64,000 bases of DNA from an uncultured Anaerovorax sp. (lineage in GTDB: Bacteria > Bacillota > Clostridia > Peptostreptococcales > Anaerovoracaceae), in contig CAZOSB010000004.1 of the NCBI GenBank assembly GCA_964582545.1, positions 3,247 through 67,246 on the forward strand. The letters are read 5' to 3'. This document shows positions 1-64,000 of the stretch, in pieces. The notes under the pieces are model-generated. The model was not told where the DNA came from. It did no database searches and saw only the letters and a list, made by a program, of their open reading frames with translations. How positions within the stretch are numbered: the first letter of the stretch is position 1; the number at the start of each line of letters is the position of its first letter. The position numbers and the translations under genes are program-made.

Positions 1-2258
1 GCATAAGTGGCCGTAATCATTTCATACTGCTCATCGTGTACTCTTATGTAATTAACCGTAGACTTATCACCGTTCAGATATCTGGCAGGTCTGTCATAAT
101 CCGTAAATAATTGGTTAACCGTCAAGTTTGCAATTTTTCCATCTTCTGCATAAAGATTGTTCACGATAATAGTCTGAGCAATTGCCGTTCCATCAATTTC
201 TACTTGGCCAGAAATTTTATATTTTCTAGCAATAGAATCATAATAGATCGCAGGTTTCATCACCCCATCTACTAAGCTAGACATCTCAAAAACATCACTG
301 TTAAAAGTGGCCTCCGAAAGGCCATCTGTGCGTTTAATTTGCAAACCATTTTTTCGGGTGATAGACACCCCGTAGTACCAACTTCCTAAACCAACTTTTG
401 ATTGTATTTGTCTAGAAAACTGACCCTTATACGGAAATTCGCTATCTATTTCATTGAAAATTGGATATCCAACATCCGCTATCATGCTAGGAGCTTTAAA
501 GCGCATTTGAATAATTTCACTTTTAAAATTAGATCCATCTGGAAGAGCAACAGAAAGCTTCGAACCAATTTCAATTCCAGGTATGATTTCCGCACCTCTG
601 CTTTCATATGGCACCGCCCTATAGCTTTGCAATTTGCCCCAGACATAATTTGTAATGGCTTGGGTTGCATATGGATTATATATCTCGTACACGCTTTCCT
701 CTTCCCCTGCTAAGAAGTAATCGCCCTCTTCAGACCAGACCATTTTTATGCCCGAATAGTTGTATGGTTCCCCTTTAATCAAATCAAAGGTTTGCTCCGC
801 TGTAATAATGTGATTACTACTAGTGTCAATAGTCCAAAGAGCTAGCTTCCCATGGTTGTTAATGTAAAATGAGCCAGCATGAGCGGAAGCAATGTGCATC
901 AGGACCTCCCGCATTGTCAACTCGTTAGGATATTCAATAAAAAAGTTTGAATTGAGTTGCACACTTTCGTCAACCTCAAACCCACATTCACTCACAATAT
1001 ACTGCAGCGCCGTTAGCATAGTCATGGGATATTCTCTGTTTTCCTTAGGCATAATAAAGAGGCGTTCTGCAAAAAGCATTTTATCAAAACACTCTACAGT
1101 AAGTACTCCTTGGCTATCTTTTCGAGTATCAATGTAAAACGTCCCTAATGGTTGCCAATGTTCCAAATTTGCTTTTACAGCAATTCTTACTTCAGCGTTT
1201 CTGGGCGGGTTAATACTAGGCTCAAAGACAACTTTACAAGCTGCCGATTGAGCCGTTCCAAGCTGAAATTTATCCCCACTAAATAGAGATCTGTTGATTT
1301 CTAAACTGTAAATATCATTTGAATTATGTTCTACCCCAGAAACAGTGATTTTATAATCGCTCTCAGGCTCTACAGATTCAAGGCTTTTTACCTGTAGGAT
1401 TACACTGTTTGATACTGACGGATTGCTTTTGCTTGATACCATTATTTGAGCAGTACCCACGTTTACCGCCTTTAATAATCCGTCTGTAACTGTGGCTATT
1501 CTTTGATTATTGCTTTGCCAAATTAAATCATGGCTAGGCACCCCTATCGGTACGATTTCAACGTTAAATTGATGAGTACTTCCCTTTTGAATTTCAGCAA
1601 TTTTGTTAATAATGGTCACTGCAGTAGCCTCAGCGGTGTATGGTTCCACTGGTGGAGTAAAGTCTGCTGTCCAGCGCTCTACATTTGAAAGCCTAAATTC
1701 ATCTATCCATTCACTATATGCGGTGCCGGATAGTTCTCCGCCCCCAATAGAAAAATTTTTTGACCCCATAGGATTGCTAACAAAAGGTGTTGTCAATGTA
1801 GTACATAACTTTCCATTAATATATATCTTAATAGAAGTTTGATTTTTCACTACAGCAATATGATACACTGTAGAAGAAATCAAGGGAATATCAGGTTGAA
1901 GTAATATTCCATAGATTGTTATATATAATTTAGATGACGAAATAATTATATCAAACAGATCTGAAATATTTGCACCTGTAGAATTTGCCATAGAACATAG
2001 TATTTTACTTGTTTCTAATGCTAGTGGTGTTTTCATCCAAAAATCAACTGTAAAACAATCTCCCAAAAACACATCTTGCACTTGCATTTTAGGGATTAAT
2101 ACACGATTAGCATTATTTGAAACAGTTAATCCTTGATTAAATTTGCTTGTTACATAACTTGGAGATGCCGATGTAACCGTCAGCGGGTTAAAACTACTGT
2201 CTGTCAAATTGCCATCAAAGTGCAACATTAGTATAGTATTTTCATCTATTCCTGCCAT
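1..2258 (-). CDS. Phage tail tip / tail-associated (Tal-like) protein with N-terminal LamG-like and Big_2-like domains. The C-terminus is outside the window.
   Basis: Absent from the supplied track because it has no stop codon in the window. Manual reverse translation from the ATG at 2258 (MAGIDENTILMLHFDGNLTDSS...) stays open to position 1, about 752 codons. It shows a LamG/concanavalin-like signature (LHFDG, FTVDFWMK, YHIAVV..IYINGKL, IDEFRLS). A Big_2-like segment follows (ATVTDGLLKAVNVGTAQIMVSS), then a tail-tip-like body. It starts 1 nt after the stop of the upstream gene. Confidence 0.75.
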   Translation of the reverse strand, partial: MAGIDENTILMLHFDGNLTDSSFNPLTVTSASPSYVTSKFNQGLTVSNNANRVLIPKMQVQDVFLGDCFTVDFWMKTPLALETSKILCSMANSTGANISDLFDIIISSSKLYITIYGILLQPDIPLISSTVYHIAVVKNQTSIKIYINGKLCTTLTTPFVSNPMGSKNFSIGGGELSGTAYSEWIDEFRLSNVERWTADFTPPVEPYTAEATAVTIINKIAEIQKGSTHQFNVEIVPIGVPSHDLIWQSNNQRIATVTDGLLKAVNVGTAQIMVSSKSNPSVSNSVILQVKSLESVEPESDYKITVSGVEHNSNDIYSLEINRSLFSGDKFQLGTAQSAACKVVFEPSINPPRNAEVRIAVKANLEHWQPLGTFYIDTRKDSQGVLTVECFDKMLFAERLFIMPKENREYPMTMLTALQYIVSECGFEVDESVQLNSNFFIEYPNELTMREVLMHIASAHAGSFYINNHGKLALWTIDTSSNHIITAEQTFDLIKGEPYNYSGIKMVWSEEGDYFLAGEEESVYEIYNPYATQAITNYVWGKLQSYRAVPYESRGAEIIPGIEIGSKLSVALPDGSNFKSEIIQMRFKAPSMIADVGYPIFNEIDSEFPYKGQFSRQIQSKVGLGSWYYGVSITRKNGLQIKRTDGLSEATFNSDVFEMSSLVDGVMKPAIYYDSIARKYKISGQVEIDGTAIAQTIIVNNLYAEDGKIANLTVNQLFTDYDRPARYLNGDKSTVNYIRVHDEQYEMITATY

Positions 2259-2259
2259 C

Positions 2260-2637
2260 TCACACCTCTACGATCTGGAAGTCAATTCCTGCCCACTGAA
2301 TCTGCCCATTGTCCAAGTTCGTCGACATATGGGTAGTAGGTACGTTATCACTGTAGCATTTCGCCACTATCAATGCCTCTCGCCTTGGACACCAATACTC
2401 CACTTGGATATATTCAGGATAAATTGCTCTTAATAGAATCTTTGTCTGCCCTTCGGTTAAAGGCTTACAGGATATGTCAATTTTATGTTTTACTCCCACT
2501 CTGTCACGGCGGTAGCTTCCGGCCAGGGTTCGGCCTGCGCCGGACCCCTCCTGATCATTTCGTGAAATTTGATATCCGCCTGCTTTTATAAACGGCGTAA
2601 AATCATTTCCATCTATTTTTAAAAACACTCTACTCAT
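2260..2637 (-). CDS. Small phage tail protein, putative minimal distal tail protein (Dit-like, N-domain size)
   Basis: 125 aa. It sits between the tape measure and tip protein genes. Its ATG overlaps the tape measure stop (ATGA at 2634-2637). The assignment is by position only. Confidence 0.45.
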   Translation of the reverse strand: MSRVFLKIDGNDFTPFIKAGGYQISRNDQEGSGAGRTLAGSYRRDRVGVKHKIDISCKPLTEGQTKILLRAIYPEYIQVEYWCPRREALIVAKCYSDNVPTTHMSTNLDNGQIQWAGIDFQIVEV

Positions 2638-4016
2638 ACGCTTAAAATTGTTCCTCCTGTCTGCCGCATGGCATTATTTTGATATTTTGTAACCACTCCG
2701 GAAAGAGTTTTTCCGTCGATAGTCAAATCTTTCTCCCGAATGGCCATGAGAATCTGTTTTAACAAAACGGTCAATTCACCATTGCCATTTTCCGTTAATA
2801 CCTGTGCCATAGCTTCTTTCATCGTGGACAAAGGAGAAACCACCTCTGTTTCTCGCTTGTTATCCCCTAAGATTGCTAAAAATTCTCGATTGGGTGGCAC
2901 TACTGCACCGGATGCCAAGGCAGGAATCTGCGGAACCTTGATTTCTCCAATCCAAGAGAAGGGCGAAAGACCTAAAATACTAACGCCTCTGATTCTTCGC
3001 AATGCCCCATTAAGCCCATCAAAAGGAACCTTGATGATTCGGTTAATTCCATTGATAATGGCATTTACTACTGTTTTTAATCCTGATAGAATCCCCTCTT
3101 GAATTCCCTGAAAGATTTGTCCTCCAGCAGAAAACACAGCCCTTACGGCCTCCCACGCAGCTGTAAACTGATCCCTGAACCAATTGGATACGTTAGAAAA
3201 TATATTTTTAATACCCTCCCAAAGTCCTTTAAATACTTCAATAACGGTTTCTACCATGCTCTTGACACCTTCAAAAAGTCCTAGCATTATCATATTCCCT
3301 ATTTCCATCATAACAGTTGAAGGGGAATGAATTCCGAAGAAGTCCTTTATGCCATTTACAAGAGGTCTAGCAACGTTTTCTATTATCCAACCATATGGAT
3401 TTGTTAAAAGGTACAGAATCCCATTCAAAAATCCCACTATGAGATCTTCACCACACGTATTAAATATGTCATACAAATGATCTGATAAATTTGATTCTTT
3501 GTTATTAAAAAAATCCGTTATTTTATTCCAATTTGAAATTATAGCGGCAATTAAAGCAATTACTCCAATTGCTATTGCTGCAAAAACAATTGGTATAAAA
3601 AGACTAAAAATAGCAATTATTCCAACAATAATCGAAATTAAAATAGAAAACGTTTCAAAAAATGATTTGTTTTCTTTATCACAATTGCATAAAGCACCAC
3701 TATATGCGGTCTGGAAGGATTCTACAGCAGTTGTCATCTCTTGGGACATTAATGTGACCGCATCCCGCATTTCAACCATTATCTGATATACGGAATTAAA
3801 GTATTGCCAATTTAATGACATCATTAGTAAAATATGTTCACTTATATTTGTAAAAACATTCATTAGTCCGTTTCCTACATCACTTACTATTGAATAAATG
3901 GTGCTGCACGTTTGCTTTATGCTTTTTTCCATATCCTTTAATTGTTTGTTTAGGTTTCCTGTAGATAAATTTACATTTAAGATTAATTCGCCTGAGCTTC
4001 CTGTTTTATTTGCCAT
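2634..4016 (-). CDS. Phage tail tape measure protein (short, about 460 aa)
   Basis: The N-terminal half looks helical. There is a central hydrophobic block (FSILISIIVGIIAIFSLFIPIVFAAIAIGVIALIAAII) and a G-rich helical C-terminal half. The position downstream of the chaperone genes is canonical. The start was moved to ATG 4016 (MANKTGSS), which follows AAAGGAGGT. The track start at 4046 overlaps the upstream gene. Confidence 0.75.
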   Translation of the reverse strand: MANKTGSSGELILNVNLSTGNLNKQLKDMEKSIKQTCSTIYSIVSDVGNGLMNVFTNISEHILLMMSLNWQYFNSVYQIMVEMRDAVTLMSQEMTTAVESFQTAYSGALCNCDKENKSFFETFSILISIIVGIIAIFSLFIPIVFAAIAIGVIALIAAIISNWNKITDFFNNKESNLSDHLYDIFNTCGEDLIVGFLNGILYLLTNPYGWIIENVARPLVNGIKDFFGIHSPSTVMMEIGNMIMLGLFEGVKSMVETVIEVFKGLWEGIKNIFSNVSNWFRDQFTAAWEAVRAVFSAGGQIFQGIQEGILSGLKTVVNAIINGINRIIKVPFDGLNGALRRIRGVSILGLSPFSWIGEIKVPQIPALASGAVVPPNREFLAILGDNKRETEVVSPLSTMKEAMAQVLTENGNGELTVLLKQILMAIREKDLTIDGKTLSGVVTKYQNNAMRQTGGTILSV

Positions 4017-4020
4017 ACAC

Positions 4021-4581
4021 TTACCTCCTTTCACCGAAAATTTCATCTATCATCTGCTGCTCTTCCTCCGATACCTTATTCTGAAGAAAAAGAATTTCCG
4101 GATGATGATCTCTAAATTCTCGTTCATGTTTTTCTAATTTTTTTCCTTTTTTGATCTTTTCCCGGATACTACAAACAAAGGAAAATTGTCCTTCCCCGAT
4201 TTCAAAGAAAGCGGAGACAAAGTCCCACCAATGGAGATATGGGATTGAGCGAATGGGTTGACCATACACTTTGCTGACGGCTGCGGTAATCATGTGAGAA
4301 TCTTGCTCCCAGTCATAAAGTTTCTTAACGTGATTTTTTGAATCCGTTTCTTGACCTAAATTTATAAACTGACACATAGCTTCCCATGCATCCTGATAAT
4401 TCTTCACACTGCCTAAATCTTCATAAAAAATGTTCATTGCCACATAAACCCGTTCATTTCCCATAAGCCCTTCAGTATTTAAACCTTGATTATTCAGGGC
4501 GGATATTGCATCCAATACCGCCCTGTAATCGCCTTTGCCGCGAATTTCACAACCATTTAAACTGATAGGTAACTCATACAT
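4021..4581 (-). CDS. Phage Gp15-like protein / tail assembly chaperone-like
   Basis: 186 aa, directly upstream of the tape measure gene. The sequence pattern (MYELPISLNG..RAVLDAISALN) recalls the Gp15 family of Firmicute siphophages, from memory. Its ATG abuts the upstream stop (TAAATG). Confidence 0.5.
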   Translation of the reverse strand: MYELPISLNGCEIRGKGDYRAVLDAISALNNQGLNTEGLMGNERVYVAMNIFYEDLGSVKNYQDAWEAMCQFINLGQETDSKNHVKKLYDWEQDSHMITAAVSKVYGQPIRSIPYLHWWDFVSAFFEIGEGQFSFVCSIREKIKKGKKLEKHEREFRDHHPEILFLQNKVSEEEQQMIDEIFGERR

Positions 4582-5031
4582 TTACTTTTCTCCCGGATGT
4601 TTCTTGTACTTTGCGGGAGTTGCTTTGTTTATTCGCTTTTGTAAGGCTTTTGCTTCTTTTTCAATGCTGTCTTCATATGCAGCCAACAGGCCTTCCACAA
4701 TCACCTCATAACGACACTTGCCCCCCAGAACATCCAACATACCTGCATTTCCTGCACAGGACTCCGATACTGGACCATCGAAGACATGATCGATCTTTTC
4801 TCTCATCTGGCTATTCAATGATTGTAAGGTAAGTGCCACTTCATTAAAATCTTCTTTCTCCGAGGCCAGACTAAGCTTTTGCGCCTCTTCTTTTAAAGAT
4901 TCCAAATCCCCAAATACTTCCTTTAATCTAACGATGACGTTAAAATCGTTGGGATCAAGTTCTACAGTGTTTCCATTGCTTAAGGTAAATGATTTTTTCC
5001 CTTTGCCAATCTGCAATATTTTTTCAGTCAT
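4582..5031 (-). CDS. Putative tail assembly chaperone
   Basis: 149 aa, acidic and apparently helical. It lies between the major tail and Gp15-like genes. A GAGGAGGG Shine-Dalgarno sequence precedes it. Assigned by position. Confidence 0.4.
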   Translation of the reverse strand: MTEKILQIGKGKKSFTLSNGNTVELDPNDFNVIVRLKEVFGDLESLKEEAQKLSLASEKEDFNEVALTLQSLNSQMREKIDHVFDGPVSESCAGNAGMLDVLGGKCRYEVIVEGLLAAYEDSIEKEAKALQKRINKATPAKYKKHPGEK

Positions 5032-5082
5032 AAATAAGTACCCTCCTCAATTTAAATCAAATGATTTCTTATGTTCTGCAAA

Positions 5083-5610
5083 TTATTCAGCCTCTGTAAA
5101 GACAGGATTCTTTAAGCTGTCTACAGTACCAAATACACGATTTCCAGAGAAATTCACCTGCATAGGCATATCCAAATAAGAGGATCCTCCTAAAGATGTA
5201 GGCGTAATGGTACAGCCCATATCATAGTGAGCGGTAGCTTTTTCTGCTTCACCTATCAATTGATAAGCTCTCATTACCGTGAAGTTTGACAGCTCGCTGT
5301 AAGCCCTTCGAAGGGTAATATCCAACAGAATTGCGTTTAATTTCTGTCCCCCTTTGAGGGTATTGGGTTCTAAGGTTTGCTGCTCTTCAAATTTGTTGAT
5401 TAAAGTTTCCGTGTAACCTAGAATATCCGTGGTGGTAGCAATATCCGCGTTGAGTTCTACTGAGCTTTCCTCAATGCCGGCCCCTAGGATTTCCCATTCT
5501 GGGATCCAATTGGTATCTTGTGGCTTTTTACCGGAAACATCCACGTAAGTGGCCATCAGTTTTCTTTCTGCTTTTTGATTCTCCATCAAGTTAAATTGTT
5601 TGTTAGACAT
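5083..5610 (-). CDS. Phage major tail protein
   Basis: 175 aa. The size, position and composition are typical of siphovirus major tail (tube) proteins. Confidence 0.6.
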   Translation of the reverse strand: MSNKQFNLMENQKAERKLMATYVDVSGKKPQDTNWIPEWEILGAGIEESSVELNADIATTTDILGYTETLINKFEEQQTLEPNTLKGGQKLNAILLDITLRRAYSELSNFTVMRAYQLIGEAEKATAHYDMGCTITPTSLGGSSYLDMPMQVNFSGNRVFGTVDSLKNPVFTEAE

Positions 5611-5672
5611 TTTTTCTTCCTTTCTCTCTTTTGTAATACAATAATTATTTTTTGTTCTTACTTCAGCAAAGC

Positions 5673-6140
5673 TTACAATGCCTTGCTGAAATCTACATAC
5701 TCTATTCGTATCTGAATAGAATACTTAGCCAGCTCCGGTGTTTTTACACTCGGTTTTGCATTTCCAAAAAGGACTTCCACCTTCTCAACCTTACAATGCT
5801 GACCAAAGTTGGGATAATTTCGGTTCTGCTCTTGAGCTTCTACCCACTGAATTAGATTTTCTACTTCGTAAAGCTTTTTCATATTTCTGGTGGGCTCCGG
5901 CTCAGCACATTCCACCGGTTGTCGCGAAATTTCCGCAAAGGAATATAAGGCTAGCGAATAGGATTTCAGTTCTGATCCATCGATAAACTGTTTTTCCTTT
6001 ATTTTGTTCGGTTTGGGTACAAACAACAGGTTTCCCGCCTGCTCTTTCCCAAAGATGGTATACAATCGCTGAATCTCGGGATTTTGTTTCAGCCACTCTA
6101 CCACTGCCTGATTGAGGTCAGGTCTTTCTTTCATATGCAT
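5673..6140 (-). CDS. Putative tail completion / tail terminator or head-tail joining family protein
   Basis: First structural gene of the module. The start was moved to ATG 6140 (MHMKERPD), preceded by GGAGGAGGG. The longer track ORF (to 6194) would read through an intrinsic terminator hairpin. Confidence 0.4.
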   Translation of the reverse strand: MHMKERPDLNQAVVEWLKQNPEIQRLYTIFGKEQAGNLLFVPKPNKIKEKQFIDGSELKSYSLALYSFAEISRQPVECAEPEPTRNMKKLYEVENLIQWVEAQEQNRNYPNFGQHCKVEKVEVLFGNAKPSVKTPELAKYSIQIRIEYVDFSKAL

Positions 6141-6170
6141 CCCTCCTCCAATATTTCTTACCATGGCCAT

Positions 6171-6200
6171 GGAAAAAGCGGTGCCACACTGCACCGCTTT
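6171..6200 (-). terminator. Rho-independent terminator in the leader of the tail module
   Basis: On the minus strand: AAAGCGGUGC-AGUGUG-GCACCGCUUU followed by UUCC. This gives a GC-rich 7-10 bp stem and a run of 5 U. It ends 31 nt upstream of the first tail gene start. Confidence 0.7.
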
Positions 6201-6334
6201 CTATGGTAAAAGTCATTTAGAATTTGCAAATTGCATCTGCCCTTTCCAGTAAGTTCTTATAACTTTCACCGATATCATCTTAGCACAGCTCTTTTGTTAC
6301 GTGTGTTTCAATATGTAGTTTTTAGAAAAATCTT

Positions 6335-6763
6335 TTATCCGCACCGTTTCTTGAAAAAACGATGAATTTTTACGCCGATTGCTTCTCTGCTGTATCCCAG
6401 CTCTTGTGCAATCTCTTGCTGAGTCATACCTCGGTAGTAATACATCCTGAGGATCGTTCTAATCTCAGAACCCTCCACGCTGTCCAACCATTCTTCCATA
6501 ATTTGCACTTGGTTGCTTAAAGACTCCAGCTTCCCTTCCAACTTCTTTCTCAACTTTCGACTCTTCTCCGGATCTACTCCTCTGATCTCAACTCTACGCT
6601 TCGTATAAGGGAATTCGCTTCTGCTTCCTGTTACGCAATCAGAAACCACCGGCAGATTTTTCAAATCTTCCTGTAAACTTCTAATTTCATATTTTACGGA
6701 ACGTAATTGCTCTAAATCTTGTCTTGTCATGATCTTGTGTATGATGTATCTGTAATTAAACAC
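6335..6763 (-). CDS. Phage late-gene regulator-like protein with a C-terminal sigma-70 region 4-type HTH
   Basis: The C-terminus (RTILRMYYYRGMTQQEIAQELGYSREAIGVKIHR) matches the sigma region 4 / RinA-ArpU-like HTH pattern. The N-terminus appears to be coiled coil. The start is either GTG 6763 (7 nt after GAGGAGGAGA) or ATG 6730. Confidence 0.55.
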   Translation of the reverse strand: MFNYRYIIHKIMTRQDLEQLRSVKYEIRSLQEDLKNLPVVSDCVTGSRSEFPYTKRRVEIRGVDPEKSRKLRKKLEGKLESLSNQVQIMEEWLDSVEGSEIRTILRMYYYRGMTQQEIAQELGYSREAIGVKIHRFFKKRCG

Positions 6764-6847
6764 ATCATAATCTCCTCCTCTTTTTTTATTTTTTCTAAGA
6801 AAATTGAATTTATTATTTATTTTTCTTAATTTCTAAGAATTTATTTA

Positions 6848-6876
6848 ATATTATTCTATAATTTTAAGATTGTCAA
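6848..6876 (-). promoter_or_regulatory. Sigma-A type promoter for the regulator/tail transcription unit
   Basis: On the minus strand: TTGACA (6876-6871), 17-nt spacer, TAATAT (6853-6848). Confidence 0.55.
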
Positions 6877-6912
6877 TTATTTTTTCTTAAATTCTTAGAA
6901 AAAATAATTGAC
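6872..6912. promoter_or_regulatory. Perfect 16-bp inverted repeat covering both divergent -35 boxes (probable operator)
   Basis: GTCAATTATTTTTTCT (6872-6887) and AGAAAAAATAATTGAC (6897-6912) are exact reverse complements with a 9-bp spacer. Three TTCTWAGAA boxes lie at 6793-6801, 6831-6839 and 6892-6900. Confidence 0.6.
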
Positions 6913-6936
6913 TTCATTTTTCATATGAGATACAAT
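6908..6936 (+). promoter_or_regulatory. Sigma-A type promoter for the XRE/ImmA-like operon
   Basis: TTGACT (6908-6913), 17-nt spacer, TACAAT (6931-6936). The start codon is 26 nt downstream, preceded by GAGGTGA. Confidence 0.6.
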
Positions 6937-6961
6937 TAAATCAGAAGAAATGAGGTGACCC

Positions 6962-7408
6962 ATGAAAAAATATATCGGTGAAACTCTGAAAGCTCAGCGA
7001 AGTAAATCCGGTATTTCTGTAAAGCAAATCTCCGACCTCCTCTCACGGGAAGGATTGAAGGCTTCAGAAAAAACCATTTATAGTTGGGAATCGGGAAACA
7101 GCCAACCCACTCCCGACGCTTTCCTGCTCATGTGCCGAACTTACGAAATAGATGATATTCTATCGACCTTTGGTTACTATTCCGAAGAAGGAAAAGGTCT
7201 ACAATCCTTGCAAGAGCGAATCTTGCTGAGAAAATACCACAGTCTAAACCAGTTAGGTCAGTCCAAGATCCATGAATATCTGGATGATCTTGTTCACTCG
7301 GGAAAATATGAAATGGCACAGGATCTTCTTATGCCCATAGCCGCCCACAACGATGACTGTTCACCGGAACAATTAGAACTGATGCGGCAGGACTTGGAGG
7401 AATTATAA
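6962..7408 (+). CDS. XRE-family (cI-like) HTH transcriptional repressor
   Basis: N-terminal HTH_3 pattern (LKAQRSKSGISVKQISDLL...EKTIYSWESGNSQP). It is divergent from the tail module. Confidence 0.8.
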   Translation: MKKYIGETLKAQRSKSGISVKQISDLLSREGLKASEKTIYSWESGNSQPTPDAFLLMCRTYEIDDILSTFGYYSEEGKGLQSLQERILLRKYHSLNQLGQSKIHEYLDDLVHSGKYEMAQDLLMPIAAHNDDCSPEQLELMRQDLEEL

Positions 7409-7427
7409 CGTTGATAAAACAAGGGGG

Positions 7428-7832
7428 ATGATTTTATTGGCAATAACGTATGAAGAATTGTTGCAAGAAGCATCAGACGAAGGGGTTCACGTTGTTGAAA
7501 AGCATTTTAAATCCAATGCGAAGGGCTTATGTAAAGGAAATAAAATTGCTGTAAACAAAAAAATTTTAACAAAGCAAGAGAAAAAATGTATTTTGGCAGA
7601 AGAAATGGGTCATTATTACACCACCGTAGGGGATATTTTGCCCCAAGACAACATTGCCCACCTGAAGCAAGAATATACGGCCAGAAAGTGGGCCTATGGT
7701 AAATTAATTCCCATAGAAGATATTTTAAATGCCATCAGCAGCGGGCACGGAGAAACCTTCAGCATGGCAGAATTTTTAGATGTGGATGAGAATTTTCTAC
7801 AAGATTGTCTCAAATATTATGGTTTTTTATAA
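7428..7832 (+). CDS. ImmA/IrrE-like (M78 metallopeptidase family) protein with a degenerate zinc motif
   Basis: 134 aa, immediately downstream of the XRE gene as in ImmR/ImmA pairs. The motif region reads LAEEMGHYY, so it is EEXXH rather than HEXXH. The start may be ATG 7428 or TTG 7437. Confidence 0.55.
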   Translation: MILLAITYEELLQEASDEGVHVVEKHFKSNAKGLCKGNKIAVNKKILTKQEKKCILAEEMGHYYTTVGDILPQDNIAHLKQEYTARKWAYGKLIPIEDILNAISSGHGETFSMAEFLDVDENFLQDCLKYYGFL

Positions 7833-7900
7833 AAAGTCTTAAAAAAACCTTTACCACATGTCCCCTTTTATGATACACTACTAACCATTACAACTTTATA

Positions 7901-7937
7901 AGACAGTTCGCAACCATCCTGTCTCAAAACAAAACTA
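7901..7937 (+). promoter_or_regulatory. preQ1-I riboswitch aptamer
   Basis: AGACAGUUCGCAACCAUCCUGUCUCAAAACAAAACUA. It has a 5-bp P1 (GACAG/CUGUC), a UUCGCAACCAUC loop and an A-rich tail. This closely resembles known preQ1-I aptamers as I recall them. It lies upstream of a YhhQ-family queuosine-precursor transporter gene. Confidence 0.7.
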
Positions 7938-8015
7938 TTATCTTTTAAAGAAGATAAGCGGGAAAAATGCTAATTACAGGTAATAAATAATTGGCATGAA
8001 TTTTTGGGTTTTTAC

Positions 8016-8043
8016 CGGGTGCGTTGCTGCGCCCGTTTTTTTT
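8016..8043 (+). terminator. Rho-independent terminator (riboswitch expression platform and/or end of the XRE-ImmA unit)
   Basis: CGGGUGCG-UUGC-UGCGCCCG (with G-U pairs) followed by UUUUUUUU. Confidence 0.6.
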
Positions 8044-8100
8044 ATTATTCCGTCATTTCCACGTTTTTTATCGCAGTGATTACAGGAGGATTAACCCGAC

Positions 8101-8799
8101 ATGACCAATGAACTTTTGCTGATTTTAAACCTTTTTTTCATTTATGGCAGCGTATTTGTCTGTTTTAAATTATTTGGAAAAAAAGGTCTATTTTGTTTTG
8201 CCGTATTGGCATCCATAGCTGCTAATATCGAGGTCTTGATCCTGGTCAACGCCTTCGGCATGGAGCAAACCCTGGGCAACATCCTCTTTGGCTCCACATT
8301 CCTTGTTACAGATATATTGAGTGAGCTTTATGGAAAGAAAACAGCTAAGGATGCTGTAAATATCAGTATTTTTACTACAATACTCTTTATTTTTATCACA
8401 CAAACTTGGTTTTTATATGCTCCTGCCCAAGAAGATGTCCTTATGGAGAGTATTCGGAACATTTTTTCAAATACACCCCGCATCATGATTGCTGGCATTT
8501 TAGTGTATGGGATCGTGCAACGGTTCGACGTGTGGCTCTATCATAAGATATGGAAAATCACTGAAGAAAAAACAGGTTCTGATAAAAGGTTTTTATGGTT
8601 GAGAAACAATGGTTCCACCCTTATCAGTCAGCTGATCAACAGTGTATTATTTACATTTGGAGCGTTTTGGGGCACCTATGATGTCAGTACACTCTTTGCA
8701 ATCGTTATGTCAAGCTATATCATCTTCATAGTTACCAGCATTGCCGATACACCCATAGTTTATCTTGTTAGGAATCACTTCAATAAAAAAGTGACCTAA
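8101..8799 (+). CDS. yhhQ: Queuosine precursor transporter (YhhQ/VUT family)
   Basis: 232-aa polytopic membrane protein with a YhhQ-like pattern (FGSTFLVTDILSELYGKK, RIMIAGILVY). A preQ1 riboswitch lies upstream. Confidence 0.75.
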   Translation: MTNELLLILNLFFIYGSVFVCFKLFGKKGLFCFAVLASIAANIEVLILVNAFGMEQTLGNILFGSTFLVTDILSELYGKKTAKDAVNISIFTTILFIFITQTWFLYAPAQEDVLMESIRNIFSNTPRIMIAGILVYGIVQRFDVWLYHKIWKITEEKTGSDKRFLWLRNNGSTLISQLINSVLFTFGAFWGTYDVSTLFAIVMSSYIIFIVTSIADTPIVYLVRNHFNKKVT

Positions 8800-8825
8800 A
8801 ACTTATATGCTTCAAGTCACTTTTT
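8786..8825 (+). terminator. Weak terminator-like hairpin after yhhQ
   Basis: AAAAAGTGAC ... GTCACTTTTT with a 20-nt loop. The U run is part of the 3' arm. Confidence 0.35.
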
Positions 8826-9041
8826 CCTATAATGTTATAAATATAAATAAAATACATAGTTTAAAGCATTCCTTATCAATTGTAGAAAGATTATTTGATA
8901 AAAAACGAGCTACATATACTGCAAGGAAGATGAGACAAAGAATGCTTTAGCTATGTAATAGTTAAAGTTTATTGATTTTAATTTAGAATAATATATAATA
9001 TGAAACAAATAACGAATTGTGAATAATTTATAAAAAATTAT

Positions 9042-9740
9042 TTAATCTGCCACATCTGCTCCGAAAATTCCCAAACATTGTTCAAAAAGTTCAAAGTTAT
9101 TTTCTTTATAAATTAAAAAATTTTGAAAGTAACCTAAGCTGTCTGCATGATACTGCCCTGAAATTTGCTGAAAAGCCAAAAGGTCATAAGTACCATCTTC
9201 ATCTACATCAACAGGAAATAGTGAGGATATGGGATCCACAAAACCTTCTATTGGCTTTTTCAACCTTCCTAGGGTATCATAGATCTGGCTTAAATACTCT
9301 CCACCCCTCTGAGAAATATCAATAATATATTTTTTATTATTATTCATACAGATCGCTTCCACCTTATAAAAATTTTTAAACGCAACCATGTATTGGAATC
9401 GTTCATTATATTCTTCTGAAGAAAATAATTTCTTTGAACGATTGTTTACAAATGAATATATGTAATCATACGTCATTCCCCCGCTTCCTCCTGAATCGAT
9501 GGTTACGAATACATCGGATACCTTGTCACCTGTAAAATCACCTAGAAACAGCCTTGGATTATATCCTCCGAATGGAAGTTCCACCACCATCACCTTTCCT
9601 GTCCTGCCATTCTTAACTACAAGTTCCATTTTATCAATATATCCACCCTCTGACTCTTTGATTCCCGTAACATACACCCTATCAAGCTTTTTGTCTCCCG
9701 TAACATCTCCGAAAGCCCATGCAACAATTTCTCTTTTCAT
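9042..9740 (-). CDS. FG-GAP/VCBS-like repeat protein (hypothetical)
   Basis: Repeated GDVTGDKKLD and GDFTGDKVSD motifs. The start was moved to ATG 9740 (MKREIV), preceded by AAGGGGTGA. Confidence 0.5.
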   Translation of the reverse strand: MKREIVAWAFGDVTGDKKLDRVYVTGIKESEGGYIDKMELVVKNGRTGKVMVVELPFGGYNPRLFLGDFTGDKVSDVFVTIDSGGSGGMTYDYIYSFVNNRSKKLFSSEEYNERFQYMVAFKNFYKVEAICMNNNKKYIIDISQRGGEYLSQIYDTLGRLKKPIEGFVDPISSLFPVDVDEDGTYDLLAFQQISGQYHADSLGYFQNFLIYKENNFELFEQCLGIFGADVAD

Positions 9741-9899
9741 TTTTATCACCCCTTTTATCAGTATATGTCGTAAGTGGAAAAAAGTACGAAAAAAGTAAGT
9801 GATTTTTTCCATGTATTTTGTTATACTATCAGTAACATAAAAATATAAAATTGGAATTTATAAACGTTCCAAAATTGTTCTTACCATCGGAGGTAAATT

Positions 9900-11873
9900 A
9901 TGAATTTGAATAAAAAATTATTGAGGACTATCATTCCAATTTTAATATTGGTTTGCTTAGCAGCAATATACTCAAAGCTATCATCCACAAACACCTACTT
10001 AAATAGGCAGGCAGAATTAGAGCTTTCTGAACGAGGTACTGCTGTATCGGCCAGCACAGATGCCTACCTTCGTAAATATATGTACATGTTAGATAACTTT
10101 GCAGAGGAAGCCTCCATCAAAGACCCCTTCGCAGATCCCAGAACCTACGAGCAATATTTGGCAGTAAGACTTCGCGATAATCCAGATATTTTAACTGTAT
10201 ATATGGCAAGTCCTACCAATGGATTTATAGATTCCACCTTATGGGTGCCCGATGCCGACTATATTCCAACACAACGTGACTGGTATATTGAAGCCGTCAA
10301 TAGCAATGAAATTGTAGTTTCCGACCCTTATATCGATGCTCAAACAGGGGATAGCATTATTTCTATTTCTAAAAAAGTAGAAAGTAATGGTGTTCTTTTA
10401 GGTGTCATGTCGTTGGATTTAACCATAAACGAATTAGTAAACTTTATAAATACCACCGTCAACGAGGATGGAACCTATTCCTTTCTTGTGGACAAAAATG
10501 GTGGAATCGTTGCCCACCCATTAGATCAATTCAAACCTCAGGGTGATAATCTCTTCAATCTATCCGAAGTGGAGAACGGACTGTATACACCTGTGGTTAA
10601 AATCATTGAAAACCATGAAGGTTTTATTAAAATGAAAGATTATGATGGTAAGGAGAGAATCTTTACTGCTCAAGGTTTGGAAGCTACCCATTGGAGCGTT
10701 ATTTCCACCTTCTCTACCGATAAGTTAAAGACAGCTTTACTCAAGGGAATGATTGGTGGAATTGCAATCTTTGTATTTGCAATCGTAGCCGTCATATTTA
10801 TGTTGGTGGTATTCTCCAAAAAATATTTTACACCTATCGTTGCCATCTCCAATGTGCTGGAAGAGGTTTCGCACGGAAATTTAAGAGTTGATACAAAACA
10901 TATTCATAATAATAGTTTTGAAATCAATAAATTACTAAATTCTCTAAACAAAACTACAAACTCCATACAGACTTATATAGAAGAAATTGATAGAATGACT
11001 GATCAGATGTCCGAAGGCGACTTTAATGTAACCACGTCTCAATCCTTTATCGGAGACTACAAGTCCATTGAAGATTCATTGATGAGACTCAGCCATGAAA
11101 TGTCCTTTACGTTGAGGCAGATTGGATCAACTGCAAGCCAAGTTTCTCAAGGTTCTGAGCAGGTATCCCATGGAGCGCAATCGCTGGCGCAGGGTGCTGC
11201 CCACCAGGCCAACTCCATCGACAATCTTTCAGAATCTGTGAATGTAATCTCTACTCAGGTGAGAGAAACAGCAGAAAACTCGGTCAAAGCCAGTCAGTTA
11301 TCCTCAGCTGCATCGGTTGCCATAACCAAGGGTAATGAGCAAATGCAAAAGCTCATGAATGCTATGAAAGATATCGATTCAAAATCTACTGAAATAAGCA
11401 AGATTATTAAAACCATCGAAGACATTGCTTTCCAGACAAACATACTGGCCTTAAATGCTGCTGTAGAAGCCGCAAGGGCTGGTGTTGCCGGAAAGGGTTT
11501 TGCCGTAGTTGCAGACGAAGTGAGAAACCTAGCTGGAAAATCTGCTGACGCTGCTAAAAACACAACTTCCTTAATCAGCGCCTCTGTCACAGCTATCTCT
11601 GACGGTGTAGGACTGGCAGATGAAACCGCTGCAGAATTAGAGGAGATCGTGAAAAGTGTAAAAGAAACCACTGATACCATCAGTGAAATTACAAATGCCA
11701 CAAGGGAGCAATCCTCCGCTTTAGCTGAAATAACCACAGGGATCAATCAAATTTCAGAGGTGGTGCAAGTCAATTCTGCCACAAGCGAGGAAAGTGCTGC
11801 TGCCAGTGAGCAGTTATCCGGTCAAGCCAATCTATTAAAAGAGTTGTTAGTAAAATTTAGATTAAGAGATTAA
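9900..11873 (+). CDS. Methyl-accepting chemotaxis protein (Cache-type sensor, HAMP, MA domain)
   Basis: Two TM segments flank a Cache-like periplasmic domain. The signalling hairpin is conserved ([39 protein letters not shown]). Confidence 0.9.
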
Positions 11874-11889
11874 AATAATTCATTATTTA

Positions 11890-11926
11890 ATTATGCAATT
11901 GAAAACAATGTTTTTAATTGCATAAT
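11890..11926. terminator. AT-rich inverted repeat at the convergent MCP/mutY junction (possible bidirectional terminator)
   Basis: ATTATGCAATT ... AATTGCATAAT. The inner GAAAACA/TGTTTTT extends the stem. Confidence 0.4.
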
Positions 11927-11941
11927 ATAATTATAATTAGA

Positions 11942-12985
11942 TTATAATAATTTACAGAAACCTTTAAATGCAGTTGGAAGGGGAATATCCTCTTCCAATG
12001 TTTTTTTGCTCACCCAATCCAACTCATGGTTCCGGTTTAGGCAAAGAACCTGATATCCGATCATATGCCACTCTCTATGAGTAAAAATATGCTTGCTGTT
12101 CATTTCCCCTGCTACTTTTTCTATGGCAATTCCCCACGTTAGCAGTAGTTCGCTTACCTCTTGGGGTGTCAGTAGACCTTCCACATTTGGGAATTCCCAA
12201 AGGCCCCCCAACAAGCCCCCTTCCTGCCTTTTGCGAATGGCGACCTTATCTTCCTCACAAAGAATTAGGATGGTTTTAAGCTCCTTCTTTCTCGCTTGTT
12301 TTTTCATTTTAAGAGGCAGTTTCAATTGTGTTTCATTTTTATAGGCTTTACAAAGAAAGGTCAAAGGGCAATCCTCACACTTGGGTACACCTGCCGGTGT
12401 ACAAATTACGGCTCCCAGTTCCATAAGTGCCTGTGTAAAATCTCCACATCGGTTGATGGGATAGATACCCCTCAGAGCCTCCGTAACTTCCTTTTTAAAG
12501 CAAGCTTCCGTAACTTCCCGATACTCTTCCAGAATTCTAGCCACAACACGCATAACATTGCCGTCTACAGCAGGTATAGGATAGCCGAAGGAGATGGATG
12601 AGATGGCTCCTGCCGTGTACTCACCGATTCCCGGCAATGACAAAATATCCTGAAACTCGTGGGGAAATCGCCCCTGGTACTTCTCTAGGATTATTTTAGC
12701 AGCCTTCTGTAAATTGCGTACGCGATTGTAATATCCTAACCCCTCCCATAGCTTTAGCAGAAGGGTTTCATTTGCTTCTGCTAAACTTTGTATGTCCGGA
12801 AGGGCCAACATAAATCGATCAAAATATGGCTTCACCGCCTCCACCCTGGTCTGCTGCAACATAATTTCTGAAACCCATATCCTATAGGGGTCTTGGTTTT
12901 TCCTCCAAGGCAATATTCTCGCATGCTCATCATACCAAAACAAGAGAGGCTGAACCAACCTTCCAAGCTCCAAAGCCTGTTCCAT
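11942..12985 (-). CDS. mutY: A/G-specific adenine DNA glycosylase MutY
   Basis: HhH-GPD motifs (LPGIGEYTAGAI), a 4Fe-4S Cys cluster (C..PKCEDCPL..LC) and a NUDIX-like C-terminus. The start is ATG 12985 or GTG 12997. Confidence 0.9.
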   Translation of the reverse strand: MEQALELGRLVQPLLFWYDEHARILPWRKNQDPYRIWVSEIMLQQTRVEAVKPYFDRFMLALPDIQSLAEANETLLLKLWEGLGYYNRVRNLQKAAKIILEKYQGRFPHEFQDILSLPGIGEYTAGAISSISFGYPIPAVDGNVMRVVARILEEYREVTEACFKKEVTEALRGIYPINRCGDFTQALMELGAVICTPAGVPKCEDCPLTFLCKAYKNETQLKLPLKMKKQARKKELKTILILCEEDKVAIRKRQEGGLLGGLWEFPNVEGLLTPQEVSELLLTWGIAIEKVAGEMNSKHIFTHREWHMIGYQVLCLNRNHELDWVSKKTLEEDIPLPTAFKGFCKLL

Positions 12986-12987
12986 AT

Positions 12988-14463
12988 TTATAGGCACTTT
13001 TCTACAGAAGCTTTCATTTCATTAATCTCTAAGACATCCTTATGCTTTACTGCTTTATTATTTAAGTCCTTCAACCCTTCAGGAATCTTTACCCCCGTTT
13101 TTTCAAACAGCAAGCTTACATTGGCAAACCCGTCCTCCTGAGGCGTAATTCCGATAGCCTCACAGACGCTGTCCGCAAACTTATATGCACTGGCCGTAGA
13201 TGCTATGACAGTAGGTGTCTTATCTCCCGTAGCCTCTTTATAATCCTCATACACCTTATATGCTACCGCTGTATGAGTATCCATTAGATATTCATGCTTT
13301 TGAAACACTTCACCGATAGTCCTATTGGTCTCACCCACATCTGCAAATCCGCCATAAAACAGTTGAAGCCCCTCTTTAATCTTTTCACTGACTTCATAAC
13401 GCTTACTTTTGTCCAGACTTTCCATCAAGGATGCGATTTCCCCTCCCTGGTTTCCACTCAAGTGATAGAGAAGTCTCTCCAGATTACTGGAGATTAAAAT
13501 ATCCATCGAGGGGGAATTGGTCAGATAAAATTCCCTGTTGATGTCGTAAACACCGGTATTGATAAAATCTGTCAGGATCTTGTTTTCATTTGATGCACAG
13601 ATAAATTTTCCAATGGGAATACCCATGTGCATTGCGTAAAAGGCAGCTAGAATATTTCCGAAATTACCGGTGGGAACCACAACATTCATGGGTTCTCCTT
13701 CCTTTACTTCTCCCGCCTCCAACAGCTTCAGATAGGCATAAACATAGTAGGTCACCTGAGGAACAAGGCGTCCGATATTGATAGAATTGGCAGAGGATAG
13801 CTTGAAACCTTTTTCTGAAAGTACCTGTGCAAAGTTTACATCATTGAAGATTTTCTTTACTCCAGTTTGTGCATCGTCGAAGTTCCCTTTTATCGCATAA
13901 ACGTGCACATTTCCCCCCTCTTGGCTGATCATCTGTCTTTCCTGAACCTGGCTGACCCCTTCCTTTGGGAAGAATACGATGATTTCTGTGTTCTCCACAT
14001 CAGCAAAGCCCTCTAGCGCTGCTTTTCCGGTATCTCCGGAGGTGGCGGTTAAAATCACAATCTTTTTGTCTTCCTTTTCTTTCTTCATGGCAGTGGTCAA
14101 TAAATAGGGCAATATGGATAAAGCCATGTCCTTAAATGCGGCAGTTTTTCCGTGGTAAAGTTCTAAAAAATAAGCGCCTCCTGCTTTAATGAAAGGAACA
14201 ACCTCTTTTGCTTCAAACTTTTCATCGTAGGCCCCCTCTATACATGCTTGAATTTCCTGCTCTGTATAATCTGGAAAAAAAGCCTGAATCACAGGAAATG
14301 CCACTTCCTGGTAGGATTTTCCCTTCATTTGGTTTATGTCAAAGGGCAATGATGGTATCTCCTCTGGTACAAAGAGTCCCTTATCCTGGGCGATTCCCTG
14401 AATAATCGCCTGAGCGCCCCTCTTTTTGTCCTCACTCCCCCTGGTACTTTTATAATAAATCAT
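12988..14463 (-). CDS. thrC: Threonine synthase
   Basis: 491 aa, long-form ThrC with a PLP-lysine region (HGKTAAFKDMAL). Confidence 0.9.
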   Translation of the reverse strand: MIYYKSTRGSEDKKRGAQAIIQGIAQDKGLFVPEEIPSLPFDINQMKGKSYQEVAFPVIQAFFPDYTEQEIQACIEGAYDEKFEAKEVVPFIKAGGAYFLELYHGKTAAFKDMALSILPYLLTTAMKKEKEDKKIVILTATSGDTGKAALEGFADVENTEIIVFFPKEGVSQVQERQMISQEGGNVHVYAIKGNFDDAQTGVKKIFNDVNFAQVLSEKGFKLSSANSINIGRLVPQVTYYVYAYLKLLEAGEVKEGEPMNVVVPTGNFGNILAAFYAMHMGIPIGKFICASNENKILTDFINTGVYDINREFYLTNSPSMDILISSNLERLLYHLSGNQGGEIASLMESLDKSKRYEVSEKIKEGLQLFYGGFADVGETNRTIGEVFQKHEYLMDTHTAVAYKVYEDYKEATGDKTPTVIASTASAYKFADSVCEAIGITPQEDGFANVSLLFEKTGVKIPEGLKDLNNKAVKHKDVLEINEMKASVEKCL

Positions 14464-14534
14464 AGTTTCTCTCCTTTATGATAAGACTAATTCCGTATTT
14501 ATTTATTTTACTTGAAATGATATTGAATTACAAG

Positions 14535-14566
14535 ATTCTAAACTAAAAATATTCTAAACTAAAAAT
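14535..14566. repeat. Exact 16-bp tandem duplication (ATTCTAAACTAAAAAT x2) in the thrC/gltX divergent intergenic region
   Basis: Read directly. A third degenerate copy follows. Confidence 0.8.
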
Positions 14567-14747
14567 ATCTCAAACGATTATAAAAAATATCACAGTAATT
14601 CCTAGTAAGCTTCGACTTTTTATTTTAAATAAATGAATTTTAAAATATATGCATTTTTAAAAGATGGATTACAAAATTCAAGTGAAGTTTGGTTTATTTA
14701 TCGTTGTAAATCCTGTCTGATCTTTTGAATAGCTCGTTCAAATAGAA

Positions 14748-14776
14748 TTGACATCATTCTTAAAAAATAGTATATT
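14748..14776 (+). promoter_or_regulatory. Sigma-A promoter of gltX
   Basis: TTGACA (14748-14753), 17 nt, TATATT (14771-14776). The leader is only about 25 nt, so there is no room for a T-box. Confidence 0.6.
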
Positions 14777-14805
14777 TACAAAAGAAACCGAAAGGAGAAA
14801 AGAAA

Positions 14806-16458
14806 ATGGAATATAATCAATTAGCAAATTTGCTATTTCCTCATATGAACAAAACCCCAGAAGATTACGAGGTAGCTTTTCCCGCAAGGAAACTACCTGA
14901 AGGTGCTAAAGTTACTCGCTTAGGACCCAGCCCTACGGGATTTATCCATTTGGGTAACCTATACGGAGCTTTTGCCGATGAGCGATTGGCACATCAAAGC
15001 GGGGGTACTTTTTATCTGCGAATTGAGGATACGGATGATAAACGAGAAGTATCGGGTGCCGTGGATGCGGTAATAGATTCCTTGTCCTATTTTGGGGTTA
15101 ACTTTGACGAAGGTGCTTTTAAGGATAAAGAATTAGGACATTACGGTCCTTACTATCAAAGCAACCGAGGAGAAATCTATCAATGTATGGCAAAGTATCT
15201 GGTATCAAAGGGACAGGCTTACCCTTGCTTCCTATCCGAGGAAGAAATCAGCACAATCCGCAAAGAGCAGGAGAGTCTTAAGCTTACCCCCGGCATTTAC
15301 GGTAAATGGGCATTACATCGAGATTTGTCCAATGAGGACATTAAGAATCGCTTGTCGGATGGACAAGAATATGTCATACGATTTAGATCTTCCGGAAACC
15401 CAGAAAACCACTTCACAGTGGAAGATGCCATCCGAGGCACCCTGTCCATGCCGGAAAATGAGATGGATGTGGTCATTTTGAAAAAAAATGGAATCCCAAC
15501 CTACCACTTTGCCCATGTAGTAGACGACCACTTTATGAGAACCACCCACGTTTTGAGGGGTGAGGAATGGTTGGCCTCCCTGCCTATTCACGTGGCTCTA
15601 TTCCAAGCTTTATGCTGGCAAATGCCCATATATTGCCACACTACGGTTTTAATGAAGATGGAAGGTGACGTGAAAAGAAAGCTCTCCAAACGAAAGGATC
15701 CTGAACTTTCCTTGGAGTACTACAAAGAACAAGGATATCATCCCCATGCTGTGCGAGAATATCTTTTGACCATATTGAATTCAAACTTCGAAGAATGGAG
15801 AATGGGCAACCCCTTTGCACCCATAGATGATTTCCGGTTTACCACAGAAAAAATGAGCAGCTCCGGAACCCTTTTTGATCTGGACAAATTAAACGATGTG
15901 AGCAAAGAGGTTCTCGGCAAAATTTCCGCTGAAGAGTTAGCAACGTTTCTTTTGAATTGGGCGGAAACCTATCACTCCGAATTTTATAACGTAGCTAAAG
16001 ATCAAGGAGTTCCCTACTTAGCACAGGCACTAAATATCGGCCGTAGTGGAGACAAGCCGAGAAAGGATTTGATCTTTGGATTGCAAATGATGGATTTCGT
16101 CAGTTATTTTTACGATTCCTATTTTGATCCAGCTAACCGTGACCCCTATCCGGAAAATACAAAAAATGATTTGGAGGTTATCTTGAAAAGTTATTTAGCA
16201 ACCTACGATCATAGCGATGACCAAAGTCTTTGGTTCGACAAAATTCGTCTATTGTCGATAAACAATGGTTATGCTGCCAAGCCTAAGGATTTTAAGAAAA
16301 ATCCGGATTTATATAAAGGGCATGTGGGAGATGTGAGCACTGTCATACGCATCGCCCTTATGGGGAAAACCCAATCCCCCGACTTATGGGAGATTCAACA
16401 GATTTTAGGGGAAGATAAAGTTCGAGAAAGAATTAATAGCGGTCTTTCCCAACTGTAA
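14806..16458 (+). CDS. gltX: Glutamate--tRNA ligase family protein (long, 550-aa form)
   Basis: Class I synthetase signatures: PSPTGFIHLGN, YLRIEDTD and KLSKRK (KMSKS). Confidence 0.85.
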   Translation: MEYNQLANLLFPHMNKTPEDYEVAFPARKLPEGAKVTRLGPSPTGFIHLGNLYGAFADERLAHQSGGTFYLRIEDTDDKREVSGAVDAVIDSLSYFGVNFDEGAFKDKELGHYGPYYQSNRGEIYQCMAKYLVSKGQAYPCFLSEEEISTIRKEQESLKLTPGIYGKWALHRDLSNEDIKNRLSDGQEYVIRFRSSGNPENHFTVEDAIRGTLSMPENEMDVVILKKNGIPTYHFAHVVDDHFMRTTHVLRGEEWLASLPIHVALFQALCWQMPIYCHTTVLMKMEGDVKRKLSKRKDPELSLEYYKEQGYHPHAVREYLLTILNSNFEEWRMGNPFAPIDDFRFTTEKMSSSGTLFDLDKLNDVSKEVLGKISAEELATFLLNWAETYHSEFYNVAKDQGVPYLAQALNIGRSGDKPRKDLIFGLQMMDFVSYFYDSYFDPANRDPYPENTKNDLEVILKSYLATYDHSDDQSLWFDKIRLLSINNGYAAKPKDFKKNPDLYKGHVGDVSTVIRIALMGKTQSPDLWEIQQILGEDKVRERINSGLSQL

Positions 16459-16459
16459 G

Positions 16460-16564
16460 AACAAGTGCAAGGACAACTGCAACCAGTGCAACGGCAAGGA
16501 AAACTATAATAGCAACTGTAAGGATAAGTATTAGAAAAACTATAAAGACAACTGCAACTAGTAA
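16460..16564. repeat. Triplet-periodic low-complexity repeat (AAC/TGC/AAG-rich, GACAACTGCAAC units)
   Basis: It begins 2 nt after the gltX stop. See the findings for the reading frames. Confidence 0.6.
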
Positions 16565-16656
16565 AATGTAGGTCTAATAATTTATAAATCATTATATCAA
16601 AAAATTTTCATAATTTTTATTATGTAAACCTTTAAAGGAATGGAAAAACACCATGT

Positions 16657-16682
16657 AAAAAGCCCCCGAACGGGGGCTTTTT
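16657..16682. terminator. Strong bidirectional rho-independent terminator
   Basis: AAAAAGCCCCC-GAAC-GGGGGCTTTTT, with A/T runs on both sides. Confidence 0.85.
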
Positions 16683-16731
16683 GTTTAGCAATTGCCTGTA
16701 TTTTTTTAAATTTTAAGCGTTATTCGCTATA

Positions 16732-16842
16732 CTAGCACTTGCTTGTGTAACAGTTACAGAATATGATTACCAGTAACAAGAAGAAGAACAACAAGCTGGT
16801 ATCAATTCCTTCTCCATTCAGGAGTCCACATCTTTCTGACAT
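16732..16842 (-). CDS. Unannotated 36-aa Cys-rich small membrane peptide (MSERCGLLNGEGIDTSLLFFFLLLVIIFCNCYTSKC)
   Basis: An AGGTGA Shine-Dalgarno sequence lies 5 nt before the ATG. An extended -10 (TGTATAAT, 16883-16876) lies upstream. The terminator at 16657-16682 lies downstream. It is below the track's size cut-off. Confidence 0.5.
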   Translation of the reverse strand: MSERCGLLNGEGIDTSLLFFFLLLVIIFCNCYTSKC

Positions 16843-16934
16843 ATTATTCACCTGCTTCTATAAGAATTAATTTGTATTATACAGTATGAAGAAAAAGCAG
16901 AATGTGTGCATAGGAATCACCAAATTTTAGTTTT

Positions 16935-18404
16935 CTATTTTAAGTGCTGCATTACTTTCTCAAATTCTTCTTCAATTTCTTTTGGCACCTTGGTAAAGGC
17001 GCTGACCACCAAAATTACCACTGAAGCGGAGATAAATCCAGGGATAATTTCATAGATATCAAAGATTCCACCAGATTGAGTATACCAGAAAATATCTACG
17101 ATTCCCCCCGTCACCATTCCTGCAATCGCAGCGGGTAAAGTCATTTTTTTATAAAATAAAGCAAATAGGATCAATGGTCCAAAGGCCGACCCAAAGCCTC
17201 CCCAAGCGCAAGAAACCAAACCAAACACGGAGCTGGAAGGATCCAATGCGATAAAGATAGCAATTGCCGTTATCACCGCTACCGTGATTCTGCTGACCCA
17301 TACCATGGAAGCCCCATCAGTATTTTTATTGAATATGGTGGCATATAGGTCCTTGGATATGGAAGAAGCCGATACCAGCAATTGAGAGCTTGCGGTACTC
17401 ATGATGGCTGCCAGAATCGCTGTAAGCAATAAGCCTGCTACCACATCGGGGCACATAGAGTTGATCATGGCCATATACACCACTTCTCCATCCGCTAATT
17501 CAGGTAAATACGCTTTTCCTATGACTCCAATCAATACTGCAGTGGTTAAGGTGATAATAACCCACGCCATTGCAATAATCCTAGATTTTTTTATCTCATC
17601 CGGAGAGTTGATGGCCATAAATCTGGCTAATATATGGGGCTGCCCGAAATATCCCAGACCCCATCCTAACGCTGAAGCTAACAGCAAAGTATCAATGGCT
17701 CCATTTTTCTCCGGGAAAACCCCAAGGGCCTCCGGGGTGAGAGCGGATAATCTGTAAGTAACTTCATCCCATCCTCCCATTTGTACCGTTGCAATGACGG
17801 GGACAATAATTAAAGCAAAGAACATGATGGTTCCTTGAATGGTATCCGTCCAACACACCGCTGTAAACCCGCCTAGCGCCGTATATAACAATATGATTGC
17901 GGCACCGATCACCAAGCCCCATACATAGTCTATACCAAAGATAGTATTAAAAAGCTTTCCACCTGCTGCAAATTGTGAGGAAGTATAGATAAGAAAAAAT
18001 ATGACGATAAAAATTGCTGAAACCGTCTTTAAGATGTGTTTTCCATCTTTAAACCTATTTTCAAAAAAATCTGGCAGTGTAAGTGCATTGCCTGAAATTT
18101 CCGTATACTTTCTCAATCTTTTGGCTACAAACAACCAGTTTAAATAAGTACCGATCATAAGTCCTATAGCAGTCCAAATGGCCTCAGAGGTACCTGCATA
18201 AATCACATAGGCAGTGCCAGGGAGTCCAATCAGGAGCCAACCGCTCATATCTGAAGCTTGCGCAGACATGGCTGTCACCCAGCTATTCAGTTTTCTTCCC
18301 CCTAATATGTAATCTGACAAATTCCCGGTCTTGTTGTAAAATTTAAATCCTATAAACACCATCAGCGCTAAATAAAGCACAAAGATGATTGCAATAATGG
18401 TCAT
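16935..18404 (-). CDS. putP: Sodium:proline symporter (SSS family)
   Basis: 489 aa with a PutP-like SSS pattern. Confidence 0.8.
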   Translation of the reverse strand: MTIIAIIFVLYLALMVFIGFKFYNKTGNLSDYILGGRKLNSWVTAMSAQASDMSGWLLIGLPGTAYVIYAGTSEAIWTAIGLMIGTYLNWLFVAKRLRKYTEISGNALTLPDFFENRFKDGKHILKTVSAIFIVIFFLIYTSSQFAAGGKLFNTIFGIDYVWGLVIGAAIILLYTALGGFTAVCWTDTIQGTIMFFALIIVPVIATVQMGGWDEVTYRLSALTPEALGVFPEKNGAIDTLLLASALGWGLGYFGQPHILARFMAINSPDEIKKSRIIAMAWVIITLTTAVLIGVIGKAYLPELADGEVVYMAMINSMCPDVVAGLLLTAILAAIMSTASSQLLVSASSISKDLYATIFNKNTDGASMVWVSRITVAVITAIAIFIALDPSSSVFGLVSCAWGGFGSAFGPLILFALFYKKMTLPAAIAGMVTGGIVDIFWYTQSGGIFDIYEIIPGFISASVVILVVSAFTKVPKEIEEEFEKVMQHLK

Positions 18405-18413
18405 ATATAACTC

Positions 18414-19610
18414 CTAACTAAATAAAAAATCCGATATAACATTTCCTAAAATTCGAATTCCCTTTTGAATTTCCTCTTCACACATGTTGGAAAAATTCAG
18501 TCTAAATTCATTCTTTTTTTCTCCATTCGGGTAAAAAGCAGCACCCGGAACAAATGAAACATTTTCCTTTAGAGCTCTCTTCAAAAGCTCCTTAGCATCT
18601 CCTCCCTCAGGTAGCTCTGCCCAAATAAACAGACCCCCCGCAGGTGTGTTAAACTTCACTTCTTTAGGGAAATACTCTTTTATCGCCGCAAGCATGGCAT
18701 CCCTCCTGCTTTGATAAAGAGCGGAAATTCCCGCTATGTGGGCATCTAAATCCTTATGCTGTAAATAATAGGACACCTGCCGCTGTAAAATTGAAGCCGC
18801 CGATAAATCCACGCTGGTTTTGAGGGCTAAATATTGCTGTATTAGCCCTTGGTTTGCCACTATCCAGCCGATGCGCAGACCGGGGCAAAAGGTTTTGGAG
18901 AAAGTTCCTAAGTAAATGACTTGTCCTAGGGTGTCCAATGCCATGAGAGGTGGATGATAGTAATCTCCAAAGGTAAGCTCCGCATAAGCGGCATCCTCTA
19001 AGACCGCAACATCCCAATTTGAAATTTCTTCCATGAATTCTTTTCTCCGCTTGATCGACCAACTTCTGCCCGTAGGGTTTTGGTGATCGGGGTTTACATA
19101 GACCACCTTGACTCTATCACCATACTTAGCTAAAGCATTCTGCAAATCCTCAATAATTAAGCCGTCTTCATCCGTGCCTACAGCCACCAGCTCTGCTTCA
19201 TAGACCTTTAGCACGTTTAGTGCTCCTAAATAGGAAGGTGTTTCAAACAAAACCACATCGCCTGGATCAATAAACAGCAACCCACTTAAGTCCAAACCTT
19301 GTTGTGAACCGCTTGTTAACAGTACCTGTTCCATGGAAACAGATAGCTGAAAGAGTTGATTCATCCTTTCCCCAATCTGCCTGCGCAAAGGATCATACCC
19401 GATGGTATTGCTGTAGCTCAAAGCACCCTTTGCATCTTCCTCCAAAAGGGCAAGCATGGTTTCTTTGATATCCTCAATAGGGTAGGTTTCCGGAGAAGGA
19501 AATCCACCGGAAAACTTAATCACCCCAGGTCTATCTGCCATGGACATGATCTCCATCAGTTCCTCATTATCCTCAACTAAATGATTCATTCTCCGTGCAA
19601 ATTTCATCAT
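18414..19610 (-). CDS. PLP-dependent aminotransferase, class I/II
   Basis: 398 aa. PLP-lysine context (GTFSKTFCPGLRIGW). Confidence 0.8.
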   Translation of the reverse strand: MMKFARRMNHLVEDNEELMEIMSMADRPGVIKFSGGFPSPETYPIEDIKETMLALLEEDAKGALSYSNTIGYDPLRRQIGERMNQLFQLSVSMEQVLLTSGSQQGLDLSGLLFIDPGDVVLFETPSYLGALNVLKVYEAELVAVGTDEDGLIIEDLQNALAKYGDRVKVVYVNPDHQNPTGRSWSIKRRKEFMEEISNWDVAVLEDAAYAELTFGDYYHPPLMALDTLGQVIYLGTFSKTFCPGLRIGWIVANQGLIQQYLALKTSVDLSAASILQRQVSYYLQHKDLDAHIAGISALYQSRRDAMLAAIKEYFPKEVKFNTPAGGLFIWAELPEGGDAKELLKRALKENVSFVPGAAFYPNGEKKNEFRLNFSNMCEEEIQKGIRILGNVISDFLFS

Positions 19611-19620
19611 ATCTCCTTTA

Positions 19621-20871
19621 TCACACTCTCCAACTGTTTAAATATACCTCCTGCTCAGGGGTAAGCTTATCTATGGCAATGCCCCAAGCTTCCAATTTCT
19701 TTTGTGCCACCACCTGATCGATTTCGTCTGATACATCGATTACTTTATTTGTTAGTTTACCTTTGTTTTCCTTGATGTAAAGAGCGGATAAGGCTTGTAC
19801 TGCAAAACTCATATCCATGATCTCCGCAGGATGTCCGTCCGCAGCAGCGATGTTCACCAGCCGCCCTTCTGCAATCACGTGAACCCATTTGCCATTCTCC
19901 AGCAAGTATCCCATCACATTCTTTCTTGCTTCTTTTTTATCTTTGGCATGTTCCTCTAGAGACTTCATATCCACCTCGGTGTTAAAATGACCTGCATTGG
20001 TCAGGATTGCACCTTCTTTCATAGTCAACATATGCGCAACAGTTATAACATTTTCACAACCCGTAGCCGCTACAAAGATGTCACCCAAAGGCGCCGCATC
20101 TTTCATAGTCATCACATCGTAACCGTCCATTCTGGCTTCTATGGCCTTCACAGGATTGATTTCCGTCACGATTACCTTGGCGCCTAAAGCGGATGCCCTC
20201 ATGGCGATACCACGGCTGCACCATCCATATCCGGCAACTACCACCGTTTTACTGGCTATGATTAAATTGGTATTTCTCATGATACTGTCCCAGACGGATT
20301 GACCAGTACCATATCTGTTATCAAAGAGGTGTTTACACTGAGCATCGTTTACTGCTACCATGGGGAATTTCAAGATACCCTCTCGCTCCATTGCCTTTAA
20401 CCGAATGACTCCAGTGGTGGTTTCCTCGCATCCACCCCATACTTCCTCACCTAAATCCGGTCTCTGATTATGAATTAGTCCAACCAAATCACCTCCGTCA
20501 TCGATGATGATGTTGGGTTTATGTTCTAACGCCATTTCAATATGTCTGTCATATTCCTCCTGCGTTGCTCCATGGTAAGCAAAAACCTTCATGCCTCTTT
20601 CAACCAAAGCTGCCGCCACATCATCCTGAGTGGAAAGCACATTACTTCCCGTCACAGACATGTCAGCACCACCTGCTGCCAAAACCTCGCAGAGATACGC
20701 CGTCTTTGCTTCCAGATGAACTGAAAGTGAAATTTTGATTCCTGCAAAGGGCTTCGACTGGCTAAATTCCTCTTCAAAGCCACGAAGCAAGGGCATATTA
20801 TTCCTAACCCAGTCAATTTTTTGTCTTCCTGACGGTGCCAACTGCAAATCTCTTATTTCATGATTTTTCAT
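19621..20871 (-). CDS. ahcY: Adenosylhomocysteinase
   Basis: 416 aa with conserved AhcY blocks (CNIFSTQD-like VLSTQDD, GYGWCSRG, NLGHFNxE-like NAGHFNTE). Confidence 0.9.
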   Translation of the reverse strand: MKNHEIRDLQLAPSGRQKIDWVRNNMPLLRGFEEEFSQSKPFAGIKISLSVHLEAKTAYLCEVLAAGGADMSVTGSNVLSTQDDVAAALVERGMKVFAYHGATQEEYDRHIEMALEHKPNIIIDDGGDLVGLIHNQRPDLGEEVWGGCEETTTGVIRLKAMEREGILKFPMVAVNDAQCKHLFDNRYGTGQSVWDSIMRNTNLIIASKTVVVAGYGWCSRGIAMRASALGAKVIVTEINPVKAIEARMDGYDVMTMKDAAPLGDIFVAATGCENVITVAHMLTMKEGAILTNAGHFNTEVDMKSLEEHAKDKKEARKNVMGYLLENGKWVHVIAEGRLVNIAAADGHPAEIMDMSFAVQALSALYIKENKGKLTNKVIDVSDEIDQVVAQKKLEAWGIAIDKLTPEQEVYLNSWRV

Positions 20872-20909
20872 TTATTGCTCCTTTAAAATATCTATATACA
20901 CTATTTTTA

Positions 20910-21503
20910 CTATCGCACTTGTAGGGCTTTCCCATTTTCGTCAGCATAGAAGGGCTTAGAGGCATCCATCTGTCCCATGAGGGTCTCTACAATCTTCCCA
21001 TCTATCATAAACTGCACTTGCTCTATCTCTTCAAAGCTGTTGCATAGAGTGCTTACTACTTGATTGATAAAAATTGCTTCCTCCATAGAACCACCATAGA
21101 AGCCTTCACTGTCGATATCTACAAAACAAGTCCCTTCTTTCACATAGACTTGATCAAAATCAACTTTTTGGGTAACTACGGTTATGGCATTCTCCTCAGG
21201 CTCAGTGACCAATTGCTCAAGGGTCATCTCATAAACCTCATCTACATCGTCCTCTTCTACCATAAGCTTGCTGTCATAAGGGGGCAGCATCATGGGACTT
21301 TCCACGGTTTCCACCCCCGTATTCACATAATCTAGGTTACCGAAATACAATTTAACAAGCACTTCCTCAGCAATAGTATCTTCTTCAACACGACCGTCCT
21401 CCACATCATCCTTGCTCTTTCCACATGCCGTAAACGTAAAAAAAGCTGTTATTAAGGTAATGCATAATACTACCGTTATATAATTTATTTTTTTTCTTTT
21501 CAC
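20910..21503 (-). CDS. GerMN-domain lipoprotein
   Basis: Lipobox (FTFTAC) and a GerMN-like body. Confidence 0.6.
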   Translation of the reverse strand: MKRKKINYITVVLCITLITAFFTFTACGKSKDDVEDGRVEEDTIAEEVLVKLYFGNLDYVNTGVETVESPMMLPPYDSKLMVEEDDVDEVYEMTLEQLVTEPEENAITVVTQKVDFDQVYVKEGTCFVDIDSEGFYGGSMEEAIFINQVVSTLCNSFEEIEQVQFMIDGKIVETLMGQMDASKPFYADENGKALQVR

Positions 21504-21519
21504 AATTACCTCCCTTTAA

Positions 21520-23349
21520 TTATTCCACAGTAACTGATTTTGCTAAATTTTTGGGCTTATCGATGTCACAGCCCCTCAGTTTTGCGATGAAATATGCAAA
21601 TAATTGTAAAGGTATCACGGATAACAATGGAGTAAGCTCATCCACGCACTCCGGTATATAGATGACATGATCGGATTGTCTTTCAATCTCCACATTTCCT
21701 TCTTTTGCAATGCCTAAGACACAGGCCCCCCTGGCTTTCACTTCCTGAATATTGGAAAGCATCTTCTCAAAGAGCCTATCTTGCGTAGCTAAAGCTACTA
21801 CCAATGTATCTTGCTCAATGAGAGCAATGGTACCATGCTTCAGTTCTCCTGCAGCAATAGCAAAGGAATTAATATAGGAAATTTCCTTTAACTTAAGTGA
21901 TCCCTCATAAGATACCCCTGAGTCAGGTCCTCTTCCTATAAAAAATACCTGTTCCCTCTTGTAATATCCTTTTGCAATTTGACGTATTTGATCTTCTCTC
22001 TTTAAGATACCTCTAATCTTAGTGGGAATCGCTTTTAATTCATTGATATACTGATCATAGCTTTCTTTGCTGAGAGAGCCTTTTGTAAAGCCCATATAAA
22101 GTCCTAGCAAATACATGCAAATTAACTGAGTTGTATATGCCTTCGTAGATGCCACTGCAATCTCCGGTCCTGCCCATGTGTAAAATACGTCATCGGATTC
22201 TCTTGCAACCGAGCTACCCACCACATTTACCACCGACAAAACTCTGGCCCCCTTTGATTTTGCTTCCCTAAGGGCCGCCAAGGTGTCCAAGGTCTCTCCC
22301 GATTGGCTTATAGCGATAAATAAAGTATTTTCATCGATAAATGGATCTCTATATCTGAATTCTGAAGCTACATCGATTTCCACCGATACCTTTGCAAATT
22401 TCTCTATGATATATTTTCCCACCAATCCAGCATGATATGCAGTTCCGCAGGCTACAATATATATTTTTTTAAACTTCTCAATATCTTCCTTTGTAAAGGA
22501 TATACCGTCCAAATTGATGGTATCATCCTCATTAAGTCTTCTGTTTAGTGTCTCTTCGATTCCCTTTGGCTGCTCATAGATTTCTTTGATCATAAAATGA
22601 TCGTAACCATCTTTTTCTGCGGCGTCAGTATCCCAAGTCACATGAAATACTTCCCTCTTCACTTCTTTTCTGTCCGCATCAAAAATTTTGACTTGATCCT
22701 TGGTCAAGAGTACAGTCTCATTGTTCTCTATGAGATACAGAGTTCTGGCATGCTTTAAAATAGCGGGGATATCAGAAGCGATAAAGTTACATCCATCACC
22801 CAAACCTACAATTAAGGGGGCGTCTTTTCTGACCGCTACAATTTTATCAGGCTCCTTGCTACAAACCACACCGATGGCATATGCCCCTCTCATCTTATCC
22901 ACCGTTTTAAAAACAGCCTGCAACAAATCCCCTTCGTAAAAAACACCGATCAGATGAGCGATTACTTCAGAATCTGTCTCCGACACAAAAACGGTTCCAT
23001 GTTCTTTTGTCAACCATTCCTTTAATTCTAGATAATTTTCAATGATGCCATTATGTATCACAGCCACCGAATGATCCGTATTACAGTGGGGATGAGCGTT
23101 AATATCGGAGGGTGCTCCGTGGGTGGCCCATCTAGTATGACCAATGCCTGCACAACTGTCATAACTTTTGTCCCGGAGGACTTCTTCAAGATTCCCGATA
23201 CGCCCTTTCTTCTTGATGACTTCTATTTGCCCTTCCTTATGCAAAGCAATTCCAGAAGAATCATAACCTCGATACTCCAATTTCTTTAATCCATCTATAA
23301 TAATATCTTTTGCATTGCCTGTTCCAATGTATCCGACTATTCCGCACAT
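21520..23349 (-). CDS. glmS: Glutamine--fructose-6-phosphate aminotransferase
   Basis: MCGIVGY N-terminal nucleophile, two SIS domains and a C-terminal KSVTVE. Confidence 0.95.
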   Translation of the reverse strand: MCGIVGYIGTGNAKDIIIDGLKKLEYRGYDSSGIALHKEGQIEVIKKKGRIGNLEEVLRDKSYDSCAGIGHTRWATHGAPSDINAHPHCNTDHSVAVIHNGIIENYLELKEWLTKEHGTVFVSETDSEVIAHLIGVFYEGDLLQAVFKTVDKMRGAYAIGVVCSKEPDKIVAVRKDAPLIVGLGDGCNFIASDIPAILKHARTLYLIENNETVLLTKDQVKIFDADRKEVKREVFHVTWDTDAAEKDGYDHFMIKEIYEQPKGIEETLNRRLNEDDTINLDGISFTKEDIEKFKKIYIVACGTAYHAGLVGKYIIEKFAKVSVEIDVASEFRYRDPFIDENTLFIAISQSGETLDTLAALREAKSKGARVLSVVNVVGSSVARESDDVFYTWAGPEIAVASTKAYTTQLICMYLLGLYMGFTKGSLSKESYDQYINELKAIPTKIRGILKREDQIRQIAKGYYKREQVFFIGRGPDSGVSYEGSLKLKEISYINSFAIAAGELKHGTIALIEQDTLVVALATQDRLFEKMLSNIQEVKARGACVLGIAKEGNVEIERQSDHVIYIPECVDELTPLLSVIPLQLFAYFIAKLRGCDIDKPKNLAKSVTVE

Positions 23350-23364
23350 GTTTTTTGTTCCTTT

Positions 23365-24714
23365 CTATCCCATCTTCTTTGTAAGCAAAATTGCAAGGTC
23401 ATCTGCCAAATTTGTAATCTGCTCAATATCCTTGCCTTCAAGCATCACTCTGACCAATGGTTCTGTTCCTGATGGGCGTATGAGTACCCTACCTTCGCCG
23501 GCCATTTCTTTCTCCATGGCTTCAATGGCCAGTTTAATATCCGGGTCATTCATATACTTCTTTTTGTTTTCATTTTTAATTCTAGCATTTTTTAATACCT
23601 GCGGATAGATGATAATTTCATCCGCTAATTGCGACAACGTTTTTCCTGATAATTTTACAGCCTTCAGTAACTGCAACCCTGAAAGGATACCGTCTCCCGT
23701 AGTGGTGTAGTCGGAAAAAATAATATGTCCCGATTGCTCTCCTCCTAAGATACTACCCGTCTTCAGCATGCTTTCCAGCACATATCTATCGCCTACCTGA
23801 GTAACATCGGCGGTACATCCGATAGCTTCTAATGCTTTGTGCAGACCCAAATTACTCATAACGGTGGCAGTTACTTTGTTATCCACCAGCTTGTGAGCCT
23901 GCTTCAACATCCTTGCACAGATATAAATCATGGTGTCACCATCAGCCAACCTTCCCAAGTTATCTACAGCGATCAGCCGATCGGCATCCCCATCAAAAGC
24001 CAGCCCAAGATCCGCTGATTCTGCTAGGACTTTCTTTTGTAGAGACTCCGGATGGGTAGAGCCACAAGCGGCGTTGATGTTAAGCCCATTGGGTTCATTA
24101 TGTGTGGTAATCACATGAGCCCCTAGTTCTTCAAAGACCTTTTGCGCAACTTTATAAGCCGCACCGTTAGCACAATCTATAACAATCTTCATCCCCTCTA
24201 GCTTAAAGTCCACGGTGGTCTTTAAAAATTCCGCATAAAGAGTCATGGCATCCTCTTCCGCCTCCACACAACGTCCCAAAAGATCGCCAGTTATATGACT
24301 GTTTACATCAATATTCCTTAAAATAATATCTTCAATTTCATCTTCGATATCATCATCTAATTTGAATCCTTCACCGTTGAAAAACTTAATTCCGTTATAT
24401 TCAAAAGAGTTATGAGAGGCAGAGATCACCACCCCCGCATCAGCCTTATAATACTTCACCAAATAGGCAATAGCTGGAGTTGGCAACACCCCTGCCTTGA
24501 TTACATTACCACCCATAGCTAAGATTCCAGCACTGATGGCGTCCTCAAGCATATCCCCGGATATTCTGGTATCCTTTGCGATTAGCACAATTGGTCTTTT
24601 AGAATCCTTGCTTAAAACAAAGGCTCCTGCCTTTCCAAGGTTAAACGCTAGCTCCGGTGTAAGCTCAGAATTGGCAATGCCTCTCACACCGTCTGTTCCA
24701 AATAGTCTTCCCAT
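23365..24714 (-). CDS. glmM: Phosphoglucosamine mutase
   Basis: MGRLFGTDGVRG, SASHNSFEYNGIKF and GDGDADR motifs. Confidence 0.95.
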   Translation of the reverse strand: MGRLFGTDGVRGIANSELTPELAFNLGKAGAFVLSKDSKRPIVLIAKDTRISGDMLEDAISAGILAMGGNVIKAGVLPTPAIAYLVKYYKADAGVVISASHNSFEYNGIKFFNGEGFKLDDDIEDEIEDIILRNIDVNSHITGDLLGRCVEAEEDAMTLYAEFLKTTVDFKLEGMKIVIDCANGAAYKVAQKVFEELGAHVITTHNEPNGLNINAACGSTHPESLQKKVLAESADLGLAFDGDADRLIAVDNLGRLADGDTMIYICARMLKQAHKLVDNKVTATVMSNLGLHKALEAIGCTADVTQVGDRYVLESMLKTGSILGGEQSGHIIFSDYTTTGDGILSGLQLLKAVKLSGKTLSQLADEIIIYPQVLKNARIKNENKKKYMNDPDIKLAIEAMEKEMAGEGRVLIRPSGTEPLVRVMLEGKDIEQITNLADDLAILLTKKMG

Positions 24715-25920
24715 TTATTCTACCTCTCTTATTGTTAGTTTCATTTGGTTGGGTATCACCTCAATGGAGGCGATCTGCTTATCATGGCGAACCTTTACAT
24801 CCGCTTTATCTGTTGTCACACCGGCATCCGACAATTGTAGGTACGGTTGAAAATCACTTTTTGAAAATTGACTTAATAGGGCTTCTTCCCCTGAAATTTT
24901 TACTTGCAGGGAAGAGGTTTGGATCTCTGCACGAAGATTTGAGGCCAAGCCTTCCACAAATACCTCTGAAGCATTGTACTCAAAAGTTTTATTGGAAATA
25001 CCAATTAATTTGACCTCAATAACCGCTTTTTTCAGTGGTGCAACCAATTCAATACCCTCTGGCAAAACAGGCTTCAAAGCCACGTTGGTATGAGCTGTAA
25101 TTCCTCTAAGATCTATGGGTTCACATGCAATTTCCACGATTTTATCCAATGCATTTTTTTCACCTTTAATCTGCACTATGGTTGGCTTGTCTATCTTAAC
25201 CAACTCGTAAGCAGCGTCTAGGCTACCGTTGATAGGCACTTGAAGAGGTACTTCTCTCGTTTCCAAATAGCGGAACGAGACCTCAATAACGGGAAGAGAC
25301 AATTTCACATTATGGACGACTTCTCCCTTTGCATTAACAGGTTCCGCAGGGATGCTCATGGAGCTGGCACCACTTTTAATCCTGCCGGTATCCACATTTG
25401 CCCGAATATGGGTGACTTCATTTACCGCTGATTTTGGTCCCGAGACCTCCATAATTTCAGGTTGGGTACTCAACGATTTCACCTCAGCTCCTCCCGTGAC
25501 GGTTCCAACTAGGTTTACTTTCACGCCCTTCCCTTCTGCAACCAAATCCTCAATAGTTACCATGATTTTTGCAGGCTTTGCTTCCACCAACTGTAAGTTA
25601 TCTGGAACGATTACCATAACAGGGATATAGTTTTTACCCACTGAGAAATCGTTGACATCAGCTTTTGCCAATATTTCTTCCGGCTTTACTTTAATAATGT
25701 CACTTCTTTTCCCTTTTACCTTGACGTTAACCTTAAATTGTGTTTCTCCTGAAATCACCAAGTCTCGATTGGTAAGGCTTTCCATATTGATTAAGTTTAC
25801 TGGAATATCTACCATTACCTCTGTTTTTGCAGGATTTTGCTGAACTACCACATACACCCATAGAGAAATGGCAATCAACACAGAGGCAACTTTATAAAAG
25901 GTATTACTTCTGTTCATCAT
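24715..25920 (-). CDS. cdaR: CdaA regulatory protein CdaR (YbbR-domain protein)
   Basis: N-terminal TM segment plus repeated YbbR-like domains. It lies between cdaA and glmM. The start was moved to ATG 25920, preceded by GGAGGA. Confidence 0.8.
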   Translation of the reverse strand: MMNRSNTFYKVASVLIAISLWVYVVVQQNPAKTEVMVDIPVNLINMESLTNRDLVISGETQFKVNVKVKGKRSDIIKVKPEEILAKADVNDFSVGKNYIPVMVIVPDNLQLVEAKPAKIMVTIEDLVAEGKGVKVNLVGTVTGGAEVKSLSTQPEIMEVSGPKSAVNEVTHIRANVDTGRIKSGASSMSIPAEPVNAKGEVVHNVKLSLPVIEVSFRYLETREVPLQVPINGSLDAAYELVKIDKPTIVQIKGEKNALDKIVEIACEPIDLRGITAHTNVALKPVLPEGIELVAPLKKAVIEVKLIGISNKTFEYNASEVFVEGLASNLRAEIQTSSLQVKISGEEALLSQFSKSDFQPYLQLSDAGVTTDKADVKVRHDKQIASIEVIPNQMKLTIREVE

Positions 25921-26752
25921 GACTTCTATTCCTCCAAAGCTTGTCAATAATTGGTACGTTCACCGGATGGCTTTCCCCTCCAAAATATAAATTTAAAAGG
26001 GTCTTTTCTATGGTTTTAATATCTAGAAACCTAGACAAATTACCATCCATGGCCATGGAGATAATACCCGATTCCTCTGAAACCATCAGGGCGATGGCAT
26101 CGGAATTTTCTGTAATGCCTAAACCCGCTCTATGTCTAGTACCCAATTCCTTTGACAAATTTTTATTTTGTGTAAGGGGCAACACGCAACCTGCTGAAAC
26201 AATCCTTCCACCTCGAATGATGGCAGCACCATCGTGCAAGGGTGCTCCCGAATAGAATATATTGCAGAGCATCTCTGTGGAAATCGAGGCATCGATAAGC
26301 GTTCCCGTTTCCACGATATCATTCAGGGTAATTTCCCGTTCCAAGACGATTAAAGCGCCCTCTCGTTTAGAGGAAAAATAATCGATTGCCTTGACCATCG
26401 CCGCAGTCACCGCTTTGGCTTCTTCCTTATCCAAATGCGTGAACTGAGGCTTGACAAATTTACTCCTGCCTACATACTCCAATCCTCGTCGAAGCTCAGG
26501 CTGAAAGACGATTACAAGGGCTACCACCCCTAGAGTCATGGTTCCCTTCAAAATCCAATTTAACGTATAAAGGTTGAAAATATCTGAAATAAAAAAGGCC
26601 ACTACCAGAATAAATAGACCCTTAACCAATTGCTCCGCTCTAGTCTCACGTATAAATGCTAAAACCTTATATACTACGTAGGATACGATGAGTATGTCAA
26701 CCACATCTGTAATCCCAACTCCCATAAATAAATTTTCTAAAATATATGCCAT
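25904..26752 (-). CDS. cdaA: Diadenylate cyclase CdaA
   Basis: Three N-terminal TM segments and a DAC domain (DGAAIIRG, GTRHRAGLG). Confidence 0.9.
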   Translation of the reverse strand: MAYILENLFMGVGITDVVDILIVSYVVYKVLAFIRETRAEQLVKGLFILVVAFFISDIFNLYTLNWILKGTMTLGVVALVIVFQPELRRGLEYVGRSKFVKPQFTHLDKEEAKAVTAAMVKAIDYFSSKREGALIVLEREITLNDIVETGTLIDASISTEMLCNIFYSGAPLHDGAAIIRGGRIVSAGCVLPLTQNKNLSKELGTRHRAGLGITENSDAIALMVSEESGIISMAMDGNLSRFLDIKTIEKTLLNLYFGGESHPVNVPIIDKLWRNRSHDEQK

Positions 26753-27003
26753 TTAGACTTCCTCTGATTCTTAAAAATGAAGTAAAAATTGATTTTATTT
26801 ATACACCATATATTGTATATAAAAATCGGATGATTTACAAGAAGTTTTCGTAAAATTAAATAATTAAAAGAACCATTAAAAGAAAATAGTATGAAATGCC
26901 TATTTTTAAATAAAAATAATAAATAACTCAACTATATCAAAGAATCTAAAACATTTATTAAAATTTAATCTTGAAACTGTATTATTAATTTCTCAATACA
27001 ATA

Positions 27004-27032
27004 TTTACTTAACTTTTATACTGTGATACAAT
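27004..27032 (+). promoter_or_regulatory. Promoter of hpf
   Basis: TTTACT (27004-27009), 17 nt, TACAAT (27027-27032), with a TG at the extended -10 position. Confidence 0.5.
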
Positions 27033-27065
27033 GAATACAAATAAGTGCCAAAGGAGGAATGGAAA

Positions 27066-27599
27066 ATGAAAGTTATTATTACCAGTAAAAATTTCAATAC
27101 CAGTGATCACCTCAAGGATACAATTGAAAAGAAATTTGAAAAACTGGGTAAGTATTTTTCCAGTGAAATCATTGCCAATGTAATGCTGACTTCTGAAAAA
27201 GGTCGCGATAAGGTAGAATCAACCATTAACGCAAAAGGTACTATTTTCAGAGCCGAGGAAAGTAGCAACGATGTTTACAATTCAGTGGATAGGGTTGTGG
27301 ACAAGCTTTCTTCACAAATGTCAAGGTTTAAAACCAAGTTGCAGAGCAAACATAAAGGACACAAGGAATTTTTATTCCATGAAATGCCCGACCTCTCCCA
27401 AGAGACCGAGCAAATGGATTCGAGAATTGTTAAGACAAAATCCTTCGATATCAGCCCTATGTCCACAGATGAAGCGATTATGCAAATGGAACTGGTTGAG
27501 CATGATTTCTTTGTATTTATAAATGACCAAACAAATAATGTTAACGTAGTATACAAAAGAAAAGACGACAACTATGGACTTTTAGAAACACAATATTAA
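27066..27599 (+). CDS. hpf: Ribosome hibernation promoting factor (long HPF, RaiA/YfiA family)
   Basis: MKVIITSKNF... S30AE-like N-domain plus a C-terminal dimerisation domain. The start is ATG 27066, after AAAGGAGGAA. Confidence 0.9.
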   Translation: MKVIITSKNFNTSDHLKDTIEKKFEKLGKYFSSEIIANVMLTSEKGRDKVESTINAKGTIFRAEESSNDVYNSVDRVVDKLSSQMSRFKTKLQSKHKGHKEFLFHEMPDLSQETEQMDSRIVKTKSFDISPMSTDEAIMQMELVEHDFFVFINDQTNNVNVVYKRKDDNYGLLETQY

Positions 27600-27614
27600 T
27601 TTATTTCAGTTGTT

Positions 27615-27660
27615 GAGATAAAGGCGGAGCAGTAGCTCCGCCTTTATCTTTATTTTTTAA
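27615..27660 (+). terminator. Rho-independent terminator of hpf
   Basis: GAGATAAAGGCGGAGC-AGTA-GCTCCGCCTTTATCT followed by a T-rich tract. Confidence 0.85.
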
Positions 27661-27692
27661 TAATTTGTAATAAAAGGTTATCCTTAATTGCA

Positions 27693-27893
27693 GGTTATCA
27701 TTATAACCCTTTGGAATTGCTCAGCTGACCTGATCTTTGCCCCCACACTCGCCTTTCGGCATTTTGCCGAAGGTCTTACCTCTAAGCTACGCCATGATCA
27801 CTGCCGCCTTGCGGTCCAGCTTACGTGGGTCCTTTTGCCCGTAACTGGCATGGACTTTCAATCACAGACCTGAACAATTCCAAAGACTCATAC
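27693..27893 (-). ncRNA. Structured ncRNA candidate, most likely a raiA-motif RNA (between comFC and hpf/raiA)
   Basis: This intergenic segment is visibly richer in G+C than its AT-rich flanks. A 16-bp closing helix pairs 27870-27885 with 27709-27724. That helix has a G-U pair on the minus strand but a C-A mismatch on the plus strand. Internal hairpins include CC-GCAA-GG (GNRA loop, minus strand, about 27805-27816) and CCUUCGGCA-AAA-UGCCGAAAGG. No ORF has a start or Shine-Dalgarno sequence here. The track ORF at 27688-27873 is rejected. Confidence 0.6.
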
Positions 27894-27895
27894 GG

Positions 27896-28648
27896 TTACT
27901 TCCCCGCAGCAAATCCATAAAGGTAAATATTTGCTGCTCCCGCCACCTTTAAAGCTTCTGCACAAGCATCCGCCGTACTACCGGTAGTGTAAATATCGTC
28001 AATCAACAGGATGTTTTTCCCGGAAACCTCTTCATTTTTGCCTTTTGCCACCGAAAAGGCTCCTTTTATATTTTGCTGTCTCTCCTCCAAGGATAAAGCA
28101 TTCATGGGTACCGTAGCAACCACTCTGTTTAACAGGTTCCGTCGGTAAGAAATGTGCATATACCTAGCGAGATGCCTAGCTAATAAATCCGCTTGGTTAT
28201 ATCCCCTCTGTCTTTCTTTTTTATGAAACATAGGTACCGGCATTATTAAGTCCACCCAGACCCCCTCTGGAAGGATTCTATCCACCATGGCTTCTGCCAT
28301 GGGTTTTCCTAAAAACGCCTGCTCCTTATACTTAAATCGATGGATGAGATTTCTCTCCTGCTCCCCATATTCCACACAGGAATACCCTCTCTGAAAAAGG
28401 TGTTCCCGAGTCTGACAATCTGTACAACAGTCCTCTTCATATCCTTGAGATAACGGCTTTCCGCAGCGAGAACAAGTATTTCCAACACACCAATGAACGG
28501 TTTGAAGACAACTGTCACACATGCTGTAAGGCCTTGATCCATCGATGAGATTCCCACAAACAATACAATAGATATTAGAAGGAAAAATCCAATCCAACAC
28601 TCGATCTATTCCACGTTCAATAAAATTACTTTCATAGTCCTTACGCAC
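27896..28648 (-). CDS. comFC: ComF family protein (ComFC, phosphoribosyltransferase-like)
   Basis: N-terminal Cys-rich zinc-finger-like region plus a PRTase motif (ILLIDDIYTTGST). GTG start after GAGGT. Confidence 0.85.
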   Translation of the reverse strand: MRKDYESNFIERGIDRVLDWIFPSNIYCIVCGNLIDGSRPYSMCDSCLQTVHWCVGNTCSRCGKPLSQGYEEDCCTDCQTREHLFQRGYSCVEYGEQERNLIHRFKYKEQAFLGKPMAEAMVDRILPEGVWVDLIMPVPMFHKKERQRGYNQADLLARHLARYMHISYRRNLLNRVVATVPMNALSLEERQQNIKGAFSVAKGKNEEVSGKNILLIDDIYTTGSTADACAEALKVAGAANIYLYGFAAGK

Positions 28649-28784
28649 TTACAACCTCGTTTAATATGCTATAATCGGAATACTATGCACTGTAGCTCTT
28701 ATGCTACTTTCAATGATAGGGGGCTAATACAATCATACAATAATTTGGAATAAAATTCAAGTTTTTTATTATATTGTAAATTTC

Positions 28785-31001
28785 TTATCCAAACTCTAAA
28801 AACTGTCGAAGCCTATATTTCAATCCGGAATACCGTTCCGTAATCACGTTGTTATCCACCATAGCATTCATTTTTCCATCGGAACCCACTAAAATTACGG
28901 CTTGCTTTCCTCGGGTAACTGCAGTATACAATAGATTTCTGGTTGCCAAAATTGGCGGAAACCAAGAAATGGGCATGATGACGATGGGAAATTCACTGCC
29001 TTGACTTTTATGGACTGTCATTGCATAAGCCAGTTCCAATTGATCCAAATCTGAAAATTCGTAGGTCACATATTTTGATTCTTCATAAACCACCGTAACC
29101 GTATTGAATTCCTTATCTATCTTGTGGATATACCCAACATCACCGTTAAAAACCCCTTGCCCCTCTGTAAAATCGTCGGAACGCTTCCATTCTATCTGGT
29201 AATTGTTTTTAATTTGCATCACCTTATCACCCTCTCGATAAGTACGGATTCCCATCTGTTTTTCTTCCAACTTCTCCGATGGTGGGTTTAACAGTTTTTG
29301 CAGTTCCTCGTTTAATTGATACATCCCCAAAAGGCCTTTTCTCATAGGCGTTAGAATTTGCACATCCCTTTTTACATTGCAGTTCTCAAAATAATTGGGC
29401 AACCGTCTTTCCACCAATTCTTTTACGGTCCTCAAGGTTTCCCGCTCCCCTTGGCGCTTTAAAAAGAAAAAATCTTTATTTTTTTCATTAAAGGAAGGAT
29501 ACTCCCCTTTGTTGATTTTATGGGCATTCACTACGATGAGGCTCTCCTTTGCCTGCCTAAAAATCTCTTTTAATCGAATGGAATAAATAATTTCGCTCTC
29601 TAAAATATCTCTCAGAACATTTCCTGCTCCTACGGAAGGTAGCTGATCCGCATCCCCCACCAAAATCAATCTGGTACCCGGTTTGAGGGCATTGACCACC
29701 CCATTCATCAGCAAAATATCAATCATGGAGGCCTCATCTATAACCACCACATCGTATTCCAAGGGATCCTCTTCATTTTTTCCAAAGCGCATGGCATCTT
29801 CTGATTCTGAATAGTAATACTCCAAAAGCCGATGTATGGTGGAAGCCTCATATCCTGAGGTTTCTGTAATTCTCTTGGCAGCCCTCCCAGTAGGTGCTGC
29901 AATGGCCGTAGAAAGCCCACAATGAGTCAGAATCTTCATAATAGCATTGATAATGGTGGTTTTTCCCGTACCCGGTCCACCGGTAATCAGGGATACGCCA
30001 TTGCGTAAAGACTCCTTCACCGCAAATCTTTGGTTCTCAGAAAGATAGATTCCCGTTTCCGATTGGCTGACGGCAATCAAGCTGTCCAAATCCGCATCGA
30101 TGGGCTTTAAAGAACTTTTGTTTAACCGGATTAAGCATTTGCAAACATTTTGTTCTGCCACAAAGTAAGGCATTAAAAAAATAACCGTGCGATCCTCTAT
30201 ATTCTCTAGATGCAACACTCCCTCAAAAGCCATGTCCGTCAAAGTATCGTTAACCAGCTCTGAGGACACCTCTAAAAACTCAGCCATCTTTTCACAAAAC
30301 AACGTTTTAGGCACAAAAGTATGACCCTCATTGACATACTTCCACATACCAAATTCTATGCCGCTAGTAATCCGCAAGGGAGCCTCCTTAGAGATTCCCA
30401 GCTTGTCCGCGATGGCATCTGCTTTTTTAAATCCAATACCAAAGACTTCATCGATCATTTCGTATGGATTGTTGCTGACCACATCCACCGTATCTTTTCC
30501 AAAGGTCTTATACAGTTTCATAGCATAACCCGGGCTGATTCCATATTGTTGAAAAAACAGAGTGACAGTTGCAAACTCTCTGTGCGCTTCATAAGAGCTA
30601 ACTATCTGCTCTGCTTTTCTGCCGCCGATACCCTCGATTTCCTGCAACCGATTAGGTTCCCTTTCGATAATTTCTAAGGTTTGCTCCCCAAACTTGGAAA
30701 CCATCAAAGATGCAGTTTTTTTTCCCACTCCTTTTATGACACCGGAAGCCAAAAAATTTTCTATAGCATCAACCGTTTGTGGCATATGCTCTTCATAGGT
30801 CTGAATGGTGAATTGCTCTCCATAGGAAGGATGAGCCTTCCAAGTCCCCTGAAAAGAAAAAGTTCTTCCACGAAAATTATCGGGAAGATAACCTACCGCA
30901 GTAAACTGTTGATCTTGATTTTCTACTACAGCAACTGTATATCCATTTTGAACATTGTGATAGATGATCTCAGCAATGGTTCCTGTGATTTCTACATTCA
31001 T
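28785..31001 (-). CDS. recD2: ATP-dependent RecD-like DNA helicase (RecD2)
   Basis: 738 aa. Walker A (GGPGTGKTT), DEASM and the SF1B C-terminus (TVHKSQGSEF). Confidence 0.9.
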   Translation of the reverse strand: MNVEITGTIAEIIYHNVQNGYTVAVVENQDQQFTAVGYLPDNFRGRTFSFQGTWKAHPSYGEQFTIQTYEEHMPQTVDAIENFLASGVIKGVGKKTASLMVSKFGEQTLEIIEREPNRLQEIEGIGGRKAEQIVSSYEAHREFATVTLFFQQYGISPGYAMKLYKTFGKDTVDVVSNNPYEMIDEVFGIGFKKADAIADKLGISKEAPLRITSGIEFGMWKYVNEGHTFVPKTLFCEKMAEFLEVSSELVNDTLTDMAFEGVLHLENIEDRTVIFLMPYFVAEQNVCKCLIRLNKSSLKPIDADLDSLIAVSQSETGIYLSENQRFAVKESLRNGVSLITGGPGTGKTTIINAIMKILTHCGLSTAIAAPTGRAAKRITETSGYEASTIHRLLEYYYSESEDAMRFGKNEEDPLEYDVVVIDEASMIDILLMNGVVNALKPGTRLILVGDADQLPSVGAGNVLRDILESEIIYSIRLKEIFRQAKESLIVVNAHKINKGEYPSFNEKNKDFFFLKRQGERETLRTVKELVERRLPNYFENCNVKRDVQILTPMRKGLLGMYQLNEELQKLLNPPSEKLEEKQMGIRTYREGDKVMQIKNNYQIEWKRSDDFTEGQGVFNGDVGYIHKIDKEFNTVTVVYEESKYVTYEFSDLDQLELAYAMTVHKSQGSEFPIVIMPISWFPPILATRNLLYTAVTRGKQAVILVGSDGKMNAMVDNNVITERYSGLKYRLRQFLEFG

Positions 31002-31751
31002 TTACTTTATCCACTTCACTTTCCTTAAAAGGGTCATGGCTGGAAAGCGCTTAAAGAAACGTGCCTTTTTAAAAAGATTTTCTTTTGTATTTACTCGAGG
31101 AATTTTATGGGCAATATCCACCAACATGGTCAACATCCTGTCTGCTTCATGCGGTTCCGTTATGCCTGAAGCAATCAGTTCCTGGGCGGTAATGGCCAAG
31201 TCCTCTTTAAAGACAACTTCCTTGTATAGTCGGATCTCATCCAACATGGCAATGCGCGAAAGAATCCTATACTCGTGTAAATCATAAACCTTTCGCTGTT
31301 GCTTTGACAAATTGTGGAGAAACTCATAATATTCATATCCGTAATGGTAAATAAATCTCTTTAGTTCTAATTTATTTGCTATGAAAGCCATTTCTTCCAG
31401 CTGGTCATTTACCTTACCGTAGATGGATCGCTCCTGATCTTCATATTCTAAAAATTCTAAGACCTTCTGACAATTAGAAGTTTTAAAACACATAAAAAAT
31501 AAAGCTTCCCTATAAATTTGTTCCTGCCGAACTTTCTGAATATTTTCATTTAACTGCAGCAAAAAATTGATTTCTCGTTTACTTAAATTCTTAGCACATT
31601 GTTCACCGATGAAATATTTTAATTTTGATATCTGAATGCAGTCAGTTAAATCTTCTCCTCCAGAAAGTAACACTTCTCCCAATAGAGTCCTCAGTTCTTG
31701 CTTCGTGAGGGTATCCAGTTTTTGTAATGTGCTTTGATGCTGACCGCTCAT
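31002..31751 (-). CDS. Hypothetical protein. The C-terminal part resembles the tail domain of CCA-adding enzymes.
   Basis: 249 aa. The segment LAITAQELIASGITEPHEADRMLTMLVDIAHKIPRVNTKENL recalls the C-terminal tRNA-binding region of class II CCA enzymes. No nucleotidyltransferase head is present. The gene is tightly coupled to yhaM and recD2. Confidence 0.3.
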   Translation of the reverse strand: MSGQHQSTLQKLDTLTKQELRTLLGEVLLSGGEDLTDCIQISKLKYFIGEQCAKNLSKREINFLLQLNENIQKVRQEQIYREALFFMCFKTSNCQKVLEFLEYEDQERSIYGKVNDQLEEMAFIANKLELKRFIYHYGYEYYEFLHNLSKQQRKVYDLHEYRILSRIAMLDEIRLYKEVVFKEDLAITAQELIASGITEPHEADRMLTMLVDIAHKIPRVNTKENLFKKARFFKRFPAMTLLRKVKWIK

Positions 31752-31755
31752 AGGT

Positions 31756-32715
31756 TTACCAATCCGCTTTATACAGCTTTCTGTTATCTAAGGTCCAAAC
31801 CTTCTCTGAAAATTCTCCGGCCTGTAATGGTCGTAGCGCCTCCTCCATATCGTACATTCTAGCGTCGATCATATCCAAGTAATGCAAGATTTCTGCCTCC
31901 GGAAAAAGTGGTTTTTTTGGGCTTCCAAATTCCGGCTCGTAATGATGGGATATGAGCATATGTTGCAACATTAATGATTTTTCAGTGGGAATGTCCAACT
32001 CCTCTGAAAGGCGATCTATGGTCTTAACACCTTGAATGAGGTGCCCCAAAAGCTGTCCCTCAAAGGTGTAACCTGAGGCCATGCCCAACTCATTTGCTTC
32101 TATCTCGTTTAGTTTTTCAATATCATGTATGATAACACCCGTTAAAAGCAAATCTCTTTTCAGGTTGGTATAAACTTGACAAACCTGCTCTCCAAGCATG
32201 ATCATTCGCTTCATATGATAAAGCAATCCACCCAACATAGCATGATGATTTTTCATGGCCGCTGGATAGTAGAGTATCTTTTCTTTATTTTGAGTGAGAA
32301 GCTTCTGGGAAATCTCCATAAAGTCGCGATCCCTCATAGATTGAACCTTGTTAAGAATAAAAGCAAACATGTCTTCGGACTTTTCTGGTGCAGATTTGAT
32401 AAAATCCGCCAAATCCATCTCATCTGTATGAGTAGCTTTACGAACTTTAAGTATTTTCAGCTGCTTCATTCCATTCCATTCGCTGACTGTGGCTTTCACC
32501 TTGACAAAATCGCCCTCATGTATTTCATTTAAGGATGGGAGTTCCTCATTGGCTACGTCCCATTTTTTTGCCGAGATTTCTCCTGTAGCATCTCCCAACA
32601 ATATATCCAAATATTGTTTCTTATTGGACCCCAACTTGATGCCTATGGTTTTTACCATAAAAAAATCTTGTATTTGTTCCTCTGTCTTTACATAAGCAAC
32701 ATAAAAATCTTTCAC
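31756..32715 (-). CDS. yhaM: 3'-5' exoribonuclease YhaM family (OB-fold plus HD domain)
   Basis: N-terminal OB-fold pattern and an HD domain (GGLLYHM, IIHDIEK). Confidence 0.8.
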   Translation of the reverse strand: MKDFYVAYVKTEEQIQDFFMVKTIGIKLGSNKKQYLDILLGDATGEISAKKWDVANEELPSLNEIHEGDFVKVKATVSEWNGMKQLKILKVRKATHTDEMDLADFIKSAPEKSEDMFAFILNKVQSMRDRDFMEISQKLLTQNKEKILYYPAAMKNHHAMLGGLLYHMKRMIMLGEQVCQVYTNLKRDLLLTGVIIHDIEKLNEIEANELGMASGYTFEGQLLGHLIQGVKTIDRLSEELDIPTEKSLMLQHMLISHHYEPEFGSPKKPLFPEAEILHYLDMIDARMYDMEEALRPLQAGEFSEKVWTLDNRKLYKADW

Positions 32716-32764
32716 TCTGTTTTCCTTTCTAACTAAAAAATCTGCCCTAAAACATAGATTCTGA

Positions 32765-34150
32765 TTATCTCTGATTAAGAGGAACGTATCCCTGTCTGTC
32801 TGCTACATTCATATATGCAGGTCTAATAATTTTTCCGGCATTGATGAGTTCTTCAAGTCTGTGTGCACTCCATCCTGAAATGCGGGCAATCGCAAAGATA
32901 GGCGTATAAAGCTCCAAAGGTAAATCTAACATGTTATACACAAACCCACTGTAAAAATCGACATTGGCACTGACTCCTTTATAGATCTTCCGCTCTTCTG
33001 CAATTACCTCAGCGGCGATACGCTCTACCGCAGAATACAATTTAAACTCATCGGTTCTTCCCTTTTCCTCTGACAAACCCTGCACAAACTCTTTAAAAAT
33101 ATTCGCTCTAGGATCTGAAAGAGAATAAATGGCATGACCCATACCATAGATGAGCCCCGCCTTGTCAAAGGCCTCTTTTCTCAGCAGTTTTAACAGATAA
33201 TCATGAATTTGTTTTTCATCCGTCCAATCTGTCAAACTCTTTTTCATATCCTCGAACATGCGAACTACTTTGATGTTTGCACCTCCGTGCTTAGGACCCT
33301 TTAAGGACCCCAGCGCCGCAGAAATCGCCGAATATGTATCAGTCCCAGAGGACGTTACCACGTGGGTGGTAAAGGTGGAGTTGTTCCCTCCCCCATGCTC
33401 AGCGTGCAGCACCAATGCAACATCTAAAATCCGAGCCTCTGCTTCGGAATACTTGCAATCAGGTCTTAACATGTATAGGATATTTTCTGCTGTAGACAAT
33501 TCTGCCTTGGGTGTATGTATGAAAAAGCTCTCGCCTTCATGATAATGCTTAAAGGACTGGTAACCATATACGGAGAGCAATGGAAAAACTGCCGTCAGCA
33601 ACAAACATTGCCGCAGCACATTGGTAAGTTCCGTATTGTTAGCCTCCGTATCATAAGCGTGCAACGTTAGAACACTTCTAGCTAACGTATTCATCATATC
33701 CGCACTAGGCGCTTTCATGATGATATCCCTCACAAAGCTAGTCGGTAGCGTTCTATATTTTGCCAACAACTCTTTAAATGATTTTAATTGTTCTTGGCTG
33801 GGTAATGCTCCAAAAATCAGTAAATAGGTTATCTCTTCAAATCCAAAACGTTTTTCAGATATAAAACCCCCTACCAATTTCTGAACGTCATAACCTCTAT
33901 AGTAAAGTTCTCCTTCACATGGAATTTTTTCTCCCTTTGATAGGTCGAAAGCTTGTATCTCAGAAATTTCTGTCAATCCGGTTAATACCCCGTTTCCATT
34001 CACATCCCTGAGCCCTCTATTAACAGAGTATTGGGTGTATAATTCCGGATTGATTTTGCTATTTTTTAAGCATAAATCGGCTAATGCTTGTATCTCATCT
34101 GTGATTTCAGAATATTTACTGTCAAGCGTATTAAAATTAGTATCCAGCAT
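32765..34150 (-). CDS. Citrate synthase family protein
   Basis: 461 aa with citrate synthase catalytic blocks (LVLHAEHGGGNNSTF, GMGHAIY, NVDFYSG). Confidence 0.85.
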   Translation of the reverse strand: MLDTNFNTLDSKYSEITDEIQALADLCLKNSKINPELYTQYSVNRGLRDVNGNGVLTGLTEISEIQAFDLSKGEKIPCEGELYYRGYDVQKLVGGFISEKRFGFEEITYLLIFGALPSQEQLKSFKELLAKYRTLPTSFVRDIIMKAPSADMMNTLARSVLTLHAYDTEANNTELTNVLRQCLLLTAVFPLLSVYGYQSFKHYHEGESFFIHTPKAELSTAENILYMLRPDCKYSEAEARILDVALVLHAEHGGGNNSTFTTHVVTSSGTDTYSAISAALGSLKGPKHGGANIKVVRMFEDMKKSLTDWTDEKQIHDYLLKLLRKEAFDKAGLIYGMGHAIYSLSDPRANIFKEFVQGLSEEKGRTDEFKLYSAVERIAAEVIAEERKIYKGVSANVDFYSGFVYNMLDLPLELYTPIFAIARISGWSAHRLEELINAGKIIRPAYMNVADRQGYVPLNQR

Positions 34151-34178
34151 CCTACCCCTCCTTTTATTTCGTATTTAC

Positions 34179-34964
34179 TTATTGCTGCTGTTGTTGAATG
34201 ACATCCTCCATAGTATATAAACCCGGCTCTTTTCCAAAAAGAAACCCTGCTGCTTCACAAGCGCCTACTGCATAGCAGTCCCAATTGTGGGCGTGATGAA
34301 TGATTTCAATTCTCTCTCCCTGACCTCCAAAGATCACTGTATGGCTACTGGGAACGTCACCTGTCCTCAGGGAGTGAATGCCCCCTGGTCGTATGCTCAT
34401 TCCACTTTCCCTGTTTATAACCTCTTCAATCTCTTTGGCAGTTCCGCTAGGCGAGTCAACTTTGGTTGAATTATGCATTTCAATAATGTCTATGTCCACT
34501 TTGCCCTTTAGGTTTTTAGCGGTGAAAGCTATGGCTTGTTTCATCAAATGAACCATGCTTGATGTATTGGCTGCACATAATACAGGTATCTCTAACGCTG
34601 CCTGATGAAATCTTTCCATCTGAAAGAAAGAAAATCCTGTAGTTCCGCAAATAATTGGTTTTCTGTATTTCTGGGCCATTGCCAAAACCTCCATGGATAA
34701 TTCCGTTGTGGAAAAATCTATGATCATATCACAGGCTTCAATAATGGGTTTCCCTTCGGATTTTAAAGTTACTGCCTCCAACGCACCTACAACCGGTGCA
34801 CCTATTTCTCTACCTACTGCGGCGACATTGCCAATGTCCTGGCCGATATACTCTCTACCTTTTATGCCCAGACCCGCTAAGATTTCCATGTCGCTTCTCT
34901 CTGATGCCGCTTTTACTAGACATTTTCCCATTTTTCCCCTTGGGGCAGTTATAAGTACTTTCAT
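34179..34964 (-). CDS. DapB-like (4-hydroxy-tetrahydrodipicolinate reductase family) paralog with altered active-site and dinucleotide motifs
   Basis: IIEMHNSTKVDSPSGTA replaces the canonical E(L/A)HHxxKxDAPSGTA. The N-terminal motif is APRGKMG instead of GxxGRMG. The C-terminus ends in QQQQQ. Confidence 0.6.
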   Translation of the reverse strand: MKVLITAPRGKMGKCLVKAASERSDMEILAGLGIKGREYIGQDIGNVAAVGREIGAPVVGALEAVTLKSEGKPIIEACDMIIDFSTTELSMEVLAMAQKYRKPIICGTTGFSFFQMERFHQAALEIPVLCAANTSSMVHLMKQAIAFTAKNLKGKVDIDIIEMHNSTKVDSPSGTAKEIEEVINRESGMSIRPGGIHSLRTGDVPSSHTVIFGGQGERIEIIHHAHNWDCYAVGACEAAGFLFGKEPGLYTMEDVIQQQQQ

Positions 34965-34977
34965 CCTTTACCTCCGA

Positions 34978-35655
34978 TTATTTTAAAATCATGTCGGTCA
35001 AATCTATAGGATCTACAATAACGTTTTTCTGATATACTCTCATGTTTCCGGAAGCAATTTCATCTATTAAAATCACCTCATCCTTATGATATCCGAACTC
35101 AAATTTTATGTCGTATAGGTCAAGTCCCAATTCTTTTAAGGTGTCTTTAACGATATTGGAAACTTTCTTGGTCATAGCTGCCGTATCGTCATATTGAGAT
35201 TCTGTCATAACCCCAATGGCCGCAAGTCCTTCCTTTGTGATGAGTGGGTCGCCTTTTGCATCATCCTTCAAAGTCATTTCCACATAGGAGTCTAACTCTG
35301 TCCCCTCTGCTATGTAATCTCCATATCGTTTAAAGAAGCTACCCACCGCTCTGTGTCGACAGATCACTTCCAGTCCTTTGCCGAAGACCTTAGCAGGCAA
35401 AACTTCCATTGTACCCTTTTCTAAATCCGCGCTCACATAGTGAGTCTTAACCCCAGCCGCATTTAATATCTCAAAGAATTTTACAGATACCGCCAGATTT
35501 GCTTTTCCAATGCCGTCGATGCTCAGCCCTACGGTATTTGCGCCCGGATCGAACACACCATTTTCGCCAGTTACATCATCTTTAAACTGTAGCAAGTAAT
35601 TGCCATTTTCCAAAGCAAAAACGTCTTTCGTTTTACCTGTATAAATTTTCTTCAC
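34978..35655 (-). CDS. SAICAR synthase (PurC)-like protein, divergent short form
   Basis: The N-terminus (YTGKTKDVF) and the core are PurC-like. The usual C-terminal DKDRFR region is missing. GTG start 6 nt after GGAGGT. Confidence 0.6.
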
Positions 35656-35795
35656 GTTAAACCTCCTATGTCTAAAAAAATTAACTTCCCTTGTTCTTTT
35701 ATACTCAAATTAGCTTGTACTTACTCAGTGAATGGAAATATTATATACTTTTTTTTGCTGAAAAAAAAGCATATTTTATAAATTTAATTTATTTT

Positions 35796-37241
35796 TTAAA
35801 TTTTCAATTCTCGGATTTTTCGATATAGTGTGGATTCACTTATGCCTAAATTTTCAGCAGCCATCTGCTTGCCTTCCAAATTGAAACCCGTTTCTTCTAA
35901 GCAATTCATAATTAACTGTCTTTGAAACTCATCTGTGTGAGATTTTAATGTTCCTAATCTTATGGTGGAAAGTTTTCTATTCCTAATTTTATCCGGTAAA
36001 TTTTCTATCTGTATATTTTCCTCAGTTTCCATATTCACCGCATATTCTAATATGTTTTCCAGTTCTCTGATATTTCCAGGCCAAGAATAGTTCATCATGA
36101 CATCTAACGCCTCTTTGCTGATGCCACCAATCGGTTTTTGAAACCTGACAGAAAGCTTTCTTAAATTATGCATGAGTATCTCCTCTATATCTTCCTTTCT
36201 GGAGCGTAAAGGAGGAATGTGCAAGGGGATCACGTTCAACCTAAAAAATAGATCCTCCCGGAATTGCTTCTGACGCACCATTTCATCTAAGTCCTGATTA
36301 GTAGCTGCAATAATTCTCACATCTATGGCAATGGGGCGAATGCCACCAACTCTTTCAATGATTTTCTGCTGTATCGCTCGCAATATTTTTACCTGCAGAT
36401 GCAACGGCATATCTCCAATCTCATCCAAAAAGATTGTACCTTTATCTGCCAACTCAAATTTTCCCATCTTTGTAGTTACTGCACCTGTAAATGCTCCTTT
36501 TTCATATCCAAAGAGTTCGCTCTCCAAAAGCATCTCCGGGATAGCACCACAATTGATTGAAACAAAGGCCTTATCCCTTCGCAAACCAGCCCAATGAATG
36601 GCTCTGGCAAATATTTCCTTTCCTGTGCCACTTTCCCCTGTAATCAAAACAGTAGAATCGTTGGTAGCAACTTGCAGGGCCCTCAGCTTTACCTCTTCAA
36701 TTAGCGTGCTATGACCAAGGATGTCCTTGAAAGTGGTGGGAGCAGTAGAAGAAGGCCACAGCGAATCCAATCTATTTTTTAAAATAAGACTATTATAAGT
36801 TATTAAAAGTTTACTCTCTAACAGCTCCGCCATCCTTTTCAAGAATTCCGTATAGGTATCCACCTTTACCTCTATCTTTTTCTTCTGCTCAGGCGTAAAG
36901 GCAACCAAACCGATCAGCCCCACCACTTGCCCTTTGGCAACAATAGGACAACAGATTTCCGCCAATTCACCTTCTTTTGCATCGTATAAAGGATCCGCGG
37001 ATAGGTTGGAGTTGAAGTAACAATTGCCGCTTCTTAAAAGTCCGGCATAGACATAGTCCGTATCCAACCTTCCATCCTCTTCAAAACTTCCGATTTTCTC
37101 AGTATACCTACCCGTACCTCCAATAATGCATAACCTGTGATCTACAATTTCCGTCTCAATTTCCAAGGCCGCCGTTATGGCTTCCGCCACCTGCATTACC
37201 GTTTCCTTGATTATGGAAAGTTCTATTTGTAATGTTTCCAT
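35796..37241 (-). CDS. Sigma-54-dependent transcriptional activator (bEBP) with an N-terminal sensor domain and C-terminal Fis-type HTH
   Basis: AAA+ sigma-54 interaction motifs (GESGTGKE, GAFTGA, ELFGYEKGAFTGA) and a C-terminal HTH (AAENLGISESTLYRKIRE). The start was moved to ATG 37241, after AGGAGA. Confidence 0.9.
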   Translation of the reverse strand: METLQIELSIIKETVMQVAEAITAALEIETEIVDHRLCIIGGTGRYTEKIGSFEEDGRLDTDYVYAGLLRSGNCYFNSNLSADPLYDAKEGELAEICCPIVAKGQVVGLIGLVAFTPEQKKKIEVKVDTYTEFLKRMAELLESKLLITYNSLILKNRLDSLWPSSTAPTTFKDILGHSTLIEEVKLRALQVATNDSTVLITGESGTGKEIFARAIHWAGLRRDKAFVSINCGAIPEMLLESELFGYEKGAFTGAVTTKMGKFELADKGTIFLDEIGDMPLHLQVKILRAIQQKIIERVGGIRPIAIDVRIIAATNQDLDEMVRQKQFREDLFFRLNVIPLHIPPLRSRKEDIEEILMHNLRKLSVRFQKPIGGISKEALDVMMNYSWPGNIRELENILEYAVNMETEENIQIENLPDKIRNRKLSTIRLGTLKSHTDEFQRQLIMNCLEETGFNLEGKQMAAENLGISESTLYRKIRELKI

Positions 37242-37445
37242 AGCATTCTCCTGAAAAGCTTGCACCTCAACGAGTGAAAACTTAATTTAAGTATTTATTT
37301 CTCGTACTTTTTAATACTTTTTTATTATTCTATACTATAATAAAGAATAACTCAAACAATTTTTGCTATGGCTATTGCCATTGCTACGTTTATTCAAAAT
37401 CATTTCAAAAATAAAAACTTAAATCCATTAAGTCTTCCTAAGAAT

Positions 37446-37477
37446 GAAAACCACCTCCCATAGAGAAGTGGTTTTCC
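37446..37477 (-). terminator. Terminator-like hairpin after the NhaC-family gene
   Basis: GAAAACCAC ... GTGGTTTTC, a 9-bp stem with a 14-nt loop, followed by a modest U-rich tract on the minus strand. Confidence 0.45.
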
Positions 37478-37512
37478 AGTTAGTAAGTGGTAAATTTTTA
37501 TAAATAAATTTT

Positions 37513-38994
37513 CTAGTAAATGACAAACCCTAAGATGATATATCCTATGGCCGCCATGAGTCCCGCGATTGCCCCGTAAGGAATTTGCGTTATGGCGTGT
37601 CTAAAGTTATCACAACCCGTAGCCGCAGATGTAAGGATGGTCGCATCAGAGTAGAAGCAGCAATGGCTTCCCCATACGCCTGCAGCAGCCACAACGCCCA
37701 CTGTTACGATTGGGTCTCCACCTAAGGATAAAGTTACAGGAACTACGATAGGCATTGCTATGATGTACATTCCCCAGTTGATGCCCATAATGAATTCTGT
37801 AAAAGCAAAGATTAAGAAAATAGTAATAGGCAAAAACTGTAAGCTCAGGTTTGCTGTGGCAGTGTCAACGATGAAGTCAATAAATCCAATCCTCTCACAA
37901 CCATCCGCGAAGGAAAAGGCCAACACCATCATCAATAAGGGCATCAACATGTTCTTTAATCCTTTTAGCACTAAATCTACATAATCTTCCGGGCTCATCC
38001 CCTGGGCCACAAAGAATAAGAAATTAAAAGCTATGGTGGTCAGAACACCCATCTGCATGTCAAACCCAAAGAATATGGTGGATCCTACTAAGACCAGCAT
38101 GGGTACGAAGAAATTATACAGCTTAGGATTTTTAGGAGGCTCCAGTTCCTCTTCTCCTGAACGGATGTCAATTCTTTCAGATCCCGGAGGCGCTAATGGG
38201 CCACCGTTTTCTACTCTTTCGTATGCTTTCTTCATGGGTCCAACCTTAGGAATGACACCCAATATCACAAGAATTAGGACGATTATGGCGCCCAAAGCGT
38301 AAAAATTATAGGGAATCGTCTTTACATAAGAAAGAACTTGTGTACCCTCAGGTGCAATATTGTTGGAAACCATGAGACCACCAATAAATACTGCCCAAGT
38401 AGATATGGGGTTTAATACACAAGCCGGTGCAGCGGTGGAGTCCACAACGTAAGCATCCATCTCCCTAGGAATCTTAAATCTATCGTTTACAGGGGTCATA
38501 CAGGATCCTGTAGTCAAAGCGTTTAAATAATCATCGATGGATAAAAGCATGGAGCATAACATGGTGTAGAGCAAGCTTTGCTTTTGCCCTTTTGCATGTT
38601 TCTCAACAAAATTTCCAAAGGCAAACCCGCCGCCACCCTTTTCTACAACTGCCACGATACCTCCCATGAGACCACAGACGATAAAGAGCCATCCCATATC
38701 AGGATCTGTAACTGTGTCAATCAGGATTTCGTTTAACGGTCCAAAGAACTCAGCTTTGTAAGCCATAATCGTTGTGAGCAACGTAGCTAACGCCAAAGAC
38801 TCGATAATTCTTTTCGTAAAAAATATGTAAATAATTAAAAATGCCGCAGGAATCATGGATAGAGGCCCAAAGCTTTCCACGTCAGAAGGCAATAAAAATC
38901 CTACCACTAAAAACGCAAGGATCATAATTCCGTAAGTTAATAGATGCTTTCTCATTTCGCTTGCTTGCTTTGTTTGTTCAATCATTTCAGACAA
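37513..38994 (-). CDS. Na+/H+ antiporter NhaC-family transporter
   Basis: Polytopic membrane protein of about 490 aa with an NhaC-like pattern. The start is uncertain: TTG 38994 lies 8 nt after AAAGGAG, and the alternatives are ATG 38985 and TTG 39012. Confidence 0.8.
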   Translation of the reverse strand: MSEMIEQTKQASEMRKHLLTYGIMILAFLVVGFLLPSDVESFGPLSMIPAAFLIIYIFFTKRIIESLALATLLTTIMAYKAEFFGPLNEILIDTVTDPDMGWLFIVCGLMGGIVAVVEKGGGGFAFGNFVEKHAKGQKQSLLYTMLCSMLLSIDDYLNALTTGSCMTPVNDRFKIPREMDAYVVDSTAAPACVLNPISTWAVFIGGLMVSNNIAPEGTQVLSYVKTIPYNFYALGAIIVLILVILGVIPKVGPMKKAYERVENGGPLAPPGSERIDIRSGEEELEPPKNPKLYNFFVPMLVLVGSTIFFGFDMQMGVLTTIAFNFLFFVAQGMSPEDYVDLVLKGLKNMLMPLLMMVLAFSFADGCERIGFIDFIVDTATANLSLQFLPITIFLIFAFTEFIMGINWGMYIIAMPIVVPVTLSLGGDPIVTVGVVAAAGVWGSHCCFYSDATILTSAATGCDNFRHAITQIPYGAIAGLMAAIGYIILGFVIY

Positions 38995-39144
38995 CTTCTT
39001 CACTCCTTTCAAAATTTAATTCAACGAACCGACCAATTGATGTTTCATTGAATTATAAATTAACAGTAACGAAATTCTTAGCTAAGTAAATTTATGAAAT
39101 AGGATTTAGAGCAAAATAATAGTTTAATATTAAGCTTTATGGAT

Positions 39145-39273
39145 TCATGGAATCCCTAGAATCGAACTGCCCAGAGTTTTTTTAGACGGTATCACTGACT
39201 TTGGATGATTTTTTTTAAATAGCTTAATTTCTTTTAGAGATAGTACATTTTGTTTTTCTCTGATAATTCGCAT
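39145..39273 (-). CDS. Small 42-aa ORF (MRIIREKQNVLSLKEIKLFKKNHPKSVIPSKKTLGSSILGIP) at the head of the sigma-54 transcript
   Basis: GGAGGATAAGT-ATG Shine-Dalgarno context. It lies about 45 nt downstream of the -12 element. It is below the track's cut-off. Confidence 0.4.
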   Translation of the reverse strand: MRIIREKQNVLSLKEIKLFKKNHPKSVIPSKKTLGSSILGIP

Positions 39274-39316
39274 ACTTATCCTCCAATTCAAGATTAGATT
39301 TATATATTTTTATTTT

Positions 39317-39332
39317 TGCAAATAACATGCCA
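39317..39332 (-). promoter_or_regulatory. Sigma-54 (-24/-12) promoter
   Basis: The minus strand reads TGGCATGTTATTTGCA. This matches TGGCAC-N5-TTGCA with exact GG-to-GC spacing. Confidence 0.75.
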
Positions 39333-39457
39333 ATATTAACCTTTTAACTTTTGAAAAATTTAGTTTTATCCTAAATCGGCTATAAACTAAACTTTATATC
39401 TTAAAGACGTATTAAAAGTTTTCATTACAAATAGATTGATTAACTCAAAAAGAAAAT

Positions 39458-39498
39458 AATTGTCAGAATTGACAATTTATATATCAATTCTGACAATT
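39458..39498 (-). promoter_or_regulatory. Perfect 14-bp inverted repeat: bEBP upstream activating site and/or terminator of the upstream gene
   Basis: AATTGTCAGAATTG (39458-39471) and CAATTCTGACAATT (39485-39498). It also contains TTGTCA-gaat-TGACAA. On the minus strand AUUUUCUUUUU follows it. It lies about 130 bp upstream of the sigma-54 promoter. Confidence 0.5.
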
Positions 39499-39532
39499 AA
39501 CTCTTTGCTCTGCTCATAGCGACCTCTTTAGG

Positions 39533-40081
39533 TCACACTTGTGTGGGTGATCCCACAGGGATGGCCCCACCGATTCCTTCTATAATTTGATTGGTTTTTT
39601 CTTCATCGTAATAACTGCAAAGTTCAATGAATTTTACTCCATCCATCACCATCTGTTCTGCAGCGTGAATTCCATCTTCCATACCATTTACGCAGGCAAT
39701 ATAGGTATCACATTCTTCCGATTTTAGAATAGTGTAACGATCCTTTTCCCAAGTCTCACCTACTTCGATGATAATTCCCCATGGATTTAATTCTTCTAAC
39801 TCATCAAATTTTGCTTTTTCCTGAAGGGAGTAAGTTTCATAGCAAATCTTTATATTCCCTGAAGTACTGTCCTTAATCACTTGTGCCATCTCACGGTCAA
39901 AATCGCCACAAAGCTCAATCTCGTCAAATCCAGATTCCTCTAATTCCTTTGCTTTAGTGCAAGCCAACTCCATAGAATTGACACCACAAACCAATCCAGT
40001 AAAGCTTTTCCCGTATAAATGTTTAGAATAATTGTCCGGTGTTAAGGAAGTAGAATTAACAAAGAATGCAAATTTAAACAT
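39533..40081 (-). CDS. Hypothetical protein (internally duplicated, two ELCG/ELCS-containing halves)
   Basis: 182-aa intact ORF with an AGAGGG Shine-Dalgarno sequence. I did not recognise a family. Confidence 0.5.
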   Translation of the reverse strand: MFKFAFFVNSTSLTPDNYSKHLYGKSFTGLVCGVNSMELACTKAKELEESGFDEIELCGDFDREMAQVIKDSTSGNIKICYETYSLQEKAKFDELEELNPWGIIIEVGETWEKDRYTILKSEECDTYIACVNGMEDGIHAAEQMVMDGVKFIELCSYYDEEKTNQIIEGIGGAIPVGSPTQV

Positions 40082-40102
40082 TGTAATACCCTCTTTCTAA
40101 TT

Positions 40103-40179
40103 TGGTGGGGACAACTGGATTCGAACCGGTGACCTCTTGCTTGTCGAGCAAGCGCTCTAACCAACTGAGCTATGCCCCC
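40103..40179 (-). tRNA. tRNA gene (77 nt, CCA encoded). The anticodon reads as GAC (Val), but the gene has atypical features.
   Basis: Hand-folded cloverleaf: GGGGGCA/UGUCCCC acceptor (G5-U68), GCUC/GAGC D-stem, CUUGC/GCAAG anticodon stem, loop UCGACAA and T-loop UUCGAAU. Position 33 is C, not U. T-stem pair 51-63 is C-A. Confidence 0.7.
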
Positions 40180-40375
40180 ACATATATAATATACAAGTAT
40201 TTAAACTTTTGTACCTATTCCCCCTGAATAGCTTGTCTAATTTGACTGGATTTTTATTATATCACTTTCGTTTTTGTTACACAAGTAATTTTTTATAGCA
40301 GATGTTAACTTTCTTCTTCTTTGTGTCGAAATAATGATTGAAGGAACATATTTTTTTAACAGGGAGGTTAAAGGT

Positions 40376-40951
40376 ATGAAAGTTGAAGCAACATCTGTGG
40401 GGGCTGCCCAGTATAAGGCAACTCAGCCTACCACAACAAAACAAAAAAACGAGGAATCTACCGAAAGAAAGGATTCTTTGATCATCGGATCTGATAGCAA
40501 CTCCAATCGAGATGTTGGATTATATTCTCCAAAGAATCTCAGCAATGCGGATAAAGTGAAGGTTCAAGAATTAATTGCAGATTCCGAAAAAAGAGTTGCA
40601 GAATTCGAAGAAATGATCCGTTCTATGATCGCTGATCAATCAGGAAAATATAATTTGGTTTATAAAGGTCAAAAGTTATATGTTTCTCCTGAAGAGTCTG
40701 CAAAAGCGCAGGCGGCGATTGCCCCAGGCGGAGAATATTCCGTGGAAGCGGTAGCAGGTCGCATCATGGATATGGCGAAAGCACTCTCTGGCGGGGATCC
40801 CTCAAAAATCGACGAATTAAAGAAAGCAGTAATCCAAGGATTTAAGGAGGCAGAAAAAGCTTTTGGCTCTGCTCTACCTCAAATTTCACGGGATACCTAT
40901 GATGAAGTAATGAAAAGATTTGATCAGTGGGAAAAGGAAGTCAATCTTTAG
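40376..40951 (+). CDS. Hypothetical protein (DUF5610-like pattern)
   Basis: 191 aa. Start at ATG 40376 after GGGAGG. The C-terminal pattern is GRIMDMAKALSGGDPSKIDELKKAVIQGF. Confidence 0.5.
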   Translation: MKVEATSVGAAQYKATQPTTTKQKNEESTERKDSLIIGSDSNSNRDVGLYSPKNLSNADKVKVQELIADSEKRVAEFEEMIRSMIADQSGKYNLVYKGQKLYVSPEESAKAQAAIAPGGEYSVEAVAGRIMDMAKALSGGDPSKIDELKKAVIQGFKEAEKAFGSALPQISRDTYDEVMKRFDQWEKEVNL

Positions 40952-41018
40952 TTGGATCCCATAAGTTTTCTTCATATTTAGCACTTTTCCATAATATAAA
41001 TAAATGGAGGTGATGTTT

Positions 41019-42494
41019 ATGAACAATTCTATGAATCAAATTCCCCATACAAAGGATAATATAATGACCGATAGCTTAGGTCGTCCTGTACCAAATGATA
41101 CCAACTCCTTAACCGTTTCTAACCAAGGACCCACTTTACTGGAGGACATTCACTTTGTAGACAAATTGGCTCATTTTGATAGAGAAAGAATCCCCGAAAG
41201 AGTCGTGCATGCCAAAGGCGCAGGTGCCTTTGGTGTCTTTGAAAATTACAATTCTCTTTCTGAATATACTTGCGCCAATTTTTTAAGCGAGGCCGGCAAA
41301 AAGACTCGGGTATTCGTAAGGTTCTCTACAGTAATCGGTTCCAAAGGCAGTGCGGATACCGTTCGGGATCCCCGTGGATTTGCCGTAAAATTTTATACGG
41401 ATGAAGGTATCTATGACATTGTTGGGAATGACCTTCCCGTCTTTTTTATACGTGATGCTATGAAATTCCCGGATGTAATTCACTCTCTAAAGCCTGATCC
41501 TGTTACAAATTTGAGAAATCCTGTTCGCTTCTGGGATTTTGTTTCTCTTTCCCCAGAGGCCACCCATATGATTACTTGGGTTTATTCCGACCGGGGAACC
41601 ATCAAAAGCTATCGTCATGTGGACGGTTTCGGCGTAAATACCTATGTTTGGGTAAATCAAAATAACGAGAGGTTATACATAAAATATCATTGGAAAACAA
41701 AACAAGGACTTCAGACCATCGATCGCTTTGAGGCAGAACAATTGGCCGGTAGCGACCCCGATATCGCAGTAAAGGATCTACATAACGCCATAGCTGAAGG
41801 AAATTACCCTCAGTATGAATTATGTGTGCAGTTCATGAGACCAGAGGATGCAGATCAGCTGAGCTTTGACCCCTTAGACGATACGAAGATCTGGCCTGAG
41901 GAGCAGTTTCCCCTTTATGCTGTGGGAATGATGACTTTAAACGAAAACCCACAAAACTTCTTCGCTCAGGTAGAGCAATCTGCATTTTGTCCCGGCAATA
42001 TAGTGAATGGCGTAGAACTTTCTAACGATAAAATGCTTCAAGGAAGAAGTTTTTCCTATCTGGATACCCAGAGATATAGAGTGGGACCCAACTTTGCACA
42101 GTTGCCCATAAATCAGTCCATTTCCCCAGTAGACAACAATCAACGTGACGGTGCTATGACCTATGTCATTAACAGTGAACCCATTAATTATTCCCCCAAC
42201 AGTCTGAATGAAAATAAGCCCTATCCTGCTACAGGGCAGTATAGAGTAGGACCATTCATTGCTGGCAACATCGAGCGAGCACCCATTAACAAGACAGATG
42301 ATTTCCAACAAGCGGGCGAACATTACCGTTCCTTAACCATGGTGGAACAAGATCATCTGGTAGATAATATCGCCAGTGAATTATATTTGGCAAATCAAGA
42401 CATTCAAGATAGAGTTTTAAAATACTTTGCAAATGCCGATAAGGAATTTGCTGAAAAAGTAAAAATTGCCATGATAAAATATATGAAGAAGTAA
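41019..42494 (+). CDS. katA: Monofunctional heme catalase
   Basis: Catalase signature (FDRERIPERVVHAKGAGA, RDPRGFAVKFYT, proximal R..YxD). Start at ATG 41019 after GGAGGTGA. Confidence 0.92.
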   Translation: MNNSMNQIPHTKDNIMTDSLGRPVPNDTNSLTVSNQGPTLLEDIHFVDKLAHFDRERIPERVVHAKGAGAFGVFENYNSLSEYTCANFLSEAGKKTRVFVRFSTVIGSKGSADTVRDPRGFAVKFYTDEGIYDIVGNDLPVFFIRDAMKFPDVIHSLKPDPVTNLRNPVRFWDFVSLSPEATHMITWVYSDRGTIKSYRHVDGFGVNTYVWVNQNNERLYIKYHWKTKQGLQTIDRFEAEQLAGSDPDIAVKDLHNAIAEGNYPQYELCVQFMRPEDADQLSFDPLDDTKIWPEEQFPLYAVGMMTLNENPQNFFAQVEQSAFCPGNIVNGVELSNDKMLQGRSFSYLDTQRYRVGPNFAQLPINQSISPVDNNQRDGAMTYVINSEPINYSPNSLNENKPYPATGQYRVGPFIAGNIERAPINKTDDFQQAGEHYRSLTMVEQDHLVDNIASELYLANQDIQDRVLKYFANADKEFAEKVKIAMIKYMKK

Positions 42495-42531
42495 ATTCAT
42501 TGAAAAATATCATATCGTCGTAAAGGAATAT

Positions 42532-42558
42532 ATCGCCATGAGGGAATCTCGTGGCGAT
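42532..42558 (+). terminator. Terminator-like hairpin after the catalase gene
   Basis: ATCGCCA-13 nt-TGGCGAT followed by a U/A-rich tract. Confidence 0.4.
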
Positions 42559-42598
42559 TATTATCTGTCATTATATATTGATTAATTAACATAAGTCT

Positions 42599-43378
42599 TT
42601 AAGAAAGATTTAAAATAGCCTCAAGAACGCCTCCCCCGATGGCATTGGCCTTGTCTGATACAGAATAGCAGTACTGACTATGGCAACGGGAATCTACGTC
42701 ACCCACTTTCATACCCTTGTGAGCTGGGGTACCTGCAGGAAGAATTCCACGCAACATACCATGAATCTCGGTTACAACGGGGGCATCCCCTACATAAGCC
42801 ACAGTCTGACCCGCATCTACCATATCCCCGATACTTGCAACAGGAGAAAAGATACCATCTGCCGTTGAGCGTACGATTCTTTCAGTGGTAAAACCACCTA
42901 CGTTGCCCGGTATGCCGGTATTGGGGACCGGAGATCCTTCATATAAAACTCGACCAAGATCGTGTCCCCGTTGGGTTTCTATGGCTCTATGACAATCTAA
43001 ACCAACGGTGAAACCAGGACCCACACCAATGACAATGGGTGCATCTTCCAACTTGGTACCCATGTTTTTTTTGGCTAAAATTGCATCCACAAGCGCATGG
43101 GGTTTTAATACGGGAATCGTCTTCCCTTCCGGATCGATCAATACAGCTACTTTTCCCCCTCGGGTGATAGAAGCTACTTCCTCTGCACTCTTTGCCAACT
43201 TTGCTCTGATTCCCTCTACCGTTACTTCTCCTTTGTAAACCGCAGCGGAAAAAGCCACCGTACAGCGTATGGTAGTGGGGCGAGCGATATCTGTCAACAC
43301 CACAGAAAATCCACTGCGGAACAGACGACAAGCAATTCCGGTCGCAAGATCACCGGCACCTCGAATGAGAATCAGCAT
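42599..43378 (-). CDS. yqeB: Selenium-dependent molybdenum hydroxylase system protein, YqeB family
   Basis: 259 aa. The N-terminus (MLILIRGAGDLATG) and overall pattern are as recalled for the YqeB family. It is adjacent to XDH-family subunits. Confidence 0.7.
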   Translation of the reverse strand: MLILIRGAGDLATGIACRLFRSGFSVVLTDIARPTTIRCTVAFSAAVYKGEVTVEGIRAKLAKSAEEVASITRGGKVAVLIDPEGKTIPVLKPHALVDAILAKKNMGTKLEDAPIVIGVGPGFTVGLDCHRAIETQRGHDLGRVLYEGSPVPNTGIPGNVGGFTTERIVRSTADGIFSPVASIGDMVDAGQTVAYVGDAPVVTEIHGMLRGILPAGTPAHKGMKVGDVDSRCHSQYCYSVSDKANAIGGGVLEAILNLS

Positions 43379-43445
43379 AAAACAGGTCTCCTTTTATGAA
43401 TTGACCGCCATAGGGCGGCCAATTCTGTTTGAATAAAAATTCTTA

Positions 43446-43916
43446 TTATTTTTGCATTTTTTCTGCAGCCAAAAGAACTGCTTCGTTTATCTTTTGGTAA
43501 CCGGTACATCGACATAGATTTCCGGAAAAAGCTACCTTCACTTCATCTAAGGTGGGATTTGGGTTGACTTTTAGCAGTGCAATTCCCGTTAAAATCATTC
43601 CCGGTGTGCAATAACCGCATTGTACTGCTCCCGTTTCCATAAAGGTCTTCTGCATAGGATGTAAGGTTCCATCGGACATTTCTATTCCTTCAATTGTTGT
43701 CAGTTCTTTGCCATCTGCCATACAGGTTAAGAAAGTGCAAGACCTTATGGCTTTGTCATTCAGTAACACCGTACATGCTCCGCAATCTCCTGTTCCGCAA
43801 GATTTCTTGGTACCCGTAAGCCCGAATTTGTTGCGGATGGTATCCACCAGCACTTCTTTACCGTCCACCTCACATGAGACGTCTTTTCCGTTGAGTTTAA
43901 AATATACAGTGGTCAT
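43446..43916 (-). CDS. (2Fe-2S)-binding small subunit of an XDH-family molybdenum hydroxylase
   Basis: CGTGDCGACTV and CGYCTPG...CRCTGY cluster motifs. Confidence 0.9.
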   Translation of the reverse strand: MTTVYFKLNGKDVSCEVDGKEVLVDTIRNKFGLTGTKKSCGTGDCGACTVLLNDKAIRSCTFLTCMADGKELTTIEGIEMSDGTLHPMQKTFMETGAVQCGYCTPGMILTGIALLKVNPNPTLDEVKVAFSGNLCRCTGYQKINEAVLLAAEKMQK

Positions 43917-44771
43917 CTATTTCACCTCCTCTGCATTGTTCCATGCCATTTCAACCGCGCGTTCTACTGCAACGCAGGTGACCAGTTCCTTATAATGTGT
44001 AAAACGGCTTGGTCGCAAACCTGCTTCTTTTGGGAAGTTCTCACGAATATAAGACAAAACCTCTTCTTTTTTCTTTCCTTTGATCCCTTCTTCAACGCTG
44101 GTTCCTCTCACCGCTGTAGCGTTCAGTGCACCAAGACCAATAGCGGCTTCTGTACAGATTCCATCCTTTACTGACAATGCGGCACTGACAATCACCTTGG
44201 CTATATCCTGAGACTTTCTCCTTGCCAAACGGATATAACCGGTGCCGAATCCTTCTTTTGGTGCAGAAAAGTAAATTTCCTTTATCAGGTCATTGGGCTC
44301 TAGAACCGTCTTAAAGGTCGAAACAAAGAAATTCTCAATGGGAATCACCCTTTCTCCCTTGACATTCGCAACCACTACTTTGGCTTCCAGTCCCATTAAC
44401 ATAGCAGTACAATCCGCTGAAGGTGCTCCCGTTCCGATGTTCCCTGCAGCAGTCGCCACCTGCCTTATGGCAGGACTGCCTAATTGTCGTACAGCTTCCA
44501 CCAAGCCCTTTACTCTTTGAATGATTGGAGATGCTAACATCTCAACATAGGTCACGGCTCCACCGATGGTAATCTTACCTTCACTTTCGGTAATTTTTTT
44601 CATTTCCTCAATGTCCGCTATATAAATGATTACTTCCGGTTTTTTCTCACCGGTAGCCAATTTTTCCACAATATCGGATCCACCGTTTACTATGACTGCC
44701 TTTTCTTGATACTGATTCAGCAGCTCAACTGCTTCCTTTATATCTGCTGGTTTAAAGAAATCTGTCTTCAT
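43917..44771 (-). CDS. FAD-binding medium subunit of an XDH-family molybdenum hydroxylase
   Basis: 284 aa with a CO-dehydrogenase-flavoprotein-like pattern (GGSD, AGNIG). Confidence 0.85.
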   Translation of the reverse strand: MKTDFFKPADIKEAVELLNQYQEKAVIVNGGSDIVEKLATGEKKPEVIIYIADIEEMKKITESEGKITIGGAVTYVEMLASPIIQRVKGLVEAVRQLGSPAIRQVATAAGNIGTGAPSADCTAMLMGLEAKVVVANVKGERVIPIENFFVSTFKTVLEPNDLIKEIYFSAPKEGFGTGYIRLARRKSQDIAKVIVSAALSVKDGICTEAAIGLGALNATAVRGTSVEEGIKGKKKEEVLSYIRENFPKEAGLRPSRFTHYKELVTCVAVERAVEMAWNNAEEVK

Positions 44772-47101
44772 CGGTTTTCACCCCTTTCTTTTAACTTCTT
44801 TGCTTCTAGTGCCTCCAATACTCGTACAGGTGTCAATGGAATCACATTCATCTTTATTCCGGTTGCATCTAAGAAGGCATTACGAATAGCAGGTGCCCCG
44901 GGAATGATCCCTGGTTCACCGATGCCCTTGACTCCATAGGGTCCCAGTTCGTTGGGACATTCTACAATGATAGACTGAAGCGGTGGAATATCTAGGGTTG
45001 TAGGAATTAAGAAATTATGGAAGGACGAGTTTTCCATCCTACCTTCTTTCATGAAATGCTCCTCCATCAAGGCCCATCCCATGGCTTGAACTGAGGCCCC
45101 TTCCATTTGTCCCTCCACAATGATTGGATTGATTGCCTTTCCTATATCCGCAGCATAAACACTTTTAAGCAGTGTAATTTCTCCTGTCTGAGTGTCCACT
45201 TCAAGTTCCACGGCCTGGGCACCGAAAGCGTAAGCATGGACAGTTTCACCTTGTCCATCGGGCTGAGTGAATCCGGGCTGAGGCGGATACCACTTTCCAA
45301 CCGCTGACAGCGACACTTGACTCATGTAAGCTTTTGCAATGACTTCCGCAAATGTCAAGGAAACATCCGGACTACCTTTTATGTAAAATTTAGAGTCTGC
45401 CGAGTCTACATTTCTGGGATCCACACCGAACATACCGGCAGCAACCTGAAGAAGTCTGTCTTTTAATTGCTGTGCTCCATTGCAAATTGCATTGCCGACG
45501 ATTGTTGCAGATCGAGAACCTACCGTTGGTCCGCTGTCTGGAGAAGTTTGTGTATCTGCAATGGTTACAAAAATATCCTCAAACTTCATCCCCAGTACTT
45601 CCGCGGCCAGTTGGGCACCGGTGGTGGCAATCCCTTGTCCCATTTCAGTACTAGAATAACCAAGCTGTAGTGAACCGTCAGTATTCATAGTCAGCGATAC
45701 ATTTGCCCCTTCAAAGAGGAGCGGAATACCGGTTCCATACATGAAGGCGGCAATGCCCCTACCCCTTAAAGTATGTTTCTTATTGTTGTCATAAGGTTTC
45801 TTACTCCCCATTTCTCGAGCAACGGCATCAAAACAAGCACCTAAACCCAATCCTCTTTCCTTTAACATGGGTTTGCCTGTGACAGTTTTTTGTCCATCTT
45901 TGAACATATTTTTACGTCGAATCTCAATATAGTCCATCCCGATGATGTCTGCCAATTCCTGCATCTGGCATTCCATAGCGAAGGTAGCCTGGGGAACACC
46001 AAATCCTCGGAATGCCGTTCCATATGGATTGTTTGTAAAAACTGAAGAGGATTTAATGCGAGCATTGGGTACATAATATGCTCCTCCTGCATAGATAGCA
46101 GTACGCATAGTCACACCGTAAGCCGGAGGTTTTGCTCCACCCATGGAAACATATGCACCTTTATTTAAGTAGGTTTGAGTTTCCACTGCAACGATGGTTC
46201 CATCTTTCATGGCACCTAACTTATGGTGAATATAACATGCTGTCCGCTTTCCGGTAGTACGAAAAACTTCTTCTCGTGTGAGCATGTAGTATACCGTTTT
46301 TTTCGTTTTTAATGCCAAGACACCTGCAATTACTGAAACATCCATGGTAGAATCCTCTTTACCACCAAATCCGCCCCCCACCAATGGTGAAACAACATTT
46401 ATTTTGGATTGTGGTAAATTGAATACCCCGGCAAGATGTCGACGGCTTTGAAAGACTGCCTGATTGGGGGATATTAATTTGATTCCTCCCGTAGCTAAAT
46501 TAGGCTCTGCAATACAAATATCCTGCTCTAAATAGCAGTGATCCAACATGGGGGTTTCATAATCGTTCTCAATGATGATATCCGCTGTTGCAAAGGCAGC
46601 ATCCACATCTCCTGTGTTTACAGATATGGTGGATAACAAATTGCCCTTCTCGGCAAACTGCGAATTGGGATGTATGACCACCGCATCATCTTTTATAGCT
46701 TCCCTTGGGTCATCGTAGGCCGGAAGAACTTCATAACTTACTTCGATAAGCCCGATTGCCTTAAGAGCCGTTTCCTCGTCAACTGCAGCCACGATGGCCA
46801 CGGGGTCTCCCTCGTAACAGACTTTGTCCTCTGCAATGACCGGCTTATCCTGAACCATAGGACCATAACTGTTCCTGCCAGGTAAATCCTTTGCCGTCAT
46901 CACAGCAAAAACTCCTTCCAGCTCGTCCGCCTTGGTAGTATCTATGCTTTTGATGAGCGCATGTGGGTATTTAGGCCACAGTGCTTTTGCTACAAGCATG
47001 TCAGGACGTATCATATCTTCTGTATAGATTGTGGCACCCCTTACTTTTGCTTCTGCATCTGATCGTATTACACTATGACCAACACAACGTAATTCTTGCA
47101 T
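44768..47101 (-). CDS. Molybdopterin-binding large subunit of an XDH-family molybdenum hydroxylase
   Basis: About 777 aa with aldehyde oxidase/xanthine dehydrogenase a/b hammerhead and Mo-binding blocks (GGGFGGK, GEPG). The start was moved to ATG 47101, after GGAGGA. Confidence 0.9.
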   Translation of the reverse strand: MQELRCVGHSVIRSDAEAKVRGATIYTEDMIRPDMLVAKALWPKYPHALIKSIDTTKADELEGVFAVMTAKDLPGRNSYGPMVQDKPVIAEDKVCYEGDPVAIVAAVDEETALKAIGLIEVSYEVLPAYDDPREAIKDDAVVIHPNSQFAEKGNLLSTISVNTGDVDAAFATADIIIENDYETPMLDHCYLEQDICIAEPNLATGGIKLISPNQAVFQSRRHLAGVFNLPQSKINVVSPLVGGGFGGKEDSTMDVSVIAGVLALKTKKTVYYMLTREEVFRTTGKRTACYIHHKLGAMKDGTIVAVETQTYLNKGAYVSMGGAKPPAYGVTMRTAIYAGGAYYVPNARIKSSSVFTNNPYGTAFRGFGVPQATFAMECQMQELADIIGMDYIEIRRKNMFKDGQKTVTGKPMLKERGLGLGACFDAVAREMGSKKPYDNNKKHTLRGRGIAAFMYGTGIPLLFEGANVSLTMNTDGSLQLGYSSTEMGQGIATTGAQLAAEVLGMKFEDIFVTIADTQTSPDSGPTVGSRSATIVGNAICNGAQQLKDRLLQVAAGMFGVDPRNVDSADSKFYIKGSPDVSLTFAEVIAKAYMSQVSLSAVGKWYPPQPGFTQPDGQGETVHAYAFGAQAVELEVDTQTGEITLLKSVYAADIGKAINPIIVEGQMEGASVQAMGWALMEEHFMKEGRMENSSFHNFLIPTTLDIPPLQSIIVECPNELGPYGVKGIGEPGIIPGAPAIRNAFLDATGIKMNVIPLTPVRVLEALEAKKLKERGENR

Positions 47102-47175
47102 TTTATTTTCCTCCTTTTTTGATTTTTGAATCACACCGAACTTGAGGTTAACCTCCATCCGAATGTTAATCTATT

Positions 47176-47664
47176 TCACACCTTTACTGATTTCTCAAGT
47201 AACTTGATTGTCTCTATCCCCTTCTCTGTTATGGTTACTTTCCTCCGAATGATACCACCTTCCGTCAAGAGCTTCCGATCTATCAGAAAACAAAGATCCG
47301 AGATCATTTCGTTTCGGTTTAGATTCATCTTTTCGCAGATTTCACCGGCCAAAACCTTGGGATGTGTATTGACATAAATCAGGATTTTATACTGACCCAT
47401 GTTGATTCCCCCTTCATTCAGGAGGCGGATTTCATCTGCATTTAGCGGATCCAGTTCAGACACGCCTTTATCGGTTAATAACCAATTAAATCGATTGATG
47501 CCTTTATACCCGACACGTACAATATAACCATCCTGCTCCAGCTGCTCTGCAATGTTGTTAGCATGAGGGGCTGTGATTCCCAGGTTATCGCTGAAATCAA
47601 CGAGAGAGTTTCTACCTTCTCGAATAAAATTGAGTATATTCTTTTCCCTCCATCCAATATTCAT
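47176..47664 (-). CDS. Putative DNA-binding protein with two winged-helix-like halves
   Basis: 162 aa with two MarR/ArsR-like wHTH-looking segments. Its start overlaps the stop of the upstream SSS transporter gene (ATGA-type coupling). Confidence 0.4.
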   Translation of the reverse strand: MNIGWREKNILNFIREGRNSLVDFSDNLGITAPHANNIAEQLEQDGYIVRVGYKGINRFNWLLTDKGVSELDPLNADEIRLLNEGGINMGQYKILIYVNTHPKVLAGEICEKMNLNRNEMISDLCFLIDRKLLTEGGIIRRKVTITEKGIETIKLLEKSVKV

Positions 47665-49376
47665 ATTTCATGTCTCCCTCTTTGCACTTTCCATTTTTCT
47701 GATAACCTTACCGGTATTACATCATCAAACTGCCTGCCTGTGATATGAGGAAACATGAAATCAGCCAGTGTATAAGCTTTATTATGATGCTGTTCCACCC
47801 TGTGTCTATACTTTTTACTTCCAATACAAGGACGCATTACATTACACATGGCTTCCCTAAACTGCTCATCCTGATACTGGCTCTTAAGCTCCATATTGGT
47901 CTGAGACAAACCGGAAGCATTGCTTGGAACACTGGGTTGAAATTCTTTGGTTGCATAGTATTTTGGTTTCGTAAATAGGGTAATCATCACGATAATAATA
48001 AATGTGGTAATAAAACCCACCCACATCGGATGTACTATATCAGAAAGACCACTTACATACCAAGCAGTGGTGAGGATAAGTCCGATAAGTTCTCCCCAAA
48101 ACGCCGCTTTTACAGTGACTCTTTCCCAAAAGTATCCTAAAAGAAGCGTTGCTGCGGTGGGAGAAGAAAATGCCCACATAAAAGCCAAACCATGTGCTGC
48201 ACCCGCCTTCCAAAGCAAAGCAAATAAGTATGCGATCAATGCTACGACTGCTGTAATGGTGCGGCTGGCTTTAGTCAGTTGTACAGCAGTGGCATTGGGT
48301 GCAAACAGCCTCTGATAAATATCTCTGGTGATAGGGGATGCAACTCCTAGAAGGGCTGTGGAAAAGGTGGACATGCAGGCGGCAATCAAAGCCAACAGAA
48401 GCAATCCATCCAACCCTGTGGGTAACGATTTTATGATCAAACCAAACGCAGTATCCGGTTTGAAGTTCCCTTCTCCAAATATATAAAGTGCATATAAACC
48501 AAACAGTGCTAACATGGTAGAACCAAAGAGGATGGCGATGGCACCAGACAAGTAGTATCCCTTCTTTACCGCACTTTCACTTCTACCCCCTACCGCTCTC
48601 ATCCAGTAGTATTGGCAACCCATCTGGGTTATAAACCAGCCAAATAAAAATGAGGCTAAGGAAGGAAATTTTAAGCTTGTAAGGAAATCGTCCGGTGAAT
48701 TGCCTAGGAACGTATCCACACGGCTGCCTAATGCCGCAGAGTTTGTCAAAAGTTCAATTGGGTTTGCAACTGTACCAAATAGGTATACTAAGGTAACCAC
48801 GAATGAAATGATAACCACGGTGATATGGGACATATCCGAAATGGACAGTGCCCAGAAACCACCTGCATACATATAAAATGTACAAAGCAATACTATCCCT
48901 AAAGTGGTAGCCCAATAAGGAATATTGGTCAATGCAGTAAGGTTATTGCCTAAACCAATCACCTGTGAAAATAAGGCACCGAAAGCGGCAATACTGATGG
49001 CAACAGCTACTACGGTACGAGTATTGCTATCAAATCGAACCTCTGCCCACTCCGCTAGGGTAAATACACCGCTCCTGCGAACGGCAGGAGCAAACATTTT
49101 CCCAAAAATGATGATGCCTGCGGCCCAACCCCACATATAGAGGGAAGCAACCCAGAGACTGTGGGTAATGGCAAACCCGGAGATAGCCGGAAGCGTTGCT
49201 CCACTGAAGATGATGCTTGCCAACCCAAGTCCCATTGCAATCACACCGAGTTCACGGCCAGAAGAAAAAAAGTCCGTCATGGTATAAACCCATTTTTTTG
49301 TAATGAGTCCAATAATAATCATAAACACAAAGTAAAGCACAACTTGTGTATACAATAAAAGTGTTGTAGAATCCAT
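47661..49376 (-). CDS. Sodium:solute symporter family transporter with a cytoplasmic C-terminal extension of about 110 aa
   Basis: SSS-like polytopic core followed by a hydrophilic tail (…EFQPSVPSNASG…KWKVQRGRHEI). The start was moved to ATG 49376, after AAGGA. Confidence 0.75.
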   Translation of the reverse strand: MDSTTLLLYTQVVLYFVFMIIIGLITKKWVYTMTDFFSSGRELGVIAMGLGLASIIFSGATLPAISGFAITHSLWVASLYMWGWAAGIIIFGKMFAPAVRRSGVFTLAEWAEVRFDSNTRTVVAVAISIAAFGALFSQVIGLGNNLTALTNIPYWATTLGIVLLCTFYMYAGGFWALSISDMSHITVVIISFVVTLVYLFGTVANPIELLTNSAALGSRVDTFLGNSPDDFLTSLKFPSLASFLFGWFITQMGCQYYWMRAVGGRSESAVKKGYYLSGAIAILFGSTMLALFGLYALYIFGEGNFKPDTAFGLIIKSLPTGLDGLLLLALIAACMSTFSTALLGVASPITRDIYQRLFAPNATAVQLTKASRTITAVVALIAYLFALLWKAGAAHGLAFMWAFSSPTAATLLLGYFWERVTVKAAFWGELIGLILTTAWYVSGLSDIVHPMWVGFITTFIIIVMITLFTKPKYYATKEFQPSVPSNASGLSQTNMELKSQYQDEQFREAMCNVMRPCIGSKKYRHRVEQHHNKAYTLADFMFPHITGRQFDDVIPVRLSEKWKVQRGRHEI

Positions 49377-49419
49377 GCCATCCTTCTTTTCTTTTAGTAG
49401 AATCAACTTATTTTATTTG

Positions 49420-49449
49420 ATTATAGCGAACCATCTTATAATTAGTCAA
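49420..49449 (-). promoter_or_regulatory. Sigma-A promoter of the SSS-wHTH-hydroxylase operon
   Basis: On the minus strand: TTGACT (49449-49444), 18 nt, TATAAT (49425-49420). Confidence 0.6.
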
Positions 49450-49528
49450 TTCTATCATGTGATTAATATGGTTTTTTATGTAATTCCGAAAGGGAATCTC
49501 ACTTTAATTCTTTTTAATAAAGATTTTA

Positions 49529-50782
49529 TCATTTAGCACTTACACCGTTATCTGATTGGATGTTCGTTTCCGGCATAAAGAATAAGGATACAACACCTAG
49601 CAGGAATATAATGGAAAGTATACCGATACCAAATCCTAAACCATGGGTTTTTGCCAATACTCCGATGGTAAAAGGTGCAAGTACAGCGCCAACTCCACGT
49701 CCGATGTTGAAGGCAAACCCACTGCCCGTTGCTCTGATTCTGTCAGGGAAAAGTGCTGAAAAGTAAGATCCAAAAAGTCCGAAAACTCCACCAAAACTGA
49801 TACCCATTATCGGTCCAAGCCAGAAAATCCAGTCTGCAGAAGGCAAAATAATATAACTGGGCACTAATATGGCATCAGCCAAAAAAGCGATCATCAAGGC
49901 TTTTCGATGTCCCACCTTTTCCGCTAAGAAGGCGTAAATATAGTAACCGGCAAACGCACCGAGGAACATGAACATACTGAAATTAGCCATGGTAGCTAAA
50001 CTTAATCCACGATCTTGAACCAGATAAGTGGGAATCCAAGAAAGAGCACCCCAGTAACCAGCCATCTGACATGCTGAAACAACACAAGCTAAAACTGTGA
50101 CTTTAAGCATTCCACCTTTAAAACATTCGCCAAGACCCACCTTTTCTTTTACCTCATTGGCTTTTACTGGTGCTTTTTTAACCTCAGGAATAAACAAATA
50201 AAAGATAATTCCTACAACAATTGCACTACCGGTAAGAACAAAGATCATACGCCAGTTCACAACTCCAAGCATAAAACGACCCATTAAACCTGCCATAATG
50301 CCACCAAGAGCAAATGTACTGAGTACAAATCCGTTAGCTCTCGTTCGGAATCTGGGAGCCCAGTGTTCAGCTATCAAAGTAACCAAAGGACCCCAAAGAC
50401 CCCCAAGACCAATACCTGCCAGGAATCGAAGAATCATCAGATGTTCCCAAGATGTGGCCCAATATACGGCAACAGTAAACACTCCAAATTCTATCAGCCC
50501 GATGGCTGCAGCTTTTTTTCTTCCATAATTATCTGCCACCCAACCAAAGACAATACCACCGATGGCGGTCCCAATCATGGTTGCTGAAGATAACAAACCG
50601 GCATTGGCTAATGCAATATCCATCTCCTTCATAATTACCGGCATAGATATGGCTAAGATTTGCAGATCCAAACTGTCGTATAAATAGGCCAAAGCACACA
50701 GCAATAGTACGCTCCAACGTTTATCAGATCCCGAGGATTCCGAATTTAAATGAGTATTGTTAGAAATTGTAGGTTGTGTCAT
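49529..50782 (-). CDS. MFS transporter
   Basis: 417 aa, 12-TM pattern, MFS motif (GWVADNYGRKK). Confidence 0.85.
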   Translation of the reverse strand: MTQPTISNNTHLNSESSGSDKRWSVLLLCALAYLYDSLDLQILAISMPVIMKEMDIALANAGLLSSATMIGTAIGGIVFGWVADNYGRKKAAAIGLIEFGVFTVAVYWATSWEHLMILRFLAGIGLGGLWGPLVTLIAEHWAPRFRTRANGFVLSTFALGGIMAGLMGRFMLGVVNWRMIFVLTGSAIVVGIIFYLFIPEVKKAPVKANEVKEKVGLGECFKGGMLKVTVLACVVSACQMAGYWGALSWIPTYLVQDRGLSLATMANFSMFMFLGAFAGYYIYAFLAEKVGHRKALMIAFLADAILVPSYIILPSADWIFWLGPIMGISFGGVFGLFGSYFSALFPDRIRATGSGFAFNIGRGVGAVLAPFTIGVLAKTHGLGFGIGILSIIFLLGVVSLFFMPETNIQSDNGVSAK

Positions 50783-50910
50783 TTTCTTATCCCTCCTTAA
50801 TGATTAGTTGAAATTTGAAGTAACAATTATTTTTTATTTTAGTAATGAATTCTAGATAATTTCAAGGGTATTCCAATGCCTCCTTTACTGTTTATTAATT
50901 GATTTCACAC

Positions 50911-51008
50911 ATTATACAATCCTTTCTTCGCCATTGTAAACGGGGTATTGGAAATCTTAATGCGGTCTTAATGCATTCCGCAATACTTTATTATCATCTT
51001 TATATGTA
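50911..51008 (-). promoter_or_regulatory. Promoter plus conserved upstream module (copy A) of the MFS gene
   Basis: On the minus strand: TTTACA (50940-50935), 18 nt, TGTATAAT (-10 at 50916-50911). Upstream lie GCATTAAGA direct repeats phased 11 bp apart (plus-strand TCTTAATGC at 50955-50963 and 50966-50974) and an ATATAAAGA box. Confidence 0.6.
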
Positions 51009-51080
51009 AAGGCTTCCTAACAAAAAAAATGTTGTTTACTGCACTTATGAATGCACCTTCATCATAAGGATATCGATTCT

Positions 51081-52115
51081 TTAATACATCTGTTTTTCTG
51101 GCCAAAATAACATGCTTTTATTAATGTTTTTTAAATCAGTTGCCCCGGTCATATACATGGCATCCACCAACTCCTGACCTATTTTTTCCGTGTAGATAGC
51201 AGCTCCTTCCGCTCCCCCTCCATAGGTTGCGGTGACATATGGTCGCCCGATAAGCGCCATATCTGCACCCAGGGCCAGTATTTTAAAAACATCTAATCCA
51301 CTTCGGATACCACCATCGACAAATACTTTCACTCTACCGCCAACTGCTGCCGCAATTGTAGGCAACACTTCCACTGCGGCAGGTAGTTGATCCATTGCCC
51401 TGCCACCATGGGTGGATACTACAATGGCTGCCGCTCCAGCAGCCATAGCCTTCTCCGCCGCATTAACCGTCATGATTCCCTTTATGATAACCGGTAGTTG
51501 TGTCAGAGCAATTATCTCAGCTAACTGTTCCACCGTCTTAGCCTGTACCGGAGGCTCTAAATTTCGCAATGCCGGAATGCCCAAAGCATCAATATCTATG
51601 CCTATAGCAATTGCACCATTCTCCTCAGCTGTCCTGATTCTTTTCTTTGCATCTTCTAAGGTACGAGGCTTAAAAGTAGGAATACCACAACCACAAGTTT
51701 TAACCGCTTCCATGGGATCATAATAGATATTTGGCTTGGGTCCGTCTGCGGTAAAAGCTGCAATTCCTGCATCTCGACAACCTGCCAGTAAATCCATGGT
51801 ATAACGTCTGTCATCATAATAGGTTCCGAAATAAGTGTCTACAGAACCTATGGGTGCTGCCATAATTGGGTATTTCAGTGTTCTTCCGAAAAAATCACAT
51901 TGCGTTTTGACCTCAACGGATTGATAGATGGTGTCAGTATGAATTTTTATCTCCTGAAGCTTTTTGTAATTTCTGGTAAAAGAATCCCCCGTACCTTTCG
52001 CTCCCGGCCCCGGAATTATATTCCTACATGCAACGCCATCACAAATGGGACACTGTTTGCACTTGTCATTCATATTTTTTTTAGCATTTTCTAATACTTC
52101 TTGATAAGTTATCAT
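51081..52115 (-). CDS. FMN-dependent alpha-hydroxy-acid dehydrogenase/oxidase family protein with an N-terminal Cys cluster
   Basis: TIM-barrel FMN motifs (VSTHGGR, DGGIRSG). The N-terminal cluster is CKQCPICDGVAC. Confidence 0.8.
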   Translation of the reverse strand: MITYQEVLENAKKNMNDKCKQCPICDGVACRNIIPGPGAKGTGDSFTRNYKKLQEIKIHTDTIYQSVEVKTQCDFFGRTLKYPIMAAPIGSVDTYFGTYYDDRRYTMDLLAGCRDAGIAAFTADGPKPNIYYDPMEAVKTCGCGIPTFKPRTLEDAKKRIRTAEENGAIAIGIDIDALGIPALRNLEPPVQAKTVEQLAEIIALTQLPVIIKGIMTVNAAEKAMAAGAAAIVVSTHGGRAMDQLPAAVEVLPTIAAAVGGRVKVFVDGGIRSGLDVFKILALGADMALIGRPYVTATYGGGAEGAAIYTEKIGQELVDAMYMTGATDLKNINKSMLFWPEKQMY

Positions 52116-52163
52116 TTTCCTTCTCCTCCTATTAATTTAGGTAAACCGAACAATTGATTTCCT

Positions 52164-52260
52164 ATTGTACTCTTATTGCATCTCCTTTGTAAACGGACTA
52201 TCCACAATCTTAATGCCGTTTTAACGAGTTTCCCATAACCTTAATCATTCTCTTTATATC
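52164..52260 (-). promoter_or_regulatory. Promoter plus conserved upstream module (copy B) of the FMN-dehydrogenase gene
   Basis: On the minus strand: TTTACA (52193-52188), 18 nt, TACAAT (52169-52164). The upstream architecture matches copy A: plus-strand TCTTAATGC at 52208-52216, a degenerate repeat at 52219-52227 and TTTATAT at 52253-52259. Confidence 0.6.
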
Positions 52261-52426
52261 CAAGCGAAAAAAGCACCAGATAAATCAAATTAACCTGTAC
52301 GAAGTATCCGCTTAGAAAAATATTTTTAAATTAAGATAAATATTCTTAGACCTATGTTTATCTAACCTAATCCATGGTATAATCCATAGAAAAATGGATT
52401 ATACCCTTTAGCAAAAGGAGCAATGT

Positions 52427-53113
52427 ATGTTTGAAAAAACGTCTAGTGATGTCCAGACAATATTTAATGGTACCTCTTCAGAATTACCACCGGATACTGA
52501 ATTTCCCTTATGCTGTGTCATTATGGCAGCCGGAATTTCTCAAAGGTTTCAGGAACTTGACACTGACAATAAACTGTTGGTGGAATTCAAAGGAAAACCC
52601 ATGCTTCAATGGGCGTTGGATAATTTTGCACAATTGAACTGCCATTCCAGAATCGTTGTGGCAAGGAAAGATGAGATAGGAAGTATGGTTCCCCAAGATT
52701 CTTTTCAAGTCATTTGGAACACCGGAGAGAATTTATCTCCTACTGTCACCATCCGAAAGGCAATTTTAGCCGTGCCGCAAGATTCAATGGGTTGCCTCTT
52801 TGCGGTGGGTGATCAGCCTTTTCTTACCCATTCCAGCATTCGTAGGCTGTGTGAAGTATTTCAGGAGAATCCGGATAAAATTGTCTCCCTCTCCTGGAAT
52901 CAGAAAAGAGGAAATCCGGTTATATTTCCCCGTTCCCTCTTTCCTGAACTATTAGCTCTTGAAGATGGATTGTCAGGTAGGTACGTCCTTAACCGCCATC
53001 CAGAGCTCCTGATATTGGTGGAAGTCCATAACCCTGAGGAATTGATGGACATTGATACCCGCCAGCAATATACAGATGCTTGTAATGGACGCCATCCTAG
53101 AACCCATCCTTGA
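52427..53113 (+). CDS. mocA: MobA-like NTP transferase (molybdenum cofactor cytidylyltransferase MocA-like)
   Basis: VIMAAGISQRF nucleotide-binding motif after an N-terminal extension of about 28 aa. It lies in a molybdenum hydroxylase context. Confidence 0.7.
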   Translation: MFEKTSSDVQTIFNGTSSELPPDTEFPLCCVIMAAGISQRFQELDTDNKLLVEFKGKPMLQWALDNFAQLNCHSRIVVARKDEIGSMVPQDSFQVIWNTGENLSPTVTIRKAILAVPQDSMGCLFAVGDQPFLTHSSIRRLCEVFQENPDKIVSLSWNQKRGNPVIFPRSLFPELLALEDGLSGRYVLNRHPELLILVEVHNPEELMDIDTRQQYTDACNGRHPRTHP

Positions 53114-53312
53114 CTTTTATCTGTAATATAATATACAATATACATGCAAGTAAATTAATTAAAACCCTTGCACTTTTGAATTAAAAAATGCTTTTTATAA
53201 GCTTTAAAATTAAAGATTTTTTTACTTGCTCAGTAAGCCTTAATTCACATAAAGTTAAGGATTTTAAGGCAATGGACTTCATTTTATGTTGAAAATCACC
53301 TGAGGTAAAGCT

Positions 53313-54458
53313 ATGAATGTTTCCGATAGTTTTGAACAAAATAGAGATATCATTTTAACTCCCGGTGGAATGATGCCTTCAGATTTTCCCGAGATCAATT
53401 CTAATTTGCGCGATAGTTTTTTTCTTTTTTTTGTTCTATTGGTCGTCTCTTTGATGGGCGCCAGTTTATGGGAGCTGGGTTTTAATGATACTGCTATTAT
53501 CAGTGTGTATCTGCTAGGAATCTTATGTGTTTCTATTATTTGTGCACCTAGAGTCTTTGGTATTCTAGCAACAATATTTAGCTTTTTAATATTTGATTTT
53601 CTTTTTGCGAAACCACTCTACTCATTTTATATAGATGATAAAGGATATCTAATTGCCTTTGCGATTATGATTTATACATCTTTTTTTATCAACAATCAGT
53701 TAACCCGGGTGAAAGAACAGATTAAAAAGTCGGCGGAAATGGCTGCCCGTGCAGAACAGGAAGAACTGCGATCTACACTTTTAAGATCAATCTCTCATGA
53801 TTTGCGTACACCACTTACCACTATCTCTGGAAATGCAAGCATTTTATTGTTTAATTCCTACGCTCTCGATGAAACAAAAAAGACAGAGCTTTACACCTCT
53901 ATCTATAATGACTCCCTTTGGCTCAATAGCTTGGTTGAAAATCTTCTCTCCATTACACGAATTGAAGAAGGAAAAATGAGTTTGAATCTACAAGCAGAAT
54001 TGCTGACAGAAGTAATCGATGAAGCTCTTAAGCATATTTCTGTCAAAACCCATCAGCATACAATCAGCGTAAAGGTCAATGATGAACTGCTGATGGCAGC
54101 CATGGATTTACGTTTGATTCTTCAGGTCATCATTAACATTGTTGAAAATGCCATTAAATATACTCCCCCCGGGACTGAGGTAGTCATCACTGCCAAACGC
54201 TCCAACCATAAGGTAGTGGTTGAAATTTCAGATAACGGAAATGGGATACCTGACGATAAGAAGAACTTGGTCTTTGATATGTTTTTCTCCGAAGGGAACA
54301 GTTTCGGCGACAATCGACGTGGTCTGGGTCTGGGGTTGGCTCTCTGCAAAGCCATTTTAACCGCTCATGGGGAAACCATATATATTAGGGATAATGTTCC
54401 TAAAGGTACTGTTTTTGAGTTTACTTTAAATGCTGTGGAGGTGAATTGTTTTGAATAA
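53313..54458 (+). CDS. Sensor histidine kinase, KdpD C-terminal type (membrane domain + HisKA + HATPase) without the KdpD N-terminal sensor domain
   Basis: Four TM segments, an H-box (LRSISHDLRTPLT) and N/G boxes (ENAIKYTP, DNGNGIP, GLGLGLALC). Confidence 0.85.
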   Translation: MNVSDSFEQNRDIILTPGGMMPSDFPEINSNLRDSFFLFFVLLVVSLMGASLWELGFNDTAIISVYLLGILCVSIICAPRVFGILATIFSFLIFDFLFAKPLYSFYIDDKGYLIAFAIMIYTSFFINNQLTRVKEQIKKSAEMAARAEQEELRSTLLRSISHDLRTPLTTISGNASILLFNSYALDETKKTELYTSIYNDSLWLNSLVENLLSITRIEEGKMSLNLQAELLTEVIDEALKHISVKTHQHTISVKVNDELLMAAMDLRLILQVIINIVENAIKYTPPGTEVVITAKRSNHKVVVEISDNGNGIPDDKKNLVFDMFFSEGNSFGDNRRGLGLGLALCKAILTAHGETIYIRDNVPKGTVFEFTLNAVEVNCFE

Positions 54459-55194
54459 ACCACTCTTCTTAATCGTTGAGGATGATAAAGCTGTTCGCAA
54501 TTTAATTGCTACCACCTTGGAAATTCATGGGTATCAATATCGAACGGCAAAAACTGGCACGGAAGCCATATCTGAGATGGTTTCATTTCAGCCGGATTTA
54601 ATGATCTTGGATTTAGGTTTGCCCGATATGAACGGTTCTGACATAATCCGTAAAGTTCGGACTTGGTCAACCTTACCGATTATAGTAGTAAGTGCCAGAA
54701 GTGACTCAAATGATAAAATTGCCGCTTTGGATGCCGGTGCAGATGACTACTTGACGAAACCATTCAGCGTGGATGAGCTACTGGCAAGAATAAGGGTTGC
54801 TTTGAGGCACTTAGAACGACAGGAGGATGGAACACAAACCGCTTCATTATTTATCAATGGAAAATTAAAAATCGATTATTCGTCAGGTTGTGTTTTCGTA
54901 AATGAAAAAGAGATACACTTAACTCCAATTGAGTATCGCTTGCTTTGTCTTCTTGCACAGAATATCGGAAAAGTTCTCACACGAAATTACATTATTGAAA
55001 AAATTTGGGGCAATGCCCTCCCCATGGAAATAGCATCCCTTCGAGTATTTATGACAACTTTACGAAAAAAAATCGAACCTTTGCCATCTAATCCGATTTA
55101 CATTCAAACCCATATCGGTATCGGCTATCGAATGCTGCAACAGTCTACCCAGGAAGAGGAGTGTCAAGATCAGAATGAAATTCACGAAACTTAA
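54451..55194 (+). CDS. OmpR-family response regulator (KdpE-like)
   Basis: Receiver domain (LIVEDD, DLGLPDMNG) and a winged-helix trans_reg_C domain (LTPIEYRLL, GIGYRM). TTG start 7 nt after GGAGGTGA, overlapping the kinase gene's stop. Confidence 0.9.
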   Translation: MNKPLFLIVEDDKAVRNLIATTLEIHGYQYRTAKTGTEAISEMVSFQPDLMILDLGLPDMNGSDIIRKVRTWSTLPIIVVSARSDSNDKIAALDAGADDYLTKPFSVDELLARIRVALRHLERQEDGTQTASLFINGKLKIDYSSGCVFVNEKEIHLTPIEYRLLCLLAQNIGKVLTRNYIIEKIWGNALPMEIASLRVFMTTLRKKIEPLPSNPIYIQTHIGIGYRMLQQSTQEEECQDQNEIHET

Positions 55195-55924
55195 AGATGC
55201 ATTTTCTTTACCATTGGGGGGGAAATGTATTTCCATTCTTGGTGCTGGCGGAAAAACTTCACTGATGTTTCAGTTGGCTCATGAGCTTAGCGAAACAGGA
55301 TTAAGGTGTGTGGTTACAACCACCACACGTATTTATCAGCCTACGTCAGAGCAGGCTATCACCATTGCCGATGACAATCCCGATGCCAAAAAAGCCCTTA
55401 CCCTTGCTTTAAAGGAAAATTTTCCTGTGGCCATCGGCTCTCTTGAAGATTCTACCGGCAAACTCTGCTTGCCGTCCAAAGATTTACTGCTTTCTGCTTG
55501 GAATCAGGCTGATTGGATTCTTGTTGAAGCAGACGGTTCACGTCATTTGCCTATGAAGGTTCCCGCTTCTCACGAGCCTAGAATCTATGAACCCTCGGAT
55601 GTGGTTATAGCCTTAGCAGGTTTAAGCGCCTTAGGAAAACCCCTTTGCCAAGTCTGTCAGCGTGCAAATTTAGCGGCTGCAATTTTAGGAATCCCCCTTG
55701 ACACTCTCGTTACCCCATGGATATTGGCTAGAACATTAACGTCAGAACATGGTCAATTTAAAGATGTAAAGAACCCTTCACGCTTTTTAATATTTCTCAA
55801 TCAAGCTGATGATAAAACCCTTTGTGATCTTGCAGAAGAAACCGCTTTCCATATCAAATCCTTTCTTCCAGGGTGCCCGGTAGTGGCAGGTTCCTTACGA
55901 AATGGTCATATTTTTACCTGCTGA
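55175..55924 (+). CDS. yqeC: Selenium-dependent hydroxylase accessory protein YqeC
   Basis: 249 aa with a P-loop-like ILGAGGKTS and a pattern as recalled for the YqeC family. It overlaps the end of the response regulator gene by 20 nt. Confidence 0.7.
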   Translation: MKFTKLKDAFSLPLGGKCISILGAGGKTSLMFQLAHELSETGLRCVVTTTTRIYQPTSEQAITIADDNPDAKKALTLALKENFPVAIGSLEDSTGKLCLPSKDLLLSAWNQADWILVEADGSRHLPMKVPASHEPRIYEPSDVVIALAGLSALGKPLCQVCQRANLAAAILGIPLDTLVTPWILARTLTSEHGQFKDVKNPSRFLIFLNQADDKTLCDLAEETAFHIKSFLPGCPVVAGSLRNGHIFTC

Positions 55925-55928
55925 TCTT

Positions 55929-56945
55929 CTATTTTCCAAATTCGCAATTTGGATAACTGCATTCAGTACAATTCTGGCAGAGACCACCATGGGCAAACTT
56001 TTTAATATCTGTTCTCGTTACCCTTTCGCCTGCAAGAATTCTAGGAACGATCAGGTCAAATATGCTGACCCTGCTATACATAACACATCCGGGCAACCCC
56101 AGTATAGGTGTTTCCCCTATGTAAGCCAACATAAACATAGCACCGGGTAACACTGGTGCACCGTATGTAACAATGTTTCCTCCCGCCGTTCTGATTCCCG
56201 TAGGTGTCTTATCGTCCGGGTCTACAGACATGCCGCCGGTGACACAAATCATATCAACCCCATCCTCTACCAACTTTTTAATATAATCTGCAATCATATG
56301 CTCATCATCATCGGCAACTAGTTGTGTTACAACGGTGCAACCCAAATCACTGAACTTCTTTTGCAGAATCGGTCCAAAGGAATCTTTAATTTTTCCGGTA
56401 TAGATCTCACTTCCGGTTGTTACCATGCCAACTTTAAAGGATTTTAATGGAACAATCTCAACCATAGGTCGATTTTGCAGAAGCCGCTCCGCTCCCTCTA
56501 CAAGATTTTGACTTACAAATAAGGGTATGACTCTAGTTGCTGCAACCTTTTTCCCTGGCTTTACGATTTGATTTTCATGGATGGAAGCAAACATAATTTC
56601 ATCCTGATCTATCAATTGATTTAGCATGGCAGTATTTATCTTCAACAATCCATCCTCATCCGCAATTAGTTCTATTTTACCTTCCCTGGGAGCCGTAAGG
56701 CGGATTCCTTTCCCTGCCGCCGCCTCTGCAATCCGAGTTGCGGCTTCGTCCTCATGGATATCAGTTTCTTCTTTATCCACCACATAAATATTCCTTTTAC
56801 CCATGCTGAGCAAAACATCCACATCATCTTTTGTTATAATATGTCCTTTTTTAAAACGGCTACCCTTAAACACTCCGGGAATAATCTGAGTCATATCATG
56901 TACTAAAACTTTACCGATTGCCTCATCTACTGAAACTTCTTTCAT
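55929..56945 (-). CDS. Molybdopterin-binding (MoCF-biosynthesis domain) protein
   Basis: 338 aa with a MoeA/MogA-type MPT-binding domain (VTTGSE, VTGGMSVDPDD) and a C-terminal Cys cluster (CQNCTECSYPNC). Confidence 0.65.
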   Translation of the reverse strand: MKEVSVDEAIGKVLVHDMTQIIPGVFKGSRFKKGHIITKDDVDVLLSMGKRNIYVVDKEETDIHEDEAATRIAEAAAGKGIRLTAPREGKIELIADEDGLLKINTAMLNQLIDQDEIMFASIHENQIVKPGKKVAATRVIPLFVSQNLVEGAERLLQNRPMVEIVPLKSFKVGMVTTGSEIYTGKIKDSFGPILQKKFSDLGCTVVTQLVADDDEHMIADYIKKLVEDGVDMICVTGGMSVDPDDKTPTGIRTAGGNIVTYGAPVLPGAMFMLAYIGETPILGLPGCVMYSRVSIFDLIVPRILAGERVTRTDIKKFAHGGLCQNCTECSYPNCEFGK

Positions 56946-56993
56946 AGTATGCTCCTTTCACCTGCTTCTTTCAACTTAATATTATATTTTGCC

Positions 56994-57815
56994 TTATCTT
57001 TCTCCATGACCTGCACGAACCTTTATCATTTCTCCGGCTATACTTATGGCTATCTCTTCAGGAGTTTCTGCAAAGATATTCATCCCAATAGGGGAGTATA
57101 CTTTCGCCAGTTCCTCTTGACTAAATCCATCCTCCTGAAGCATCCGATATACCTCGGTCACCTTTTTCTTGCTTCCAATCATCCCTACATAAGCAGCGGG
57201 GCTTTTCAGTGCTTGTTTCAAGACATGGTAGTCACCGCTGTGTCCTCTTGTTAAAATAACAACATAACTGTTCTGATCGGTTTTAATCGTCTGGTAAGCA
57301 TTGGAAAATTTGTCAATCGCCACAACCTCATCTGCCTGCGGAAAATTTTCAATATTTGCGAATTCCGGTCGGTCATCGATCACTTTGGTGGCAAAGTCTA
57401 CATACCGCAGGATTGGCTCAAGGGCCTGTCCAACATGACCTGCTCCAAAAATATAAGCTGTAGCCTTCTCACCAAATTCATCCATAAAGTTTTTGGGATC
57501 GGAGGCATCCACAAATTCGACACTGATATCCGCATCTCCTCCACATCTCATATCAATTCCATCTTGTTCCTCAGGTTTTAACTTGAAATGATAAAGCTTA
57601 CACTCTCTGGTTTTAAAAGCACTGGGTAAAATCTTCTCCACTTCAGCTTCTAGCTTGCCACCGCCTACAGTACCATATCGCTCTCCATTCTGCCTCATAA
57701 TCAACCAGGCACCTTTTTTCCGCGGTGTGGATCCTTTGGTATCAACAACCTTTGCAATGACAAAACTTTCTCCATTTTTGATAAGATTTCTTCCCATTTC
57801 AATTGTCTTATTCAT
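56994..57815 (-). CDS. xdhC: XdhC family molybdenum hydroxylase maturation protein
   Basis: XdhC_CoxI N-domain plus a Rossmann-like C-domain (IFGAGHVG). Confidence 0.8.
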   Translation of the reverse strand: MNKTIEMGRNLIKNGESFVIAKVVDTKGSTPRKKGAWLIMRQNGERYGTVGGGKLEAEVEKILPSAFKTRECKLYHFKLKPEEQDGIDMRCGGDADISVEFVDASDPKNFMDEFGEKATAYIFGAGHVGQALEPILRYVDFATKVIDDRPEFANIENFPQADEVVAIDKFSNAYQTIKTDQNSYVVILTRGHSGDYHVLKQALKSPAAYVGMIGSKKKVTEVYRMLQEDGFSQEELAKVYSPIGMNIFAETPEEIAISIAGEMIKVRAGHGER

Positions 57816-58490
57816 TTAACAAACCTCCTGAACTTCATTTATGATTCTTCCGTTTTTAATGGTGATACATTGGTCCCCAAATAAGTTACTTTCTAATTTG
57901 TCATGGGTAATCAAAATTGTAGGCACTTTGAATTTTTCCTTTAACAAAAAGAATTCTTCATATACAATTTTCTTTGTTTCAACGTCCAGAGCTGAAAAGG
58001 GCTCATCTAGCAACAATAACTTAGGTTGTGTTACGATAGCTCGAGATAAAGCCACCCTCTGCTTTTCTCCACCGGAGATGTTGACGGGATATTTTTTTGC
58101 AAGATGCTCTATTCCAAAAGTTTTCAATATGTAATTACAATAATCAAGAATTTCTTGCTTACGTTGATTGTTTTTATATTCGGGTTTATTTTTCACCCCA
58201 TATGTAATATTATCGTAAACCGTCATGTTTGGAAACAAAGCATAATTTTGAAAGAAATAACCGACATTTCGATTTTTAGTATCCATATCAATCTTTAAGT
58301 TACTGTCAAAAAAAATAATATCATTGAGAAGGATTTGTCCCATATCAGGTTTTTTTAATCCTGCAATGCAGTTCAGAATCGTAGTTTTACCTGATCCTGA
58401 TTCACCTTCAATGACAAGAACACCTTTTTCAAATTCACATTCTATGTCAATATCAAAATAATCCATTTTTTTCTTAATTTTAAAATACAT
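57816..58490 (-). CDS. modC: ABC transporter ATP-binding protein (molybdate/tungstate-type)
   Basis: Walker A (GESGSGKTT), signature (ISGGEKQR) and Walker B (LLLDEP). It lies downstream of modA and modB. Confidence 0.75.
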   Translation of the reverse strand: MYFKIKKKMDYFDIDIECEFEKGVLVIEGESGSGKTTILNCIAGLKKPDMGQILLNDIIFFDSNLKIDMDTKNRNVGYFFQNYALFPNMTVYDNITYGVKNKPEYKNNQRKQEILDYCNYILKTFGIEHLAKKYPVNISGGEKQRVALSRAIVTQPKLLLLDEPFSALDVETKKIVYEEFFLLKEKFKVPTILITHDKLESNLFGDQCITIKNGRIINEVQEVC

Positions 58491-58511
58491 ATTTTCAATT
58501 CCTCAATCCGG

Positions 58512-59174
58512 CTAACCCATGTAATGTTTCTTTTTTAGCCACAAATTTAAACCAAAAATTAGGATGAAGCTAAACAATGTCATAATTAATACTAAGGAAT
58601 TTGCCAGTTCAATCTTACCTGATTCAACGGCATAATAAATTGCAGTTGGAATGGTCTGAGTCTTCCCCGGAATGTTGCCGGCAATCATGAGGGTGGCACC
58701 AAATTCTCCCATAGCTCGAGCAAACGCCAACACTGTACCACTGATAATCCCCGGCCATGAAAGTGGAATTACAATTGTAAAAAAAACTTTCAACTCGCTA
58801 CTGCCCAAGGTTCTTCCTGCTTGCTCATATATGGGATCCAGATTGATAAATGCAGCCTTTACATTCTGATACATCAGAGGAAGGGATACAATACAGGCTG
58901 CTACCGCTGCTCCCATCCAAGTAAATACAATCTGAAAATCGAAGTAATCTATAAAAAAGGAACCGATTAGACCTCTCTTCCCGAGAGCAATCAAAAGAAA
59001 ATACCCAGTTACAGATGGAGGTAATATCATTGGCAATATTAGTAACGTTTCCAAAAAACTCTTTCCCCGAATATGTTTTTTATTGATGATGTAAGCGAAA
59101 AAAATTCCCAGGGTAAAGGAAAAAATTGTTGCAATAAGTGCAATTTTAAGGGAAAGAATAATGGGTGACCACAT
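58512..59174 (-). CDS. modB: Molybdate ABC transporter permease
   Basis: BPD_transp_1 EAA-like loop (ARAMGEFGATLMIAGNIPGKTQT). The start was moved to ATG 59174, after AAAGGAGA. Confidence 0.8.
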   Translation of the reverse strand: MWSPIILSLKIALIATIFSFTLGIFFAYIINKKHIRGKSFLETLLILPMILPPSVTGYFLLIALGKRGLIGSFFIDYFDFQIVFTWMGAAVAACIVSLPLMYQNVKAAFINLDPIYEQAGRTLGSSELKVFFTIVIPLSWPGIISGTVLAFARAMGEFGATLMIAGNIPGKTQTIPTAIYYAVESGKIELANSLVLIMTLFSFILIFGLNLWLKKKHYMG

Positions 59175-59239
59175 ATAATATGTCTCCTTTATAACGGTTT
59201 TTATCATAATTTATCTTCGTTATTTAATCTGCGTTTTGT

Positions 59240-60046
59240 TCAATATGTATTGTCATTAACAAATGTTTTAAACCCATATTTTTCAAATATTCTGTCGCTG
59301 TAATCACTTAATAAAAATTCAAGGAAATCCCCTGCAGGCACCTGTTGTCCGGAGCCTCGCATCAGTGCTACTTGATATATAATTGGGCTGTGACTATCTT
59401 CAGGCATATCACAGATAATCCTACCGGTTTTCATGACCATGGCATCCGTTTGATATACCAATCCACAGTCCACATTACCCGTTTCAACGTATTCAAGCAC
59501 TTGTTTGACGTCCTTTCCAAATACCAATTTCTCCTGGATTCTATTCCAGACTCCCTGATTCTCAAGGGACTGCCGGGCATATTTGCCGGAAGGAACATTC
59601 TCAGGTGTTCCTATAGAGAGACTTCCAACTTCTGACTCTGTTAAGGATTCAAGACCTGTAATGGTTTTAGACTTTTCCTTTGAAGCGATAAGGCTTAAAG
59701 TATTTCCAACTAAATCTTTACGACTACTTGCAACAATGTACCCTGTCTCTTCCAATAGGTCCATATTTTCTTCTGATGCAGATATATACAAATCGCAGGG
59801 AGCCTCTTGCTGAATTTGCTTTTGCAGCGTTCCAGATGCCCCAAAATTAAACAATATACGGATGTTGTGATTTTTATTATATTCCCATTGAATTTCTGTC
59901 AGTGCTTCTGTTAAGCTTGTTGCCGCAAACACAGTAATCTCTGTGACCTTACCTTGTGATTTCTCATCTAAATTACCAGTGCAGCCTTCAAATGTAATCG
60001 TTATAAATAATAACAACACCGCTATGAAAATCTTGCTTTTTGCCAT
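59240..60046 (-). CDS. modA: Molybdate ABC transporter substrate-binding lipoprotein
   Basis: Lipobox (FEGC) and a ModA-like pattern (FAATSL, ASGTL, SAS). Confidence 0.8.
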   Translation of the reverse strand: MAKSKIFIAVLLLFITITFEGCTGNLDEKSQGKVTEITVFAATSLTEALTEIQWEYNKNHNIRILFNFGASGTLQKQIQQEAPCDLYISASEENMDLLEETGYIVASSRKDLVGNTLSLIASKEKSKTITGLESLTESEVGSLSIGTPENVPSGKYARQSLENQGVWNRIQEKLVFGKDVKQVLEYVETGNVDCGLVYQTDAMVMKTGRIICDMPEDSHSPIIYQVALMRGSGQQVPAGDFLEFLLSDYSDRIFEKYGFKTFVNDNTY

Positions 60047-60152
60047 TTTCTTTGACCAAACCTTCTATCTAAATTGCTAATAAGAAATTTTTATATTATT
60101 AATTGTACCATTTAGTCTTTCAAATTTATTATCTAAGAATATGATAACATAA

Positions 60153-60188
60153 GAAATAAAAAAAATATGTTGTCATAACAACATATTT
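60153..60188 (-). terminator. Rho-independent terminator of the Crp/Fnr-family gene
   Basis: Perfect 11-bp palindrome AAATATGTTGT-CATA-ACAACATATTT (60163-60188), followed on the minus strand by UUUUUUAU. Confidence 0.6.
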
Positions 60189-60263
60189 ATATAAGATTTC
60201 CGGTATTATCCAAACTTCATAAAATCATTGGCTTTACTTTAAATTCTTTTGGTTTTATCCATA

Positions 60264-60932
60264 TTATTTATCGCTATGAATTGTAAACACGTCCTTGCGA
60301 AAGGAAATCAAGCCCTCCTGTTGCATCCGGCTAAGCTCGTGTGATAGGGCACTGCGATTCACGCATAGATAATCTGCCAGTTGCTCCCGATTAAGCCCCA
60401 GTTTAAATGTGTTGTTTCCCGCTTTTTTCATTCTCAGATATAAATGTACTAAAATTTTATTTCTTAAAGACTTCTGTGATAGTGCTTCTATCTTATATAG
60501 TTTTTTAACATTGTCATTTGCGATTAAGTTTACGATATTTCTGATAGCTTTCATACGATATTCAACGGGAATGGGCATCGCACTCCATATTTTCTCATAA
60601 TTGAAAAAGACTACAGAAGAATCCTCTAAACAGGCGATAGTTATAGGACTTATTTGAGAGGGAGTTCCGGCAATCTCCATACCAAAGGTTCTGTATTTTC
60701 CAATGATCTCCAATAGATGTAACTTGCCCGTGTACTCAAGTTTTGCTTTCACTAATTTTCCACTGCAAACAATGCCGATAAAATTTAGCTTTTCCCCTTC
60801 GTTGATTACCGTTTGATTTTTGGAATACATCTTACACTCAGGCTCAATATTAGAGCAAAACTCCTTGCATTCTAAATTTGTAAATCCCTCAAATAGTTTT
60901 GATTCCATAATTTGCGGCAAGTTGTAATTCAT
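60264..60932 (-). CDS. Crp/Fnr family transcriptional regulator
   Basis: cNMP-binding-like beta-barrel plus a C-terminal HTH (REQLADYLCVNRSALSHELSRM). The start was moved to ATG 60932 (MNYNLPQ). The longer track ORF lacks support. Confidence 0.8.
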   Translation of the reverse strand: MNYNLPQIMESKLFEGFTNLECKEFCSNIEPECKMYSKNQTVINEGEKLNFIGIVCSGKLVKAKLEYTGKLHLLEIIGKYRTFGMEIAGTPSQISPITIACLEDSSVVFFNYEKIWSAMPIPVEYRMKAIRNIVNLIANDNVKKLYKIEALSQKSLRNKILVHLYLRMKKAGNNTFKLGLNREQLADYLCVNRSALSHELSRMQQEGLISFRKDVFTIHSDK

Positions 60933-61041
60933 ACTCCTACTCTTCCTTTTCCTACATGGGGCATCCGGCTCAGTAAATAACGGTATACGCCTAAAAAAAT
61001 CAAAGCCCATCGAATACAAAATTCAACAGGCTCTAATATTG

Positions 61042-61117
61042 TGGTGGAGAATAGGGGGATCGAACCCCTGACCTCTTGACTGCCAGTCAAGCGCGCTCCC
61101 AGCTGCGCCAATTCCCC
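61042..61117 (-). tRNA. tRNA-Ala (anticodon GGC), CCA encoded
   Basis: Hand-folded: GGGGAAU/AUUCUCC acceptor with the G3-U70 Ala identity pair, anticodon loop CUGGCAG and T-loop UUCGAUC. Confidence 0.85.
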
Positions 61118-61380
61118 GTAAAAAATAGTGCGTAAACCAAGCTTACTTAAAGGATTATATCATAGAACATTTCAAATGAAAAGTATTTTTTATTTGAAAA
61201 AATTTATTTGAAAAATTTGTTTATTTAGATGGTTCATTTAGATTATATCTACATGTTATTTTTTATTATTTTTAGAAAATAATATATTTTTTTAATCACC
61301 CATATAACTTTTAATATTAAGATATATCTCACGTTTATACAAATTATCAGGATAAGATAAAACTAAACGAATTAATTCCA

Positions 61381-62787
61381 TCAAATTTTTTCGATTTTTT
61401 CAAATATCATGCCAACGACTCCCAAAAAAATCATAGGGCATAAAAATGAGGTTAGGGTGCCTAAGAACCACGACCAATCGCTTGGTACAACGCGGGAGGT
61501 CCAAATATAAAACCCAAAAACAAAACCAACCAAAGTGGCATAGATTGGTGCATTTCCTTTTATCTTTTTAGAATATACTCCAAAGATAATGCCGCCACAA
61601 GGCGCCGCAAAAAATACGCCACAAAACATATCAATTTTTAACAAAGATATATCCTCGAGAGAAATGGTAATCAAAGCACAAAAGCACCCAAATAGCACCG
61701 TAACCAGTTTACCAAATGCAAGTTGCTCTTTCTCCAATGGATTTGGTTTTATCTTCTCTTTATAATACTCCAGTGTAAATATGTTCATGATTCCCATCAA
61801 ATAGTGGTGAATGGCAGAACCGCCCATGGTAATGATTAAAATGCCAAATATGATTTCCAACCGCGATGAACCATTGTATGGTTCCACCCCTACACTCTGA
61901 CACAGGTATAAGAGCCCTAGAGAAAAGGCGCTGGTTAGCGCTATTGGAATCCAAAGGATAACCCCACCTATAAAAAAAGATTTTTTAACATCTGTGTAGT
62001 TTTTTAATAAGTTTGCTTTTAGGTAAAAAGTAGGATCAAAGATTAATTGACCAAAAAATACAAGTATAGAGATGATAAAAAATCTTACCCCCGACGAATA
62101 GATAAGATTAAGTACATTTGGATTATACCACTCCAAGTTAGGGTTCGTTTGTATTTCCAAAATATTAATTTTTAGTTCTTCAAAATTGACAGATTTAAAA
62201 AGAAAAAAATAAAAAATAGAAAATCCTAGAATAATAATAATTGCCGAAAGGAATTCATTAAAGATGATGCCCTTCATGCCTGTATATATAACGTAAACCA
62301 CCCCTATAATTACTATCAGAAATGAAACCTGCTTATAGGAGCTTCCATACAGTTCCTTTAAAACGAAAGCCACCCCTGACGCTTGTTCAATTAACACGTA
62401 AGCTGACACCAAAATCGCAATGACATAATACATGTTCTTTACACTTTCAGAGTAGCGCTGCCCCATAAATTCAACATAAGTAAAAGCTCTATTTGATTTT
62501 TTAAGTAAGGCTATTAACAGAAAAATAAAGAATAGAAAAGCAAAACATGCCCCTGTTACATAAGCAATTGCCCCAGAGATTCCATATAGAGTCCACGCTT
62601 CTGCTGAACCGATAATGGTTGTCACCCACATCCAAGCCGAAAAGATGCTAGTGGTCAAAAGCCATACTGGTATTTCCCTTCCGCAAAAAATATGTGTCTT
62701 AATGCTAGTATTTTCTTTGGGTTTGCTTTTGTAACCCACGATAGAAAGTAAAATAATATGGAATAACAATACTATATAACCAATCAT
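61381..62787 (-). CDS. Sodium:solute symporter family transporter (divergent)
   Basis: 468-aa polytopic protein with an SSS-like N-terminal pattern. Its ATG overlaps the upstream gene's stop. Confidence 0.65.
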   Translation of the reverse strand: MIGYIVLLFHIILLSIVGYKSKPKENTSIKTHIFCGREIPVWLLTTSIFSAWMWVTTIIGSAEAWTLYGISGAIAYVTGACFAFLFFIFLLIALLKKSNRAFTYVEFMGQRYSESVKNMYYVIAILVSAYVLIEQASGVAFVLKELYGSSYKQVSFLIVIIGVVYVIYTGMKGIIFNEFLSAIIIILGFSIFYFFLFKSVNFEELKINILEIQTNPNLEWYNPNVLNLIYSSGVRFFIISILVFFGQLIFDPTFYLKANLLKNYTDVKKSFFIGGVILWIPIALTSAFSLGLLYLCQSVGVEPYNGSSRLEIIFGILIITMGGSAIHHYLMGIMNIFTLEYYKEKIKPNPLEKEQLAFGKLVTVLFGCFCALITISLEDISLLKIDMFCGVFFAAPCGGIIFGVYSKKIKGNAPIYATLVGFVFGFYIWTSRVVPSDWSWFLGTLTSFLCPMIFLGVVGMIFEKIEKI

Positions 62788-64000
62788 TTTCCATTTCCTT
62801 CCACCGAATTATTTAAGTTAGAGCCTGTGGAACCTCCAATAATAAATTCAAAAAAAGCACCGACGATGAAATTTAGGACTATTCCCACACAGATTGAGGT
62901 ACTCTTAATAGGAATCATTCCCATTGCCATTAGAGACACGTAGAAAAGACCTGCCAGCATGCCCCCTACTACTCCTGCTGTTGTGAATTTCTTGGAAAAC
63001 CAGGCTAAAAAGTATCCCGGCACCAAAATAATGGAGGCCATCCCTACCCCTGTAATCCAAAGGAATAAAATATCATCAATGATGATGGAAAACGCAAAGC
63101 CGATAGCACCTGTAACGATGACAAAGGCTCGGGCCCAAAAAATCAACTCTCTGTCATTTGCCCCTTTGCTGATAAAAGGCTTTACAATGTCGCCGGAAAA
63201 TAAAATACCGGATGCCAATAAGAATGAGTCCGCCGATGACATAATAGCAGCAATTAAACCCAATAAAATAAAAAGTGTATACTTATGCTCAATTAAATCA
63301 AAGATAAAAGTAAATAAAACCAGTTGTGCATCCACTTCACCTCTAAATACTACCCTTTGAAAAACCCCCATGTATACGATTAGCACCAGAGACATTAAGA
63401 TAATTGTAATTGGTATGATAAACCCCCAGATGGCAGTGCGATCAGTTTTGCTGGCATAAATGCGTTCCCAGTTGGATTGATCCCCCATTAAAAAAAAGGC
63501 ACCAAAGGCAATTAAATATGAAATCAATTCTGGAATGGATAAATTGAAGTTAATTAAACTCAAATTATTAGTTAGGTTCGCTTCTTGGTAAAACTCAAAA
63601 ACATTTTTCATACCCCCACTGAACTTTAAGGTAGCATACGCTAAGAACACCAGTGCCCCTGTTTGCATAAGCCCCTGCAAAACATCAGTCATGACTACGC
63701 CCCACAGACCACTTAAAACCGTGTATAGAGTGATGATTAGAAAGATTAAAAGGGTTGCCAGGTTTCTATCAATTCCAAAGAGGAAGGTAATCATGTAGGA
63801 AAGAGCGGTAAACTGCATAGCTACCATGGTGGCGTTCCTGATTAACAATCCTATCGCCACGGGGATTCTAATGATTTCCTGATGATCAGGATATTTTAAA
63901 GCAAAAAATCCAATGATACTACTTACTTTAAGGGATCTAATTTTTTTTATAAAAAAGATAGCAAAAAATAACTCTACCACACCGGAAATAGCAATTACCC
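62784..64000 (-). CDS. Sodium:solute symporter family transporter, N-terminus outside the window
   Basis: The frame stays open from 63980 to the window edge. The track's M at 63980 is a GTG inside the open frame. Confidence 0.65.
   Translation of the reverse strand, partial: VIAISGVVELFFAIFFIKKIRSLKVSSIIGFFALKYPDHQEIIRIPVAIGLLIRNATMVAMQFTALSYMITFLFGIDRNLATLLIFLIITLYTVLSGLWGVVMTDVLQGLMQTGALVFLAYATLKFSGGMKNVFEFYQEANLTNNLSLINFNLSIPELISYLIAFGAFFLMGDQSNWERIYASKTDRTAIWGFIIPITIILMSLVLIVYMGVFQRVVFRGEVDAQLVLFTFIFDLIEHKYTLFILLGLIAAIMSSADSFLLASGILFSGDIVKPFISKGANDRELIFWARAFVIVTGAIGFAFSIIIDDILFLWITGVGMASIILVPGYFLAWFSKKFTTAGVVGGMLAGLFYVSLMAMGMIPIKSTSICVGIVLNFIVGAFFEFIIGGSTGSNLNNSVEGNGK

Follow-up and report, generated by a model that had tools for sequence, protein, structure and literature searches.

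A headless siphovirus tail gene cluster in an uncultured Anaerovorax sp. that may encode an F-type tailocin

The window analyzed here is the whole 64,000-nt stretch taken from an uncultured Anaerovorax sp. (assembly GCA_964582545.1, contig CAZOSB010000004.1, positions 3,247 to 67,246, forward strand). Within 1-7832, the minus strand carries an activator, a leader, a tail terminator, a tube protein, two chaperones, a tape measure protein (TMP), a DUF6711 protein, and a hub/fiber protein, in that order; the XRE/ImmA pair, unlike the tail genes, is encoded on the plus strand. All of the ORFs are present where the original prediction had placed them, and each has a family match, indicating that these are genuine genes rather than chance reading frames. 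The tight coupling it described is likewise present, with a 4-nt overlap between the TMP and DUF6711 genes (2634-2637) and gaps of 1 nt at 2258/2260, 4 nt at 4016/4021, and 0 nt at 4581/4582; across the element as a whole, the gaps are 0-62 nt and there are two 4-nt overlaps.

The first structural gene (5673-6134, minus strand, as are all of the tail genes; 153 aa; phrog_3266 'tail completion', 5e-13) models as a tail terminator, or cap; in complete phages, its homolog (28-36%) is the gene immediately before that for the tube. The PDB entries that best match its AlphaFold2 (AF2) model (pLDDT 65.5) are LmaB, the Listeria Antigen B (4acv), and the monocin cap (9j1j), ahead of further tail terminators. 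In agreement with the Logan gene call, its start was placed at the ATG at 6134, which has an RBS in front of it, and a GTG at 6194, which falls inside the leader hairpin, was rejected. For the 175-aa putative major tail protein (5083-5610; phrog_3099, 3e-20; 124 homologs), the AF2 model (pLDDT 71.6) has a tail-tube fold, its top PDB matches being nearly all tube, Hcp, or tube-fold tail proteins; both structure models are of moderate confidence (pLDDT 65-72), with Foldseek E-values of ~1e-3. The tube gene is followed by a tail assembly chaperone-like gene (4582-5031; 149 aa; phrog_11299, 1.2e-12), the product of which is 52% identical to that of the same-position gene in phage L042, and then, directly and in the same frame, by a chaperone-like gene of the Phage_Gp15 family (4021-4581; 186 aa; PF06854, 3.8e-13; phrog_706). 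The 460-aa TMP (2634-4016) matches many TMP PHROGs, down to 1.5e-29, and contains a hydrophobic stretch of ~50 residues (117-166, from hydropathy). The TMPs of its relatives are 650-1470 aa long, and it aligns to their C-terminal half, but the complete phages L010 and L012 carry TMPs of 421 aa. The 125-aa DUF6711 protein (2260-2637; PF20458, 1.6e-10; phrog_1194, 5.8e-20) occupies the Dit position, and its putative role as Dit is suggested by position and domain content; in 24 loci of related phages, the protein after the TMP is likewise a DUF6711 protein or one of ~130 aa, and a small protein takes this place in phage PG1 as well.

The hub/fiber gene (1-2258) runs off the window, which holds the N-terminal 752 of its 883 aa (Laminin_G_3, Big_2, and phrog_6616 'tail protein', 3e-25), and its full length was obtained from a 14.7-kb metagenome contig, L001, that is 99.97% identical to window positions 1-10854 and extends 3.8 kb further left. 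The protein comprises a LamG domain (66-193), a Big_2 domain (211-283), a Tal-like hub (~297-690), and a C-terminal domain. The hub region (297-690) can be aligned with the N-terminus of gp15 of Paenibacillus phage PG1 (E 2e-39), the gene for which follows those for the TMP and small Dit. The position and domain content of the hub/fiber protein point to a putative role in receptor binding. Further left, L001 encodes the rest of the hub/fiber protein, a 241-aa protein for which no homolog was found, an M23 peptidase, a holin, a DUF6765 protein, and tRNA-Ser, the last at the left edge of the element, 3.8 kb from the window. The holin and endolysin genes for which the original prediction recommended a leftward search are thus in place, and the same extension contains no head genes up to the tRNA-Ser.

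Control of the element appears to reside in a switch to the right of the tail genes. The XRE/CI-like repressor (6962-7408, plus strand; HTH_31, E 6e-6; phrog_3 'transcriptional repressor', 2.5e-6) consists of an N-terminal HTH without an S24 peptidase domain, and its matches to HTH_31, HTH_19, and HTH_3 all fall narrowly under the Pfam cut-offs (26.9 against 27 bits for HTH_31). Directly downstream and in the same direction is the gene for an ImmA-like metalloprotease, a putative anti-repressor (7428-7832, plus strand; phrog_87 metallo-protease, 8.5e-28; weak Peptidase_M78 match), the EExGH motif of which is kept in 150/150 top homologs and is therefore not a sign of decay. The prediction of an XRE/ImmA switch is supported by the correspondence of this pair to the published CI-like/MpaR switch of monocin (PMC9043618). 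The divergent promoter/operator region (6764-6961), examined for palindromes, repeats, and promoters, contains three TTCTWAGAA palindromes (6793-6801, 6831-6839, and 6892-6900), which are the only matches to this motif in the 64-kb window and all lie within ~200 bp. Two promoter-like sites also came out of the promoter scan here, TTGACA-17-TAATAT pointing leftward (6876-6848) and TTGACT-17-TACAAT pointing rightward (6908-6936), so that, from its three clustered putative operators and divergent promoters, the switch looks intact.

The leftward site faces a sigma-70 region-4 type activator gene (6335-6763, minus strand; Sigma70_r4, 2.9e-9; phrog_36; phrog_2198, an Alt-like activator), with a further weak match to DUF1492 and DUF722 among the precomputed Pfam matches. 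By these matches, the protein resembles the activators of late genes known as Ltr (LtrA/LtrB) in Gram-positive phages (PMC3753634), which usually precede terS and switch on the operon for morphogenesis and lysis. The activator gene is followed by a 200-nt leader (6135-6334, minus strand) that runs up to the first tail gene, with an RBS, GGAGGAGG, at 6142-6149 and no head-gene remnants by tblastx. The predicted leader terminator is present as an intrinsic-terminator-like hairpin, GCGGTGC-AGUGUG-GCACCGC followed by U5 (~6171-6200, minus strand), which is strong in RNA folding and was overlooked by a simple terminator scan. Because this hairpin separates the activator from the tail genes and the promoter scan found no consensus promoter 3' of the activator gene, expression of the tail genes is not assured. 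On the other side of the switch, a terminator-like hairpin from the terminator scan (8016-8035) precedes a Vut_1 transporter gene, and the right flank consists of housekeeping genes; a host riboswitch locus had been proposed beyond the ImmA gene, but Rfam finds nothing in 5600-8200 even at E<=1.

From the tRNA-Ser on the left to the housekeeping genes on the right, there is no capsid, portal, terminase, scaffold, replication, or integrase gene, and tblastx detected no head-gene or integrase remnants at the junctions. A complete non-contractile tail set and a lysis cassette are present, and the retained genes are all full length relative to their phage homologs and all still in frame after at least two, and probably three, separate deletions. 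The tube and terminator genes were compared with >60 relatives from genomes and metagenomes, and wherever the DNA upstream of these spans 4 kb or more, scaffold and capsid genes are present, with portal and terminase where the DNA reaches; the headless state is therefore derived and specific to this element. Its ancestry lies in a siphovirus family widespread in gut and rumen Clostridia. Complete siphoviruses from these hosts (for example, L042, L043, L052, and the Gemmiger formicilis prophage L011) carry the same tube/Phage_Gp15/DUF6711 tail module and have, in the same order, homologous terminator (28-36%), tube (36-70%), and chaperone (42-54%) proteins, together with TMPs homologous in their C-terminal parts (~27-31%). 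In all of them, the terminator gene is immediately preceded by genes for terminase, portal, Phage_min_cap2, scaffold, and capsid, along with three connector genes, whereas the element has only the activator and leader there, and its Dit, hub, and fiber region also differs from theirs. Codon usage correlates with that of the host genes in the window at r 0.86 for the element and r 0.73 for phage L042, a difference that is weak evidence for the tailocin reading proposed below.

What our analysis establishes is the content and order of the genes, their intactness, the fold assignments, the missing head genes, and the uniqueness of the element among its relatives. We consider that there is about an even chance that the locus is a self-contained, siphovirus-derived chromosomal element of ~10 kb and 13 genes that encodes a headless flexible-tail killing particle, making it a candidate F-type tailocin. 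The XRE repressor would keep the leftward promoter silent by binding the three putative TTCTWAGAA operators. Upon a stress signal, the ImmA-type protease would inactivate it, by analogy with CI/MpaR of monocin and ImmR/ImmA of ICEBs1, and the sigma70-r4/Ltr-type activator would be produced. The activator would then drive transcription, or read-through beyond the leader hairpin, of a single operon for the terminator, tube, two chaperones, tape measure, Dit, hub/fiber protein, 241-aa protein, M23 peptidase, and holin. A tube of ~70 nm could be built around the 460-aa tape measure (~0.15 nm/residue), capped by the terminator protein and tipped with a small Dit ring and the 883-aa hub protein, the LamG, Ig-like, and C-terminal domains of which may, with the 241-aa protein, bind cell-surface carbohydrate. 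Holin and M23 peptidase would lyse the producer and release the particles, which may attach to related cells and kill them, presumably because the hydrophobic segment of the tape measure enters their membrane.

The possibility that the locus is instead a cryptic defective prophage remnant, in which a few deletions took the integrase, early genes, and head module and which makes no killing particle, is a serious one, if short of an even chance; here, the tail and lysis genes would be intact because decay has had too little time to set in or because nothing beyond the lysis and regulatory parts is of importance. The tRNA-Ser on the left border is compatible with integration there in the past, yet no att repeat was found at the element, which argues against a very recent event. 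Also in favor of a remnant, the element is a singleton without diverged sister copies or conserved headless relatives, all of its relatives being complete phages and the nearest relatives of its tube protein ordinary ones, including L042 from the same sample (70% identity); nevertheless, its proteins are only 27-70% identical to those of any known phage. The terminator-like hairpin in the leader is consistent with a remnant as well, but the regulatory switch and the lysis cassette have both been kept, 9-10 kb of coding sequence is free of frameshifts, stops, and truncations, and the deletion edges fall exactly at module borders (between the activator and terminator protein, between the operator region and activator, and after ImmA), with no gene debris at the junctions. 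Searches of 185,579 species-representative genomes and of the metagenome set turned up no headless sister, and the element is known as one allele, with 3 SNPs over 10.85 kb, from a single NCBI contig and three sequencing runs that belong to one study. With a single allele, purifying selection and vertical retention are not demonstrable, and the long-term domestication raised in the original prediction is accordingly unproven; a recent deletion derivative would give the same picture.

It is improbable that the cluster serves as a tail donor, supplying tails to the tail-less capsids of another element in the cell, such as a co-resident prophage whose tail genes are defective or a capsid-forming island, for DNA transfer rather than killing. 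A complete phage of the same family (L042) is present in the same sample, and cross-regulation between a tailocin element and a phage residing in the same cell is known in Listeria (PMC9043618), but no capsid-encoding partner lies within the 64-kb window and the operator motif was not found in the available part of L042. Similarly, the tail terminator, with its head-joining surface, is still the first gene, but monocin and F-pyocin retain a terminator cap and join no heads (PMC11830787; bioRxiv 10.64898/2026.02.24.707460), and the head-side connector genes that lie ahead of the terminator gene in all relatives are gone. An assembly artefact, in which a chimeric join in this draft contig conceals the head genes, is scarcely credible, since the activator-terminator and ImmA-Vut_1 junctions recur at 99.97-100% identity in independent assemblies (L001, L002, L044, and L045) from three sequencing runs.

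Read as a candidate F-type tailocin, the element most closely parallels the Listeria monocin, which also lacks head genes and shares the order of metalloprotease anti-repressor and CI-like repressor, activator(s), cap, tube, two chaperones, tape measure, Dit, hub, fiber proteins, and holin/lysin cassette (PMC11830787, PMC9043618). The likeness proposed in the original prediction thus holds for layout and extends to the predicted fold of the cap, but not to sequence homology with monocin proteins: searched against a copy of the PDB, the tube, terminator, and Dit profiles matched no chain, not even those of monocin. With its DUF6711 small Dit and Phage_Gp15 chaperone, the element derives from another phage family and is smaller, with 13 genes to monocin's 18, a TMP of 460 rather than 622 aa, and one 883-aa hub/fiber protein plus one 241-aa ORF in place of FtbL-P; its lysin is an M23 peptidase encoded ahead of the holin, unlike in monocin. 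Monocin is conserved in Listeria and proven bactericidal, whereas the element is a singleton known here from its genes. The layout is also that of efagin (Enterococcus faecalis ef1276-ef1293), likewise a chromosomal, headless, monocin-like siphovirus tail cluster of a Bacillota species with an independent origin in a local phage lineage (bioRxiv 10.64898/2025.12.13.693970). We liken the two by description; efagin particles have been shown to inhibit growth, and efagin is core to its species, being intact in 2,278/2,278 high-quality draft genomes and lacking in no E. faecalis genome, in contrast to our single allele. F-type pyocins of Pseudomonas aeruginosa share the headless, lambda-like flexible tail, terminator cap, TMP scaffold, chaperones, lysis cassette, and repressor/activator control (bioRxiv 10.64898/2026.02.24.707460), but their lineage is Gram-negative and lambda-like, they are regulated by PrtR/PrtN, and they bear both central and side fibers; they have no homology to the element. 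The earlier premise that only R-type particles are known from Clostridia has been overtaken by a 2026 preprint, which reports F-type tailocin particles of Clostridium histolyticum (NCTC503_02168-02181) seen by EM and mass spectrometry (bioRxiv 10.64898/2026.06.17.733002). That locus, compared here by description, is likewise a headless non-contractile tail cluster with terminator, tube, TMP, Dit, hub, RBP, and lysis genes, although its tube gene is duplicated and its RBP is a separate protein, unlike in the element. F-type tailocins are therefore already on record in Listeria, Enterococcus, and C. histolyticum, and the element described here would be a further example.

The headless tail cluster at window positions 1-7832 could be completed leftwards with L001, a contig of 14.7 kb from the metagenome run SRR10912418 that was found by exact-protein look-up, overlaps window positions 1-10854 at 99.97% identity, and reaches 3,846 bp past the window edge. 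The large protein that runs off the window is completed there at 883 aa (L001:8597-11248), and it is followed after a 1-nt gap by an orphan ORF of 241 aa, after a further 22 nt by an M23 peptidase (Peptidase_M23, 4.3e-21), and, with a 4-nt overlap, by a holin (Phage_holin_4_1, 7.6e-29). Up to a tRNA-Ser(GGA) at L001:14518-14605, this extension lacks genes for capsid, portal, terminase, scaffold, integrase, and replication. The leftward search for lysis genes that the original prediction proposed thus brought up a peptidase and a holin, and no head genes. To the right of the ImmA-like gene are a Vut_1 transporter, a chemoreceptor, MutY, threonine synthase, GltX, and other housekeeping genes. 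Together, the left extension and the housekeeping flank on the right define an element of about 10 kb and 13 genes that has both its own lysis cassette (holin and M23 peptidase) and its own regulatory module (XRE repressor, ImmA-like protease, and Ltr-type activator). The window and L001 differ at only three positions over 10,854 bp, namely 3262 in the tape measure gene, 5057 in the spacer between tube and chaperone genes, and 10844 in the chemoreceptor gene, which indicates that the metagenome runs hold essentially the same strain.

A 380-aa DUF6765 gene with its own terminator (L001:13240-14382) follows the holin after a 185-bp spacer; it is oriented as the tail operon, its product is weakly similar to zinc-dependent phospholipase C, and the holin has no clear terminator after it. 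This gene may represent cargo of the host or a moron that shares transcription with the element, and the tRNA-Ser, the 3' end of which faces the element, may mark an ancestral integration site. A comparison of the two element ends for att repeats returned only chance-level matches. On the other side, the locus after ImmA had been described as a host riboswitch, and this description found no backing in an Rfam search at E<=1. The interval 7833-8100 does hold a strong terminator-like hairpin followed by T8 at 8016-8035 (plus strand), 66 nt upstream of the Vut_1 (YhhQ-type) gene, which looks like a riboswitch expression platform and has no Rfam match even at that threshold. Elsewhere in the window there is a raiA RNA motif (RF03072) at 27716-27878 on the minus strand (138 bits, gathering score 101) that is unrelated to the element, and two further tRNA genes, tRNA-Val(GAC) at 40103-40179 and tRNA-Ala(GGC) at 61042-61117, both on the minus strand, have no adjoining phage-like genes noted in the ORF list.

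Within the window, ORF listing and family scans reproduced the original gene list together with all of its overlaps and gaps. The minus-strand gene order begins with a 142-aa regulator (6335-6763; Sigma70_r4, 2.9e-9, with weak DUF1492, phrog_36, and the Alt-like activator family phrog_2198) and continues with a 153-aa protein annotated as tail completion (5673-6134; phrog_3266), a putative tube protein of 175 aa (5083-5610; phrog_3099), two chaperone-like proteins of 149 aa (4582-5031; phrog_11299) and 186 aa (4021-4581; Pfam Phage_Gp15, 3.8e-13), a 460-aa tape measure protein (2634-4016; about 25 tape measure PHROGs, down to 1.5e-29), a 125-aa protein in the distal tail protein (Dit) position (2260-2637; DUF6711, phrog_1194), and the hub/fibre protein, 752 aa of which lie within the window (1-2258; Laminin_G_3, Big_2, and "tail protein" PHROGs). 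Divergently, on the plus strand, are the 148-aa XRE repressor (6962-7408; HTH families) and the 134-aa ImmA-like protease (7428-7832; phrog_87 metallo-protease, 8.5e-28). None of the 13 element ORFs matched a sheath family in the family scans, and with a tube protein present and no sheath gene the tail is of the non-contractile type. The proposed leader terminator was recovered by RNA folding at about 6171-6200, where GCGGUGC-AGUGUG-GCACCGC forms a strong hairpin with U5 after it. The ATG at 6134, preceded by a GGAGGAGG ribosome-binding site, is the start of the first tail gene; a GTG at 6194 was considered as its start and rejected, as it sits within the leader hairpin.

The regulatory region has the features of a classic repressor/operator switch, as predicted from its sequence. 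The 198-bp intergenic region between the XRE repressor and activator genes contains all three TTCTWAGAA matches of the 64-kb window, along with inverted and direct repeats based on this motif and two divergent promoter-like sites. The XRE repressor lacks an autocleavage domain, and its gene is followed by that of an ImmA-type protease, an arrangement that has been shown experimentally for the CI-like repressor of the Listeria monocin and its metalloprotease MpaR (PMC9043618). The gene pair and order of a putative ImmR/ImmA-type system, in which the protease would cleave the repressor, are present, and the zinc motif is EEMGH, not the HExxH of classical ImmA/IrrE proteins. This motif lies at residues 58-62 of the 134-aa ORF, and relatives such as the one in L039 have HEIGH. 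We considered EEMGH as a sign of an inactivated protease and rejected this idea, because all of the 150 best cluster representatives (of 1,134 at E<=1e-3 in a full HMMER search) have glutamate in the first motif position, making it a conserved subfamily trait rather than a lesion; it seems that the first metal ligand differs in the EExGH subfamily. The small late-gene activators of the Ltr super-family (RinA/ArpU, LtrA with Sigma70_r4, LtrB with DUF1492, and LtrC) carry a sigma-70 region-4-like or DUF1492 domain, are encoded directly upstream of the late operon, from terS to lysis, and are needed for its transcription (PMC3753634). The putative activator of the element, in which the DUF1492 match (7.6e-4) is below Pfam's cut-off, would group with the Sigma70_r4 and DUF1492 classes, and its gene immediately precedes the remainder of the late operon, a modified form of the Ltr position.

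For the tube and the 153-aa protein, structural models support the assignments. An AlphaFold model of the 175-aa tube protein (27-sequence alignment, pLDDT 71.6) matched almost exclusively tail-tube, Hcp, or tube-fold tail proteins in the PDB, including the phage NF5 tube (TM 0.48), 80alpha, Bxb1, and HFTV1, with E-values that are weak (about 1e-3 to 1e-2) yet consistent. The model of the 153-aa protein (nine sequences, pLDDT 65.5) had as its best Foldseek matches Listeria Antigen B (LmaB, 4acv) and the monocin cap (9j1j), at weak E-values of about 1e-3, followed by the tail terminators of cyanophage A-1(L), T5, Chi, and lambda and by the diffocin collar. Given these matches and the presence of its homologue directly upstream of the tube gene in every related phage, the 153-aa protein is identified as the tail terminator, which is the protein that caps monocin (PMC11830787). 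Scans of metagenome and viral contig collections returned no close relatives of it; its relatives have at most 36% identity and also occur within full head-tail modules. The two chaperone-like ORFs (4021-5031, minus strand) share one reading frame, the second ATG abutting the first stop codon, and relatives keep this two-ORF layout with a few-nt separation or a slight overlap, so the usual -1 frameshift (G/GT) arrangement does not seem to operate in the phage family.

A segment of about 50 residues in the tape measure protein (117-166) is hydrophobic by its hydropathy profile, and the protein aligns with the C-terminal half of the 650-1470-aa tape measures of its relatives. We rejected its length of 460 aa as evidence of decay, since tape measures of 421-422 aa, shorter still, occur in two high-GC relatives, L010 (11474-12739), a complete phage that encodes terminase, portal, and capsid, and L012 (2849-4117), a 9-kb contig that starts in the connector region. 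A short tape measure is thus a natural variant of the family, the other members of which have 620-1470 aa, and tail length varies more than two-fold within it. At the tail tip, the DUF6711 protein is a putative Dit, assigned from its position; a word-indexed search for homologues returned only the protein itself. Residues 297-690 of the hub/fibre protein match the N-terminal part of gp15 of Paenibacillus phage PG1 (27% identity, E 2e-39), the gene for which comes after those for the tape measure and a 119-aa protein in PG1, and on this basis they would form a Tal-like hub. Both PG1 gp15 and C. perfringens CP51 gp22 have the hub domain at the N-terminus, while in the 883-aa protein it is preceded by a 296-aa extension of LamG and Big_2 (Ig-like) domains that the phage homologues do not have. 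These domains suggest that the putative tip protein binds carbohydrate.

A total of 124 tube homologues were found among 5.8 billion proteins, the closest besides the element's own having 70%, 65%, 62%, 60%, and 56% identity. The genes of the 70% and 60% relatives (L042 and L043) lie downstream of terminase, portal, Phage_min_cap2, scaffold, capsid, and four connector-region genes, as part of ordinary structural modules of siphoviruses. L042 (Logan SRR10912418 contig 2514, 47.7 kb) is a complete siphovirus from the element's own sample, with chaperones 52-54% identical to those of the element, and might share the host of the element as a co-resident or as a competitor; an operator shared between the two was considered and rejected, as 20 kb of L042 contains no match. 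Scanning 185,579 species-representative genomes yielded 39 loci, in Clostridia MAGs and Gemmiger, and the metagenome scan added 76 more. By clustering and marker mapping, scaffold and capsid genes are present in every locus with enough upstream DNA, as are portal and terminase genes where the DNA reaches. Six high-GC loci (L007, L009-L012, and L036) were considered as headless and rejected, since their plus-strand ORFs encode terminase, portal, and capsid wherever upstream DNA suffices. The window element is therefore the only headless member found of a family that is itself viral, and no sister headless locus was detected among species-representative genomes or in the metagenome and viral contig scans. 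The element is a single allele in the databases. The host flanking proteins are equally rare, occurring in only 1-3 contigs, so that the absence of sister copies says little either way. Codon usage weakly favors residence in this genome, as the RSCU correlation with host genes is higher for the element (r 0.86) than for the phage L042 (r 0.73).

Starting from the standard temperate-phage map, in which the activator is encoded just upstream of terS, the present arrangement would imply three losses: one after ImmA that removed the integrase, one between the operators and the activator that removed early and replication genes, and one between the activator and the terminator gene that removed everything from terS to the head-side connectors. 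The deletion junctions carry no recognizable gene debris and no att repeat is left; tblastx of four junction and intergenic regions detected no remnants of head genes or of any other phage genes. Every ORF has its full length when compared with the phage homologues, which is not the condition of a decaying prophage. Given this set of tail, lysis, and switch genes in the absence of head genes, we consider a self-contained F-type tailocin-like element the best reading, at about even odds. The original prediction is confirmed in what it observed and supported in part in how it was interpreted; its premise of novelty in Clostridia did not hold, and domestication, with a single allele known, is at most a possibility. 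The strongest alternative, to which we attach a substantial although minority probability, is a cryptic prophage remnant in which tail and lysis genes are intact merely because too little time has passed. The singleton status of the element is in keeping with such a remnant, but 9-10 kb of intact coding sequence, deletion borders that coincide exactly with modules, clean junctions, retention of the switch, activator, and lysis cassette together, and an identity of just 27-70% to any phage all argue against it.

A more specific version of the tailocin interpretation, which we regard as tentative and rather unlikely, is that of a newly born functional F-type tailocin near its origin, the only headless derivative of a large siphovirus family from gut and rumen Clostridia that is otherwise viral throughout. 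It would have complete phage cousins in the same community, would be unusually small (13 genes, about 10 kb, and a tube of about 70 nm), and would have a tip composed of a small DUF6711 ring and one hub protein with N-terminal LamG/Ig modules. If true, it would offer a natural before-and-after pair for the conversion of a phage tail into a bacteriocin, as well as a compact engineering chassis. A role as a tail donor is a minor alternative of very low probability. An assembly artefact is of negligible probability and can be set aside because identical junctions occur in contigs of the locus from three runs (L001, L002, L044, and L045).

As a candidate the element is clean, compact, and apparently functional, and its phage relatives in the same community are informative. 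If it is functional as an F-type tailocin, it would be an independently evolved one from a poorly sampled, low-GC Clostridia-like organism and would join the few Gram-positive cases known, monocin, efagin, and the C. histolyticum particle, supporting the view that bacteriocins arise recurrently when a phage loses its head genes and keeps those for switch, late activator, tail, and lysis. Being small and having one hub/fibre protein, the element could also serve as a simple engineering scaffold. The report of F-type particles from a Clostridium species, C. histolyticum (bioRxiv 10.64898/2026.06.17.733002), makes outdated the premise that only R-type particles have been characterized in Clostridia, and with it the novelty originally claimed for this group. 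No sequence homology to monocin proteins was found, as tube, terminator, and Dit profiles gave no match below E 0.1 against all PDB chains, monocin included. Because there is no sequence similarity to any solved structure, that of monocin among them, the element falls outside the monocin lineage of Listeria ftb genes, which is TP901-1-like, and its likeness to monocin is at the fold level for the terminator only. According to the literature, elements of this kind have independent origins in local phages: monocin stems from TP901-1-like phages and efagin from a phage lineage of E. faecalis, and rhizoviticin is the case in Alphaproteobacteria (PMC10811719). As the principle, architecture, and regulation have already been described for other tailocins, the element extends a known category and opens no new one; it would resemble monocin in its working, and probably also efagin, the C. 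histolyticum tailocin, and the F-pyocins of Pseudomonas.
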